Program-made: the position numbers and the translations under genes
Assembly: GCF_003334405.1 (NCBI RefSeq)
Contig: NZ_QOWM01000001.1
DNA from: Escherichia coli
Lineage (GTDB): Bacteria > Pseudomonadota > Gammaproteobacteria > Enterobacterales > Enterobacteriaceae
DNA length: 64,000 nt
Reading direction: 5' to 3' (one strand)
Notes under the pieces: generated by a model
What the model was told of the DNA's origin: nothing
Database searches by the model: none
The model's input: only the letters and a program-made list of their open reading frames with translations
Part shown: positions 1 through 64,000 of the stretch, in pieces
Numbering within the stretch: position 1 is the first letter of the stretch
How the letters are laid out: every line of letters starts with the position of its first letter

Positions 1-11625: not shown

Positions 11626-13629
11626 TCATCCTTGTTGCTGAAGCATGGGGAATAATTGTTCGCACAGCAAAACGCAGTTATTCATTGCTTCTACCCGTGC
11701 CTCGCTTTCTGTATTACGAAATTGTCCCAATACATGTGCCAGCCGATAAAAACCCACCGCGGTGAGGTCATTCGCCAGCAACTCTGCCTGACCAATAGCA
11801 CTCTGTTCCTGATAGCGCCAGCCGTTATGGAGCAGTTGAATAAGTAATGCCTGGCAGCGCATCAGCAACTGATGAGCAGTAGACGGCACAGGCAGAACGC
11901 TGACAGAAGGTAGTGATGCCACCACAGGCGCAGTTTCTGCGTCCAGCGCCCAGGCACGAGTCTTTGTCATCATTACCTGTGGTTCCAGTGTCAATTGCCC
12001 ATCAACAAAACTGACAAAGCCAGAAACCAGACACACGGGGTCGTCTGTTTGTTGCAAAAGCGCCGCCATGCGTTCAATGGCATAAGGCGCGCTGGCTGAG
12101 GCTGGCAGTGATAACGTCAGCAGATTATCTTCACCTTCGCCGCTGATTACCTGCGCATCCAGCGTCTGGCGGCTGCTATCCCAACCGAGCGAAATACACT
12201 CAGCGACCGGCAGAATAAATAAGTTATCGACCTGATTAAGAGGCCGTATGCAGGAGGGGGGACGCTGGCGTAAATATTCCCGCAAAGCCACAATGCCCGA
12301 CTGGCGTAACGGCGCGCTCAACATTTGCCAGGCATCAGGCGACAGCGGCACAACGCTGCTTAAGCGGTTGCGGGTAGCTAACAGCAGCTCGCCATCGGCA
12401 CTGCGTTTTGCTGCTTGTGAAACAATTTGCCCACCCGCCAGTGCGCCAGCCTGAAAACTAAACAGCCGACGCGTAGCTGCCGGTGAGTTTTCCTGTTCAC
12501 TTCGCGGCCAACTGCGCGAAAGGTGCAAAATACTGCCGGTGTCGGGATCGGTAAACCAGATGCGTAAACCATAATGCTCAATATCCTGCCAGCAACGCAT
12601 ACCTAAAGACACCAGCCGCAGATGATCAAGCTTTGCTTCTCCGGCAATGCCAGAGCCAACGACCGTGCGCCACGGCACAGGAGGAACTTCACCAACACTG
12701 TCGCGCCGCGCCATCTCTTGTGCGCAATTTAATCGACTGTTTAATGCCGCAAGCTGACGTAAGCATTCTCCGGCATGATAGTGGCTGGCGCGGGCGTGGA
12801 AGGCATCAACGCTGGCGCGCAGTTGCCGTAGCGATTCACTCACCCATCGCCAGTTGCAGCGTTCCGCTGCTTGCTGCGCGCGGCTGAAAGCGGCCTCGTA
12901 GTGAATAAGCGGCTGGCTGATGCCGCCCAGCCATAATGCCTGGCTTAGTTGCTGAACATATTGACGACACGTTTTGCCTTCTTCGCTGGCAAACAGATCG
13001 TCAGATGATGTGACGTGTTCGCTGCGCATCTGCCAGATTAAATGAGTCAATTCCGCTTGCTGCGCTTTTGCCTGGACAAAGGCCTGTACTGCCAGTACGA
13101 CATGTTCGCAAAGTGTGCCTTCAATACAATCACAACGGGCGAAACGAATGCTGCTACGGGAATAAAAACGCACATCGCTCATCGGTAAGCGGGCAGAGGG
13201 AATTTCGCCCGGCGTACAGAACAACTCAATGGTGATGCCTTTAGCGACCAGCGCCTGCGCGCGTTTGCGGATGGCATCGGGCAGGGTAGCCAGTTCTTCC
13301 AGCCAGATTGCCGGATCCCACTCTTCTTCTTTTTCTGTGGGCTGGACGGTGGCACAAAGTCGTTGATAACTTAACACCAGCATCACGCGATGACGGCACA
13401 TGCCGCTGGCCCCGCAGCTGCACTGAGCCTCTTTCAGTGCCTGGCCGTTCGCCAGCTGGGTACGGACACCGTCACTGAAGGTGGCGATTAAAGCGCCGTT
13501 CTCATGGCTGATCTCCGGGACGTTGCCATTTTCCAGTTCCTTAAGACTGCGCTTAACAAAACCGGCATTGCTTAACGCTGTCAGGGCCTGCGGTGTCAGT
13601 TCTAATAATTCCGGACGTAGTGAATTCAT
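11626..13629 (-). CDS. yehQ: SWIM zinc-finger protein with two CxCx5CxH motifs
   Basis: Start ATG 13629..13627 overlaps yehP stop (ATGA); translation contains CSCGASGMCRH and CDCIEGTLCEH SWIM-type motifs; 667 aa. Confidence 0.82.
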   Translation of the reverse strand: MNSLRPELLELTPQALTALSNAGFVKRSLKELENGNVPEISHENGALIATFSDGVRTQLANGQALKEAQCSCGASGMCRHRVMLVLSYQRLCATVQPTEKEEEWDPAIWLEELATLPDAIRKRAQALVAKGITIELFCTPGEIPSARLPMSDVRFYSRSSIRFARCDCIEGTLCEHVVLAVQAFVQAKAQQAELTHLIWQMRSEHVTSSDDLFASEEGKTCRQYVQQLSQALWLGGISQPLIHYEAAFSRAQQAAERCNWRWVSESLRQLRASVDAFHARASHYHAGECLRQLAALNSRLNCAQEMARRDSVGEVPPVPWRTVVGSGIAGEAKLDHLRLVSLGMRCWQDIEHYGLRIWFTDPDTGSILHLSRSWPRSEQENSPAATRRLFSFQAGALAGGQIVSQAAKRSADGELLLATRNRLSSVVPLSPDAWQMLSAPLRQSGIVALREYLRQRPPSCIRPLNQVDNLFILPVAECISLGWDSSRQTLDAQVISGEGEDNLLTLSLPASASAPYAIERMAALLQQTDDPVCLVSGFVSFVDGQLTLEPQVMMTKTRAWALDAETAPVVASLPSVSVLPVPSTAHQLLMRCQALLIQLLHNGWRYQEQSAIGQAELLANDLTAVGFYRLAHVLGQFRNTESEARVEAMNNCVLLCEQLFPMLQQQG

Positions 13630-14762
13630 GACTGAAGATTCTCCGCAAGCCATGATGCCAGTTCGCCCGGTGTCATGGCGGCTATTTGTGCGCCGACATT
13701 AACCAGCGCCTGGGCCGTATCGCGGTCATAGCAAGGCGTTGCTGTGCTATCGAGCGCCGCCAGTCCCAGCACTTTGATGCCGCTCTGGACACACTTTTTC
13801 ACCTGATGCGTCAGCAATGATGATGAACCCCCTTCGTAAAAATCGCTCACGAGGATAATGACGCTTTTTGCTGGTTGTTCAATAAGTTGCCGACCATATT
13901 CCACGGCACTGGCGATATTGGTTCCGCCGCCTAATTGCACTTTCATTAATAACTCTACCGGATCGGCAACGTCTGCCGTGAGATCAACCACACTGGTGTC
14001 AAACGCCACCAGATGGGTACGAATGCCGGGTAACTGCCACAAACAGGCCGCCATCACCGCAGAGTGGATCACCGAGTCCACCATCGATCCGCTTTGATCA
14101 ACCAGTAAGACCAGTTGCCATTGTTCGCTTTGGCGTTTAATGCGGCTGTTAAAGCGGGGGGATTCGATATACAACTTGCCGTGTTGCGGGTGCCAGTGTT
14201 GCAGGTTGGCGCGAAGAGTACTTTTGAAATCAAAGTTTCGCGCCAGTGGAATAAATGAGCGGCGACGGCGATCGCGGACACCAGAAAAAGCCTGACGAAC
14301 TTCCTTTGCCAGGCGCGCCATAATTTCTTCAACAACCTGGCGCACTATCCGGCGGGCGGCAGCCAGTACTTCGGGATTCATCAGATGTTTGGTGTGCAAA
14401 ACGGCGCGTAGCAGGCTTTCAGAAGGCTGCATACGTTCCAGCACGTCGAGATTTGTCACCACATCTTCAATGCCGTAGCGCAGTACGGCATCGCTTTCCA
14501 GCCGCTCAATCACCTGTTGCGGAAACAGCCTGTGAATACAGTTAATCCACTCAGGGGTGGTGAGATTTGAGCCACCTAATCCACCGGAACGTTCACCACG
14601 CTGGAGCCGTTCAGGATCGCGCCCATACAGCCACTCCAGCGCGTGGTCTATCTGCCGGGCGTTGTCATCCAGCCCACAAAGCGTCGTTTCTGCCGCTTCG
14701 CCAAGAATTAATCGCCAGCGTTGTAGCTCACGGGTGGTCAGAAGATCGTTCAGTTCAGACAT
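13626..14762 (-). CDS. yehP: von Willebrand factor A (vWA) domain protein with MIDAS motif
   Basis: ATG at 14762 (MSELNDLLTTRELQRW...) gives 378 aa; MIDAS DxSxS present as LLVDQSGSM; track ORF from 14990 rejected as extension. Confidence 0.85.
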   Translation of the reverse strand: MSELNDLLTTRELQRWRLILGEAAETTLCGLDDNARQIDHALEWLYGRDPERLQRGERSGGLGGSNLTTPEWINCIHRLFPQQVIERLESDAVLRYGIEDVVTNLDVLERMQPSESLLRAVLHTKHLMNPEVLAAARRIVRQVVEEIMARLAKEVRQAFSGVRDRRRRSFIPLARNFDFKSTLRANLQHWHPQHGKLYIESPRFNSRIKRQSEQWQLVLLVDQSGSMVDSVIHSAVMAACLWQLPGIRTHLVAFDTSVVDLTADVADPVELLMKVQLGGGTNIASAVEYGRQLIEQPAKSVIILVSDFYEGGSSSLLTHQVKKCVQSGIKVLGLAALDSTATPCYDRDTAQALVNVGAQIAAMTPGELASWLAENLQS

Positions 14763-17034
14763 GGAAAACTCCCCAGTTTTGCAGCGATGCCAGTGCCTGC
14801 TGTTCGAGTTGTTGATGATGTGCAATGGCTTGTGGTGGACAATGCAACGGCATTTGCAGCGCCGAAACGGGAAGTTGCGCCAGTTGATAATGCTCAAGCA
14901 CCTGATGCGCCAGCGTCCCGCGTTCTCGTGGTGGTAGCCAGGCCATCGCCGCGCGTAAATCGGGCAGGGCGTTAATAAAATCGTCGTCACTTAGTTGATT
15001 CAAATGGCTGCTGAAACCGGCGATAAATGCCGGCTGACAGGCCAGTTGATGACGGGCTAATGCCAGCAAACCGTGCAGCGCTTCGCCGGATTGTGCCGGG
15101 AAAAACTGTGCCAGCATCGCCAGCGCCGCTTCGGCACTGGCGTTGGGATGTTCCAGACGCATCAGTGCGCCAAGAGCCGCGCCGCGATCCAGCGCCGGGG
15201 CATGAATCGCCTGACTGCGTCGCTCCAGTAAGGCTACCGCCGCAGAAAGCGAAACGCCGGGTAAATTAACGCCGCTATGTAGATCGCGCAGGATATGGCA
15301 AAGCGCCTGCCAGCTATGCAGGTGAGCGTGAAACTCCTTTTCATCCGGTTTGCCGTTGGATTCACACAGCCAGAGCGTGCGATCGATAGCCGCGCATAAC
15401 GTCGTTTGTAATATCTGCGCGCCTTGCATACCGCTAATTTCATCCAGCCGCCATAAGGCATATAGCACTTCCAGCGCCTGGCCCATTTCGGCAAATTGAT
15501 TTTCCTGGGCGATTAATAATGTGAGTTGTTCCAGTAATTGTTGACTGAAGGACGCCAGACCCGCTAACGCCGCCTGGCTAAGACATGTGGTGATACTGCC
15601 GATTCCACCCGCGTCCAGCATATCGGCTTCTAATTTATGGCGTGCGGCTTCCTGGAGTGTTGCACCAAAGCAGGCGGCCTCAATCAATGCCGCATGCTGG
15701 CTAAGTGGGCGGGTTAATTTCCAGCGTTCTTCACCGTTGCCTGCAAGTGTCAGTGTGCTTCCCTGCTGGCGTACAATCCCTGGGATCTCCAGTATTGCCA
15801 GACGATGTAACACCTGACTTTGCGCTAGTCCATTGGGGGTAAAGCGATTTAAGGTAAGCTCCGCCGGAAGAGAGATTGCGGTACGTTCCAGTTCGCAGGT
15901 GACATCTTTTGGCAGAGGCGGTTGTGGCGTAGAAGGGGCAAGTTTACCGAATCCGTCACCCGCTAATGTGTCTATCAACGTTAGCAGAATCGGATCGGTG
16001 TCGGGATGAATAACTCCGCGATAGCTCCACGGCAACGGCGCGTTCAGGGCTTCTTTAATCAGCGAGCCTGCTATGGCATCCAGCCAGTCAGTGCGTAACG
16101 GTAGTTTATGTCCGCGCAACTGTGCCAGCGCCATCGCATGCAGATGAGCGGCAGCCATATCCGCGGTCGAAGCAGGCAAGTGGTGTTGGCGCAAACGGGT
16201 AAGAACCGTTTTTAGCAGTTGTTCTCCCGCCTGCTGTAAGCCCCACTGCCAGCACCAGCTTTGCCAGACCGGGGCAGGCATTCCTGAAAGGTATCCTGCC
16301 AGCACATCAAGGCGCTTTTCACTGTAGGGTGTGAGATAACAACCTGTAACGGCATCTGCCAGCGAGGGCAATTCTGGCTTGTTAATGTCCTGCGGGCATT
16401 CGCGCCACATTTTTGCCAGTGCCGGAGCGTGCCAGCCACCGCAGACGACTAACACGTCGCCATTATTTTGCTGCACCGCCCATGCAATCCAGCGAGCCAT
16501 AAAGGCTTCGCGCTGACGATTGAGTGCATCGCCGGGGAAATCGCCCCGCAGTTGGGCAAAATAGTGCGCCAGTGCAGAGGGTAATGCAGTTTGCTGGCTT
16601 TCATCTTCGAACAAGTGATCCCACAGGTTATCGCTGTTATCCATGCGGGTGGCACGCAGCAGCAAGGTCTGGCTTTCCTCTTGCGTATCAGGCGAATCGT
16701 CCTCTTCTTCACTCTGTGCCCAGCAAGGCAAATCGATGAAGTAAGTTTGTGCCTGAATACGACGAGCGGCTTGTAGCGCCTGCCACTCCGGCGAAAATTC
16801 AGCAAATGGCGTCCAGGCACCACGCCCGGGGGCTGCACCGTCCTGATACTGGCAATAACTGTAAATAGCTACCGGAAGCTGGTGGGCTAAAAACAGTTCG
16901 TCTACCCGGTCATTAAAATCAGCCGGGCCTTCAATCAACACGTATCGTGGCCGCTGGCTTTCGATTAACGATTTCACCAGCCGGGCGCAGGCCGGACTAT
17001 GATGCCGGATGCCGACAATTAACGGCTCGCTCAT
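14755..17034 (-). CDS. yehM: large uncharacterised protein YehM
   Basis: ATG at 17034 (MSEPLIVGIRHHSPACARLV...) gives 759 aa; stop overlaps yehP start by 8 nt; no recognisable catalytic motif by eye. Confidence 0.85.
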   Translation of the reverse strand: MSEPLIVGIRHHSPACARLVKSLIESQRPRYVLIEGPADFNDRVDELFLAHQLPVAIYSYCQYQDGAAPGRGAWTPFAEFSPEWQALQAARRIQAQTYFIDLPCWAQSEEEDDSPDTQEESQTLLLRATRMDNSDNLWDHLFEDESQQTALPSALAHYFAQLRGDFPGDALNRQREAFMARWIAWAVQQNNGDVLVVCGGWHAPALAKMWRECPQDINKPELPSLADAVTGCYLTPYSEKRLDVLAGYLSGMPAPVWQSWCWQWGLQQAGEQLLKTVLTRLRQHHLPASTADMAAAHLHAMALAQLRGHKLPLRTDWLDAIAGSLIKEALNAPLPWSYRGVIHPDTDPILLTLIDTLAGDGFGKLAPSTPQPPLPKDVTCELERTAISLPAELTLNRFTPNGLAQSQVLHRLAILEIPGIVRQQGSTLTLAGNGEERWKLTRPLSQHAALIEAACFGATLQEAARHKLEADMLDAGGIGSITTCLSQAALAGLASFSQQLLEQLTLLIAQENQFAEMGQALEVLYALWRLDEISGMQGAQILQTTLCAAIDRTLWLCESNGKPDEKEFHAHLHSWQALCHILRDLHSGVNLPGVSLSAAVALLERRSQAIHAPALDRGAALGALMRLEHPNASAEAALAMLAQFFPAQSGEALHGLLALARHQLACQPAFIAGFSSHLNQLSDDDFINALPDLRAAMAWLPPRERGTLAHQVLEHYQLAQLPVSALQMPLHCPPQAIAHHQQLEQQALASLQNWGVFHV

Positions 17035-17044
17035 GCATCTTTCC

Positions 17045-18133
17045 TCACGGCAGGCGGTGGCGGGCTTGATAATAAGCCTGCCAGTGAGCTTCTTTATGTG
17101 TGGCGACACGCTGTTCGAAGTAACGGCGCAGACGAGCGCGATCTTCTTCGTTATCTTTGACGATGGTTCCGGCAATACAGTCCACCAGGTCGGCAGGCTC
17201 CCCCGCGCGATTCGCTAAAAACCAGGCGCGGACGCCCACGGCGTGGGCCACGTTCACGGCTTCAGCCGTGGACATAATCGCTGTTAGTGTATCCATTGAC
17301 GTTTTCTTTTCGCCGTTGGCACGCAGATCGCGGAAGGTGCGGACCAGTAACTCCAGTACCGCGTCAGGCACTTTATGCGGAATACCGCTATGGGCCAGCA
17401 AACGCGCCGAAGCACTGGCGACAAGCTCCAGCTCCTGGGCGAAATCCATAATCGGAAAGACAGTTTCAAAATCGAAGCGACGCTTTAGCGCAGCACTCAT
17501 TTCATTGACGCCGCGATCGCGGGTATTGGCAGTGGCAATAATATTAAAGCCTTCTCGCGCATAGAGCTGACTGGCTTCACCAGTGAGTTCCGGCACCGTC
17601 ATCACCCTGTCAGAAAGCATGCCTAACAGACAGTCTTGCACTTCCAGCGGTGTACGCGTTATCTCTTCAAAACGGACGATTTTGCCGTCGCGCATTCCCT
17701 GGTAAAGCGGGGCAGGGACCAGCGCTTCCGTTGATGGACCATGATTGATAAGCAGGGCGTAGTTCCAGCCGTACTTGATTTGATCTTCGGTAGTAGATGC
17801 GCCGCCCTGGACGGTTAACCCGGCATCGCCGCTAATAGCGGTTGCCAGTAATTCAGACAGGAGAGATTTTGCGGTGCCAGGTTCCCCCACCAACATCAAA
17901 CCGCGTCCGGTGGCAAGAGTGACTAACATACGTTCGACAGCGGAGGGACTAATCACCACTTTACGGCTAATATTTTGCGCGCTATCGCCAAGGATAAAAG
18001 CACGGGCCGCAGGCAAACTTAACTGCCAACCGGGCGGGCAAGGTGCGTTATCATTTTGTTTTAATTTTGCCAGTTCATCGGCGTATAACACAGCAGCAGG
18101 CGGACGCTGCAGATGATTATTCTGCGGTGACAT
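17045..18133 (-). CDS. yehL: MoxR-type AAA+ ATPase (AAA_5 family)
   Basis: ATG at 18133 (MSPQNNHLQRPPAAVLYADELAKL...) gives 362 aa; Walker A GEPGTAKS; Walker B-like IVRFEEI; stop 10 nt before yehM start. Confidence 0.88.
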   Translation of the reverse strand: MSPQNNHLQRPPAAVLYADELAKLKQNDNAPCPPGWQLSLPAARAFILGDSAQNISRKVVISPSAVERMLVTLATGRGLMLVGEPGTAKSLLSELLATAISGDAGLTVQGGASTTEDQIKYGWNYALLINHGPSTEALVPAPLYQGMRDGKIVRFEEITRTPLEVQDCLLGMLSDRVMTVPELTGEASQLYAREGFNIIATANTRDRGVNEMSAALKRRFDFETVFPIMDFAQELELVASASARLLAHSGIPHKVPDAVLELLVRTFRDLRANGEKKTSMDTLTAIMSTAEAVNVAHAVGVRAWFLANRAGEPADLVDCIAGTIVKDNEEDRARLRRYFEQRVATHKEAHWQAYYQARHRLP

Positions 18134-18242
18134 ATATTCATCCCTGAAATGTATTAATGAAATAAACGATATTTTACGCGCAATAAATGTTTGGCGCATT
18201 AGTTGTTTGAGCGAAAAATATCTGGAAAGCAGATCACAGTAA

Positions 18243-18327
18243 ATAAAAAAACCTGCTGGTGAGGCAGGTTCTTTTATTTACTATTTTCAGGCCTAACACC
18301 ACAGCCTGTGCAACATCGTGTTCCAAC
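18243..18327 (-). ncRNA. predicted OrzO/OrzP-type antitoxin sRNA (copy 1)
   Basis: Minus-strand -10 TATAAT (18339..18334) 17 nt from TTGCAA -35 (18357..18362); predicted TSS near 18327; intrinsic terminator ACCTGC/GCAGGT stem (18251-18269) followed by U-run on minus strand; 5' 20 nt complementary (19/20) to toxin leader 18474-18493. Ends are predictions. Confidence 0.5.
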
Positions 18328-18356
18328 GAACGAATTATAACCATGGCTGGACCCCG

Positions 18357-18384
18357 TTGCAATTAAGATAATGAGATTTATAAT
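18357..18384 (+). promoter_or_regulatory. predicted sigma70 promoter of toxin mRNA (copy 1): TTGCAA-N16-TATAAT
   Basis: -35 TTGCAA 18357-18362, -10 TATAAT 18379-18384; predicted TSS about 18391, giving a leader of about 175 nt to the ATG at 18566. Confidence 0.55.
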
Positions 18385-18565
18385 CCAGACCGTTGGGACG
18401 TTGCGCCGGATCGAACCTATTTCAAGTCCTGGCTACCGGACGGGTGGTGCTGCAGGTGGTGCCCTGATCCGGAGTGCAACATCGTGGTCCAACATACGTA
18501 AACCAGTATCGACAGGCAGTGTAAGGGTAAGGTGCTGGTGTTGCGCTCCTTAATAAGGAGAGCGG

Positions 18566-18655
18566 ATGGACACGCTGACACAAAAGTTAACCGTGCTCAT
18601 TGCTGTACTGGAGCTATTAGTAGCTCTGTTACAGTTGATTGATTTGTTGAAGTAA
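18566..18655 (+). CDS. zorO: ZorO/ZorP-family type I toxin, 29-aa hydrophobic peptide (copy 1)
   Basis: ATG 18566 with AAGGAG SD 6 nt upstream; translation MDTLTQKLTVLIAVLELLVALLQLIDLLK then TAA; matches remembered ZorO/ZorP family of E. coli O157:H7. Assignment of O versus P to the two copies is arbitrary. Confidence 0.78.
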   Translation: MDTLTQKLTVLIAVLELLVALLQLIDLLK

Positions 18656-18676
18656 CGGGCAAATTGAAACGCATCT

Positions 18677-18705
18677 AAGGGGGAAAACCGCTTCCCCCTT
18701 TAATA
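18677..18705 (+). terminator. intrinsic terminator after toxin ORF copy 1
   Basis: AGGGGGA ... TCCCCCT stem-loop followed by TTTAATAAAA. Confidence 0.45.
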
Positions 18706-18852
18706 AAATGATTACTGTTTTTATTAATTCATCATATAACTCATGTTTATTTATAAGTTCATCGATTTTATATTCAACGCACCATTTGACCGGGATGTGA
18801 ATATTTATGGTGGGCTATTGGCAAAAAATATCTGGAAAGTAGATCGCAGAAA

Positions 18853-18935
18853 ATAAAAAAACCTGCTGGTGAGGCAGGTTCTTTTATTTACTACAGTGAC
18901 GCTAACTTGCTGATTGTGCAACATTTCGTACCAAC
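18853..18935 (-). ncRNA. predicted OrzO/OrzP-type antitoxin sRNA (copy 2)
   Basis: Minus-strand -10 (18947..18942) 17 nt from TTGCAA (18965..18970); terminator stem 18861-18879 with U-run on minus strand; 5' region 18916-18935 matches leader 19082-19101 at 18/20. Confidence 0.5.
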
Positions 18936-18964
18936 GAATAAATTATAACCATATCCACACTCCA

Positions 18965-18992
18965 TTGCAATTCAGTGAATGAGATTTATAAT
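18965..18992 (+). promoter_or_regulatory. predicted sigma70 promoter of toxin mRNA (copy 2): TTGCAA-N16-TATAAT
   Basis: -35 18965-18970, -10 18987-18992. Confidence 0.55.
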
Positions 18993-19173
18993 CCTGCCCG
19001 TTGGGAGGTTGTGCCGGATCGGACCAATTTTAAGTCCTGGCTGCTGGACGGGTGGTGCCGCAGGCGGTGCCCTGATCCGGAGAGCAACGTTTCGTACCAA
19101 CATACGTAAACCAGTATCGACAGGCAGTGTAAGGGTAAGGTGCTGGTGTTGCGCTCCTTAATAAGGAGAGCGG

Positions 19174-19263
19174 ATGGACACGCTGACACAAAAGTTAATC
19201 GTGCTCATTGCCGTACTGGAGTTATTAGTGGCTCTGTTACGGTTGATTGATTTGTTGAAGTAA
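19174..19263 (+). CDS. zorP: ZorO/ZorP-family type I toxin, 29-aa peptide (copy 2)
   Basis: ATG 19174 with AAGGAG SD; translation MDTLTQKLIVLIAVLELLVALLRLIDLLK then TAA; differs from copy 1 at residues 9 and 23. O versus P naming is arbitrary. Confidence 0.78.
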   Translation: MDTLTQKLIVLIAVLELLVALLRLIDLLK

Positions 19264-19284
19264 CGGGCAAATTGAAACGCATCT

Positions 19285-19313
19285 AAGGGGGAATACCGTT
19301 TCCCCCTTTAATA
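19285..19313 (+). terminator. intrinsic terminator after toxin ORF copy 2
   Basis: AAGGGGGAA ... TTCCCCCTT stem-loop followed by TAATAAA. Confidence 0.45.
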
Positions 19314-19316
19314 AAG

Positions 19317-19637
19317 CTATTTTTCTATTTGTTGGATGAATATATTCTGTAGTTCACGATTAAAAATTGCTATTACAGTTTCAGGTGATTCACCTCGTAA
19401 TTTCCGCTCATCAATACACTCATCTCTTATATAAATCAACGCATCATTTATTAGCGGGTCAGCATCTTCTCGATCACGTTGATGAAATGTTGGATGTAGC
19501 CGGAATCGCTCCAGTCGATAGACGGAACCTGTAAATAATTCAGAGCATTTATGGATCTCAAGTCTGAAGGAAAACGGATCTTCAGGTACAGGGACCTCAT
19601 AATCGTAAATAGCAACCAGCTCTTTTTGCACGATCAT
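19317..19637 (-). CDS. yehK: small uncharacterised protein YehK
   Basis: 106-codon ORF (MIVQKELVAIYDYEVPVPEDPF...) directly downstream of yehI; no recognisable motif. Confidence 0.8.
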   Translation of the reverse strand: MIVQKELVAIYDYEVPVPEDPFSFRLEIHKCSELFTGSVYRLERFRLHPTFHQRDREDADPLINDALIYIRDECIDERKLRGESPETVIAIFNRELQNIFIQQIEK

Positions 19638-19697
19638 CGCTTTCCCCGCTGGTAAGTCGTGTTAATAACGGGCAGTTGCATCACTGCCCGCTGTGTT

Positions 19698-22600
19698 TTA
19701 ATGGAAAATGACGTCAGGTGCGCTTAACGCCTCACTCAAATCAAACACATCAAGTTCGGCAAAAGTGACGGATTTATTGTCACGGTACACTCGAAGAGAA
19801 CGGAAGCTCATTAGCGCTTTGCTATCAACATTGTAGTGGTTAAAACCGGGTGAAAACTTAAGGACCAGCCGGTACTCACCCAGGTCATAGACAAATGCGT
19901 CCTCATAGCCTGACTCCCAGCCTTTGTATCGCATTCCCATAAGTTGCCCAACGGTAGCGGATTTACCTTCCCAGCGAGTCAGGCTGTTACTGGTTGACTC
20001 GTCAGGTGTGAGCAGCACCGTGCGGCGCGACAACTGGCGAAAAGGCGGCATAATTTCGTAATCGGCAAAAAGCTGTGCAAATTCACTGCGCATTTCTGCT
20101 GTCATTTCTAACGGGTGGGCAATGCCAATCAGAGCATCCGCAGGAAGGTCAATGGGCTCATCCTGCGCATTGCAGAACTCCCCCTCTGCGGCCACACGAA
20201 AGGCGTTGAGTAAACGACGCGGTTCATTTGCCGGATAACCCCCCCATATTAATCGCTGGGTAACCAGGCGGGTAAAGGGATGATTAACAAACAGAGAATG
20301 AAAATCTGCCAGCGACCAGCGTCGGGTGGTACGTAGGGCAGCTTCAAGACGCGGGAGCAGGTTTTTGCTCACCTGAGTAGCATCTTTTTTTAGCCCTTTT
20401 AGTCGGGCCAGTGCCTCGGGCGCTTTCAGTTGATCGTCATCGGCACGCAACCGGGGAACACTTTTCTGGCGAACGTTTTGTTGATCAAAGATAACCGGGT
20501 TGAGGTTTTCATCGAAGCGAACGGTAAACTGCCGGGGACCAAAATCAAAAATCAACGCCTGCGGATCATCAAGACCCAGTGTTGGGACTAATCTGTCCGC
20601 TAACTCTTCCTGGCTTAGCCCGCGATTTTCTGCGACCACCTGAAGAAATTCCGCTGCGTTTTCACGTAATGAAGAGGATTTCGCCCGTTGTGATACATGA
20701 TGCAGCTGTATCAGCGCCATATCATTATTCATCAAGGTAAGTATATTCAGACCAATGACAGCACGGGCAGATTTGCCTTCTTGTGGCCAGGCGAGGATCT
20801 GTGTCGTCAGATCCCGAGCCGTGCTTTCGTCACCAAAGAGACTTAACGCCAGAAATGCCCAGTTGTCTTTTGCGGGGGCACCAGCTTGTTGCCACGCAGT
20901 GAAGAGATCCCAGGCAAAAGCGGCCAGCGTTTGTGGCTGGCAAAACGTTTTCAGTTGTTCCAGCCCGCTATAAAAACGTCCCCCCTGGGTAAAGCGCAGC
21001 ATTTCGCCGATAATTTCCAGAGCGTCATCGGTAACAGGCTGATTATTAGTGATAAGTCGAGGCCTGGACCACATTGCCGGATGCCAGAAATCAGGGGCTT
21101 TTGGAATGCGTGCCGGGTAAATGTCCATTGGACCCTGTTTCAGTAATTGTTCCAGGGCAGGCCATACATCTTTACGCTGCCAACGATTGGCTACAGTTTG
21201 TAGCAATTCGCCATGCCCATGTTCGTAAAGTAAACGCAGGGCAAGTAATGCAGCTTCGCTATTATCGCTGGATTTGGTGAAGACAAGAGGGATAAGTGCA
21301 GTAGCCGTATGTTCCGGCCAATGTAAAATCCACTGGCGAGCCAGACCACGCTGCACCGCGAAACGTCGCCAGACGCGGGCAACGGGCAGGGCCAGTTCTG
21401 TTGCGCCAAAATTTAAAATTAACGGAAATGTTTCTTTTGGACGATGTGAAAAAGCCAACATCAGACCTGGTAGCGCATCCAACCCGAGGATACTAAGAAA
21501 ATAGTCCTCACCCGCGAACAGATGTTTTTTCTCATTGATACGCAGCCAGAAGGTCAAAGCCATCTCACGCGGCAACTGTGCCAATAAATACAGGTTCCAG
21601 ACACTCTTTTCCGGACGATAACGTGAGTAGTTGTCATTTTCCCATATGTTAATTAACGCTTCTATGTGACCGCTGCGGAGCGCCTGTTCTGCTAATTGTG
21701 CTTCCGGGGAGTTCCAGCCATTCAGGATCTCTTCAACCCGCCCCTGGTAGTAATGCCACTGAACAATGAGTGAATTGCGTGCAGCATCCAGTTTTCCGGG
21801 GAGTATATAATTCAGAAACAGCCATACATCATCCCCAAAACCCAGTTCCTGTAATACAACTCGCCCACTTTTTTGTTCCATGCGTTCCGCAAGAGATTCC
21901 GTGCTGAAATAACGGGCAGACTCAGTGGAGGCAAGCCTCTCTTGTTCGCCTGGTTGCCAGTAAACTTGCGGGGTTAATTCGAGCGGTGCCAAATCAAGAC
22001 GTGGAGCTGTCATTTTTTTCTTACTACGCCACGGTGGTGAAACGAGGATTTCAGGCAGATTGCTGTTATCGGTGCCATCAATAACCGGTTTGGGCGGTGC
22101 CAATAAATAACTATTCAGTACTGCCCGGGCTTGAGTACTTAACCACTGCATCACCTCTTCTGCCAGTTGTGGCTGCGATGCCATCAGCGTTTGTAACAGC
22201 GTACGCCAGTATTCATCGCGTGCTTTTTGCTGGGCAGGCAGCTTTTTGTCTTCGATGATTGGATAACCAGGGCGGGCTGGTGGTTCTTTTAACGCCAGCA
22301 GTTCTGCCAGTGCCGCGAGCGTCGCGTGGGGGAAGTTTTTACTGTATTTAGCCACACGTTGCAGGCTGGGTTTGTTTTTATCAGCCACCAGTAGCAAGGT
22401 GTGGATGACCTGCGGATGGTTAATTTGTACCAACAGACTGCCGCAATCTTCTTTATGGGCATACATCGCGAGGCGCGGAATGGCTGCCAGTCCTTGTTCG
22501 CGCAAAAGGGCGGCGCAGGCCGCGTAGCCGAAGTGGTTTTTTTGTGACATGTAGCTGGCTTCGCGATCGCTAAATACGTCCAGGCCCCAGTATCGTTCGA

Positions 22601-23330
22601 GTTTTTTTACCGCCGTATTATCAGTAGCAACGACCTTTAACCACTCCTTTGAATGGAGACTTGACCGGGAGCTTTCAAGACTGGCGAGTTCATTGGCTAT
22701 TTCAGGCTTTTCCGGGAGGATCAGCGCAATAAAAGGACGGCGAATTTTGGGTATTCCTGGCAGTGCGGCAATGAGTTTATCGGCACAACGCTGCCAGCAA
22801 CTTTCCTCTGCCAGCGACAGATGCTTACGCAAACGGAGAGCGAAATCGTTATAGGTCGCGGAGCCATAACCGTAGCCATAGTCCTCGTCCTGATACTGCA
22901 AAGTGACGACCAGTGAATCACTCTCATAACGCCGCGCAATGCACTGACGCGCCATCACTACATCCGTCGCATATTCCAGCCCCTCTTGTTGGACGATTTC
23001 GTCGAGCAACTGTTGGCTGTCATTTTGCGCGATACAGGCTAGCGCCGCCATTGTCCGGGCCGGGATTGAGGGTTTGTGTTCGCCGATCAAGTTGATGGCC
23101 TGCGTGATGGCGGACTGCCACTCCAGTAAAAAATTTTCATAACGCCAGACAATGTTTTTTTTCTTCTCAGCTTTTTGTAGCAATTCATCACCCAGTGTCT
23201 GAATGATGCTTTCAGTGATAACAGGCACTGGTTCGCCCGGCCAATTGCGATGGCTGAGTGGTGTTTTACCCTTTTTATATTTCAGTTCCAGTTGGGCGTT
23301 ATCAGCCAGCCACGGTAATTCCTTGTCCAT
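19698..23330 (-). CDS. yehI: MolR/YehI-family giant protein, DUF4132-like C-terminal region, no N-terminal WGR domain
   Basis: 1210 aa; begins at the conserved PWLAD block; C-terminal third homologous to the two upstream paralogs (FAWDLFTAW...GAPAKDNWAF...). Confidence 0.88.
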   Translation of the reverse strand: MDKELPWLADNAQLELKYKKGKTPLSHRNWPGEPVPVITESIIQTLGDELLQKAEKKKNIVWRYENFLLEWQSAITQAINLIGEHKPSIPARTMAALACIAQNDSQQLLDEIVQQEGLEYATDVVMARQCIARRYESDSLVVTLQYQDEDYGYGYGSATYNDFALRLRKHLSLAEESCWQRCADKLIAALPGIPKIRRPFIALILPEKPEIANELASLESSRSSLHSKEWLKVVATDNTAVKKLERYWGLDVFSDREASYMSQKNHFGYAACAALLREQGLAAIPRLAMYAHKEDCGSLLVQINHPQVIHTLLLVADKNKPSLQRVAKYSKNFPHATLAALAELLALKEPPARPGYPIIEDKKLPAQQKARDEYWRTLLQTLMASQPQLAEEVMQWLSTQARAVLNSYLLAPPKPVIDGTDNSNLPEILVSPPWRSKKKMTAPRLDLAPLELTPQVYWQPGEQERLASTESARYFSTESLAERMEQKSGRVVLQELGFGDDVWLFLNYILPGKLDAARNSLIVQWHYYQGRVEEILNGWNSPEAQLAEQALRSGHIEALINIWENDNYSRYRPEKSVWNLYLLAQLPREMALTFWLRINEKKHLFAGEDYFLSILGLDALPGLMLAFSHRPKETFPLILNFGATELALPVARVWRRFAVQRGLARQWILHWPEHTATALIPLVFTKSSDNSEAALLALRLLYEHGHGELLQTVANRWQRKDVWPALEQLLKQGPMDIYPARIPKAPDFWHPAMWSRPRLITNNQPVTDDALEIIGEMLRFTQGGRFYSGLEQLKTFCQPQTLAAFAWDLFTAWQQAGAPAKDNWAFLALSLFGDESTARDLTTQILAWPQEGKSARAVIGLNILTLMNNDMALIQLHHVSQRAKSSSLRENAAEFLQVVAENRGLSQEELADRLVPTLGLDDPQALIFDFGPRQFTVRFDENLNPVIFDQQNVRQKSVPRLRADDDQLKAPEALARLKGLKKDATQVSKNLLPRLEAALRTTRRWSLADFHSLFVNHPFTRLVTQRLIWGGYPANEPRRLLNAFRVAAEGEFCNAQDEPIDLPADALIGIAHPLEMTAEMRSEFAQLFADYEIMPPFRQLSRRTVLLTPDESTSNSLTRWEGKSATVGQLMGMRYKGWESGYEDAFVYDLGEYRLVLKFSPGFNHYNVDSKALMSFRSLRVYRDNKSVTFAELDVFDLSEALSAPDVIFH

Positions 23331-23339
23331 GCTCTTTCC

Positions 23340-26300
23340 TTATTCAAACAGGGCTTCAATATCGTTAATTAGCTCGCTGGCGGTGATGGCATCGAGTACG
23401 GAGAGCTGCGCTTCCTGTGTTGAATTACTCCCCCAGCCATAGCTTTCCGCTTTGCCTTCCCATAGCCACAGCTTGCTTAAGAGTTGCTCGGCACTCAGTT
23501 CGGCTGGCGACATGCCTACCGCAAAGCCTTCATCGATTTCCATGATTAACGACCAGCGGCCCAGAGGTTTGATCATCCAGCCGATCCAGCCTCCATCCTG
23601 TGGTTCGCCCTTTATCCAGCCTTTATTCGCCAGCCCCATTACCCGACCGCTCGGGCATTTTCTGCCTGCCCAGCGGGTCAGTTCGCTGGCATTGCGCTCG
23701 GTTTCTGTCAGGGCGTAACTGTTACGGTCGAGTTGGCGGAACGGCGGTAGCAGTTCGTAGTCGGCAAAAAGCTGCCCAAATGCGGCGGCATCCGTCGGTG
23801 ATATTTCCAGAACGTGAGGAATACCAACAGAGATATCGCCTTCCGGCAGGGTGAAAAGATCATCGTCAGCGGTGCTGTAGCTGTTATCTTCCGCTACCCG
23901 GAAACAGGCCAGTAGCTGGTTTTCGGCGCTATAAACGCCCCAAATCAGACGGCGGGTTAAGTGGCGAACTAGCGGATGCTCAACCAGGAAGAGCTGAAAG
24001 TTTTCCGGTGACCAGCGGCGACGCAGGCACATGGCGGATTCCAGCCTTGCTACCTGCTGGGCGGCGACGGTACGCGCATCTTTTTTCAGCAGTTTGTAGC
24101 GGTTAACAGCATCGTTCGCCTGTGATTCATCATCGCTTTTGTTTGGTTTGGGCAGGTCTTTCAGACGGCTGCCAGAAACATCACGCACAAACGGTTTTAA
24201 GGTTTCATCAAAGCTGACGGTGAACTGGCGTGAGCCGAAATCCAGCAGCAACGAACCGTTATCATCCAGACCAAGATCCGGTGCTAACCGATCTTCAAGC
24301 TCTGCCACCGTGAGTTCGCGGCTTTCGGCAATGTCGGCAATTTTTTCTTTTGCCCGCTCCTGTAATGCTTTGAATTTCAGTTTCTGGGCAATACCGTTAA
24401 GCTGCATCAGGGCGATATCACTACCGATAGCGGCGAGAATATCCAACCCAACGGTGGCGCGTTTATGCTGGGATTCACCAGGCCAGGCGCGTATTAATGG
24501 CGTCAGTTTGCGGGCGGTGTCATCGTTACCAAGAACGCCTAACGCAGTGAACGCCCAACTCTCTTTCGACGGTGCGCCCGCAGTCAGCCAGGCGGTAAAC
24601 AGATCCCAGGCAAATTCAGCCAGTGAGTCGGCGGTACAGGCATCTTTCACCTGCAATAATCCCGGATACAGGGCCTCTTCCTGAGGGAAGCGGAGCATTT
24701 CACCGAGGTGGAGGAGGGCGTTATCTGGCAGTACCTTGCTGCTATTTTTGAGTTTTGGGCGAGTCCATAATGGAGGTTGATAAAACAACGGTAAAGGGGG
24801 GATTTTCGCCGGGTATTTACCCACAGGACTGTTGTCGTTATTTTTATTTTGAGTTTCCCAGGGCGGCGAGACTAGTACCATTGGTAGAATTTCTGAGTTT
24901 GCAAAATCTTCATTGCGACTATTCAGCAATTGCTGACATTGTTGCAATAAATTTGCCGCTTGCGACGATAATCCGATGACTAATTTTTCGACCAATAAAG
25001 GATTTGCATTAAGTAATGAAACCAGCAACGTATGTTTGCGTTTATCATCTTTTTTTACCAATGCTTCGGCTAATGCCGCTATCGTGGCAGAAGGAAAATT
25101 TTCGGCACTTTTTATTAGTCGTTCATAACAGCGTTTATTAGTATCGGCGGCTTCGATGAGTGCCGTAATGGCCAACGGATGATTAATACATTTCAGTACG
25201 TCACCGCAATTATCTTCTTCAGCATAGGAAGCCAGGCGAGCCAGTGCCGCTATACCTTGTTCCCGTAATACCGTAGCTGACCAACTGGCACCATAGGTGT
25301 TAAATACATCAATGTATTGATAGTTCTCCAGTATTTCGAGCGTGAATGGATCTGTCGCTACCAGTTTCAACATTTCAAGTTGTGGAACATCTGCGACCTG
25401 GTGTAAACGATGTACGATCTCATGGGCCACTTCGGGTATTTCTGGCATTAAAATGGCAATTAACGGTTGGCGATAGAGTGATATATCTGGTAACGCAACG
25501 AGTAATTTTGCAATGCAATTTTGCCATACTTCTTCTTCTGCTAGTGATAAATGTTTACGCAGACGTAAACTAAATTTGTCGTTATTCCTTCTATAACTGT
25601 CCTTGCTGCTATCTGCATAATTAATAAAGAAAGTCAAATGTTCATCTTTATAGTCAAAATCGAAATCAATTTGCCACCAGAAGATGACAGTTTCAGTTGC
25701 GTATTCGATACCGAAGGTGCTTACAATTTCATCCAGCAACTCGGATGAGGTTTCATCATTCCAGCCCTGACAAAAACATATTTCCAGAAAAGTAAGTACC
25801 GCCATAGTACGCGCGGGTATCTCAGTCTTTTGGGCCTTAATTAAGCTGATTGCCTGGCTAATCGCATCAGCCCATTCATCAGAGCATGAGCTGTAATCGA
25901 AAGTCAGATTTTTATAATAATGATAAGTACGATTTGCCAATCGGGAAATTAAATTTTGTTTCTCGGGTTTGGTTGGTTTTTTTACTGGCTCTCCCGGCCA
26001 AAGGCGGTGGCTGAGGGCATGGCGGGCAATATTCGGGGGAAGAATAATGGGATCGTTGTCTGCCAGCCAGGGTAAACCATTAGTTGCTGCCTGGTGATTT
26101 ATTGAGGCTTTTTCCTCTGTGACTAGGACTTTCTTTGCTGAGGCATCATGTGAGTGAGCGTTAGCGTCTACTTGCTCCACATACCCCTTCTTCACCTTCT
26201 CCGCAATCAGCTTCAGTTCCGCTTTTTCTGCCGCCGCAGCATCAGCAAAGCTTTTTACCTGACTTTGCCCGTTAGTGCCGACTTTGCCCCAGTTGATATG

Positions 26301-26372
26301 CAGCTCGTTTCTCTGCTGCTCCACCGCCCAGAATTTATGTGATTTTTCGTCCTGATAAATATAGGTTTTCAT
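23340..26372 (-). CDS. MolR-family paralog with N-terminal WGR domain and DUF4132-like C-terminal region (1010 aa)
   Basis: N-terminus MKTYIYQDEKSHKFWAVEQQRNELHINWGKVGTNGQSQ (WGR-type) is 60/66 identical to the upstream paralog; AAGGA SD in the 12-nt gap to the upstream gene. Confidence 0.85.
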   Translation of the reverse strand: MKTYIYQDEKSHKFWAVEQQRNELHINWGKVGTNGQSQVKSFADAAAAEKAELKLIAEKVKKGYVEQVDANAHSHDASAKKVLVTEEKASINHQAATNGLPWLADNDPIILPPNIARHALSHRLWPGEPVKKPTKPEKQNLISRLANRTYHYYKNLTFDYSSCSDEWADAISQAISLIKAQKTEIPARTMAVLTFLEICFCQGWNDETSSELLDEIVSTFGIEYATETVIFWWQIDFDFDYKDEHLTFFINYADSSKDSYRRNNDKFSLRLRKHLSLAEEEVWQNCIAKLLVALPDISLYRQPLIAILMPEIPEVAHEIVHRLHQVADVPQLEMLKLVATDPFTLEILENYQYIDVFNTYGASWSATVLREQGIAALARLASYAEEDNCGDVLKCINHPLAITALIEAADTNKRCYERLIKSAENFPSATIAALAEALVKKDDKRKHTLLVSLLNANPLLVEKLVIGLSSQAANLLQQCQQLLNSRNEDFANSEILPMVLVSPPWETQNKNNDNSPVGKYPAKIPPLPLFYQPPLWTRPKLKNSSKVLPDNALLHLGEMLRFPQEEALYPGLLQVKDACTADSLAEFAWDLFTAWLTAGAPSKESWAFTALGVLGNDDTARKLTPLIRAWPGESQHKRATVGLDILAAIGSDIALMQLNGIAQKLKFKALQERAKEKIADIAESRELTVAELEDRLAPDLGLDDNGSLLLDFGSRQFTVSFDETLKPFVRDVSGSRLKDLPKPNKSDDESQANDAVNRYKLLKKDARTVAAQQVARLESAMCLRRRWSPENFQLFLVEHPLVRHLTRRLIWGVYSAENQLLACFRVAEDNSYSTADDDLFTLPEGDISVGIPHVLEISPTDAAAFGQLFADYELLPPFRQLDRNSYALTETERNASELTRWAGRKCPSGRVMGLANKGWIKGEPQDGGWIGWMIKPLGRWSLIMEIDEGFAVGMSPAELSAEQLLSKLWLWEGKAESYGWGSNSTQEAQLSVLDAITASELINDIEALFE

Positions 26373-26384
26373 TGTTAAATCCTT

Positions 26385-29300
26385 TTAATCAAACAGTGAT
26401 TCAATGTCGTTAATCAGCTCGCTGGCGGTGATGTCGTCGAGCACGGAGAAAGTGGGTGAGGATTGTTTACCATAGCGATCATAAGGGGCGGTGATTTTTA
26501 CGCTTTCGACAGGCAGCAGGTCGCTATACCCCGTTTCGCCATAAATTAATGAAAAAGGTTCTGTTTCAAGTTCGAGAGCACCATAAGGGGTAGATTTGCG
26601 CATCGCATAGACGCTGCCGCTTTCTTCCAGACGTTGCCAGCCTCTGCGTTCCAGCCCGACAATGCGTCCGGCCTGGCAGAGACGTCCGTCCCAGCGTGAC
26701 AATTCATGGACATTACGTTCGTTATCAGCAAGGTGGTAACTACCACGTTCGAGCTGTTGGAAAGGGGGAAGCAGTTCGTAATCAACGTAAATTTGCCTGA
26801 ATGCAGCGGCGGATTCAGGGGGGATTTCCAGCACATGCGGTATACCGATGTTTCCTGCTGGCAGCGTGAATAACTCATCCTGCGCATCGCTGTAAGTGCT
26901 GTCTTCTGCCACGCGAAAACAGGTGATAAGGGCGTTTTCATCGTTATAAACCCCCCATAACAGCCGTCGGGTTAAGTGACGTACCAGCGGATGCTCCACC
27001 AGAAACAGGCGGAACTGCTCTGCCGTCCAGCGTCTGCGCTGGCACATAGCCTGTTCCAGACGATCAATCTGCTGGCTGGCTATGGCGCGTACATCTTTTT
27101 TCAACTGTTTGAAGAGATTAACCGCGTCAGTTGCCTGAGTTTTTTCATCGCTCTGGTTTGGTTTGGGCAAATCTTTCAGGACTTTGCCGTTTGCGTCGCG
27201 CACTACAGGTTTTAAAGTTTCGTCAAAACCAACGGTAAATTGACGTGGGCCGAAATCCAGTGTCAGCGAGCCACTGCTATCAAGCCCTAAATCCGGTGCC
27301 AGGCGATCTTCCAGTTCGGCCATTGTCAGTCCGCGATTTTCGGCGACCATATTGATTCTGTCGCTGGCATGTTCCTGTAATGCAACGAATTTAATCTTTT
27401 GCGCAATGCCATTAAGCAACATAAGCGCAATGTCGCTACCGATACTGGCTAACACATCCAGCCCGTAAACCGCGCGTTTATGCTGGGATTCACCCGGCCA
27501 GGCGCGGATGAGCGGGGTTAGTTTACGCGCGGTGTCGTCATTGCCTAGAATCCCCAGCGAGGTAAATGCCCAGTTCTCTTTTGCGGGTGCGCCTGCTTCT
27601 GTCCATGCCGTGTAGAGATCCCAGCCAAAGTCAGCCAGTGATTCGCGGGTGAAGGTCTCTTTGATGATCGCCAGCCCAGCGTAGGAGGTAATGTCGCGTG
27701 GAAAGCTCAACATTGTGCCGAGGTGGCGCATAGCGTCATCTGGCAGAGGCAGGTTGTTACTTTTAAGCCGAGGTCTGCGCCATAAGGGGAACTGATAAAA
27801 GCCGGGCAGTGGGGCGATTTTTGCAGGATATTCTTCCAGTGGGTCGCTATCAAATAATGTTGCCAGCGCAGCTAAAACATCAGGTTGATTATATCCTTGG
27901 GCGATTTCCTCAATCGTTTCTCGCTGGTTTAATTTCACTAGCAGGAGGAGTGCCTGGCGGGCATATTCCCGATTTTGGCACGGTTTGCCCAGCGCCAAAG
28001 GCAGTAGCCCGGCGGCGGCATGGCGCGGGTTATTTGCCAGCCAATTAACGGCATCCTTGTAAGCTATTTTTTTCTGTAACCGCTGCGCCATTGGTAAGGC
28101 TAGTTCACTGGCTCCAATAAAAAGGGTGAATATCCACAGGCGTTGATGATCTCGTTGCAAGCAGGTCATAAACGCAGGAATGGCCGTACTACCAAAAACC
28201 GCCAGAATCTCTTTCTCACCTGAATATCGCTCCTCAATGATTATTTGGTTGAGAAATGAGATCGCCTGTTGTCCCGGTAAGTAACAAAGCGCAGATAGAT
28301 TCCAGCTTTTGTTGGCATTGTTGTGATATTTCGCAAACTCAGCTTTTAGTGCTGAAAAATCAAAGCGCAACAAGGCATCAACAGCGCTTTGCGGTATATA
28401 TTTTTTTTCATGTAAGTCATTTTCGCAATGCAGCCATTCATTAAAACCTAATTGCCAAAGAATTTGTTGTTCTGGTGTAAAAGGAATGAAAGATGTCTCC
28501 CAGCTTTCTTTTTCAATTAGTGGCAGATCGGTAAATAAGGTTTGCTGTGATGCCTGATATTGCGCAATTTCACTGAATCTGGATATGTCAGTATGACTGA
28601 TTAACTCTGTAATTCCTGGTGTGATATCCGTGACGGCAGGAATGGGAAGTACCGGTAAATCAAATACGGGTATGACATTCTTTTTCTTATTTATTACCCA
28701 CGGTGGAGCGACAAGCAGCTCCGGCAACATATCCACAGTGGCATATTCACATTCTTCAGCTACTGGCAGCGGACGACATTCAGATAAGATGCCTGCCGCC
28801 TTAGCATTAACCCAGGGAATGACCTCGCATACTAACTCTGGCGTGGCGGTAATCAGTTTGACAAGCGCTTTACGCCACTCATTATTTTCATGTATTGCCA
28901 GCAAAGTAGCATAAGCGGCAATAGCCGCAGCGGGATGTTTTTGGCAGGCTTTGCTTAAGTATTCCAGGTGCTTTTTCTTGCCATTTACACCGAGGATCAG
29001 AATTTGAATCGCATCCGGGTGATTCGTTTTCCATAGCCATTTGACAAGATCTTCAGCATTGGCGTGTATGTGAGTGAAAAGGTCCGTGTATTTTACGGGA
29101 TAGTCGACAGGTAGCTTGAGAAGAATCCGGCTTACACCACGCATTCCATTATTTGCCAGCAACGTAGCCAGATATTTGCGGAAATCATTATATAGCGGTG
29201 GGAAACCATATTTTTCCTGGATGGCCAGGGCAACATCATCGCTTACCATCATACTTAACCAGGTCATCGCCGGAACGTTTTGGTCTGCATAACGTAGCGC

Positions 29301-30185
29301 CATAGCATTGGCAATATCCGGGCATTCGGGGAGCAGTAACGCCGCAAAAGGTTGCCGTGCTGGGGATAGCGTCGGAATGGCGGCGAGTACTTTATCTACA
29401 CAGCGTTGCCACTCATCTTCTGAAGCGAGTGAAAGATGATGACATAGACGTTGATGCCAACTCGGCAGCGATTCTGCTTTGTGATTAGGTGGAATGATGG
29501 TGGTTACTGCGCCTTTTACTGGTTTATATCTAAGTTGAAGAGCGAGAAGGGCAATTTCAACGGCACTTTCCAGACCACAGCGAATGACTAAGTCATCGAC
29601 CAGTTCATCTGCAGAGTAAGAGTTCCAGAAACTCCAGAGCAATGCTGCATCAGATTGTGCACTCCCTGTCTGTTGATTACCCTGAACTCGCATTTGTAAC
29701 TCAGCAAAAGCCTGCTGCCAGTTTTCTGGATAAGAACGGTAATTGTTGGCGGGATCATATGCCCTGGTGTTATTCGCGATGAGCTGCCATATTTGACCAT
29801 CTTTGTGCAGATAATTGATCTCTCTGGGGCGAGAGCGATGAGGAAAAGCAAATCGATTAATATCGTCAGTTAGCCGAATGACCGCATCATCAGCCAGCCA
29901 GGGGCGTTGGTTTTTACTCTCAGGGGAAGTTTCAACTTCAGGAGTGGCTTTGGTAATGGGGGGGATATGCACGTTTGCTGAAGCATTTTCCACATAGCCT
30001 TTTTTCGTTTTCTCTGCGATCAGCTTAAGCTCCGCTTTTGCCGCTGCCGCAGCATCCGCAAAACTTTTTATCTGGCTTTGCCCGTTAGTGCCGACTTTGC
30101 CCCAGTTGATATGCAGCTCGTTTCCCTGCTGCTCAACCGCCCAGAATTTATGTGATTTTTCGTCCTGATAGATAAAGTGTCTCAT
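26385..30185 (-). CDS. molR: MolR-like protein, intact (1266 aa): WGR domain plus DUF4132-like C-terminal region
   Basis: N-terminal WGR block MRHFIYQDEKSHKFWAVEQQGNELHINWGKVGTNGQSQ; size matches my recollection of intact MolR, which is fragmented in K-12. Symbol tentative. Confidence 0.8.
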   Translation of the reverse strand: MRHFIYQDEKSHKFWAVEQQGNELHINWGKVGTNGQSQIKSFADAAAAAKAELKLIAEKTKKGYVENASANVHIPPITKATPEVETSPESKNQRPWLADDAVIRLTDDINRFAFPHRSRPREINYLHKDGQIWQLIANNTRAYDPANNYRSYPENWQQAFAELQMRVQGNQQTGSAQSDAALLWSFWNSYSADELVDDLVIRCGLESAVEIALLALQLRYKPVKGAVTTIIPPNHKAESLPSWHQRLCHHLSLASEDEWQRCVDKVLAAIPTLSPARQPFAALLLPECPDIANAMALRYADQNVPAMTWLSMMVSDDVALAIQEKYGFPPLYNDFRKYLATLLANNGMRGVSRILLKLPVDYPVKYTDLFTHIHANAEDLVKWLWKTNHPDAIQILILGVNGKKKHLEYLSKACQKHPAAAIAAYATLLAIHENNEWRKALVKLITATPELVCEVIPWVNAKAAGILSECRPLPVAEECEYATVDMLPELLVAPPWVINKKKNVIPVFDLPVLPIPAVTDITPGITELISHTDISRFSEIAQYQASQQTLFTDLPLIEKESWETSFIPFTPEQQILWQLGFNEWLHCENDLHEKKYIPQSAVDALLRFDFSALKAEFAKYHNNANKSWNLSALCYLPGQQAISFLNQIIIEERYSGEKEILAVFGSTAIPAFMTCLQRDHQRLWIFTLFIGASELALPMAQRLQKKIAYKDAVNWLANNPRHAAAGLLPLALGKPCQNREYARQALLLLVKLNQRETIEEIAQGYNQPDVLAALATLFDSDPLEEYPAKIAPLPGFYQFPLWRRPRLKSNNLPLPDDAMRHLGTMLSFPRDITSYAGLAIIKETFTRESLADFGWDLYTAWTEAGAPAKENWAFTSLGILGNDDTARKLTPLIRAWPGESQHKRAVYGLDVLASIGSDIALMLLNGIAQKIKFVALQEHASDRINMVAENRGLTMAELEDRLAPDLGLDSSGSLTLDFGPRQFTVGFDETLKPVVRDANGKVLKDLPKPNQSDEKTQATDAVNLFKQLKKDVRAIASQQIDRLEQAMCQRRRWTAEQFRLFLVEHPLVRHLTRRLLWGVYNDENALITCFRVAEDSTYSDAQDELFTLPAGNIGIPHVLEIPPESAAAFRQIYVDYELLPPFQQLERGSYHLADNERNVHELSRWDGRLCQAGRIVGLERRGWQRLEESGSVYAMRKSTPYGALELETEPFSLIYGETGYSDLLPVESVKITAPYDRYGKQSSPTFSVLDDITASELINDIESLFD

Positions 30186-30284
30186 TCTGTATCCCTGTAA
30201 TTTTATCCAGTTGAATGCAGATGCTACCAGTATTTATGCGGGTTAGAGAGAGACAAAATCGTAAGAAAACAACTTTAGGAATTT

Positions 30285-30314
30285 ATAAAGAAAAGGCGCT
30301 GTCGATGCAGCGCC
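30285..30314 (-). terminator. intrinsic terminator downstream of metG
   Basis: GGCGCTG / CAGCGCC stem with U-rich tail on the minus strand just after the metG stop. Confidence 0.5.
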
Positions 30315-30325
30315 TTGAAGGGGGA

Positions 30326-41261: not shown

Positions 41262-41395
41262 CAACCAAACGACTCGGGGTGCCCTTCTGCGTGAAGGCTG
41301 AGAAATACCCGTATCACCTGATCTGGATAATGCCAGCGTAGGGAAGTCACGGACCACCAGGTCATTGCTTCTTCACGTTATGGCAGGAGCAAACT
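41262..41395 (+). promoter_or_regulatory. TPP (THI-box) riboswitch in thiM leader
   Basis: Leader contains ACGACTCGGGGTGCCCTTCTGCGTGAAGGCTGAGAAATACCCGTATCACCTGATCTGGATAATGCCAGCGTAGGGAAGTC, the classic thiM TPP aptamer, with SD GGCAGGAGC just before the ATG. Boundaries approximate. Confidence 0.85.
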
Positions 41396-42184
41396 ATGCA
41401 AGTCGACCTGCTGAGTTCCGCGCAATCTGCGCACACGTTACACCTTTTTCACCAACATTCCCCTCTTGTGCATTGCATGACCAACGATGTGGTGCAAACC
41501 TTTACTGCCAATACCTTGCTGGCGATCGGTGCATCGCCAGCGATGGTTATCGAAACCGAAGAGGCCAGTCAGTTTGCGGCTATCGCCAGTGCCTTGTTGA
41601 TTAACGTTGGCACACTGACGCAGCCACGCGCACAGGCGATGCGTGCTGCCGTTGAGCAAGCAAAAAGCTCTCAAACACCCTGGACGCTTGATCCAGTAGC
41701 GGTTGGTGCGCTCGATTATCGCCGCCATTTTTGTCATGAACTTTTATCTTTTAAACCGGCAGCGATACGTGGTAATGCTTCGGAAATCATGGCATTAGCT
41801 GGCGTTGCTAATGGTGGACGGGGAGTGGATACCACTGACGCCGCAGCTAACGCGATACCCGCTGCACAAACACTGGCACGGGAAACTGGCGCAATCGTCG
41901 TGGTCACTGGCGAGGTGGATTATGTTACCGATGGTCGTCGCACCGTTGGCATTCACGGCGGCGATCCGTTAATGGCCAAAGTGGTAGGAACTGGCTGTGC
42001 ATTATCGGCAGTTGTCGCTGCCTGCTGTGCGTTACCAGGCGATATGCTGGAAAATGTCGCATCTGCCTGTCACTGGATGAAACAAGCCGGAGAACGCGCA
42101 GTCGCCAGAAGCGAGGGGCCAGGCAGTTTTGTTCCACATTTCCTTGATGCGCTCTGGCAATTGACGCCGGAGGTGCAGGCATGA
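41396..42184 (+). CDS. thiM: hydroxyethylthiazole kinase
   Basis: 262 aa, [33 protein letters not shown]. Confidence 0.93.
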
Positions 42185-42981
42185 AACGAATTAACGCTCT
42201 GACGATTGCCGGTACTGATCCGAGTGGTGGTGCGGGGATTCAGGCCGATCTTAAAACCTTCTCGGCACTTGGCGCTTATGGTTGCTCAGTTATTACTGCT
42301 CTGGTGGCGCAAAACACCCGTGGCGTACAGTCGGTGTATCGCATTGAGCCTGATTTTGTCGCTGCCCAGCTCGATTCGGTGTTCAGCGATGTGCGAATCG
42401 ACACCACTAAAATCGGTATGTTGGCGGAAACCGATATTGTTGAAGCGGTGGCAGAACGGTTGCAACGTTATCAGATCCAAAACGTGGTACTCGACACCGT
42501 TATGCTGGCAAAAAGCGGCGACCCGCTGCTTTCACCTTCGGCGGTTGCTACGTTGCGCAGTCGATTATTGCCACAGGTTTCATTAATAACGCCAAACTTG
42601 CCCGAAGCTGCTGCCTTGCTCGACGCGCCACACGCGCGCACCGAACAGGAAATGCTGGAACAAGGGCGATCGCTGTTGGCGATGGGCTGTGGCGCAGTGC
42701 TAATGAAAGGTGGTCATCTGGATGATGAGCAAAGCCCGGACTGGCTGTTTACCCGCGAGGGTGAACAACGGTTTACCGCACCGCGCATTATGACCAAAAA
42801 CACCCACGGCACTGGTTGTACGCTCTCTGCGGCGTTGGCTGCACTACGCCCGCGCCATACAAACTGGGCTGACACCGTACAGGAGGCAAAAAGCTGGCTT
42901 TCATCAGCATTAGCCCAGGCCGACACGCTGGAAGTTGGTCACGGTATTGGTCCGGTTCACCACTTCCACGCCTGGTGGTGA
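42181..42981 (+). CDS. thiD: hydroxymethylpyrimidine/phosphomethylpyrimidine kinase
   Basis: 266 aa; ATGA overlap with thiM; PfkB-like kinase motifs. Confidence 0.93.
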
Positions 42982-43045
42982 GCACCGTACTATAGCTGCT
43001 TTGGTTATTGTCAGCCTTTGGCACTGACATTCAGGGATGAAACCA

Positions 43046-43864
43046 ATGCAGCTGAGAATCACCAGTCGAAAAAAATTCACCGCTTTATTATGCGCTCTTG
43101 GGCTAATTTCCATCGTTGCAATTTGTCCACGTCAGACGGTGAATTTTTTCTATTCGACAGCAGTTCAGATTAAAGACTACATCCACTTCTACGGTTATCG
43201 CCCGGTTAAATCTTTCGCTATTCGCATTCCTGCCAGTTACACCATTCACGGAATAGATGTTTCGCGCTGGCAGGAGCGGATCGACTGGCAGCGGGTGGCA
43301 AAAATGCGCGACAACGGTATCCGCTTACAGTTTGCTTTTATTAAGGCGACGGAAGGCGAAAAGCTGGTGGACCCCTATTTTTCGCGTAACTGGCAACTAA
43401 GCCGCGAAAATGGCCTGCTGCGCGGGGCGTATCATTATTTCTCCCCGTCGGTAGCAGCGCCTGTTCAGGCGCGATTATTTCTGCAAACGGTGGATTTCTC
43501 ACAAGGCGATTTCCCTGCCGTGCTGGACGTAGAAGAACGGGGAAAATTATCGGCAAAAGAATTACGCAAGAGGGTAAGTCAGTGGCTAAAAATGGTCGAA
43601 AAAAGTACGGGGAAAAAGCCGATTATTTACTCAGGAGCCGTTTTTTATCACACGAATCTGGCGGGCTATTTCAATGAATATCCGTGGTGGGTGGCTCACT
43701 ACTATCAACGTCGTCCGGACAATGACGGCATGTCCTGGCGCTTCTGGCAGCATTCCGACCGTGGACAGGTAGATGGCATCAATGGTCCGGTGGATTTTAA
43801 TGTGTTTAATGGCACGGTGGAGGAGTTGCAGGCATTCGTTGATGGGATTAAAGAAACGCCTTAA
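43046..43864 (+). CDS. yegX: GH25-family lysozyme-like protein with N-terminal membrane anchor
   Basis: Track ORF 43037..43864; second ATG at 43046 has better SD spacing; GH25-type family assigned from remembered YegX. Confidence 0.8.
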   Translation: MQLRITSRKKFTALLCALGLISIVAICPRQTVNFFYSTAVQIKDYIHFYGYRPVKSFAIRIPASYTIHGIDVSRWQERIDWQRVAKMRDNGIRLQFAFIKATEGEKLVDPYFSRNWQLSRENGLLRGAYHYFSPSVAAPVQARLFLQTVDFSQGDFPAVLDVEERGKLSAKELRKRVSQWLKMVEKSTGKKPIIYSGAVFYHTNLAGYFNEYPWWVAHYYQRRPDNDGMSWRFWQHSDRGQVDGINGPVDFNVFNGTVEELQAFVDGIKETP

Positions 43865-43915
43865 ATAAGAAGCAGTGATATACTCCCACCAGACTCCCTG
43901 GCAGGAAAAAGACAA

Positions 43916-44662
43916 ATGGAACAAGCGCATACCCAGCTGATTGCCCAACTGAACGAGCGTATTTTAGCGGCGGATAACACGCCGCTTTATATTAAGTTTG
44001 CCGAAACGGTAAAAAATGCCGTGCGCAGCGGGGTGCTGGAGCATGGCAATATTTTGCCCGGTGAGCGTGATTTAAGTCAGTTAACCGGCGTTTCGCGCAT
44101 TACGGTGCGCAAGGCGATGCAGGCGCTGGAAGAAGAGGGCGTGGTGACGCGTTCGCGTGGTTACGGCACGCAGATCAACAACATCTTCGAATACTCGTTG
44201 AAAGAAGCGCGAGGTTTTTCTCAGCAGGTGGTATTGCGCGGGAAAAAGCCCGATACGCTATGGGTTAACAAGCGTGTCGTGAAATGTCCCGAAGAAGTCG
44301 CGCAGCAGCTGGCGGTCGAAGCGGGAAGTGATGTCTTTTTGCTTAAGCGTATTCGCTATGTCGATGAAGAAGCGGTATCGATTGAGGAATCGTGGGTTCC
44401 GGCGCATTTAATTCATGATGTTGATGCCATCGGGATTTCACTTTATGACTATTTCCGCAGCCAGCACATTTACCCACAACGTACGCGTTCCCGCGTTAGC
44501 GCCCGGATGCCGGATGCCGAGTTTCAGTCACATATTCAGTTAGATAGCAAAATACCGGTGCTGGTGATCAAGCAAGTGGCGCTTGACCAACAGCAACGGC
44601 CTATTGAGTACAGCATTAGCCACTGTCGCAGCGATCTATACGTTTTTGTGTGCGAGGAGTAG
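43916..44662 (+). CDS. yegW: GntR-family transcriptional regulator (HTH plus UTRA-type domain)
   Basis: 248 aa; N-terminal GntR HTH region (ERDLSQLTGVSRITVRKAMQALEEEGVV). Confidence 0.85.
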   Translation: MEQAHTQLIAQLNERILAADNTPLYIKFAETVKNAVRSGVLEHGNILPGERDLSQLTGVSRITVRKAMQALEEEGVVTRSRGYGTQINNIFEYSLKEARGFSQQVVLRGKKPDTLWVNKRVVKCPEEVAQQLAVEAGSDVFLLKRIRYVDEEAVSIEESWVPAHLIHDVDAIGISLYDYFRSQHIYPQRTRSRVSARMPDAEFQSHIQLDSKIPVLVIKQVALDQQQRPIEYSISHCRSDLYVFVCEE

Positions 44663-45601
44663 TTCCTCGCGCGTTGGCGCACAATCACCGCCCCGATGCC
44701 CGACAACCCACGACGCCACTGCATTGCCCAGTAATACGGCATCCGCCAGTGGCAGACCAGAGGCCAGCCCGGCAAGTACGCCACCGGCATGACTGTCGCC
44801 CGCCCCAATGGTGTCGACAACTTGCGTTGGAAATGCCGGAATGCAGCCAGAAGCGTCGTTGCTGAAATACCATGCGCCTTCTTTATCGAGACGAACGATC
44901 AACGGCGCGGCAAATTTCTCCTGCCATTGCTTGCCAAGTGTTGTTATCTCTGCGGATAAAGCAAAACGTTCGGCGGCAATCTCAGCCTCTTGACGATTGA
45001 GCGACACTAAAGGTCGACAGGCCATGATCCGCGCCAGTAATGCATCCGGGATATCGCCAATACGTGGGCCAAAATCGATAAACGGCGTCACGTCTTGCAG
45101 CTCTTCCAGCCATTCCACTAACAATTCGCCGCAGGGCGAGGCCAGTTGATAACCGGAAAAATAGAGCAGGCTGCCAGGCGCAACGGTTAATCGCGCCAGC
45201 CACTGGCGATTCCACTGATTTTCCACACCGCTGAATGACATAAAAGTGCGTTCGCCATCCGGCTCAACCAGCGCCAGACACCAGCCGTTATCACCTTCGG
45301 CGTTATCGATCAGGCTGATTAAGCCCTCTTTTGCCATCCGGTTGCGAATAATCTCCGCCCACACGCCCTGACCGAGCGGCAAGGCATTACCCGCTTCGAT
45401 GCCGAGGCGCTTTAACGCCACGGCAATATTCAGTGCGCAGCCGCCAACGTTAACGCTCTGCTGTTTCAGTTCGATATCGCACCCACGCCAGGGGAGGGCA
45501 TAAGCGTCGGCGATCACGTCAATGACCGCCGCGCCGACGACCATCACCGGCTGACGCGTGGTTAATTCAGGCAGCAGCGTGTGTAATCGAGCGCCGCTCA
45601 T
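44636..45601 (-). CDS. yegV: PfkB-family sugar/nucleoside kinase
   Basis: 321 aa; C-terminal PfkB motif DTIGAGDSHAGGVLAG. Confidence 0.85.
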   Translation of the reverse strand: MSGARLHTLLPELTTRQPVMVVGAAVIDVIADAYALPWRGCDIELKQQSVNVGGCALNIAVALKRLGIEAGNALPLGQGVWAEIIRNRMAKEGLISLIDNAEGDNGWCLALVEPDGERTFMSFSGVENQWNRQWLARLTVAPGSLLYFSGYQLASPCGELLVEWLEELQDVTPFIDFGPRIGDIPDALLARIMACRPLVSLNRQEAEIAAERFALSAEITTLGKQWQEKFAAPLIVRLDKEGAWYFSNDASGCIPAFPTQVVDTIGAGDSHAGGVLAGLASGLPLADAVLLGNAVASWVVGHRGGDCAPTREELLLAHKNV

Positions 45602-46602
45602 ACCGCCTCCCGTTGTTGACGATATTTCGCCAGCGCTGTGGCATAGCGGTTGAAATCAAGCTGATTTACCGCATCCAGTTCCGCCTTTAACGCAGGATCG
45701 ATAGCGTTAACGCCATGCAACGCGCCGCAAATTGCCGTCGCCATAGCACCGATGGTGTCTGTGTCGCCGCCAAGGTTAGCGCACAGGACGGCGCAGCGAT
45801 TCGGGTCGGTTTGTGCCAGTTCAACCAGCGCAATGGCGCACGGAACGGACTCAATAGTGCTGGTACCTGCGCCAACGACCTGGTAAAGCTGTTCGCTGGC
45901 GGATTCGGTGCCGTCGGCATTGCGCACAATTTTCAGCGCAATCTCCAGCCGCGCCGCCAGTGAGGCGCTGAACGTAGTGATGCGTTTTTGCTGTGCATGT
46001 CGCGCAATTGAAGGCAGGGAATCAACAATCGCTGACCAGCTTTCTCCGTCAATGGCACGAGAAATCGCCCATGCGATGACTACCGCGCCTGCAACCGCCA
46101 GATCGGATTTATGGGTCGGGCTGGACGCCAGCGCTACATCATCAATAAAGGAATCAACATCACGCGCCGGAAGCAAACAACCTAATGGCGAGACGCGCAT
46201 CGCTGCGCCGTTGGTCACGCCGTTGTTTTCCAGTTCAGCAACGGGTTTACCGTCGCGAATGGCGTTAAGCGCAATCTTCGAGGTCGGACCTAGTACGTTT
46301 TTGTTAAAGGCGTCGAAACGCAGCGCCCAGTCGAGAATATTACGCCCAATCAGATCCGGATCGATCTTGCCTTCACGTTCCAGTAACGCATCCGCCAGAC
46401 ACAGCGCCATCGAGGTATCGTCGGTGAATTCGGCGCGGTTAAAATAACAGGCCGCGTTATTCTCCTTTGGTCCAGGAAGAAAACGGTCAATCCAGCCAAA
46501 GTGTGCTTTAACGCGGCTGCGTGGCCAAAGCTCGGAGGGCATCCCCATCGCATCCCCTAACGCCTGCCCATAAAGAGCACCGAGAATACGTTCTGTTTTC
46601 AT
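45598..46602 (-). CDS. yegU: ADP-ribosylglycohydrolase-family protein
   Basis: 334 aa; overlaps yegV start by 4 nt; family assigned from remembered YegU. Confidence 0.85.
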   Translation of the reverse strand: MKTERILGALYGQALGDAMGMPSELWPRSRVKAHFGWIDRFLPGPKENNAACYFNRAEFTDDTSMALCLADALLEREGKIDPDLIGRNILDWALRFDAFNKNVLGPTSKIALNAIRDGKPVAELENNGVTNGAAMRVSPLGCLLPARDVDSFIDDVALASSPTHKSDLAVAGAVVIAWAISRAIDGESWSAIVDSLPSIARHAQQKRITTFSASLAARLEIALKIVRNADGTESASEQLYQVVGAGTSTIESVPCAIALVELAQTDPNRCAVLCANLGGDTDTIGAMATAICGALHGVNAIDPALKAELDAVNQLDFNRYATALAKYRQQREAV

Positions 46603-47876
46603 TTAACTTCCCCTTGTGTCAACGCAATATCGCGATCATCGACCTTGATAGCCGTAATTTCGTTGTCGGATTCGCGGAAAAAAATCATGAACAGCACGGC
46701 GATAATGGCAATCATCACCGCGCCGAAAGTCCACATCCCGGACCAGTTGAAAGTCAGTCCGTTTACCGGTTCCTGATAAGCGAACATCTTTTCCATCATC
46801 ACACCGCCAAGACGATAGCCGAGCAAACTGCCGAAGCCCTGGCAGCAGAGCGTGATCAGCCCCTGCGCAGCGGTACGCATATGCACGGGGGCTTTTTTAT
46901 CGACATAGATGTAAGCGGTAACGTAGTAAAAATCGTAACTTACGCCGTGAAGCAAAATACCGAGGAACAGTAACGCGTAGGTGAAATATTCATCCGCACT
47001 ACCGTAAATAAAGAAGCCATAGCGGATCGCAGCGGTGACCAGACCAAGCAATAATACCTTTTTGATACCAAAGCGTTTAGTGAAAAACGGCAATGCCAGC
47101 ATAAAGAAGATTTCAGAGAACTGGCCGAGCGTCATCCAGCCGGTGGCGTTTTTCATGCCAACTTCGGTCAGATAACCGTTGGCAAAGATGTAATAGAACG
47201 CCAGTGGCATCGCAAACAGGAATGAACAGAAGAAAAAGACGAGGAAGTTTTTATCGCGCAGCAGGATCAGCGCATCCAGGCCGAGCATGACTTTAATATC
47301 CATTTTGCCGGTGCTTTTTGGTGGCGTGTCGGGCAGGAAAAACGCAAACACACCGAGCAGAGCAGAACTTCCGGCGGTAATCAGCAGCGGGATGTTAGTC
47401 GGTGAGATATCGGCATACCCCAGTATTTGCGGCAAGAAACCACATGCCAGACCGGAGGCAATCCAGCCGATAGTGCCCATCACACGAATGCGCGGGAAAT
47501 CACGCTCAACATCCGGCACGTTGGCAAAAGCGATGCTGTTAGTCAGCGCAATGGTCGGCATATAGGTTAGCGAGTAGGCCAGCAGTAACGGGAAGAACCC
47601 GGCAAAAGTGGTCTGTTGCGCAGCGAAATACATCAGCAGCGCGCCTGCGAACATCAATACCGCCAGCACTTTCTGCGCCGAGAAAAAGCGGTCAGTGATG
47701 GAGCCAACCAGAATTGGCGACAGGATCGCCGCAATGGCGGTACAGGCATACGACCAGCCAATTTCTCCGGCACTAAAACCGCTTTTACTTAACCATAACC
47801 ACAATGGCACAAACCACGCGCCCCAGATAAACCATTCAACAAACATCATGAACGACAGCTTTGCTGTTGTTTTCAT
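46599..47876 (-). CDS. yegT: MFS nucleoside:H+ symporter-family transporter
   Basis: 425 aa polytopic membrane protein; overlaps yegU start by 4 nt. Confidence 0.85.
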   Translation of the reverse strand: MKTTAKLSFMMFVEWFIWGAWFVPLWLWLSKSGFSAGEIGWSYACTAIAAILSPILVGSITDRFFSAQKVLAVLMFAGALLMYFAAQQTTFAGFFPLLLAYSLTYMPTIALTNSIAFANVPDVERDFPRIRVMGTIGWIASGLACGFLPQILGYADISPTNIPLLITAGSSALLGVFAFFLPDTPPKSTGKMDIKVMLGLDALILLRDKNFLVFFFCSFLFAMPLAFYYIFANGYLTEVGMKNATGWMTLGQFSEIFFMLALPFFTKRFGIKKVLLLGLVTAAIRYGFFIYGSADEYFTYALLFLGILLHGVSYDFYYVTAYIYVDKKAPVHMRTAAQGLITLCCQGFGSLLGYRLGGVMMEKMFAYQEPVNGLTFNWSGMWTFGAVMIAIIAVLFMIFFRESDNEITAIKVDDRDIALTQGEVK

Positions 47877-48132
47877 CTTTTAATTCCTTCATGACAGGTA
47901 ATGTAAGGTACGCGATGACAATACCACTTAATAATACCTTTTAAATACCTTTGCGGTGAAAACTTGACCGCGCTAACATTTTTTCTGATGAATCGAGCCA
48001 ACAGAAAACGCTGAAAAAACATCCAAAAGATGGAAAAACTCGCCCGTAACGACCAGGATTATGATTGCCCGCAAAAGGCGGGCCAGGAAAATCCATAGCC
48101 GATATCCAATCGGAATTTACGGGAGCATAGTA

Positions 48133-49185
48133 ATGACAGATATTGCGCAGTTGCTTGGCAAAGACGCCGACAACCTTTTACAGCACCGTTGTATGACTAT
48201 TCCTTCTGACCAGCTTTATCTCCCCGGACATGACTACGTAGACCGCGTGATGATTGACAATAATCGCCCGCCTGCGGTGTTACGTAATATGCAGACGTTG
48301 TACAACACCGGGCGTCTGGCTGGCACAGGATATCTTTCTATTCTGCCGGTTGACCAGGGCGTTGAGCACTCTGCCGGAGCTTCATTTGCTGCTAACCCGC
48401 TCTACTTTGACCCGAAAAACATTGTTGAACTGGCGATCGAAGCGGGCTGTAACTGTGTGGCGTCAACTTACGGCGTGCTGGCGTCGGTATCGCGGCGTTA
48501 TGCGCATCGCATTCCATTCCTCGTCAAACTTAATCACAACGAGACGCTAAGTTACCCGAATACCTACGATCAAACGCTGTATGCCAGCGTGGAGCAGGCG
48601 TTCAACATGGGCGCGGTTGCGGTTGGTGCGACTATCTATTTTGGCTCGGAAGAGTCACGTCGCCAGATTGAAGAAATTTCTGCGGCTTTTGAACGTGCGC
48701 ACGAGCTGGGCATGGTGACAGTGCTGTGGGCCTATTTGCGTAACTCCGCCTTTAAGAAAGATGGCGTTGATTACCATGTTTCCGCCGACCTGACTGGTCA
48801 GGCGAACCATCTGGCGGCGACCATTGGCGCGGACATCGTCAAACAGAAAATGGCGGAAAATAACGGCGGTTATAAAGCGATTAATTACGGTTATACCGAC
48901 GATCGCGTGTACAGCAAGTTAACCAGCGAAAACCCGATTGATCTGGTGCGTTATCAGTTAGCTAACTGCTATATGGGCCGGGCTGGGTTGATAAACTCCG
49001 GCGGTGCTGCAGGCGGTGAAACTGACCTCAGTGATGCAGTGCGTACTGCGGTTATCAACAAACGCGCTGGCGGAATGGGGCTGATTCTTGGACGTAAGGC
49101 GTTCAAGAAATCGATGGCTGACGGCGTGAAACTGATTAACGCCGTGCAGGACGTTTATCTCGATAGCAAAATTACTATTGCCTGA
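48133..49185 (+). CDS. fbaB: class I fructose-bisphosphate aldolase
   Basis: ATG at 48133 with GGGAG SD gives [34 protein letters not shown] and 350 aa. Confidence 0.92.
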
Positions 49186-49186
49186 T

Positions 49187-49327
49187 ACGCCTTATACGAA
49201 CAACACCACCCCGTAGGACGGATAAGGCGTTTACACTGCATCCGGCAACCTATGCCTGATGCGACGCGGAAGCGTCTTATCATGCCTACATAGCACTGCC
49301 ACGTATGTTTACACCGCATCCGGCATA
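49187..49327. repeat. REP/BIME cluster downstream of fbaB
   Basis: Several GGATAAGGCG / CGCATCCGGCA-type palindromic units in series. Confidence 0.6.
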
Positions 49328-49346
49328 AAAACACGCGCACTTTGCT

Positions 49347-49377
49347 ACGGCTTCCCTATCGGGAGGCCGTTTTTTTG
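49347..49377 (+). terminator. intrinsic terminator (ACGGCTTCCC / GGGAGGCCGT stem plus T7)
   Basis: GC-rich hairpin followed by TTTTTTT, located after fbaB and the REP cluster. Confidence 0.6.
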
Positions 49378-49437
49378 CCTTTCACTCCTCGAACAATTTT
49401 CATATTGTCGTTTTGTGATCGTTATCTCGATATTTAA

Positions 49438-51637
<2,200 letters not shown>

Positions 51638-51646
51638 GGACGGTAT

Positions 51647-52099
51647 ATGACTAACCTGTTTGTTCGTAGCGGAATTTCTTTTGTCGATCGTAGCGAAGTT
51701 TTAACCCATATCGGTAATGAGATGCTCGCCAAAGATGTGGTTCATGATACCTGGCCACAGGCATTAATTGCCAGAGAAGCAGAATTCCCTACCGGGATAA
51801 TGCTTGAGCAGCACGCCATTGCAATACCGCATTGTGAGGCGATTCATGCTAAGTCGTCAGCCATTTATCTGTTAAGGCCAACAAATAAAGTTCATTTTCA
51901 GCAAGCGGATGATGATAACGACGTGGAGGTATCGTTGGTTATTGCGTTGATTGTGGAAAATCCGCAGCAGCAATTGAAACTTTTACGCTGTTTATTTGGC
52001 AAGTTACAACAGCCCGATATCGTCGAGACACTAATCACTCTTCCTGAAACCCAGTTAAAGGAATACTTCACAAAGTATGTTTTAGATTCAGAAGAATAA
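51647..52099 (+). CDS. gatA: galactitol PTS enzyme IIA
   Basis: 150 aa; position and size in gat operon. Confidence 0.9.
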   Translation: MTNLFVRSGISFVDRSEVLTHIGNEMLAKDVVHDTWPQALIAREAEFPTGIMLEQHAIAIPHCEAIHAKSSAIYLLRPTNKVHFQQADDDNDVEVSLVIALIVENPQQQLKLLRCLFGKLQQPDIVETLITLPETQLKEYFTKYVLDSEE

Positions 52100-52129
52100 A
52101 TCCCTCTGTAACAATAAAAAGGACTATTT

Positions 52130-52414
52130 ATGAAACGCAAGATTATTGTCGCTTGCGGAGGCGCGGTTGCGACCTCTACGATGGCGGCGGAAGAAATTAA
52201 AGAGTTGTGTCAGAATCATAATATTCCTGTTGAATTAATCCAGTGTCGGGTTAATGAAATAGAAACCTATATGGATGGTGTGCATTTGATATGCACCACT
52301 GCCAAAGTGGATCGTAGTTTTGGCGATATTCCGTTAGTTCACGGCATGCCTTTTATTTCTGGTGTCGGTATCGAAGCATTACAAAATAAAATTCTGACTA
52401 TCTTACAGGGGTGA
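52130..52414 (+). CDS. gatB: galactitol PTS enzyme IIB
   Basis: 94 aa; [23 protein letters not shown] with active-site Cys. Confidence 0.9.
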
Positions 52415-52417
52415 CCT

Positions 52418-53773
52418 ATGTTTTCAGAAGTCATGCGTTATATTCTCGACCTCGGCCCTACGGTGATGCTTCCGATTGTCATCATTATTTTTTCTAAAAT
52501 ATTAGGCATGAAGGCAGGCGATTGCTTTAAAGCGGGTCTGCATATCGGGATTGGCTTTGTTGGCATTGGCCTTGTGATTGGCTTAATGCTGGATTCCATT
52601 GGTCCGGCGGCGAAAGCGATGGCGGAAAATTTCGACCTGAATCTGCATGTGGTCGATGTCGGCTGGCCGGGCTCTTCACCAATGACCTGGGCGTCGCAAA
52701 TTGCGCTGGTGGCGATTCCGATTGCGATTCTGGTTAACGTGGCGATGTTACTGACCCGTATGACGCGGGTGGTAAATGTTGATATCTGGAATATCTGGCA
52801 TATGACCTTCACCGGCGCGTTGCTGCATCTGGCAACCGGTTCATGGATGATAGGGATGGCAGGTGTGGTAATTCACGCGGCGTTTGTTTATAAGCTCGGC
52901 GACTGGTTTGCCCGCGATACCCGAAATTTCTTTGAGCTGGAAGGTATTGCTATTCCGCACGGTACGTCGGCGTATATGGGGCCGATTGCGGTGCTGGTCG
53001 ATGCTATCATCGAGAAAATCCCAGGCGTTAACCGAATTAAATTTAGCGCCGACGATATTCAGCGCAAATTTGGTCCATTTGGCGAGCCTGTCACCGTGGG
53101 TTTTGTGATGGGGCTGATTATCGGCATCCTCGCGGGTTACGATGTCAAAGGTGTATTGCAGCTGGCGGTAAAAACGGCGGCAGTGATGCTGCTAATGCCA
53201 CGGGTGATTAAACCCATCATGGATGGTTTAACGCCCATCGCTAAGCAGGCCCGTAGTCGTTTACAGGCGAAGTTCGGCGGTCAGGAGTTCCTGATTGGCC
53301 TGGATCCCGCATTACTGCTGGGGCATACGGCGGTGGTATCGGCAAGCCTGATTTTTATCCCGCTCACCATTTTAATTGCTGTTTGTGTTCCGGGTAATCA
53401 GGTGCTGCCGTTTGGCGATCTTGCCACCATCGGCTTCTTTGTGGCGATGGCAGTCGCCGTGCATCGTGGAAATCTGTTCCGCACCTTAATCTCGGGTGTC
53501 ATCATCATGAGCATCACTCTGTGGATCGCGACGCAAACTATTGGTTTGCACACCCAACTGGCGGCTAATGCTGGGGCGTTAAAAGCCGGGGGTATGGTGG
53601 CTTCAATGGATCAGGGCGGTTCTCCCATTACCTGGTTACTGATTCAGGTTTTCTCCCCGCAAAATATTCCCGGTTTCATTATTATCGGCGCAATTTATCT
53701 GACCGGTATTTTCATTACCTGGCGTAGAGCGCGTGGTTTTATTAAACAAGAGAAAGCCGTTCTCGCAGAATAA
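52418..53773 (+). CDS. gatC: galactitol PTS enzyme IIC permease
   Basis: 451 aa polytopic membrane protein. Confidence 0.92.
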   Translation: MFSEVMRYILDLGPTVMLPIVIIIFSKILGMKAGDCFKAGLHIGIGFVGIGLVIGLMLDSIGPAAKAMAENFDLNLHVVDVGWPGSSPMTWASQIALVAIPIAILVNVAMLLTRMTRVVNVDIWNIWHMTFTGALLHLATGSWMIGMAGVVIHAAFVYKLGDWFARDTRNFFELEGIAIPHGTSAYMGPIAVLVDAIIEKIPGVNRIKFSADDIQRKFGPFGEPVTVGFVMGLIIGILAGYDVKGVLQLAVKTAAVMLLMPRVIKPIMDGLTPIAKQARSRLQAKFGGQEFLIGLDPALLLGHTAVVSASLIFIPLTILIAVCVPGNQVLPFGDLATIGFFVAMAVAVHRGNLFRTLISGVIIMSITLWIATQTIGLHTQLAANAGALKAGGMVASMDQGGSPITWLLIQVFSPQNIPGFIIIGAIYLTGIFITWRRARGFIKQEKAVLAE

Positions 53774-53820
53774 TTTTTAACTGAGGGGGAGTTTATCCCC
53801 CTTAACAATCAGGAGTTTTT

Positions 53821-64000: not shown

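Follow-up and report, generated by a model that had tools for sequence, protein, structure and literature searches.

Does the spacer between yehL and yehK in this Escherichia coli chromosome hold a pair of type I toxin-antitoxin (TA) genes, and if so, which ones? An earlier note on the window (the whole 64,000-nt stretch of contig NZ_QOWM01000001.1 analysed here) had proposed two tandem zor-orz modules at this site from the letters alone. Combining an alignment to O157:H7 Sakai, Rfam searches and peptide comparisons, we find that the proposal holds in its main point, while its typing of the first module, its view of how the site arose and its statement on K-12 need revision.

Two tandem units between yehL and yehK

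Two 29-codon ORFs lie on the plus strand of the spacer, at 18566-18655 and 19174-19263. They encode MDTLTQKLTVLIAVLELLVALLQLIDLLK and MDTLTQKLIVLIAVLELLVALLRLIDLLK, respectively, exactly as the note had quoted them. Each ORF is preceded by an AAGGAG ribosome-binding site (RBS; 18555-18560 and 19163-19168) that ends 5 nt from the ATG in both copies, again as noted before. The two units form a direct repeat whose starts lie about 608-610 bp apart, with 88% identity over 300 nt and 95% over 73 nt. The homologous module measures about 490 bp (18211-18700 and 18821-19310), the size that had been estimated. An AT-rich spacer of about 120 bp (18701-18820), without counterpart in the repeat, follows the first module. 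We checked this spacer as a degenerate 3′ part of yehK and rejected the idea, as the local DNA score was 28 against 18.1 ± 2.6 for shuffles (maximum 31) and its translation matched YehK by BLASTP at a non-significant E value of 0.87. The yehL gene (17045-18133, minus strand) flanks copy 1, and the yehK gene (19317-19637, minus strand) flanks copy 2 and is convergent with its toxin gene.

The closest known system is zorO-orzO plus zorP-orzP of the O157:H7 strains Sakai and EDL933 (z3289, z3290; Fozo et al. 2010; Wen et al. 2014, 2017). Performing the comparison with the O157:H7 locus that the note had called for, we find that the interval is about 98-99% identical to Sakai at the nucleotide level, with the same yehK-yehL site, gene order and orientation. 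The promoters, the 174-nt leaders, the RBS hairpin, the Orz pairing regions and the V1 discriminator are identical. Between the zorO hairpin and yehK, Sakai has an additional segment of 53 bp, which is missing from the window. Each window peptide is identical to O157:H7 ZorO (ZORO_ECO57 in UniProt) at 28 of the 29 residues. The copy 1 peptide matches ZorP (ZORP_ECO57) at 27 of 29, differing by T3, where ZorP has S3, and by R23Q; the copy 2 peptide carries T9I relative to ZorO. Copy 1, which adjoins yehL, is the zorP-orzP orthologue, and copy 2, which adjoins yehK, is the zorO-orzO orthologue. The note had typed both modules as zorO-like, which is right for copy 2 (V1 triplet GAA) and wrong for copy 1 (ACG).

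We are therefore close to certain that the locus is the chromosomal zor-orz of E. coli, a tandem type I TA locus made of zorP-orzP (18245-18700) and zorO-orzO (18855-19308). Chance occurrence is excluded, because the unit recurs at no less than 93.6% identity in 3399 of 5426 complete E. coli genomes (about 63%). Searching NCBIfam, we found no family matching either peptide even at E ≤ 10; the collection has no model for the 29-aa toxin. None of our results contradicts the identification as zor-orz. In one UniRef entry the R23Q peptide goes under the name 'TisB'. This name looks like a mis-annotation, because the peptide has no NCBIfam match and is 28/29 identical to ZorO. The identity, the mechanism and the distribution of zor-orz are already published, so the biological gain from the locus itself is small. 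What deserves attention is that about 63% of complete E. coli genomes carry an experimentally validated TA locus which almost all RefSeq annotations fail to show. The gene-sized ORF track misses both toxins, as had been pointed out, and in nearly every genome listed RefSeq annotates no feature at the matching position.

Antitoxin RNAs, promoters and leader pairing

On the minus strand, the Rfam model RF02083 (OrzO-P; gathering score 60 bits) matches 18245-18320 with 99.9 bits (E = 1.5e-16) and 18855-18928 with 88.8 bits (E = 3.2e-14), and a whole-window Rfam scan recovered the same two matches. Sub-threshold matches to a Thr leader, a Trp leader and STnc370 fell on the Orz terminators; we set them aside as terminator look-alikes below the gathering score. 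The antitoxin genes are orzP (18245-18327, minus strand, about 83 nt, 5′ end GUUGGAACACGAUGUUGCAC) and orzO (18855-18935, minus strand, about 81 nt, 5′ end GUUGGUACGAAAUGUUGC). Their 5′ ends were placed so that V1 falls at the published positions +9 to +11, where copy 1 reads ACG, as in OrzP, and copy 2 reads GAA, as in OrzO. The orzP gene ends in an intrinsic terminator hairpin followed by U7, and the orzO terminator is identical. The window orzP is identical to orzP of Sakai and K-12, and the orzO stretch to that of Sakai.

A promoter scan returned exactly four sites in the region, forming two divergent pairs of the TTGCAA-16/17 nt-TATAAT type. In the copy 1 block (18334-18384), the orzP -10 TATAAT lies at 18334-18339 (minus strand), the -35 TTGCAA at 18357-18362 and the zorP -10 TATAAT at 18379-18384; both sites match the consensus at 10 of 12 positions, with spacers of 17 and 16 nt. 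The copy 2 block (18942-18992) has the orzO -10 at 18942-18947 (minus strand), the -35 TTGCAA at 18965-18970 and the zorO -10 TATAAT at 18987-18992. One palindromic -35 per copy serves both the orz and the zor direction. These hexamers are reported as more than 99% conserved (PMC11264685, Table 3). In both copies the antitoxin gene is divergent from the toxin gene and does not overlap it. A divergent small RNA with its own promoter, as the note had described for each unit, is thus borne out by the Rfam matches together with the promoter pairs.

Each toxin ORF follows a 5′-UTR of 174 nt (18392-18565 for zorP and 19000-19173 for zorO), against the roughly 175 nt estimated before; the transcription start was placed by homology with the published one, and the zorP coordinates were carried over from the zorO map (PMC5397157). 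With the start so set, the RBS falls at +164 to +169 and the Orz target at +85 to +102, in agreement with that map. In the zorP leader, the EAP or putative standby region spans 18464-18493 (+73 to +102), with GGAGTG at 18472-18477 and the OrzP target at 18474-18493. In the zorO leader, the EAP region spans 19072-19101, with GGAGAG at 19080-19085 and the OrzO target at 19084-19101. Each mRNA would be about 310 nt long (18392-18703 and 19000-19311) and end in a 3′ hairpin: AAGGGGGAAAACCGCUUCCCCCUU at 18677-18700 for zorP, a presumed terminator with a short U tract, and 19285-19308 for zorO, ending 8 nt from the yehK stop codon. The terminator scan flagged neither hairpin as a terminator, both being without a long U tract; for zorP the short T run accounts for the miss. 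ORFs of 60 aa across the leaders (18371-18553 and 18979-19161) were rejected as leader peptides, as they start upstream of the transcription start. The Superficieibacter electus homologue described below has a 42-aa version that diverges where the RNA pairing region changes, so this ORF is not conserved.

Membership of the family calls for Orz-leader complementarity of at least 15 nt if continuous or 17 nt if discontinuous. OrzO forms 18 consecutive pairs with the zorO leader (17 Watson-Crick and one G-U), and OrzP forms 6 + 13 pairs with the zorP leader on either side of one mismatch. The predicted duplex energies of the Orz 5′ ends were -29.8 and -31.1 kcal/mol with the cognate leaders, -18.7 and -20.2 kcal/mol with the other leaders, and -15 ± 2.5 kcal/mol with shuffled sequences (best -24.2). 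Both Orz RNAs are thus predicted to pair with their own leader about 10-12 kcal/mol better than with the other.

In the predicted folds, the RBS is enclosed in a CUCCUU/AAGGAG hairpin, its probability of being unpaired amounting to 0.07, and the 5′ end of the leader is paired with the EAP region; the zorP leader fold has a z score of -2.6. In a consensus fold of eight homologous leaders, the helix between the 5′ end and the EAP region is kept through four compensatory pairs contributed by S. electus. Removing the first 28 nt (Δ28) in silico raised the mean unpaired probability of +85 to +102 modestly (zorO, 0.35 to 0.46; zorP, 0.34 to 0.41). The published opening of the EAP after this processing is reproduced only weakly by the thermodynamic prediction. 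So modest a change neither confirms nor contradicts the published structure probing.

These features fit the following scheme. A sigma-70 promoter would produce zor mRNA with a 174-nt leader, its RBS locked in the small hairpin. The first ~25 nt of the leader would pair with +77 to +102, leaving the primary transcript poorly translated. Loss of the first 28 nt would free the EAP and allow translation of the 29-residue hydrophobic peptide, probably through a ribosome standby site. In excess, the peptide may insert into the inner membrane and cause depolarisation and ATP depletion. The divergent promoter with the same palindromic -35 would drive an Orz RNA of about 81-83 nt, whose first 18-20 nt are predicted to anneal to the 3′ portion of the EAP, leading to a translation block and RNase III cleavage of the mRNA. 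The V1 triplet (ACG in OrzP, GAA in OrzO) would confine each antitoxin to its own toxin mRNA.

What the present analysis shows is the anatomy, the orthology, the specific pairing (in silico) and the purifying selection on the ORF. Experiments on the O157:H7 orthologue are the source, carried over by homology, for toxicity, for the dependence on RNase III, for processing and for the function of the EAP. Overproduced ZorO is toxic and OrzO rescues the cells in an RNase III-dependent manner, as established for the EDL933 zorO-orzO pair only (PMC3919570). The Δ28 processing and the EAP region were described for zorO (PMC5397157). The ZorO protein was detected in the membrane and is toxic, with membrane depolarisation and loss of ATP (PMC9860968).

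Two rare peptide alleles

Locally, the locus is peculiar only in its two peptide alleles: copy 1 carries R23Q and copy 2 carries T9I. Both are rare: the exact copy 1 ORF occurs in 38 and the exact copy 2 ORF in 54 of the 5426 genomes. UMNF18 is one strain whose locus is identical. We infer that both peptides behave like the reference peptides. One could argue instead that the locus is orthologous and that R23Q, possibly also T9I, attenuates toxicity, so that the module would be retained because the peptide or the RNAs serve some non-toxic function. We judge this unlikely, though it deserves to be weighed. The rarity of both alleles speaks for it, and R23 is one of the five charged residues that affect ZorO toxicity (PMC9860968). 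The R23L peptide is non-toxic, yet when borne on pBR322 it still improves growth in kanamycin (PMC9860968), and better growth in aminoglycosides has been reported for multicopy zorO-orzO. Orphan orz genes without a toxin, found in about 30% of E. coli genomes, point in the same direction. On the other side, toxicity persists in R23E and in the neutral substitutions K7Q, E16Q and K29Q (PMC9860968), which makes it quite plausible that position 23 tolerates a polar Q. The promoters, the RBS hairpin, the pairing region and V1 are intact in both copies, which fits a continued need for repression. The S. electus homologue has I at position 9 as well, so T9I is probably neutral.

A narrower form of the same argument would make R23Q a natural separation-of-function allele, with a pig- and human-associated lineage keeping a fully regulated zorP-orzP for a non-toxic membrane function. 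This suggestion, drawn by analogy, is speculative and a little less probable still; it arises because R23L, at the same transmembrane arginine, abolishes toxicity and keeps the aminoglycoside-growth benefit. Whichever way they behave, R23Q and T9I are ready-made natural variants, located at or close to residues that mutagenesis has already explored.

Age and range of the zor-orz site

The note had described the modules as inserted between yehK and yehL. If so, the locus would be a recently acquired islet, brought into the spacer by horizontal transfer, and K-12 would show the empty ancestral site. GC content dips to 0.36-0.47 across 18000-19400 (0.36 in the 18600-18999 window) compared with 0.50-0.57 in the flanking genes, the toxin gene is absent from about 37% of E. 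coli genomes, and the S. electus homologue sits at an unrelated site, so the module must have moved at least once in evolution. Low GC, however, is normal for intergenic, promoter-rich DNA, and we found no flanking repeats, integrase or IS element. Part of the interval is matched in 96.6% of E. coli genomes. The yehK-yehL position is also occupied in Escherichia sp. MOD1-EC7003, Escherichia sp. E1V33 and E. whittamii, which largely refutes a recent insertion within Escherichia and leaves it very improbable. A plasmid-borne origin was likewise rejected: a distant blastn search of PLSDB gave eight records, all from E. coli, several of them chromosome-sized 'plasmids', and no other genus.

K-12 was said to lack the system. 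MG1655 is indeed without both toxin genes, but it retains an intact orzP and a short zor-leader stub, so its site is not empty. The orzP RNA of MG1655 has been seen on a northern blot and is called OrzPmg (Shore et al. 2024, PMC11264685). Its transcribed sequence and the promoter hexamers by yehL are identical to window copy 1. The loss in K-12 runs from about +32 of zor, by our alignment, to just before yehK, and has taken both toxin ORFs and orzO; the literature gives the zor stub as 27-29 nt. Because orzP, both promoters and the zor-leader stub remain, joined to the sequence by yehK, the K-12 state looks like a deletion derivative. The orphan orz genes of other genomes are not only kept but also expressed, which suggests that Orz has roles beyond toxin repression.

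A homologue of the locus is present outside Escherichia, in S. electus BP-1 (L004:8232-8710), between PTS-like genes and a deoC-like aldolase gene. The homologue scan used an exact pattern and finds only peptides beginning MD[TS]LTQK[L/F]. The S. electus unit has a 29-aa ORF, MDTLTQKLIVLIAVLELLLALLRLIDLLK. Shared with E. coli are the RBS hairpin, the palindromic -35 TTGCAA and the sequence of the central leader, as well as the Orz terminator and the 3′ hairpin of zor. With the OrzO-P model its Orz reaches 43.7 bits, short of the Rfam gathering score. The ORF has the same length as in E. coli and 27-28 of the 29 residues in common; codon changes number 8-9 synonymous and 1-3 non-synonymous (9 and 1 when compared with the window zorO). 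Judged from these codon differences, the toxin ORF is under purifying selection.

The pairing region of S. electus is unrelated in sequence to that of E. coli, and 20 nt of it are perfectly complementary to the Orz (-37.5 kcal/mol). That the ORFs are chance frames in a repeated non-coding element whose RNAs alone matter, which their 29 residues, the missing NCBIfam model and the missing RefSeq annotation might suggest, can practically be dismissed, since S. electus keeps the ORF while the leader pairing region is fully replaced, every copy has a strong SD at optimal spacing, the 60-aa leader ORF is not conserved, and the ZorO protein itself has been detected. In S. electus, the 5′ ends of both the Orz and the mRNA change together with the EAP target; this natural three-way co-variation lends support to the published model of pairing in cis and in trans.

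The literature confines zor-orz to 'E. coli and Shigella only', and a limited literature search turned up no prior report in Superficieibacter. The homologue there suggests that the family is older and wider than this range.

[quoted passage not shown] The zor peptides have no apparent sequence relationship to the toxins of tisB, shoB or dinQ. We know of no report of LexA/SOS control for zor. A partial similarity between the leaders of zor and plasmid dinQ has been noted by others.

Two zor-orz modules between yehK and yehL

The interval flanked by the minus-strand genes yehL (17045-18133) and yehK (19317-19637) carries two plus-strand toxin ORFs of 29 codons, MDTLTQKLTVLIAVLELLVALLQLIDLLK at 18566-18655 (copy 1, adjoining yehL) and MDTLTQKLIVLIAVLELLVALLRLIDLLK at 19174-19263 (copy 2, adjoining yehK), each with AAGGAG 5 nt ahead of the ATG. 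The modules are direct repeats spaced by 608-610 bp, comprising about 490 bp of homologous sequence and an AT-rich spacer of about 120 bp. Upstream of each ORF, the minus strand matches the Rfam OrzO-P antitoxin model (RF02083): the match at 18245-18320 scores 99.9 bits and that at 18855-18928 scores 88.8 bits, well over the gathering score of 60 in both cases. A promoter scan of 18100-19400 gave four sigma-70-like sites and no more, arranged as two divergent pairs. Each pair has one palindromic -35 hexamer, TTGCAA (18357-18362 and 18965-18970), common to zor (toxin) and orz (antitoxin RNA), with a TATAAT -10 at 16 nt on the plus strand (zor) and at 17 nt on the minus strand (orz). Since a single hexamer serves both, the two promoters physically overlap, and competition between them for RNA polymerase is possible. 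Thus, the two ORFs with AAGGAG, the repeated units and the divergent small RNAs described in the earlier note were all borne out. The only other Rfam matches over the gathering score in the window, CyaR/RyeE (57606-57691, minus strand, 100.7 bits) and a TPP riboswitch (41265-41361, plus strand, 71.2 bits), are ordinary E. coli features.

The earlier note had also matched the modules to the zor-orz system of O157:H7 and proposed a comparison with it. This system was defined in E. coli O157:H7 Sakai, and direct alignment of the Sakai yehK-yehL interval with the window upheld the match, the two being collinear and about 98-99% identical. The Sakai peptide adjoining yehL is ZorP (ZORP_ECO57, MDSLTQKLTVLIAVLELLVALLRLIDLLK), and that adjoining yehK is ZorO (ZORO_ECO57, MDTLTQKLTVLIAVLELLVALLRLIDLLK). 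Because these hold matching positions, copy 1 corresponds to zorP-orzP and copy 2 to zorO-orzO. The discriminator V1, at small-RNA positions +9..+11, is ACG in OrzP and GAA in OrzO (PMC3919570). With the RNA 5′ ends placed at 18327 and 18935, the window RNAs begin GUUGGAAC-ACG and GUUGGUAC-GAA, as published, and the triplets confirmed the assignment at the sequence level. Hence "zorO/orzO-type", as both copies had been called, fits copy 2 (GAA) but not copy 1, which is of the zorP type (ACG). With zor transcription taken to begin at 18392 and 19000, the leaders are 174 nt long, the RBS falls on +164..+169 and the Orz target covers +83/85..+102; the RBS and the 3′ part of the EAP (leader region +73..+102, a putative ribosome standby) have the same coordinates in the published zorO (PMC5397157). 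The locus is a textbook example of an already known and characterised system. Three corrections aside, the earlier observation was real and its reading correct.

Two strong minus-strand terminators, one per Orz, lie between yehK and yehL. Therefore, yehIK and yehLMPQ are probably separate transcription units in zor-orz carriers. The zorO hairpin of the window ends 8 nt short of the yehK stop codon. Over 18133-18327, orzP and yehL run in the same direction, and the orzP terminator ends about 110 nt upstream of the yehL start codon.

Antitoxin pairing, leader folds and toxin alleles

The duplexes of the first 20 nt of Orz with the cognate leader were predicted at -29.8 kcal/mol (P) and -31.1 kcal/mol (O), against -18.7 and -20.2 kcal/mol for non-cognate pairs and about -15 ± 2.5 kcal/mol for shuffled Orz 5′ ends (best -24.2). 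OrzO forms 18 consecutive pairs with its leader, one of them G-U, and OrzP forms 6 + 13 pairs flanking one mismatch; both have enough pairs by the published experimental threshold (a minimum of 15 if continuous, 17 if discontinuous).

In the predicted folds of both zor mRNAs (z about -2.6), the RBS is inside a CUCCUU/AAGGAG hairpin, and the extreme 5′ end pairs with the EAP/target region. This predicted pairing is in line with published work showing the EAP to be masked in the full-length leader and exposed once 28 nt are removed (PMC5397157). In silico, removing the first 28 nt modestly raised the unpaired probability over the Orz target, from 0.35 to 0.46 in zorO and from 0.34 to 0.41 in zorP; that the EAP would open on this removal is a step drawn from the literature, not from this analysis. 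In the EDL933 orthologue, the peptide is toxic and OrzO rescues in an RNase III-dependent manner (PMC3919570), the membrane is depolarised and ATP is lost (PMC9860968), and OrzO inhibits translation in experiments. By near-identity with EDL933, toxicity, depolarisation, ATP loss, OrzO rescue, RNase III dependence and translation inhibition would carry over to the window.

Compared to ZorO, copy 1 has R23Q and copy 2 has T9I; residue 3 of copy 1 is T, whereas that of ZorP is S. The exact ORFs occur in only 38 (copy 1) and 54 (copy 2) of 5426 E. coli genomes. Charged residues important for toxicity include R23; R23L is non-toxic and retains the kanamycin growth benefit, and R23E is still toxic (PMC9860968). 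T9I is probably neutral, since I9 is also present in the Superficieibacter homologue.

Distribution and history of the site

Of 5426 complete E. coli genomes, 3399 have the zor mRNA unit (median two copies, maximum four), and a longer query with orz and flanks matched 5240. These counts agree with a published survey reporting two copies in 42% of genomes, one in 25%, orz only in about 30% and none in 3%. Among the matches listed, the zor genes are left unannotated by RefSeq in nearly every genome, and the toxin peptide is not covered by any NCBIfam model. In public databases the exact window peptides are only "hypothetical protein", except that one UniRef entry gives the R23Q peptide the name "Type I toxin-antitoxin system toxin TisB", apparently a misnomer.

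The system had been taken as absent from K-12. Aligning the K-12 yehK-yehL spacer (MG1655 interval 8291-8596) with window 18200-19316, we find that zorP, orzO and zorO are indeed missing, but orzP, both promoters and a short zor-leader stub remain, joined to yehK-adjoining sequence. The junction (…GGACCAATTT/GAATTATTTAGAG…) is a short A/T-rich stretch resembling the sequence on either side. The MG1655 orzP RNA is expressed and named OrzPmg (PMC11264685). When single genomes, one for each species, were scanned for the exact pattern, the module came up in Escherichia sp. MOD1-EC7003, Escherichia sp. E1V33 and E. whittamii, each time at the yehK-yehL site. Because these three share the position, the site appears to be old within the genus; the insertion that the earlier note proposed is not supported by this comparison, and K-12 looks like a deletion derivative.

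E. whittamii has two OrzO-P matches over the gathering score (12262-12335 and 12871-12946) and only one MD[TS]LTQK ORF; its second module is either orz-only or has a toxin with a diverged N-terminus. Between the zorO hairpin and yehK, the Sakai sequence (23166-23230) is longer by 53 bp (TATACTCGTCATACTTCAAGTTGCATGTGCTGCGACTTTAATTATCTAGAG…), a segment missing from the window (19309-19320). YehK is 106 aa long in the window and differs at its C-terminus, the K-12 protein having 105 aa. Over 18150-19400 the window and E. coli UMNF18 have 100% identity; the UMNF18 annotation lists yehP as frameshifted, and the DUF4132 gene past its yehI is a frameshifted pseudogene too.

A homologue in Superficieibacter electus

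The same exact-pattern scan found a module in S. electus BP-1 (NZ_PQGD01000016.1, 8232-8710), between PTS-like genes and a deoC-like aldolase gene rather than yehK and yehL. By sequence comparison this is a homologue of zor-orz in a genus other than Escherichia and Shigella, and a limited literature search found no earlier account of it. Its 29-aa toxin (MDTLTQKLIVLIAVLELLLALLRLIDLLK, 8571-8660) is identical at 27-28 of 29 residues, and the ORF differs from the window zorO by nine synonymous codon changes and one non-synonymous. The RBS hairpin, Orz terminator and zor 3′ hairpin of zor-orz are present, and a single -35 TTGCAA (8355-8360) gives the promoter arrangement of the window. The S. electus Orz scored 43.7 bits on the Rfam OrzO-P model, which is under the gathering score and means that it would go unnoticed in standard scans.

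The Orz/leader pairing block is unrelated in sequence to that of E. coli and is perfectly complementary over 20 nt. Its predicted duplex reached -37.5 kcal/mol, compared to -19 ± 2.8 for shuffles and -15 to -20 with E. coli partners. The mRNA 5′ end co-varies with the pairing region; since it changed in step, the predicted helix between the 5′ end and the EAP would be kept. The consensus fold of eight leaders showed four compensatory pairs.

Follow-up and report, generated by a model that had tools for sequence, protein, structure and literature searches.

A tandem zor-orz array in Escherichia coli whose Orz sRNAs and zor leaders share a co-diverged pairing core

The region at 18245-19308 of the 64-kb stretch of Escherichia coli DNA analyzed here (the window) is a tandem zor-orz type I toxin-antitoxin array, with orzP/zorP as its first copy and orzO/zorO as its second. 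The best explanation of this region, to which we assign a probability of roughly 95%, is a pair of tandem modules in which the 5' end of each Orz sRNA pairs with the leader of its cognate zor mRNA through a core that has diverged together with its target. A search of finished genomes also uncovered three rare modules in which the classes of sRNA and target disagree.

Identity and context of the locus

The array sits between yehL and yehK in the RefSeq annotation of the identical region of E. coli UMNF18, and the published chromosomal position of zor-orz is the yehI/yehK-yehL intergenic region (Fozo 2010). Across the locus, the window is 100% identical to UMNF18 and 98.8% identical to O157:H7 strains. 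According to a repeat analysis of the window, a 608-bp tandem duplication underlies the two modules; the second copy adjoins yehK. The names of the copies follow from the V1 region of the sRNA (+9 to +11), which is GAA in OrzO and ACG in OrzP (Wen 2014). Because V1 reads ACG in copy 1 and GAA in copy 2, the former is orzP/zorP and the latter orzO/zorO. In an alignment with an O157:H7 genome, the 20-nt pairing blocks of both sRNAs and of both targets show no difference from the O157:H7 type.

None of the four genes, two for toxins and two for sRNAs, is annotated by RefSeq/PGAP in UMNF18 or O157:H7. An NCBIfam scan of both 29-aa toxins returned no family model, which accounts for the missing toxin annotation and says nothing about function. 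Elsewhere in the window, Rfam models match the CyaR/RyeE sRNA (57606-57691, minus strand, 100.7 bits) and a TPP riboswitch (41265-41361, plus strand, 71.2 bits); no tRNA genes were found in the 64 kb.

The sRNA genes and their divergent promoters

Both sRNA genes match Rfam family RF02083 (OrzO-P) on the minus strand, with 99.9 bits at 18245-18320 and 88.8 bits at 18855-18928. The gathering score of this family is 60 bits, and both matches span positions 1-76 of the 76-position model. Combining the Rfam match with promoter geometry, V1 numbering and the predicted fold, we place orzP at 18245-18327 (minus strand, ~83 nt); orzO, likewise assigned from Rfam and V1, occupies 18855-18935 (minus strand, ~81 nt). 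Each ends in an intrinsic terminator with a U-run, whose 12-bp stem is present in the cmscan alignment and in the minimum free energy folds, although the terminator scan did not list these minus-strand hairpins.

The 5' ends of both sRNAs and both mRNAs have been mapped by primer extension (Fozo 2010). Relative to the mapped sRNA ends, the RF02083 model begins 7 nt downstream (leaving 18321-18327 and 18929-18935 uncovered) and so leaves out nucleotides +1 to +7. The nucleotides absent from the model belong to the pairing block and to the class-variable core described below.

A promoter scan identified two back-to-back σ70-like promoters in each module, each agreeing with the consensus at 10 of 12 positions, with one -35 hexamer between them. 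The orzP -10 hexamer is TATAAT at 18334-18339 (minus strand) and that of orzO lies at 18942-18947 (minus strand), so that they end 7 nt upstream of 18327 and 18935, respectively. On the plus strand, the zorP -10 hexamer (TATAAT) occupies 18379-18384 and that of zorO 18987-18992. Between them lies the palindromic -35 hexamer TTGCAA, common to both strands (18357-18362 in copy 1; 18965-18970 in copy 2), and the -10 boxes sit 16-17 nt from it on either side. An identical -35 sequence is given for zor and orz in Table 3 of mSystems 2024. With one -35 hexamer for both promoters, RNA polymerase cannot occupy them simultaneously, so toxin and antitoxin transcription could be inversely coupled.

The toxin genes

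Downstream of each zor promoter lies a leader of 174 nt. We placed the zorP 5' UTR at 18392-18565 using the published UTR length and a transcription start 8 nt downstream of the -10 hexamer, and the zorO 5' UTR at 19000-19173 using the promoter scan and the published leader length. Both leaders carry the ribosome-binding site AAGGAG. In zorP it lies at 18555-18560 (+164 to +169) and is predicted to be sequestered in a stem (mean unpaired probability of 0.07); in zorO it was located at 19163-19168 from sequence and fold.

The open reading frames, recognized by homology to the O157:H7 proteins, encode hydrophobic toxins of 29 aa: zorP at 18566-18655 (MDTLTQKLTVLIAVLELLVALLQLIDLLK) and zorO at 19174-19263 (MDTLTQKLIVLIAVLELLVALLRLIDLLK), both on the plus strand. 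A palindromic arm marks a predicted terminator hairpin for each, at 18677-18700 for zorP, where it fits the ~310-nt transcript of Wen 2014, and at 19285-19308 for zorO. The two toxins are 93-97% identical to ZorP and ZorO of O157:H7. ZorP in the window has T3 and Q23, compared with S3 and R23 in EDL933-type ZorP, and ZorO has I9, compared with T9 in the EDL933 protein that was tested. Neither Q23 nor I9 occurs in the other 15 leader/CDS alleles sampled. At position 23 of ZorO, toxicity is lost with R23L but retained with R23E (PMC9860968), so Q23 might have either effect. The toxicity of Z3290 (ZorP) has been demonstrated (Fozo 2010). We assume that the ZorP-Q23 and ZorO-I9 variants are toxic.

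Pairing blocks and cognate duplexes

The preliminary description of this DNA reported that a 20-nt block at 18308-18327 within the copy 1 sRNA gene matches a leader block at 18474-18493 at 19 of 20 positions, and that the corresponding copy 2 blocks at 18916-18935 and 19082-19101 match at 18 of 20. These coordinates and sequences are exact, and the cross-copy pairs are indeed poorer, with sRNA and target agreeing at 14 and 15 of 20 positions. Block comparison places the sRNA blocks at +1 to +20 of OrzP and OrzO. Their position at the very 5' end of each sRNA, also part of that description, agrees with the -10 hexamers ending 7 nt upstream, with the V1 numbering and with the primer-extension ends (Fozo 2010). 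The target blocks, found by block matching on the plus strand, span +83 to +102 of each leader; in zorP this is 73-92 nt upstream of the ATG.

As RNA, OrzP and zorP form 19 Watson-Crick pairs, interrupted by a single A.G mismatch at sRNA +7, and OrzO and zorO form 18 Watson-Crick pairs, one G:U pair (+13) and one mismatch (+19), for 19 of 20 pairable positions. Such matches do not arise readily by chance. With up to three mismatches allowed, no block occurs in the 64-kb window outside its own position and that of its cognate partner, and no block matches appeared in 100 dinucleotide-preserving shuffles.

Duplex prediction for all four sRNA-leader combinations, a check that the preliminary description had proposed, favored the cognate pairs in hybrid, accessibility-corrected and cofold energies. 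We dropped whole-molecule RNAduplex runs of sRNA against leader because they force unrealistic end-to-end hybrids; block-level hybrid energies combined with opening energies, plus cofolding, were used instead. The block hybrid energies are -30.8 kcal/mol for OrzP/zorP and -29.6 kcal/mol for OrzO/zorO, compared with -17.2 kcal/mol for OrzP/zorO and -21.2 kcal/mol for OrzO/zorP. Shuffled targets paired with the 20-mers give a mean of about -7 kcal/mol and a minimum of -18.4 kcal/mol. Once opening costs are included, cognate pairs reach about -13 kcal/mol on the full-length leader and non-cognate pairs -1 to -3 kcal/mol; on the d28 leader (first 28 nt removed) the values are about -18.5 and -6.6 to -8.6 kcal/mol. 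Cognate pairs thus lead by approximately 10-12 kcal/mol once accessibility is taken into account, and by 6-17 kcal/mol in cofolding.

Experiments on zorO yielded a pairing rule for repression: 15 or more continuous pairs, or 17 or more discontinuous ones around a single internal mismatch (Wen 2014). OrzO-zorO falls within it with 18 continuous pairs, one of them G:U. OrzP-zorP, with 17 of 18 pairs and one internal mismatch, sits exactly at the published minimum.

Co-divergence of blocks in three natural classes

For comparison we took modules out of 17 metagenome contigs, finished genomes of E. coli and three Escherichia species besides it. They fall into three main classes, in which variation is restricted to block positions 10-16 (sRNA +5 to +11) and the sRNA flanks are constant. 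The core reads CGTGTTC in the sRNA block and CGTGGTC in the target of class P, TTCGTAC in both blocks of class O, and GGCATCT in the sRNA block and GGCGACT in the target of class Q. Two minor sRNA variants depart slightly from this pattern: Q2 also differs at position 1, and an O-like variant (loci L014 and L025) also differs at positions 1 and 7. Class-matched pairs have hybrid energies of about -30 kcal/mol, and all 32 complete class-matched modules sampled pair within the Wen 2014 rule. Every non-cognate combination tested, nine of nine drawn from P, O, Q and the Q2 variant, falls short of it. A short variable core, sRNA +5 to +11 including V1, would discriminate between modules.

The compensatory divergence proposed for the two modules in the preliminary description is borne out by this sample: the window carries the O157:H7 blocks, and a third class, Q, co-varies at the same positions. 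A scan of GTDB species representatives anchored on the ribosome-binding site and start codon found only three loci, in Escherichia sp. E1V33, Escherichia sp. MOD1-EC7003 and E. whittamii. These carry the same P or O blocks and thus add no new covariation.

Could the blocks match for a reason other than selection for pairing? On the DNA they are same-strand direct repeats of 20 bp, 166 bp apart, and gene conversion between them could keep them alike, which would make the compensatory pattern a by-product of recombination. The locus does recombine: finished genomes contain mosaic modules with clean switch points, and copy number ranges from 0.5 to 4. However, cognate blocks differ from each other at fixed positions, in other Escherichia species as well, and ongoing conversion would erase such differences. 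Block position 14 is T in the sRNA and G in the target of each of the 15 P modules, and in each of the 10 O modules the sRNA and target blocks disagree at positions 2 and 8. That the imperfections of cognate pairs are fixed by class (a mismatch at +7 for P and Q, a G:U pair at +13 for O) argues against simple gene conversion between blocks. Moreover, the mosaics that we observed switch within long identical stretches and not at the blocks, and 20 bp lies below the usual minimum for RecA-dependent exchange. We consider gene conversion a quite unlikely explanation and retain selection for pairing.

The +7 mismatch (18321 in orzP, 18487 in the zorP leader) is fixed in OrzP-zorP and in OrzQ-zorQ, while OrzO-zorO is fully paired at +7. 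It is kept in every P module sampled, including those of other Escherichia species.

A few sampled loci depart from the usual geometry. In Eco-15 (L010, 809-1070), the sRNA block and target are spaced by 165 nt instead of the 166 nt seen elsewhere, and the distance from the target to the toxin start is also off by 1 nt. Since yehK is annotated as frameshifted in this genome, these spacing differences may be homopolymer assembly errors. In VTB97448v (L032, 1316-1490), a second OrzP 5' block lies 153 nt from the first, suggesting that part of the orzP promoter and 5' region was duplicated internally. The K-12 lineage, sampled as MC1061 (L012, 809-930), has an intact orzP with approximately 30 nt of zor leader and no toxin; this is the published orphan OrzPmg.

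Specificity of the two antitoxins

The identical blocks of O157:H7 have been studied experimentally, with zorO as the only target in the published rescue experiments. OrzO rescues cells from zorO toxicity and OrzP does not, despite equal expression (Wen 2014). Exchanging the 3 nt of V1 switches the outcome for either sRNA, and compensatory changes in zorO restore repression (Wen 2014). V1 and its target are both predicted to be single-stranded (Wen 2014). For zorO, these results agree with the cognate choice of antitoxin that the preliminary description had suggested.

An opposing view would hold that the Orz sRNAs are redundant, each repressing both toxins, and that the block differences are neutral drift. 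The flanks of the block (sRNA +1 to +4/+5 and +12 to +18) are identical between the copies, and non-cognate duplexes consequently still reach -17 to -21 kcal/mol. Cofolding of non-cognate pairs likewise retains 15-16 intermolecular pairs within the block. Against redundancy stand the failure of OrzP at equal levels and the reversal of both sRNAs by the V1 swap in the experiments above, the shortfall of the non-cognate pairs relative to the pairing rule, and the finding that across three classes the same 7-nt core varies, always with sRNA and target co-varying. For OrzP acting on zorO, redundancy has already been refuted, and overall we judge it very unlikely. The probability is practically negligible that the blocks are duplication leftovers with no role in pairing, an idea to which only the repetitive nature of the region lends support and which published experiments on identical sequences already refute: zorO is repressed by the unrelated sRNAs OhsC and IstR once these are given the first 18 nt of OrzO, and OrzO-dependent cleavage sites fall within the paired region (Wen 2014).

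Discrimination by the core, with each sRNA directed to its own leader, thus remains the preferred reading. Published experiments bear on OrzP and OrzO acting on zorO, and our calculations support cognate-only discrimination in both directions. By the same calculations, OrzP would repress zorP and OrzO would not. In a survey of 2,439 loci, the pairing region was the variable part and 99.8% of Orz sRNAs can repress their cognate zor (mSystems 2024). The same survey defined zorQ/orzQ and proposed that the variation avoids crosstalk.

Leader structure and a model for repression

The primary zor transcript is translated poorly, and removal of 28 nt from its 5' end opens a region termed EAP, "exposed after processing", which is a putative ribosome standby site (Wen 2017). 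[quoted passage not shown] With the coordinates of that study (+73 to +102), the EAP corresponds to 18464-18493 in zorP and to 19072-19101 in zorO. The target blocks form its 3' part.

In the predicted fold of the full-length leader, nucleotides +1 to +14 pair with the target block and the ribosome-binding site is also paired. With the first 28 nt gone, +83 to +102 is predicted to open at a cost lower by approximately 5 kcal/mol (in zorP, 6.1 instead of 11.2 kcal/mol). The zor 5' end is predicted to pair with the CCAAC...GCAAC target block. Within this block, positions 3-7 (the invariant GCAAC, +85 to +89) are predicted to pair with +9 to +13 in 17 of 17 leader alleles. The zor mRNA starts with GUUGG, as does Orz (18392-18405 in zorP; 19000-19013 in zorO), so the antitoxin resembles the leader's own cis-acting clamp. 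We also considered whether the variable core escapes this clamp. That idea was only partly supported, as the core is unpaired in P and inconsistently paired in O and Q alleles.

Published work and these folds are consistent with the following model. Each module encodes a 29-aa membrane toxin behind a 174-nt leader, along with a divergent sRNA of ~80 nt transcribed from a back-to-back promoter. In the primary transcript, the target stretch would be clamped by the mRNA 5' end, and loss of 28 nt from that end would free it. Each Orz would use its 5'-terminal 18-20 nt to pair with its cognate zor leader at +83 to +102. Pairing at this putative standby site would block translation and trigger RNase III-dependent decay of the mRNA. 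[quoted passage not shown]

Modules with mismatched sRNA and target classes

Two metagenome contigs (L023 and L028) contain modules that combine an sRNA of one class with a target of another. Because these modules switch class within stretches that are identical between copies, they could be assembly chimeras, and we relied on finished genomes instead. Hybrid queries of 216 nt, one for each of the six class combinations, were run against 5,426 finished E. coli genomes; pure modules reach at most about 95% with such queries. Because partial-coverage matches inflate the identity bands of this census, only full-coverage matches were used. Three full-length class-mismatched candidates emerged among the 5,426 genomes, all with intact toxin genes.

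JNE23-001 (L030, 1316-2720) carries three modules: one with an OrzP sRNA and a Q target, one O/O and one Q/Q. SL112 (L031, 708-1500) has two, a P/P module and one with an OrzQ sRNA and a P target. In both genomes, a neighboring module encodes an sRNA that matches the mismatched intact toxin gene. We rejected this cover in trans as evidence of selection, since hybrids generated by recombination between resident modules keep a matching sRNA automatically.

HH97 (NZ_CP116409; L033, 1516-2300) has a single intact module, which combines an OrzP sRNA with an O-type leader. Its promoter, ribosome-binding site, ATG and wild-type ZorO open reading frame are intact. The second module is decayed and looks garbled, with neither an orz gene nor a start codon, and the array contains no matching OrzO. 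The 5' end of the HH97 leader resembles the K-12-type remnant. With an intact, O-addressed toxin gene and only OrzP in its array, HH97, provided that its assembly is correct, suggests that cells at native expression levels may manage without a cognate sRNA. On a broader and decidedly doubtful interpretation, classes P, O and Q would serve as addresses for the whole array rather than for one module, and a matching Orz would be dispensable at native expression.

Discussion

The closest relative of the array is zorO-orzO/zorP-orzP of EDL933 O157:H7, which shares its locus, architecture, blocks, promoter hexamers, ribosome-binding sites and 174-nt leader geometry. The two differ only at strain level, including the ZorP and ZorO substitutions noted above. 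The zorQ-orzQ module (mSystems 2024) has the same scaffold, constant flanks and seven variable, co-varying positions as the window, and its cognate duplex reaches -30.0 kcal/mol. It differs in its core sequence and is absent from the window.

Similar strategies are used by other toxin-antitoxin pairs. Like zor-orz, the E. coli type I systems tisB-istR1 and shoB-ohsC have divergent genes and a trans-acting antitoxin whose 5' end pairs over 18-21 nt with a long 5' UTR; in these systems, too, the active mRNA is a processed form and the sRNA targets a standby site upstream. Neither the sRNAs nor the toxins are related to those of zor-orz, and wild-type OhsC and IstR leave zorO unrepressed (Wen 2014). 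Unlike zor-orz, both are single-copy systems and need no discrimination between paralogs. The ibs-Sib pairs do occur as paralogs within a genome, and resemble zor-orz in their short recognition regions and in a kissing-complex-like start of pairing (Wen 2014). However, Sib is a true antisense RNA that overlaps the ibs coding region and has two recognition domains, whereas Orz is divergently encoded and appears to use a single domain.

Much of what we describe is already known: the pairing blocks, sRNA ends, V1 determinant, standby-site mechanism and population variability were all published between 2010 and 2024. The scientific gain is accordingly small. Still, the correct rediscovery of these unannotated genes from sequence alone makes a useful positive control. 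What is new is a small addition, namely the three rare class-mismatched modules among 5,426 finished genomes. Such modules, HH97 above all, provide a natural test of whether a cognate antitoxin is needed at native expression. If HH97 is correctly assembled and lacks an orzO at any other site, Zor synthesis would be held back primarily by the structured 5' UTR and only secondarily by the cognate sRNA.

Follow-up and report, generated by a model that had tools for sequence, protein, structure and literature searches.

The segment 18245-19263 of the window, by which the whole 64-kb stretch of DNA analysed here is meant, is the known zor-orz type I toxin-antitoxin locus of Escherichia coli, which lies in the yehL-yehK interval and is present in two tandem copies. 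Both Orz antitoxin sRNAs are encoded on the minus strand and match the Rfam model RF02083 (OrzO-P) over its full length, copy 1 at 18245-18320 with 99.9 bits and copy 2 at 18855-18928 with 88.8 bits (gathering score 60). The Zor toxin ORFs on the plus strand (18566-18655 in copy 1, 19174-19263 in copy 2) encode peptides of 29 aa, MDTLTQKLTVLIAVLELLVALLQLIDLLK and MDTLTQKLIVLIAVLELLVALLRLIDLLK, respectively, each of which is identical in 28 of 29 residues to the published ZorO peptide MDTLTQKLTVLIAVLELLVALLRLIDLLK (PMC6669753) that was used as reference; NCBIfam holds no Zor family model. The end of the yehL ORF (18133-18199) borders the locus on the left, and yehK (19317-19637) and yehI (19698-23330) follow on the right according to the ORF list, an order that agrees with the RefSeq annotation of the homologous O157 region. 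The zor-orz stretch is 100% identical to that of E. coli UMNF18 and 98.8% identical to that of an O157:H7 genome, and it is present at least in part in 5233 of the 5426 complete E. coli genomes.

The same locus has been described in the O157:H7 strain EDL933, where Fozo et al. (2010; PMC2887945) reported the tandem z3289/z3290 pairs at yehL/yehK-yehI, which were later named zorO-orzO and zorP-orzP. The EDL933 locus has the same yehL-yehK position and is likewise tandemly duplicated, and it also agrees in the RF02083-type Orz, the 29-aa Zor, the 174-nt toxin leader, the use of the Orz 5' end for pairing, and the hexamers of both genes, TTGCAA as -35 and TATAAT as -10 (PMC2887945, PMC3919570, PMC5397157, PMC11264685). 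In the window the duplicated unit measures about 610 bp. Differences to EDL933 are at the strain level only and comprise R23Q in Zor copy 1, T9I in Zor copy 2 and a few spacer substitutions. Judged from its location and from the T3S marker in O157, copy 1 beside yehL (orzP-type) corresponds to the zorP/orzP slot and copy 2 beside yehK (orzO-type) to the zorO/orzO slot. The EDL933 Zor alleles are toxic when overproduced and are rescued by the cognate Orz (PMC3919570). With regard to the peptides of the window, copy-1 Zor has Q23 (codon 18632-18634) where ZorO has R23, and copy-2 Zor has I9 (codon 19198-19200) where ZorO has T9; a ZorO R23L variant is reported to be non-toxic, yet still protective in kanamycin (PMC9860968).

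Promoter elements and transcription starts

Between the orz and zor genes of copy 1, the minus-strand -10 hexamer of orz (ATTATA on the plus strand, 18334-18339) is followed by a 17-nt spacer (18340-18356), the hexamer TTGCAA (18357-18362), a 16-nt spacer (18363-18378) and the plus-strand -10 hexamer TATAAT of zor (18379-18384). These elements can be read directly from the DNA and were also called by a promoter scan, and TTGCAA is its own reverse complement, as an earlier note on this DNA had stated. The same geometry recurs in copy 2 with ATTATA at 18942-18947, TTGCAA at 18965-18970 and TATAAT at 18987-18992, again spaced by 17 and 16 nt and recovered by direct reading, by the promoter scan and by a search for the composite; since the locus is a tandem duplication, this recurrence reflects descent. 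The note had also put the shared elements forward as new, which does not hold, because they are already in print. The legend of Fig. 1A in Wen et al. (2014; PMC3919570) describes the predicted -35 and -10 elements of zorO-orzO as boxed and the mapped starts as bold, and in Table 3 of Shore et al. (2024; PMC11264685) both Zor and Orz are entered with “-35 (TTGCAA)” and “-10 (TATAAT)”. The -35 conservation figures given there are the same for the two genes, which is what one physical hexamer would yield.

A consensus scan of 18100-19400 returned only four sites, with one rightward site (16-nt spacer) and one leftward site (17-nt spacer) at each TTGCAA. All four promoters match the consensus at 10 of 12 positions (TTGCAA 4/6, TATAAT 6/6), and in both copies the hexamers have the TTGACA/TATAAT-like form and the 16-18 bp distance by which sigma-70 promoters are defined (16 bp in zor, 17 bp in orz). 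Single promoter-like sites are common at the scan threshold (4 observed versus 3.0 +/- 1.8 expected from shuffles), whereas the composite ATTATA-N17-TTGCAA-N16-TATAAT, with up to two mismatches allowed, occurs within the 64-kb window at these two places only, against an expectation of 0.01 derived from 100 dinucleotide shuffles, none of which contained two or more matches. Therefore, the improbable part is the composite and not the individual sites. At distances of 16-18 nt, neither strand has another -35 hexamer with more than 3/6 matches, and the scan found no TG extended -10 in the zor or orz promoters. Between the two copies, 10 of 33 spacer positions differ, and all 18 hexamer positions are the same. 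Each promoter pair spans 51 bp, and its -10 hexamers are 45 bp apart from centre to centre. The bases TTG are the best conserved -35 positions of sigma-70 promoters. A self-complementary hexamer matches TTGACA at 4/6 positions at most, and four hexamers reach this value, namely TTGCAA, TTTAAA, TGGCCA, and TGTACA; as the only one of these that keeps TTG in both directions, TTGCAA is the optimal fully shared -35.

The zorO transcript has a 5' UTR of 174 nt with the RBS at +164 to +169 (Wen et al., 2017; PMC5397157). Leader length and RBS position together place zor +1 at 18392 in copy 1 and at 19000 in copy 2, in each case 8 nt past the plus-strand TATAAT, and the leaders then extend over 18392-18565 (RBS AAGGAG at 18555-18560) and 19000-19173, respectively. 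For the antitoxin, the first 18 nt at the OrzO 5' end are known to pair continuously with zorO (PMC3919570), and this continuous pairing was reproduced only with an orz start at G18935, 7 nt past the minus-strand TATAAT. Nucleotides 1-18 of copy-2 orz then pair continuously, with one G.U, with the zor UTR at 19084-19101, and position 19 is mismatched. From this pairing in copy 2 and from the position as the 7th nucleotide after the -10 hexamer, we infer orz +1 at G18327 and G18935. Copy-1 orz pairs with the zor UTR at 18474-18493 in 19 of 20 positions with one internal mismatch, and both copies thus show Orz-zor pairing as delimited by Shore et al. (PMC11264685), i.e., 15 or more nt without interruption, or 17 or more nt if one internal position is mismatched. 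Down to the terminator T-run, the computed orz RNAs measure 83 nt in copy 1 (18245-18327) and 81 nt in copy 2 (18855-18935), in agreement with the published Orz northern bands of about 80-85 nt (PMC2887945). Moreover, Fozo et al. (2010; PMC2887945) report that all four starts were mapped by primer extension in EDL933. The published zorO leader length and the OrzO pairing therefore fit the -10 elements predicted in the earlier note, with orz +1 placed as above, and in both copies 65 bp separate the zor start from the orz start.

A 20-nt segment of each zor leader recurs, nearly unchanged and inverted, at the 5' end of the cognate Orz (18472-18493 versus 18308-18327 in copy 1, 19080-19101 versus 18916-18935 in copy 2). 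Cognate Orz-zor pairs match at 18-19 positions and cross pairs only at 8-9 continuous ones, and such weak cross pairs are consistent with the published absence of cross-talk between the O and P pairs. The Orz terminator hairpins (18250-18270, 18860-18880) were also called on the plus strand with the tail CTTTTATTTA and probably act in both directions; within the tandem array, transcripts running on from copy-1 zor could be terminated at the copy-2 hairpin. The scan did not report the G5/C5 hairpin at about 18679-18698, past the copy-1 zor ORF, as a terminator.

Conservation of hexamers and spacings

To gather relatives of the locus, DNA anchors lying outside the hexamers were used. The orz terminator stem, searched in species-representative genomes, led to E. 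whittamii and two further Escherichia species, the zor RBS hairpin, searched in metagenomes, led to 18 metagenome contigs, and several E. coli genomes were added. With two truncated contigs left out, the set comprises 17 distinct haplotypes of a 66-bp stretch spanning both starts, from E. coli, other Escherichia and metagenomes. Variable columns number 0 of 18 within the hexamers versus 31 of 48 elsewhere (Fisher p = 6.6e-7), which is a column-wise comparison and not a count of independent events, since the haplotypes are related by descent. Both -10 hexamers and TTGCAA are thus invariant, and the spacers vary at 14 of 17 columns on the orz side and at 9 of 16 on the zor side, with zero indels and both lengths fixed in all 17 haplotypes. 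These results agree with the counts of Shore et al. (2024; PMC11264685), according to which 99.4% of 2,439 zor/orz loci carry TTGCAA and 99.8-100% carry TATAAT. Such a pattern shows that TTGCAA and both spacings are constrained by selection, although as sequence evidence it is not strict proof that both promoters depend on the hexamer.

The arrangement ATTATA-N17-TTGCAA-N16-TATAAT is kept in every copy with enough upstream sequence, with one exception. The exception is the 1-kb metagenome contig OWIP01028780.1 (L011 1-420, minus strand), in which unrelated DNA precedes the zor leader, present from about +45 onward, and the ORF; this contig without the zor/orz promoter could be the product of a rearrangement or an assembly chimera.

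Together with the published leader and pairing, the invariant hexamers support the reading of the earlier note that these are divergent toxin and antitoxin promoters, the toxin gene being zor on the plus strand and the antitoxin gene orz on the minus strand. Likewise, the claim that one physical hexamer is read as -35 by both promoters gains support from the fit of the start sites and from the invariant hexamers and spacer lengths. In the main, the analysis bears out promoter assignments that were already published, and it contributes evidence from several species for selection on the three hexamers and both spacings.

Loci that have kept only orz, including those of MG1655 and O145, retain TTGCAA, the zor TATAAT and about 40 nt of the zor leader, after which the 3' end of yehK follows on the opposite strand (L002 1690-1790 in E. 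coli O145; L009 8290-8373 in MG1655, NC_000913.3 about 2,204,290-2,204,372). By its position, the orphan toxin-side promoter of these loci would give rise to an RNA antisense to yehK. In MG1655 (NC_000913.3), the start of orz (orzPmg) is predicted at 2,204,402 on the plus strand and that of the zor-promoter remnant at 2,204,337 on the minus strand. In the MG1655 region the scan called the zor remnant and the orz promoter as the sole promoter-like sites, the zor remnant alone on the reverse strand. Run-off transcription of MG1655 DNA with purified enzymes showed a 1.92-fold preference of E-sigma70 for yehL, and a reverse-strand transcript of the intergenic region was obtained in vitro with a 1.54-fold preference for E-sigmaS (PMC3141248). 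These data give a hint that holoenzyme alone suffices for both promoters to fire, and that sigma preference may not be the same in the two directions, where we infer the probe assignment and the ratios lie at the threshold. Orz-only strains including K-12 thus carry the toxin-side promoter without the toxin.

Comparison with other promoter arrangements

The E. coli K-12 loci shoB-ohsC and tisAB-istR have a layout like that of zor-orz, with a long toxin leader and a divergent antitoxin sRNA that pairs via its 5' end. However, the -35 hexamers of shoB (GTGACC) and ohsC (TTGTAA) in MG1655 are 69 bp apart and not shared, and the same hexamers are listed in Shore et al. (2024). For tisAB no -35 is listed, and the scan found only the istR-2 promoter TGGACA/GATACT. 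Among these three divergent type I loci of E. coli, only zor-orz shares its hexamer; dinQ-agrAB, whose promoters were not detected by the simple scan, was left out of this comparison.

Overlapping promoters as such are common in E. coli, since about 314 of 2281 promoters overlap a reverse promoter (PMC3167631), and the zor/orz kind of overlap is therefore no rarity. For overlapping tail-to-tail promoters, Bendtsen et al. (2011; PMC3167631) modelled the interference between RNA polymerases, showed it with a synthetic pair and found that it depends on the fraction of time for which a promoter is occupied; they cite aroP P1/P3 and lambda PR/PRM as examples of the class. With the reverse start at -65, the zor/orz pair lies within the geometry of this class (reverse start between -80 and +20, occupied regions overlapping). 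As a difference to the tail-to-tail class described there, zor and orz have -35 hexamers that coincide exactly by means of a palindrome, they have no known regulator, and one product is the antisense regulator of the other. A second class, the bidirectional promoters of Warman and Grainger, is defined by a shared symmetric -10 with an own flanking -35 for each direction, and the authors explicitly leave separate divergent promoters out of it (Warman et al., 2026; PMC12825309). The zor/orz pair does not belong here, as it shares the -35 and has separate -10 elements with starts 65 bp apart, whereas the Warman/Grainger promoters share the -10 and have separate -35 elements. For five E. coli promoters with a shared -10, the basal activity was too low for competition until one direction was strengthened or activated (PMC12825309).

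A further comparable case is mtrR/mtrCDE of Neisseria gonorrhoeae, where overlapping divergent sigma-70 promoters have neighbouring -35 elements. With point changes in these adjacent -35 elements, one transcript decreases and the other increases, an effect that the authors ascribe to RNA polymerase shifting between the promoters (bioRxiv 10.1101/448712). In mtr, however, the hexamers lie side by side without coinciding, the gene products are a repressor and an efflux pump, and the region is bound by MtrR and MtrA. A literature search for an exactly shared palindromic -35 at divergent promoters yielded nothing relevant.

Probable exclusive binding and possible competition at the shared hexamer

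Overall, the data are best explained by a zor-orz locus with back-to-back sigma-70-type promoters on a common TTGCAA -35, exclusive binding of RNA polymerase and, if interference occurs, a bias in favour of orz, a reading that we consider as a whole to be probable. According to this reading, each copy comprises a 51-bp back-to-back sigma-70-type promoter pair from which the zor mRNA is transcribed rightward and the orz sRNA (about 82 nt) leftward. The holoenzyme covers about -55 to +20 (PMC3167631), and footprints of this size on zor and orz overlap by 46 bp including the hexamer; even the cores from -40 to +10 overlap at the hexamer. With 65 bp between the two starts, and with sigma region 4 having to contact the same six base pairs in opposite orientations, the geometry implies that two holoenzymes would be mutually exclusive. 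Because of its optimal 17-bp spacer compared to 16 bp in zor, orz should be the stronger and more often occupied promoter, and the abundance of Orz RNA in growing cells is consistent with orz as the better promoter. Interference, if any, would then shift transcription in favour of the antitoxin and add to the repression that is known to act post-transcriptionally.

The competition between toxin and antitoxin transcription proposed in the earlier note is a plausible and reasonable idea and falls within a type of promoter interference that is already known. The promoter anatomy was already known, and the competition idea is unpublished as far as searchable texts show. The searchable texts on zor-orz, including Shore et al. 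(2024), do not comment on hexamer sharing or promoter competition, and no experiment was found in them that separates the two directions or inactivates one promoter to read the other; published functional work was all done with PBAD and PLlacO-1 constructs. If competition holds true, the zor/orz pair would be a natural counterpart of the shared -10 bidirectional promoters now being dissected, and one that can be uncoupled by -10 mutations or by duplication of the hexamer. Point mutations of the hexamer have to be read differently. The earlier note took an effect in only one direction as a refutation of sharing, which is flawed: because of the palindrome, a substitution hits different -35 positions on the two strands, so that direction-specific effects are expected even with sharing. 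For example, with A in place of C4 the plus strand reads TTGAAA and the minus strand TTTCAA.

Mutually exclusive binding, as deduced here from the layout, need not have regulatory consequences. It has almost an even chance that the hexamer is physically common and the promoters nonetheless fire independently, with RNA polymerase occupancy too low for measurable exclusion; sharing would then reflect compact packing or the origin of the module, and the balance of toxin and antitoxin would be entirely post-transcriptional. This agrees with the established control of zor, which is post-transcriptional and involves the UTR structure, processing, and OrzO together with RNase III (PMC3919570, PMC5397157). 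It also agrees with the finding that all five tested E. coli bidirectional promoters were too weak basally for competition and that “down” mutations in one direction did not cause a rise in the other (PMC12825309), and with the fact that interference scales with occupancy and not with strength (PMC3167631). However, the zor and orz promoters are better than typical ones (perfect -10, 10/12 overall) and OrzO is abundant in the exponential phase. Furthermore, competition did emerge in the study of Warman et al. after improvement of a -35 (PMC12825309), and a strong synthetic reverse promoter lowered its overlapping partner (PMC3167631). Since both promoters of the zor/orz pair are stronger on paper than typical ones, we rate the chance of an interference that is measurable under normal growth (at least 1.5-fold on zor) as somewhat below even.

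Apart from being neutral to each other, the two promoters might also be positively coupled, either by negative supercoils that a departing polymerase leaves behind and that open the partner, or by A+T-rich -10 regions that act like UP elements. Transcription-driven supercoil coupling of divergent promoters is documented (PMC5175336, PMC4469952), and close divergent ThnR promoters each transcribe more when both are present (PMC4834489); in addition, each TATAAT lies at -52 to -58 of the partner promoter and thus by position in the distal UP-element zone. However, the supercoil effect requires that both enzymes are loaded in turn and leaves the steric clash at the -35 in place, and the UP-like role is a positional argument only, which makes positive coupling unlikely.

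Distinctly unlikely is the use of TTGCAA by one promoter only, with the other one running on its consensus -10 and perhaps on A+T-rich upstream DNA, so that sharing would be a coincidence of annotation. Although TTGCAA matches the consensus at just 4/6 positions, the zor spacer of 16 nt is suboptimal and the sister toxin promoter tisAB is listed without a -35 (PMC11264685), both promoters lack a TG extended -10, with which a -35 would not be needed, and neither strand offers a better -35 candidate at 16-18 nt. Moreover, both spacer lengths are fixed in the 17 haplotypes despite heavy substitution, which would be unexpected if one side ignored the hexamer. That TTGCAA and its invariant neighbours (AATTATAAC, TTGCAATT, and GAGATTTATAATC beside the hexamers) are conserved for the binding of a transcription factor and not, or not only, as a -35 would fit the reported carbon-source response of zorO and orzO expression (PMC3919570), but is highly improbable, as there is no extended dyad around TTGCAA, the zor-orz literature searched reports no regulator, and purified holoenzyme alone appears to transcribe the region in MG1655 DNA (with the ROMA probes assigned as above).

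An extension of the exclusive-binding reading concerns the sigma factors. The orz/yehL direction from TTGCAA might be favoured by the sigma-70 holoenzyme during growth and the zor direction relatively by sigma-S, a possibility to which we assign only a small probability. Upon entry into stationary phase, such a toggle would lower antitoxin synthesis and at the same time free the toxin promoter, with one enzyme per TTGCAA. Besides the in vitro preferences described above for MG1655, a hint in this direction is that Orz RNAs are abundant in exponential phase and drop in stationary phase (PMC2887945). If true, the ratio of toxin to antitoxin transcription and its cell-to-cell noise would be set without a repressor.

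On the left side of the locus, yehL directly follows copy-1 orz and has the same orientation, and the orz terminator is located about 110 nt before the yehL ATG (18133-18327 of the window, minus strand; L009 8368-8600 in MG1655). A simple scan found no other sigma-70-like promoter between orz and yehL, and read-through from orz could feed the yehLMPQ operon. In E. coli S1-INA-02-A (L003 1430-1560), an IS1 end abuts the orz-side spacer (junction …GGCAGCATTACC/CCACGGCTGGACCCCGTTGCAA); orz, the orz -10 and yehL-yehQ are absent there, and TTGCAA and the zor-side TATAAT remain as a toxin-side promoter without partner.

Follow-up and report, generated by a model that had tools for sequence, protein, structure and literature searches.

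Positions 41262 to 41395 of the window (the whole stretch of 64,000 nucleotides of Escherichia coli DNA that was analyzed) correspond almost certainly to the thiM TPP riboswitch of E. coli, which acts in cis as an OFF switch within the 5′ leader, about 150 nucleotides long, of the thiMD mRNA; we put the probability of this assignment at about 0.97. The assignment is based on the match to the Rfam family RF00059, the presence of thiMD directly downstream, the identity with the K-12 sequence, and the computed alternative pairings of the leader. The interval is composed of the aptamer (41265-41361) and its expression platform (41362-41395), and ends one base before the ATG of thiM. The thiM riboswitch is among the best characterized, and serves as a model of how a ligand drives RNA folding, of Rho-coupled translational control, and of riboswitch targeting by antibacterial thiamine analogues. 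The element of the window is this already-known riboswitch, none of its features departs from the known one, and the value of the result lies only in the correct annotation. All features given below are on the + strand unless otherwise stated.

The 64-kb window was scanned with cmscan against all 4227 Rfam families. A single match to RF00059 (TPP) was found, at 41265-41361, with a score of 71.2 bits (E value of 5.1e-12) compared to a gathering score of 54.3 bits. The match is untruncated and spans the full model (positions 1 to 105 of 105), and the only gap in the alignment corresponds to the optional stem P3a, which is absent from the thiM aptamer. The two ligand-sensor motifs are intact and aligned to the consensus: the pyrimidine-sensor motif CUGAGA (41298-41303) in the P2/P3 arm, and ACCUGAUCUGGAUAAUGCCAGCG in the P4/P5 pyrophosphate-sensor arm (41317-41342), the whole being closed by P1 (41271-41274 with 41345-41348) in the RF00059 fold. 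Furthermore, in an identical E. coli genome, the corresponding bases bear the RefSeq feature “TPP riboswitch”. The preliminary description, which had recognized a TPP riboswitch at 41262-41395, had named a scan with the TPP covariance model as its check and the lack of a hit as what would count against it; the significant match obtained here upholds that identification.

The aptamer lies on the sense strand in the 5′ leader of a thiamine salvage gene. Thirty-four nucleotides past its 3′ end begins thiM (41396-42184, start codon ATG at 41396-41398), an open reading frame encoding hydroxyethylthiazole kinase (TIGR00694, 338 bits for a cutoff of 256), which is followed by thiD (42181-42981), encoding the HMP/HMP-P kinase (TIGR00097, 363 bits for a cutoff of 205); RefSeq annotates both genes. 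The two frames overlap by 4 nucleotides (ATGA), and thiM and thiD are co-regulated as an operon. Upstream, and on the same strand as thiM, lies rcnR (40901-41173; NF011613, 197 bits). The Shine-Dalgarno (SD) sequence AGGAG is found at 41385-41389, and its core GGAG (41386-41389) is located 6 nucleotides before the ATG.

Comparison with the thiM riboswitch of K-12 MG1655 shows that 41221-41410 is 100% identical, every base being the same from 41221 through codon 5 of thiM. The lone intergenic change, a G instead of a C, falls in the promoter spacer (41220), and the few substitutions in thiM start at codon 6. The neighbors are also the same in K-12, with rcnR upstream and thiM-thiD-yegX downstream, as are the nucleotides of the SD, anti-SD and anti-anti-SD. 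A 301-nucleotide query taken around the riboswitch moreover has counterparts of 100% identity in many chromosomes of E. coli; the RefSeq annotation of this region lists there rcnR, “riboswitch: TPP riboswitch” and thiM. Hence the window carries the very sequence used in the published experiments. For this K-12 sequence, TPP binding and crystal structures of the TPP-bound aptamer are reported (PMC1920254), and binding of TPP by the element of the window would be expected from the 100% identity. The early reading of the raw sequence, which had called the element canonical, had placed it ahead of thiMD, and had assigned the SD to the expression platform, directly 5′ of the ATG, thus holds on all these points; it had recognized the riboswitch and its SD-sequestering platform with accurate coordinates.

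The published numbering could be transferred directly to the window. Nucleotide N in PMC1920254 corresponds to position 41260 + N, and only this offset reproduces G100/G101, GGAG at nucleotides 126-129, CUUC at 108-111 and GAAG at 83-86. The anti-anti-SD GAAG (nucleotides 83-86) is at 41343-41346 and overlaps the 3′ strand of P1. Between the aptamer and the anti-SD, a linker hairpin GACC-ACCA-GGUC (41352-41363) is seen in both computed folds; G100/G101 (41360-41361) are part of this hairpin, and their replacement by CC is reported to suppress genetic control but not TPP binding (PMC1920254). The anti-SD strand UUGCUUCUUCA extends from 41365 to 41375, with its core CUUC (nucleotides 108-111) at 41368-41371.

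We then compared the folding of the leader with the aptamer locked or unconstrained. When the aptamer was locked in the Rfam consensus fold, the anti-SD 41365-41375 paired with the SD region (41381-41392), and the mean probability of the SD being unpaired was 0.01. In the unconstrained minimum free energy (MFE) fold, the anti-SD (41366-41373) paired instead with 41341-41349, which includes GAAG and the 3′ strand of P1, and the probability of the SD being unpaired rose to 0.31 in the leader. The SD is only partly open in the unconstrained ensemble (0.31 to 0.50). Because the anti-SD pairing covers the 3′ strand of P1, the aptamer cannot close as long as this pairing holds, and the two pairings of the anti-SD, with the SD (closed aptamer) or with the aptamer 3′ strand (open aptamer), are mutually exclusive. 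Published chemical probing showed that nucleotides 83-86 pair with nucleotides 108-111 without TPP, and that P8 sequesters nucleotides 126-129 with TPP (PMC1920254); the computed pairings of both states coincide nucleotide for nucleotide with this model. The plain MFE of 41262-41410 is not unusually stable (z score of −0.8), a value that was counted neither for nor against the riboswitch since the MFE is not expected to single out leaders with two alternative folds.

According to this scheme, at low TPP the anti-SD strand (41365-41375) would be engaged in pairing by the 3′ half of the aptamer, at GAAG (41343-41346) and its neighbors. The anti-SD being occupied, the SD (41386-41389) and the AUG would be available, and ThiM and ThiD would be made. 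Binding of TPP would close the aptamer through P1 (41271-41274/41345-41348) and capture the GAAG bases; the freed anti-SD would then pair with the SD region 41381-41392, and initiation of translation would be blocked. TPP-dependent repression of translation in vivo has been reported for the identical K-12 leader (PMC5499598), and may be expected for the leader of the window.

A secondary control by Rho would be superimposed on this repression. In the published work, repression of translation exposes a rut site of thiM around position 200, Rho stops at positions 231, 237 and 262, and the level of thiM mRNA drops with TPP in a Rho-dependent manner (PMC5499598). When mapped on the window, the probed rut region (nucleotides 201-210) falls at about 41445-41456 and the termination sites at about 41475-41508. 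A composition scan in 25-nucleotide windows revealed at 41427-41470, inside thiM, a C-rich (32-40%) and G-poor (4-16%) stretch, which coincides with the mapped rut site. Untranslated thiM would thus expose a rut site at about 41427-41470, Rho would terminate about 80 to 110 nucleotides into thiM, and the thiMD mRNA would fall; this sequence of events, and with it the Rho dependence of thiM in the window, comes from publications on the K-12 leader, whose sequence is the same. The Rho-dependent decrease of thiM mRNA would also fit a direct control of Rho by the riboswitch, of the ribB/mgtA type, in which a rut site of the leader would become accessible in the ligand-bound fold itself, translation being controlled only secondarily. 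However, the elements required for the Rho effect reside in codons 20-34 of thiM (41453-41497), i.e., within the open reading frame (PMC5499598), which is numbered such that codons 9-40 correspond to nucleotides 174-271 from the transcription start site. Moreover, the C-rich stretch lies downstream of the ATG and outside the expression platform. We consider direct control of Rho very improbable, and sequestration of the SD, with Rho acting on the untranslated messenger, the preferred mechanism.

Even less probable is an attenuation of transcription in which TPP would act through an intrinsic terminator and antiterminator instead of through the SD. Intrinsic-terminator attenuation is common in Firmicutes and is used by many TPP riboswitches elsewhere, and the class of the aptamer is the same. 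The terminator-type TPP riboswitches of Gram-positive bacteria belong to the same aptamer family but carry an intrinsic terminator/antiterminator, which is absent at thiM: no terminator-like stem followed by a U-run was detected in 41100-41500 on either strand, and the platform ends as an SD/anti-SD helix right at the start codon. The mechanism was rejected on these grounds, and the expression platform being devoid of an intrinsic terminator, control is exerted at the initiation of translation. The E. coli riboswitches of thiC (thiCEFSGH) and thiB/tbpA share the aptamer class and the ligand with thiM and exert a translational OFF control coupled to Rho (PMC5499598). They are found at other loci, outside the window, and differ from thiM in their expression platforms and in the genes that they regulate.

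The conservation of the element was analyzed within E. coli and beyond. Every complete E. coli genome but one (5425 of 5426) has a match to the leader region. A DNA-pattern scan of species-representative genomes yielded 120 stretches with the aptamer core, 76 of which had a ThiM homolog 55-63 nucleotides or more downstream. An alignment was made with MAFFT from 48 distinct thiM leaders of other Enterobacterales genera together with that of the window (49 sequences). The ligand-sensor motifs are invariant in these 49 leaders, which is in part a consequence of how the search pattern was built. A chance or decayed match devoid of regulatory role, or a true product encoded by one of the two open reading frames that a mechanical search places over the leader (68 amino acids on the − strand, 41159-41365; 79 amino acids on the + strand, 41365-41604), is scarcely conceivable given the full-length match at an E value of 5e-12, the presence of the leader in all but one of the E. 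coli genomes, and the aptamer core that is invariant in the leaders of other genera. Both frames were rejected as genes; neither is annotated in RefSeq, and the one on the + strand lies out of frame inside thiM.

In the same alignment, the cores of the SD/anti-SD and of the anti-SD/GAAG helices were both kept in all 49 thiM leaders, and one pair, 41366:41391, was compensatory, with U-A in 8 sequences and C-G in 16. Covariation of the columns was weak for both states, with shuffled controls exceeded only on cell-based measures, and a register slid by +1 scored equal or higher; in most pairs no variation is seen at all. The search pattern had itself imposed the aptamer core, and the stems that do vary, those of P3 and of the linker, are misaligned by MAFFT. 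The support for the switch helices is core retention and one compensatory pair, rather than statistical covariation; no more than this is claimed, given how little these columns change and given the core imposed by the search. When the leaders were folded one by one, a clean computed switch was obtained in only about half of the orthologous leaders. These are mainly of the Escherichia/Kluyvera type, with the SD unpaired at 0.38-0.66 in the free state versus 0.00 in the locked state, while the Citrobacter-, Cedecea- and Enterobacter-type leaders, whose platforms have diverged, gave ambiguous folding under this simple locked/free test.

The 5′ end of the leader was also analyzed. A consensus scan of 41100-41500 found only one promoter-like site, the sigma-70-like TTTACA-17 nucleotides-TACCAT at 41211-41239 (9 of 12 matches). 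From this site and from the published numbering, which counts from the transcription start site (PMC5499598), we infer that transcription starts at about 41245-41247, 6 to 8 nucleotides past the −10 hexamer, and that the AUG of thiM is at about nucleotides 150-152. The transcribed leader probably begins about 15 nucleotides 5′ of 41262, at roughly 41245-41247. Upstream of the aptamer, the RNA is predicted to fold into a 5′-terminal hairpin, UGCGAU/AUCGCA (41247-41263), of 6 base pairs with a 5-nucleotide loop UUAUC. Its free energy is −6.3 kcal/mol (z score of −4.9), and none of 200 shuffled sequences folded as well. The hairpin, which is mostly outside the interval 41262-41395, might stabilize the 5′ end of the mRNA.

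This upstream region varies among strains. In O157:H7 ATCC 43888, the place of the K-12-type spacer 41172-41261 is taken by other DNA, at least 2.3 kb long (L124, 3729-6000), which carries small open reading frames and a helix-turn-helix-like protein, and homology resumes exactly at 41262. The replaced segment takes in the promoter-like site, the deduced transcription start site, and most of the 5′ hairpin. In strain 503440 (L125), homology also resumes at 41262, behind unrelated DNA with a recombinase and an HNH endonuclease; the left junction and rcnR lie outside the stretch examined for this strain. The breakpoint in both strains is located 3 nucleotides before the start of the Rfam aptamer, and thiMD must be transcribed there from a different promoter. 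Furthermore, among the 5425 E. coli genomes with a match, 697 align over less than 80% of the 301-nucleotide query, and these may carry spacer variants of the same kind. In an ExPEC strain of E. coli (NZ_CM172609.1; L123, 2602 onward), an element with a partial integrase and an IS3-family transposase is inserted inside the 3′ part of the aptamer, at about 41341, and RefSeq annotates no riboswitch at the interrupted site; the thiM riboswitch of this strain seems to have been disrupted naturally. A tentative and rather doubtful reading of these variants would be that the rcnR-thiM spacer is a recurrent hotspot of recombination or integration, that a sizeable minority of E. coli runs the same riboswitch from a different promoter, and that the hairpin acts as a recombination target or as a stabilizer of the mRNA 5′ end.

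Variation was also noticed in the neighborhood of rcnR. The rcnA open reading frame (39935-40780, − strand, 846 bp) encodes a loop very rich in histidine, HEYDYEHHHHHHDHEHHQDHEHHHDHGHHHHHEHGE. The gene is annotated with 825 bp in K-12 and 2012C-4221 and with 864 bp in O157:H7, and these different lengths suggest that the histidine-repeat tract expands and contracts among strains.

The Rfam scan revealed other RNA elements in the window. Two matches to the OrzO-P antitoxin sRNA (RF02083, 99.9 and 88.8 bits) are arranged in tandem on the − strand, at 18245-18320 and 18855-18928. Each of them adjoins, on the opposite strand, an open reading frame (18566-18655 and 19174-19263, + strand) encoding a hydrophobic peptide of 29 amino acids, MDTLTQKL[T/I]VLIAVLELLVALL[Q/R]LIDLLK. 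The tandem loci fit the known zorO-orzO/zorP-orzP type I toxin-antitoxin pair; K-12 is not known to carry this locus. Finally, the known Hfq-dependent sRNA CyaR (RyeE) was found at 57606-57691 on the − strand, with a match of 100.7 bits to the full-length RF00112 model.

Follow-up and report, generated by a model that had tools for sequence, protein, structure and literature searches.

The products of the yegTUV operon of Escherichia coli most likely handle an unusual ribose-containing compound, and we lean slightly towards a reading in which, under the control of a repressor, they would take up a non-canonical riboside (one other than adenosine, guanosine, cytidine or uridine), phosphorylate it at the 5' position and cleave its glycosidic bond. 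The operon and its repressor were already known; the gains of the present analysis are the sequence of a candidate operator and a narrowed substrate class, which is probably ribosyl, not one of the four common nucleosides, and handled as a 5'-phosphate. We found no substrate assignment for YegT, YegU or YegV in the searchable full-text literature, and yegV was still labelled 'uncharacterized sugar kinase' in 2025. The three genes are core genes of E. coli (5425 of 5426 complete genomes), are syntenic across Enterobacterales and are among the K-12 genes still lacking a functional assignment. Knowing the substrate would establish a metabolic role for the ARH fold in small-molecule chemistry and define a PfkB subfamily; it would also account for an analogous Salmonella operon on which persistence in the pig gut depends and settle whether the reported link to ADP-glucose and glycogen is direct.

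Organization and conservation of the locus

The first-pass annotation, made from the letters alone, had placed yegW convergent to yegVUT at positions 43916–47876 of the window (the whole stretch of E. coli DNA analysed, 64,000 nt), and the ORF coordinates agree with this layout (Table 1). The 4-nt overlaps that it described are ATGA start/stop overlaps, found at both the yegT/yegU and the yegU/yegV junction, and its four protein families are borne out by TIGR00889 (YegT), PF03747 (YegU), PF00294 (YegV) and GntR plus UTRA (YegW). The 4.8-kb yegTUVW block is 95–100% identical in the 5425 genomes that carry it, where the genes are annotated as yegT/U/V/W. In 78 of 80 Enterobacterales species loci the order yegT-yegU-yegV is retained together with the convergent yegW, and the 3' overlap of yegW and yegV has the identical length of 27 nt in 73 of 78 species loci. 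The yegV-yegW pair is also among the excludons defined by RNA-seq (PMC12288877). The four are real conserved genes rather than chance ORFs.

Functional coupling to thiMD, which adjoins yegTUVW in 70 of 77 species, was considered and rejected. The adjacency of fbaB is likewise kept and Pectobacterium carries yegTUVW without either neighbour, so that we read the adjacency as inherited synteny. An Rfam scan of the yegT leader returned no RNA family, the sole match being the thiM TPP riboswitch.

Table 1. Coordinates of genes and predicted regulatory features at the yegTUVW locus (positions in the window).
Feature	Position	Strand	Size	Description	Basis
yegW (ggaR)	43916–44662	+	248 aa	GntR/HutC-type repressor	ORF list
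yegV	44636–45601	-	321 aa	PfkB-family kinase, distinct ARH-hydrolase-linked subfamily	ORF list
yegU	45598–46602	-	334 aa	ARH-fold enzyme, predicted active	ORF list
yegT	46599–47876	-	425 aa	NHS-family transporter, first gene of the operon	ORF list
yegW/yegV overlap	44636–44662	.	27 nt	convergent 3'-end overlap	ORF coordinates
O1	47907–47949	-		candidate GgaR/YegW operator; three direct GGTATT repeats, then inverted GTACC
O1 GGTATT repeats	47949–47944, 47938–47933, 47925–47920	-
O1 inverted GTACC	47911–47907	-
yegTUV promoter	47931–47960	-		predicted sigma-70 promoter	consensus scan
-35 element	47960–47955	-		TTCACC, followed by an 18-nt spacer
-10 element	47936–47931	-		TATTAT
O2	47032–47069	-		candidate auxiliary intragenic GgaR site, yegT ORF nt 808–845; 79% identical copy of O1

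Transporter, hydrolase and kinase

YegT scored 655 bits against the nucleoside permease model TIGR00889 (cut-off 446) and carries the ribose contacts and the GxxxD protonation site of the NHS family (residues according to PMC8042404 and PMC11979927). Its crystal structure, published in 2025 at 3.1 Å (PMC11979927), has the fold of NupG and XapB, with an RMSD of 1.57 Å to NupG. YegT has the same ribose contacts as NupG (R136, T140 and E264) but different base contacts (PMC8042404, PMC11979927); overall identity to NupG is 27%, and isothermal titration calorimetry detected no significant binding of uridine, adenosine, cytidine or guanosine (PMC11979927). Taken together, these data argue for a ribosyl substrate other than a common nucleoside, probably a small riboside. 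The ribosyl-compound module without assigned substrate that the first-pass annotation proposed thus stands, with its families upheld and the ribose contacts of YegT kept while the base contacts have changed. A search for transport assays of YegT in the searchable literature found none.

Precomputed PF03747 matches were present for the cluster 99% identical to YegU and for all 120 homologues among the matches listed, and the best solved relatives in a PDB search were MJ1187 (E 1.9e-29) and ARH3 (E 2e-16). Aligned with ARH3, YegU retains E24, T60-D61-D62 and D280-D282-T283 at the positions of E41, T76-D77-D78 and D314-D316-T317, which we take to be the two-metal ligands of ARH3. NGAAMR (131–136) and H164 are retained as well, and belong to the NG(G/A)AMR and TH motifs, which in ARH3 presumably hold the phosphate of the ribose. 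TDD and DxDT are invariant across 12 fusion homologues of YegU. Sequence match and full ligand set place the protein in PF03747, and since all metal ligands and both motifs are preserved, YegU looks like a catalytically active two-metal ARH enzyme. The chemistry of the ARH family is cleavage at ribose C1.

One could regard YegU as a protein de-ADP-ribosylase like DraG, Tri1 and ARH1, with the transporter and the kinase as unrelated neighbours. It shares its fold and complete set of metal ligands with ARH3, DraG and Tri1, the last two being its only NCBIfam matches. However, both matches lie far below the equivalog cut-offs (79.5 bits against 337 for DraG and 69 against 490 for Tri1), which leaves YegU outside the ADP-ribosylarginine hydrolase equivalogs, and the ARH3 loop with F143 and Y149, presumably the residues that hold the adenine, carries a deletion in the YegU alignment. 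The substrates of those relatives are modified proteins or poly(ADP-ribose), whereas yegU lies in a transporter-kinase operon, where ATGA overlaps couple its translation to that of yegT and yegV and all three share one transcript (PMC10819704). Homologues of YegU are moreover fused to PfkB kinases, and neither the ORFs nor the annotation near the locus include an ADP-ribosyltransferase. We consider such a role very improbable.

YegV matches PF00294 (E 2.9e-56) and has the GG lid dipeptide, the NxxE motif and the GAGD catalytic motif of the PfkB family. Ribokinase is both its highest-scoring kinase model and its highest-scoring PDB relative, but it reaches only 82 bits against the ribokinase model (cut-off 300). 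In an alignment with E. coli RbsK (1gqt), D16, G41-G42, N46, N187/E190 and GAGD with D255 are retained; of N14, K43 and E143, which we take to be ribose-pocket residues, the first is replaced by V and the second by C, and the third is absent. By its score and by these three residues YegV falls outside the RbsK equivalog, although D16 and N46 are present. The residue pattern recurs in all ARH-linked PfkB proteins: D16, GG, N46, NxxE and GAGD are kept, the counterparts of RbsK N14, K43 and E143 are replaced and a DNGW motif is shared by them and YegV. The residue pattern suggests that YegV would act on a riboside rather than on free ribose. RbsK is already present in E. coli, so that a kinase reserved for this pathway, or fused to the hydrolase, would point to a substrate of its own.

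Linkage of ARH and PfkB proteins across bacteria

A PfkB gene adjoins the YegU homologue in six of seven distant representatives, and among 12 long homologues 11 have ARH and PfkB domains fused, in either order. The transporter at such loci is swapped between NHS, NCS1, ABC and ECF types, and GntR/UTRA regulators recur. NCBIfam scans of the neighbouring transporters gave only weak sub-threshold matches (CytX-like for NCS1, PotD-like for the ABC-binding protein and none for the putative ECF S component). Genes for PNP_UDP_1 nucleoside phosphorylases adjoin the module in two relatives (loci L008 and L010). One distant locus lies inside an allantoin/glyoxylate cluster and another near TenA, and no such context recurs.

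The two enzymes could also act in the reverse order, YegU splitting the imported riboside, or a ribosyl-ribose (disaccharide) nucleoside, into free ribose and an aglycone or nucleoside, and YegV serving as a dedicated ribokinase. Such a route would agree with the order of the genes (transporter, hydrolase, kinase), with ribokinase as the best-scoring model and PDB relative of YegV and with the activity of ARH3, a characterised relative of YegU, which cleaves O-glycosidic ribose-ribose bonds; the phosphorylase genes at L008 and L010 could fit either this route or a branched one. We nevertheless consider it rather unlikely, given the sub-threshold ribokinase score, the loss of the three RbsK residues from YegV and all ARH-linked PfkB proteins and the redundancy that a dedicated or fused ribokinase would presumably have with RbsK.

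Phosphorylation before cleavage, the order that we prefer, is suggested by the residue substitutions in the kinase and by analogy with the psuK-psuG-psuT operon (yeiC-yeiN-yeiM in E. coli), which encodes a nucleoside transporter, a PfkB 5'-kinase and a glycosidase releasing ribose 5-phosphate. The corresponding steps would be import of the compound with a proton by YegT, phosphorylation of its ribose 5'-OH by YegV and cleavage of the bond at ribose C1 by YegU, yielding ribose 5-phosphate and the aglycone. The resemblance to pseudouridine clusters seen in the first-pass annotation thus extends to the proposed pathway logic but not to the enzyme: the glycosidase of yegTUV would have the ARH fold (PF03747) rather than the PsuG fold, YegT is an NHS transporter, and no PsuG-type ORF is present at 43916–47876, where there is no other ORF of at least 80 aa with a family match and the annotation lists none.

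STM4065-STM4067 of Salmonella, a separate locus from yegTUV, likewise combines a transporter with a kinase and an ARH-family protein and, in work by Dougherty and Downs in 2003, is said to be repressed by the GntR-type gene stm4068. The products are a permease, the aminoimidazole riboside kinase STM4066, which phosphorylates the non-canonical riboside AIRs, and a putative ADP-ribosylglycohydrolase, STM4067, whose mutant is attenuated in the pig gut (PMC3161100). No aminoimidazole riboside kinase chain was found among the 35 PDB matches of YegV (E <= 1e-5), which argues against close kinship between STM4066 and YegV.

More tentatively, yegTUV may represent in E. coli a widespread metabolic pathway built around a small-molecule glycosidase of the ARH fold. 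This enzyme, paired or fused with its own PfkB subfamily, would process a non-canonical riboside that high-affinity transporters (NCS1, ECF, ABC) scavenge for the cell, and ADP-glucose would be a mere mimic of the true phosphorylated inducer. Candidate substrates would then include alpha-linked ribosides, nucleosides altered by modification or damage, and ribosyl-ribose fragments derived from poly(ADP-ribose).

The GgaR repressor and its reported effector

YegW consists of an N-terminal winged helix (residues 29–87; GntR, 7.3e-16) and a C-terminal UTRA effector domain (108–242; UTRA, 3.5e-36), as in the HutC subfamily of GntR regulators; it scores under the cut-off of each NCBIfam equivalog, with PhnF as its best match (129 bits against 157). 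Saito et al. renamed it GgaR in 2024 and described it as a single-target repressor of yegTUV, with a single peak in ChIP-chip (PMC10819704). The protein shifted a 190-bp upstream probe and, more weakly, probe-5 (yegT ORF nt 571–869), and a single 3.3-kb yegTUV transcript was visible only in the yegW deletion (PMC10819704). The deletion and expression experiment that the first-pass annotation had suggested is therefore already published, with about 30-fold derepression of yegTUV (PMC10819704).

In gel shifts, the only assay of the effect, 10–100 µM ADP-glucose freed GgaR from DNA, and glucose and ADP did not (PMC10819704). Deletion of yegW about doubled glycogen at 6 h, deletion of yegV was reported to lower it and more glucose raised yegTUV mRNA 3-fold (PMC10819704). 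On these grounds YegTUV might serve to take up or produce ADP-glucose or one of its precursors, with GgaR sensing ADP-glucose and derepression raising glycogen (Saito et al. 2024, PMC10819704). However, the effector evidence is in vitro and covers three ligands, and the authors themselves term the link 'somewhat ambiguous' (PMC10819704). Elsewhere the ARH-PfkB pair is accompanied by NCS1, ABC and ECF transporters in diverse surroundings, and none of the loci examined showed glycogen genes. ADP-glucose also lacks a scissile bond of the kind on which ARH chemistry acts, at ribose C1. A direct role in ADP-glucose metabolism therefore seems distinctly unlikely to us. ADP-glucose as the sole reported effector and the glycogen phenotypes do point to a physiology different from riboside catabolism.

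For the preferred riboside pathway, the ligand releasing GgaR would be a phosphorylated, nucleotide-like molecule, namely ADP-glucose in vitro and possibly the 5'-phosphorylated intermediate in vivo. Like NagR, DasR, TreR and PhnF of the HutC/PhnF subfamily, YegW combines a GntR winged helix with UTRA; it represses one operon locally and comes off the DNA in response to a small phosphorylated ligand.

A candidate operator and an intragenic copy

GGTAT-N6-GGTATT occurs exactly twice in the window (0.01 expected), once in each of the two GgaR-bound regions, the 190-bp probe and probe-5. The two copies, O1 and O2, form a 38-nt repeat with 30 of 38 matches (maximum of 26 in 300 shuffles). The O1 block is nearly invariant across 79 distinct upstream regions while its flanks diverge, and its motif is found in 79 of 80 Enterobacterales species loci, with only two other matches in 969 kb. 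Being confined to the GgaR-bound regions and so widely kept, the GGTAT-repeat element is, as far as sequence comparison can tell, a candidate for the GgaR operator. It is absent from the distant loci of YegU homologues. The direct GGTATT repeats, with spacings of 11 and 13 nt, differ from the single short palindrome of other HutC/PhnF-subfamily operators.

The second repeat of O1 overlaps the predicted -10, which supports the predicted yegTUV promoter, although consensus sigma-70 matches are no commoner here than in shuffles. GgaR would thus silence the operon through a triple GGTATT operator lying over the -10, assisted by the weaker copy inside yegT.

The O2 motif occurs in no more than 27 of 80 species, and synonymous sites of 78 yegT orthologues show no excess constraint there (rank 281 of 404 windows), so that we treat O2 as a candidate lineage-restricted auxiliary site. 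The codons AAG273 (75 of 78) and GTA274 within the intragenic O2 region are suggestive only.

Organization of the yeg locus

The first-pass annotation had placed yegW and the convergent genes yegV, yegU and yegT in this part of the window and read the latter three as an operon with 4-nt overlaps. Both points are borne out: the ORF list gives the four genes at the same positions (see the table), the 4.8-kb block is present in 5425 of 5426 complete Escherichia coli genomes at 95–100% identity, carrying the RefSeq gene names yegT, yegU, yegV and yegW, and ATGA forms the 4-nt stop/start overlap at both the yegT/yegU and yegU/yegV junctions. The 3' ends of yegV and yegW overlap, and the pair has been described as an excludon on the basis of RNA-seq coverage (PMC12288877); the repressor gene and the operon it controls may interfere with each other by antisense transcription. 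The locus is known, annotated and partly characterised in E. coli, and its description was correct but not new.

Coordinates of features in the window and in the compared contigs
Feature	Sequence	Coordinates	Strand	Details
TPP riboswitch RF00059	window	41265-41361		71 bits; ahead of thiM-thiD
yegX	window	43037-43864		GH25 lysozyme-like gene between thiD and yegW
yegW	window	43916-44662	+	248 aa, ORF list
yegV	window	44636-45601	-	321 aa, ORF list
yegU	window	45598-46602	-	334 aa, ORF list
yegT	window	46599-47876	-	425 aa, ORF list
yegW/yegV overlap	window	44636-44662		convergent 3' ends, 27 nt
Repeat copy, yegT ORF	window	47032-47069		38 nt
Repeat copy, fbaB/yegT spacer	window	47912-47949		38 nt
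CRP-like box	window	47963-47978	-	TGTTA-N6-TCAAG; TGTTAGCGCGGTCAAG
fbaB	window	48061-49185		mechanical ORF start 48061; RefSeq start 48133
rcnB split by IS1A	L001 (E. coli LR-03)	1099-2214		annotation reference, not the window
Intergenic region with direct repeat	L002	7851-8000		distant cluster
ARH-PfkB pair with catabolic genes	L010	1337-15029		distant locus
ARH-PfkB fusion	L017	1226-3247		protein P0230
ARH-PfkB fusion	L018	3842-5719		protein P0206
ARH-PfkB fusion	L019	3513-5333		protein P0189

With one genome scanned per species, 80 loci were obtained in Enterobacterales. The order yegT-yegU-yegV with a convergent yegW is kept in 78 of these and the 27-nt yegW/yegV overlap in 73 of the 78; the ATGA junction of yegT with yegU persists in 70 of the 80. 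Median identities to the E. coli proteins are 91% for YegT, 89% for YegW, 83% for YegU and 74% for YegV. The thiM-thiD genes share the strand of yegW and, in most Enterobacterales, immediately precede it, the end of thiD and the start of yegW being just 32–56 nt apart in most species; yegX is almost confined to Escherichia (3 of 77 loci). Before yegW, a conserved (G/T)ATATACT element resembling a -10 box is retained together with the ribosome-binding site CAGGAAAAAGA, in E. coli as well despite the insertion. Transcription from thiMD might conceivably read through into yegW.

Protein families and known counterparts

Profile and structure matches agree with the families originally proposed for all four products. 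YegT scores 655 bits, above the cut-off, on the nucleoside permease model TIGR00889 and belongs to the NHS family by sequence and structure, its role as a transporter being predicted. YegU genuinely belongs to the ADP-ribosylglycohydrolase (ARH) family (best solved relatives MJ1187, 1.9e-29, and ARH3, 2e-16), although not as an equivalog of DraG or Tri1; YegV falls in the PfkB kinase family (2.9e-56) without being a ribokinase equivalog; and YegW, with its GntR and UTRA domains, is a HutC-type GntR regulator. None of YegU, YegV and YegW reaches a curated equivalog cut-off, and homology therefore gives them no specific function. Searches of full-text papers yielded no substrate assignment for YegT, YegU or YegV, the last of which was still an 'uncharacterised sugar kinase' in a 2025 survey.

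The structure of YegT has been determined at 3.1 Å (Xiao et al. 2025, PMC11979927). The residues with which NupG holds the base are not conserved in YegT, and isothermal titration calorimetry detected no significant binding of uridine, adenosine, cytidine or guanosine (PMC11979927); according to an earlier NupG paper, the three ribose-contacting residues of NupG are identical in YegT. The view of the locus as a ribosyl-compound module without an assigned substrate is accordingly accurate.

The proposed likeness to pseudouridine or nucleoside salvage clusters holds only in part. The pseudouridine operon psuK/psuG/psuT is the nearest in logic to yegTUV, but membership in a psu-type operon was rejected because no PsuG-type enzyme (pseudouridine-5'-phosphate glycosidase) is present. 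The same three parts as in yegTUV make up the Salmonella operon STM4065-4067, the kinase of which phosphorylates aminoimidazole riboside and the ARH gene of which matters for persistence in the pig intestine (PMC3161100). However, this kinase and YegV do not appear to be close relatives, as no aminoimidazole riboside kinase chain occurs among the 35 PDB matches of YegV at E ≤ 1e-5.

Distant homologues

Among 1.84 billion representative proteins searched, 6972 are YegU homologues, and 234 of these fall below 1e-30. A PfkB gene adjoins the ARH gene in six of the seven distant representatives whose contigs were examined; the transporter is usually an NCS1 permease rather than an NHS protein, and a divergent GntR/UTRA gene recurs. 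Moreover, 11 of 12 long YegU homologues are ARH-PfkB fusions, in either domain order. The fusion in L017 shares its operon with a GntR/UTRA gene and an ABC importer, the latter followed by a second, stand-alone ARH gene; that in L018 stands behind ECF T and A components, and that in L019 is flanked by two 5-formyltetrahydrofolate cyclo-ligase-like genes and a TonB-dependent receptor. Hydrolase and kinase are thus the invariant core, and the transporter is interchangeable, albeit always an importer. Such an arrangement is the hallmark of two successive reactions on a single small molecule taken up by the cell. That YegU instead removes ADP-ribose from proteins is contradicted by translational coupling, co-transcription and the kinase fusions, and we regard it as very improbable.

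Regulation and a candidate operator

YegW was characterised and renamed GgaR by Saito et al. 2024 (PMC10819704). ChIP-chip gave a single peak genome-wide, at fbaB/yegT, and gel shifts located binding within 190 bp upstream of yegT, with weaker binding at nt 571-869 of the yegT ORF (PMC10819704). A 3.3-kb yegTUV transcript was seen in the yegW deletion mutant only; the deletion and expression check suggested by the first-pass annotation has already been published, with derepression of about 30-fold (PMC10819704). Glycogen was elevated in the mutant, and of three ligands in all, 10–100 µM ADP-glucose released the GgaR-DNA complex, glucose and ADP being without effect (PMC10819704). This experimental support for an ADP-glucose/glycogen module is direct, if thin; however, such a module names no reaction that an ARH enzyme or a PfkB kinase could carry out and leaves the wide spread with vitamin-type and nucleobase-type importers unexplained, making it in our view a distinctly doubtful assignment.

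No binding motif for GgaR is given in PMC10819704. A repeat finder detected a 38-nt direct repeat, 79% identical, between the fbaB/yegT spacer and the yegT ORF (30 of 38 matches, against a maximum of 26 in 300 shuffles), the two copies sitting within the two GgaR-bound probes. The RefSeq start of fbaB is 72 nt downstream of the mechanical one, and the spacer therefore measures 256 bp, not 184 bp. On the yegT strand its copy reads GGTATTTAAAAGGTATTATTAAGTGGTATTGTCATCGC and comprises three GGTATT units, with 11 and then 13 nt between successive starts, plus an inverted GTACC after the third. The predicted -10 hexamer TATTAT overlaps the second of these units, which suggests that GgaR may repress by occluding the predicted promoter from this candidate operator.

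In the 64-kb window, GGTAT-N6-GGTATT is confined to the two repeat copies (0.01 expected). Among 79 distinct upstream regions, AAAGGTATTTaAAAGGTATTAT...TGGTA...GTACC is nearly invariant and the flanks drift. The repeat motif precedes yegT in 79 of 80 species and lies inside yegT in 27 of 80, with just two further matches in 969 kb. The intragenic copy displays no extra synonymous constraint; therefore, this candidate site is probably recent and auxiliary. In the distant cluster L002, a regulator 31% identical to YegW is divergent from an ARH-NCS1-PfkB operon, and the intergenic region carries AACTGGAYTTA twice with 11-nt spacing (AACTGGACTTA and AACTGGATTTA); the direct-repeat architecture is like that of the candidate E. 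coli yegT operator, but the half-site is different. The predicted -35 element of yegT is preceded by the CRP-like box, in which the positions T, G, A ... T, C, A are at least 90% conserved among the 79 upstream regions; a genomic SELEX study has reported that the fbaB/yegT spacer contains a CRP site (PMC3105977).

Active sites and a possible pathway

Alignment of YegU to ARH3 showed that E24, T60-D61-D62 and D280-D282-T283 (YegU numbering) are kept; these positions correspond to the seven residues with which ARH3 holds its two metal ions. The NGAAMR and TH motifs are also kept, and these residues are likewise invariant in the ARH-PfkB fusion proteins. YegU should therefore be catalytically competent, judging from these residues. 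In YegU, three residues are deleted from the loop that carries F143 and Y149 in ARH3. This loop stacks on the adenine in ARH3, and its shortening would hint at a substrate other than a complete ADP-ribosyl group.

YegV and 12 ARH-linked PfkB domains were aligned to E. coli ribokinase, RbsK (sequence of PDB 1gqt). D16, G41-G42, N46, NxxE and GAGD-D255 are kept throughout; in contrast, a hydrophobic residue takes the place of N14, position 43 has Cys or Ser instead of Lys or is a gap, and conservation is lacking at E143. In ribokinase (structure 1rkd), free ribose is bound by N14, K43 and E143. A DNGW motif is common to YegV and the ARH-linked PfkBs and absent from ribokinase. The loss of the three residues and the new tryptophan are consistent with a pocket that has room for something attached to ribose. 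Cleavage of the same class of substrate by YegU first, with YegV then acting as a ribokinase, is unlikely given these substitutions and the sub-threshold ribokinase score. Since E. coli already has RbsK, we favour the kinase acting before the hydrolase, by analogy with pseudouridine catabolism.

A pathway of this kind for a non-canonical riboside, with GgaR blocking the promoter, appears to us somewhat better than an even proposition. YegT would take up the riboside, YegV would produce its 5'-phosphate and YegU would cut the C1 bond, releasing ribose 5-phosphate and the aglycone; GgaR would occupy the promoter until a phosphorylated ligand is present. The locus would not surprise a specialist, but its substrate poses a genuine and answerable question, which the ARH-PfkB fusions, the differences in the kinase pocket and the candidate operator bring into sharper focus. 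In L010, the ARH-PfkB pair lies among two NCS1 permeases, a chlorohydrolase/deaminase-family amidohydrolase and a nucleoside phosphorylase, together with glyoxylate carboligase, hydroxypyruvate isomerase, tartronate semialdehyde reductase, glycerate kinase and carbamoyltransferase, a set typical of allantoin/purine breakdown; this single occurrence possibly hints at an oxidised or ureide-type riboside.
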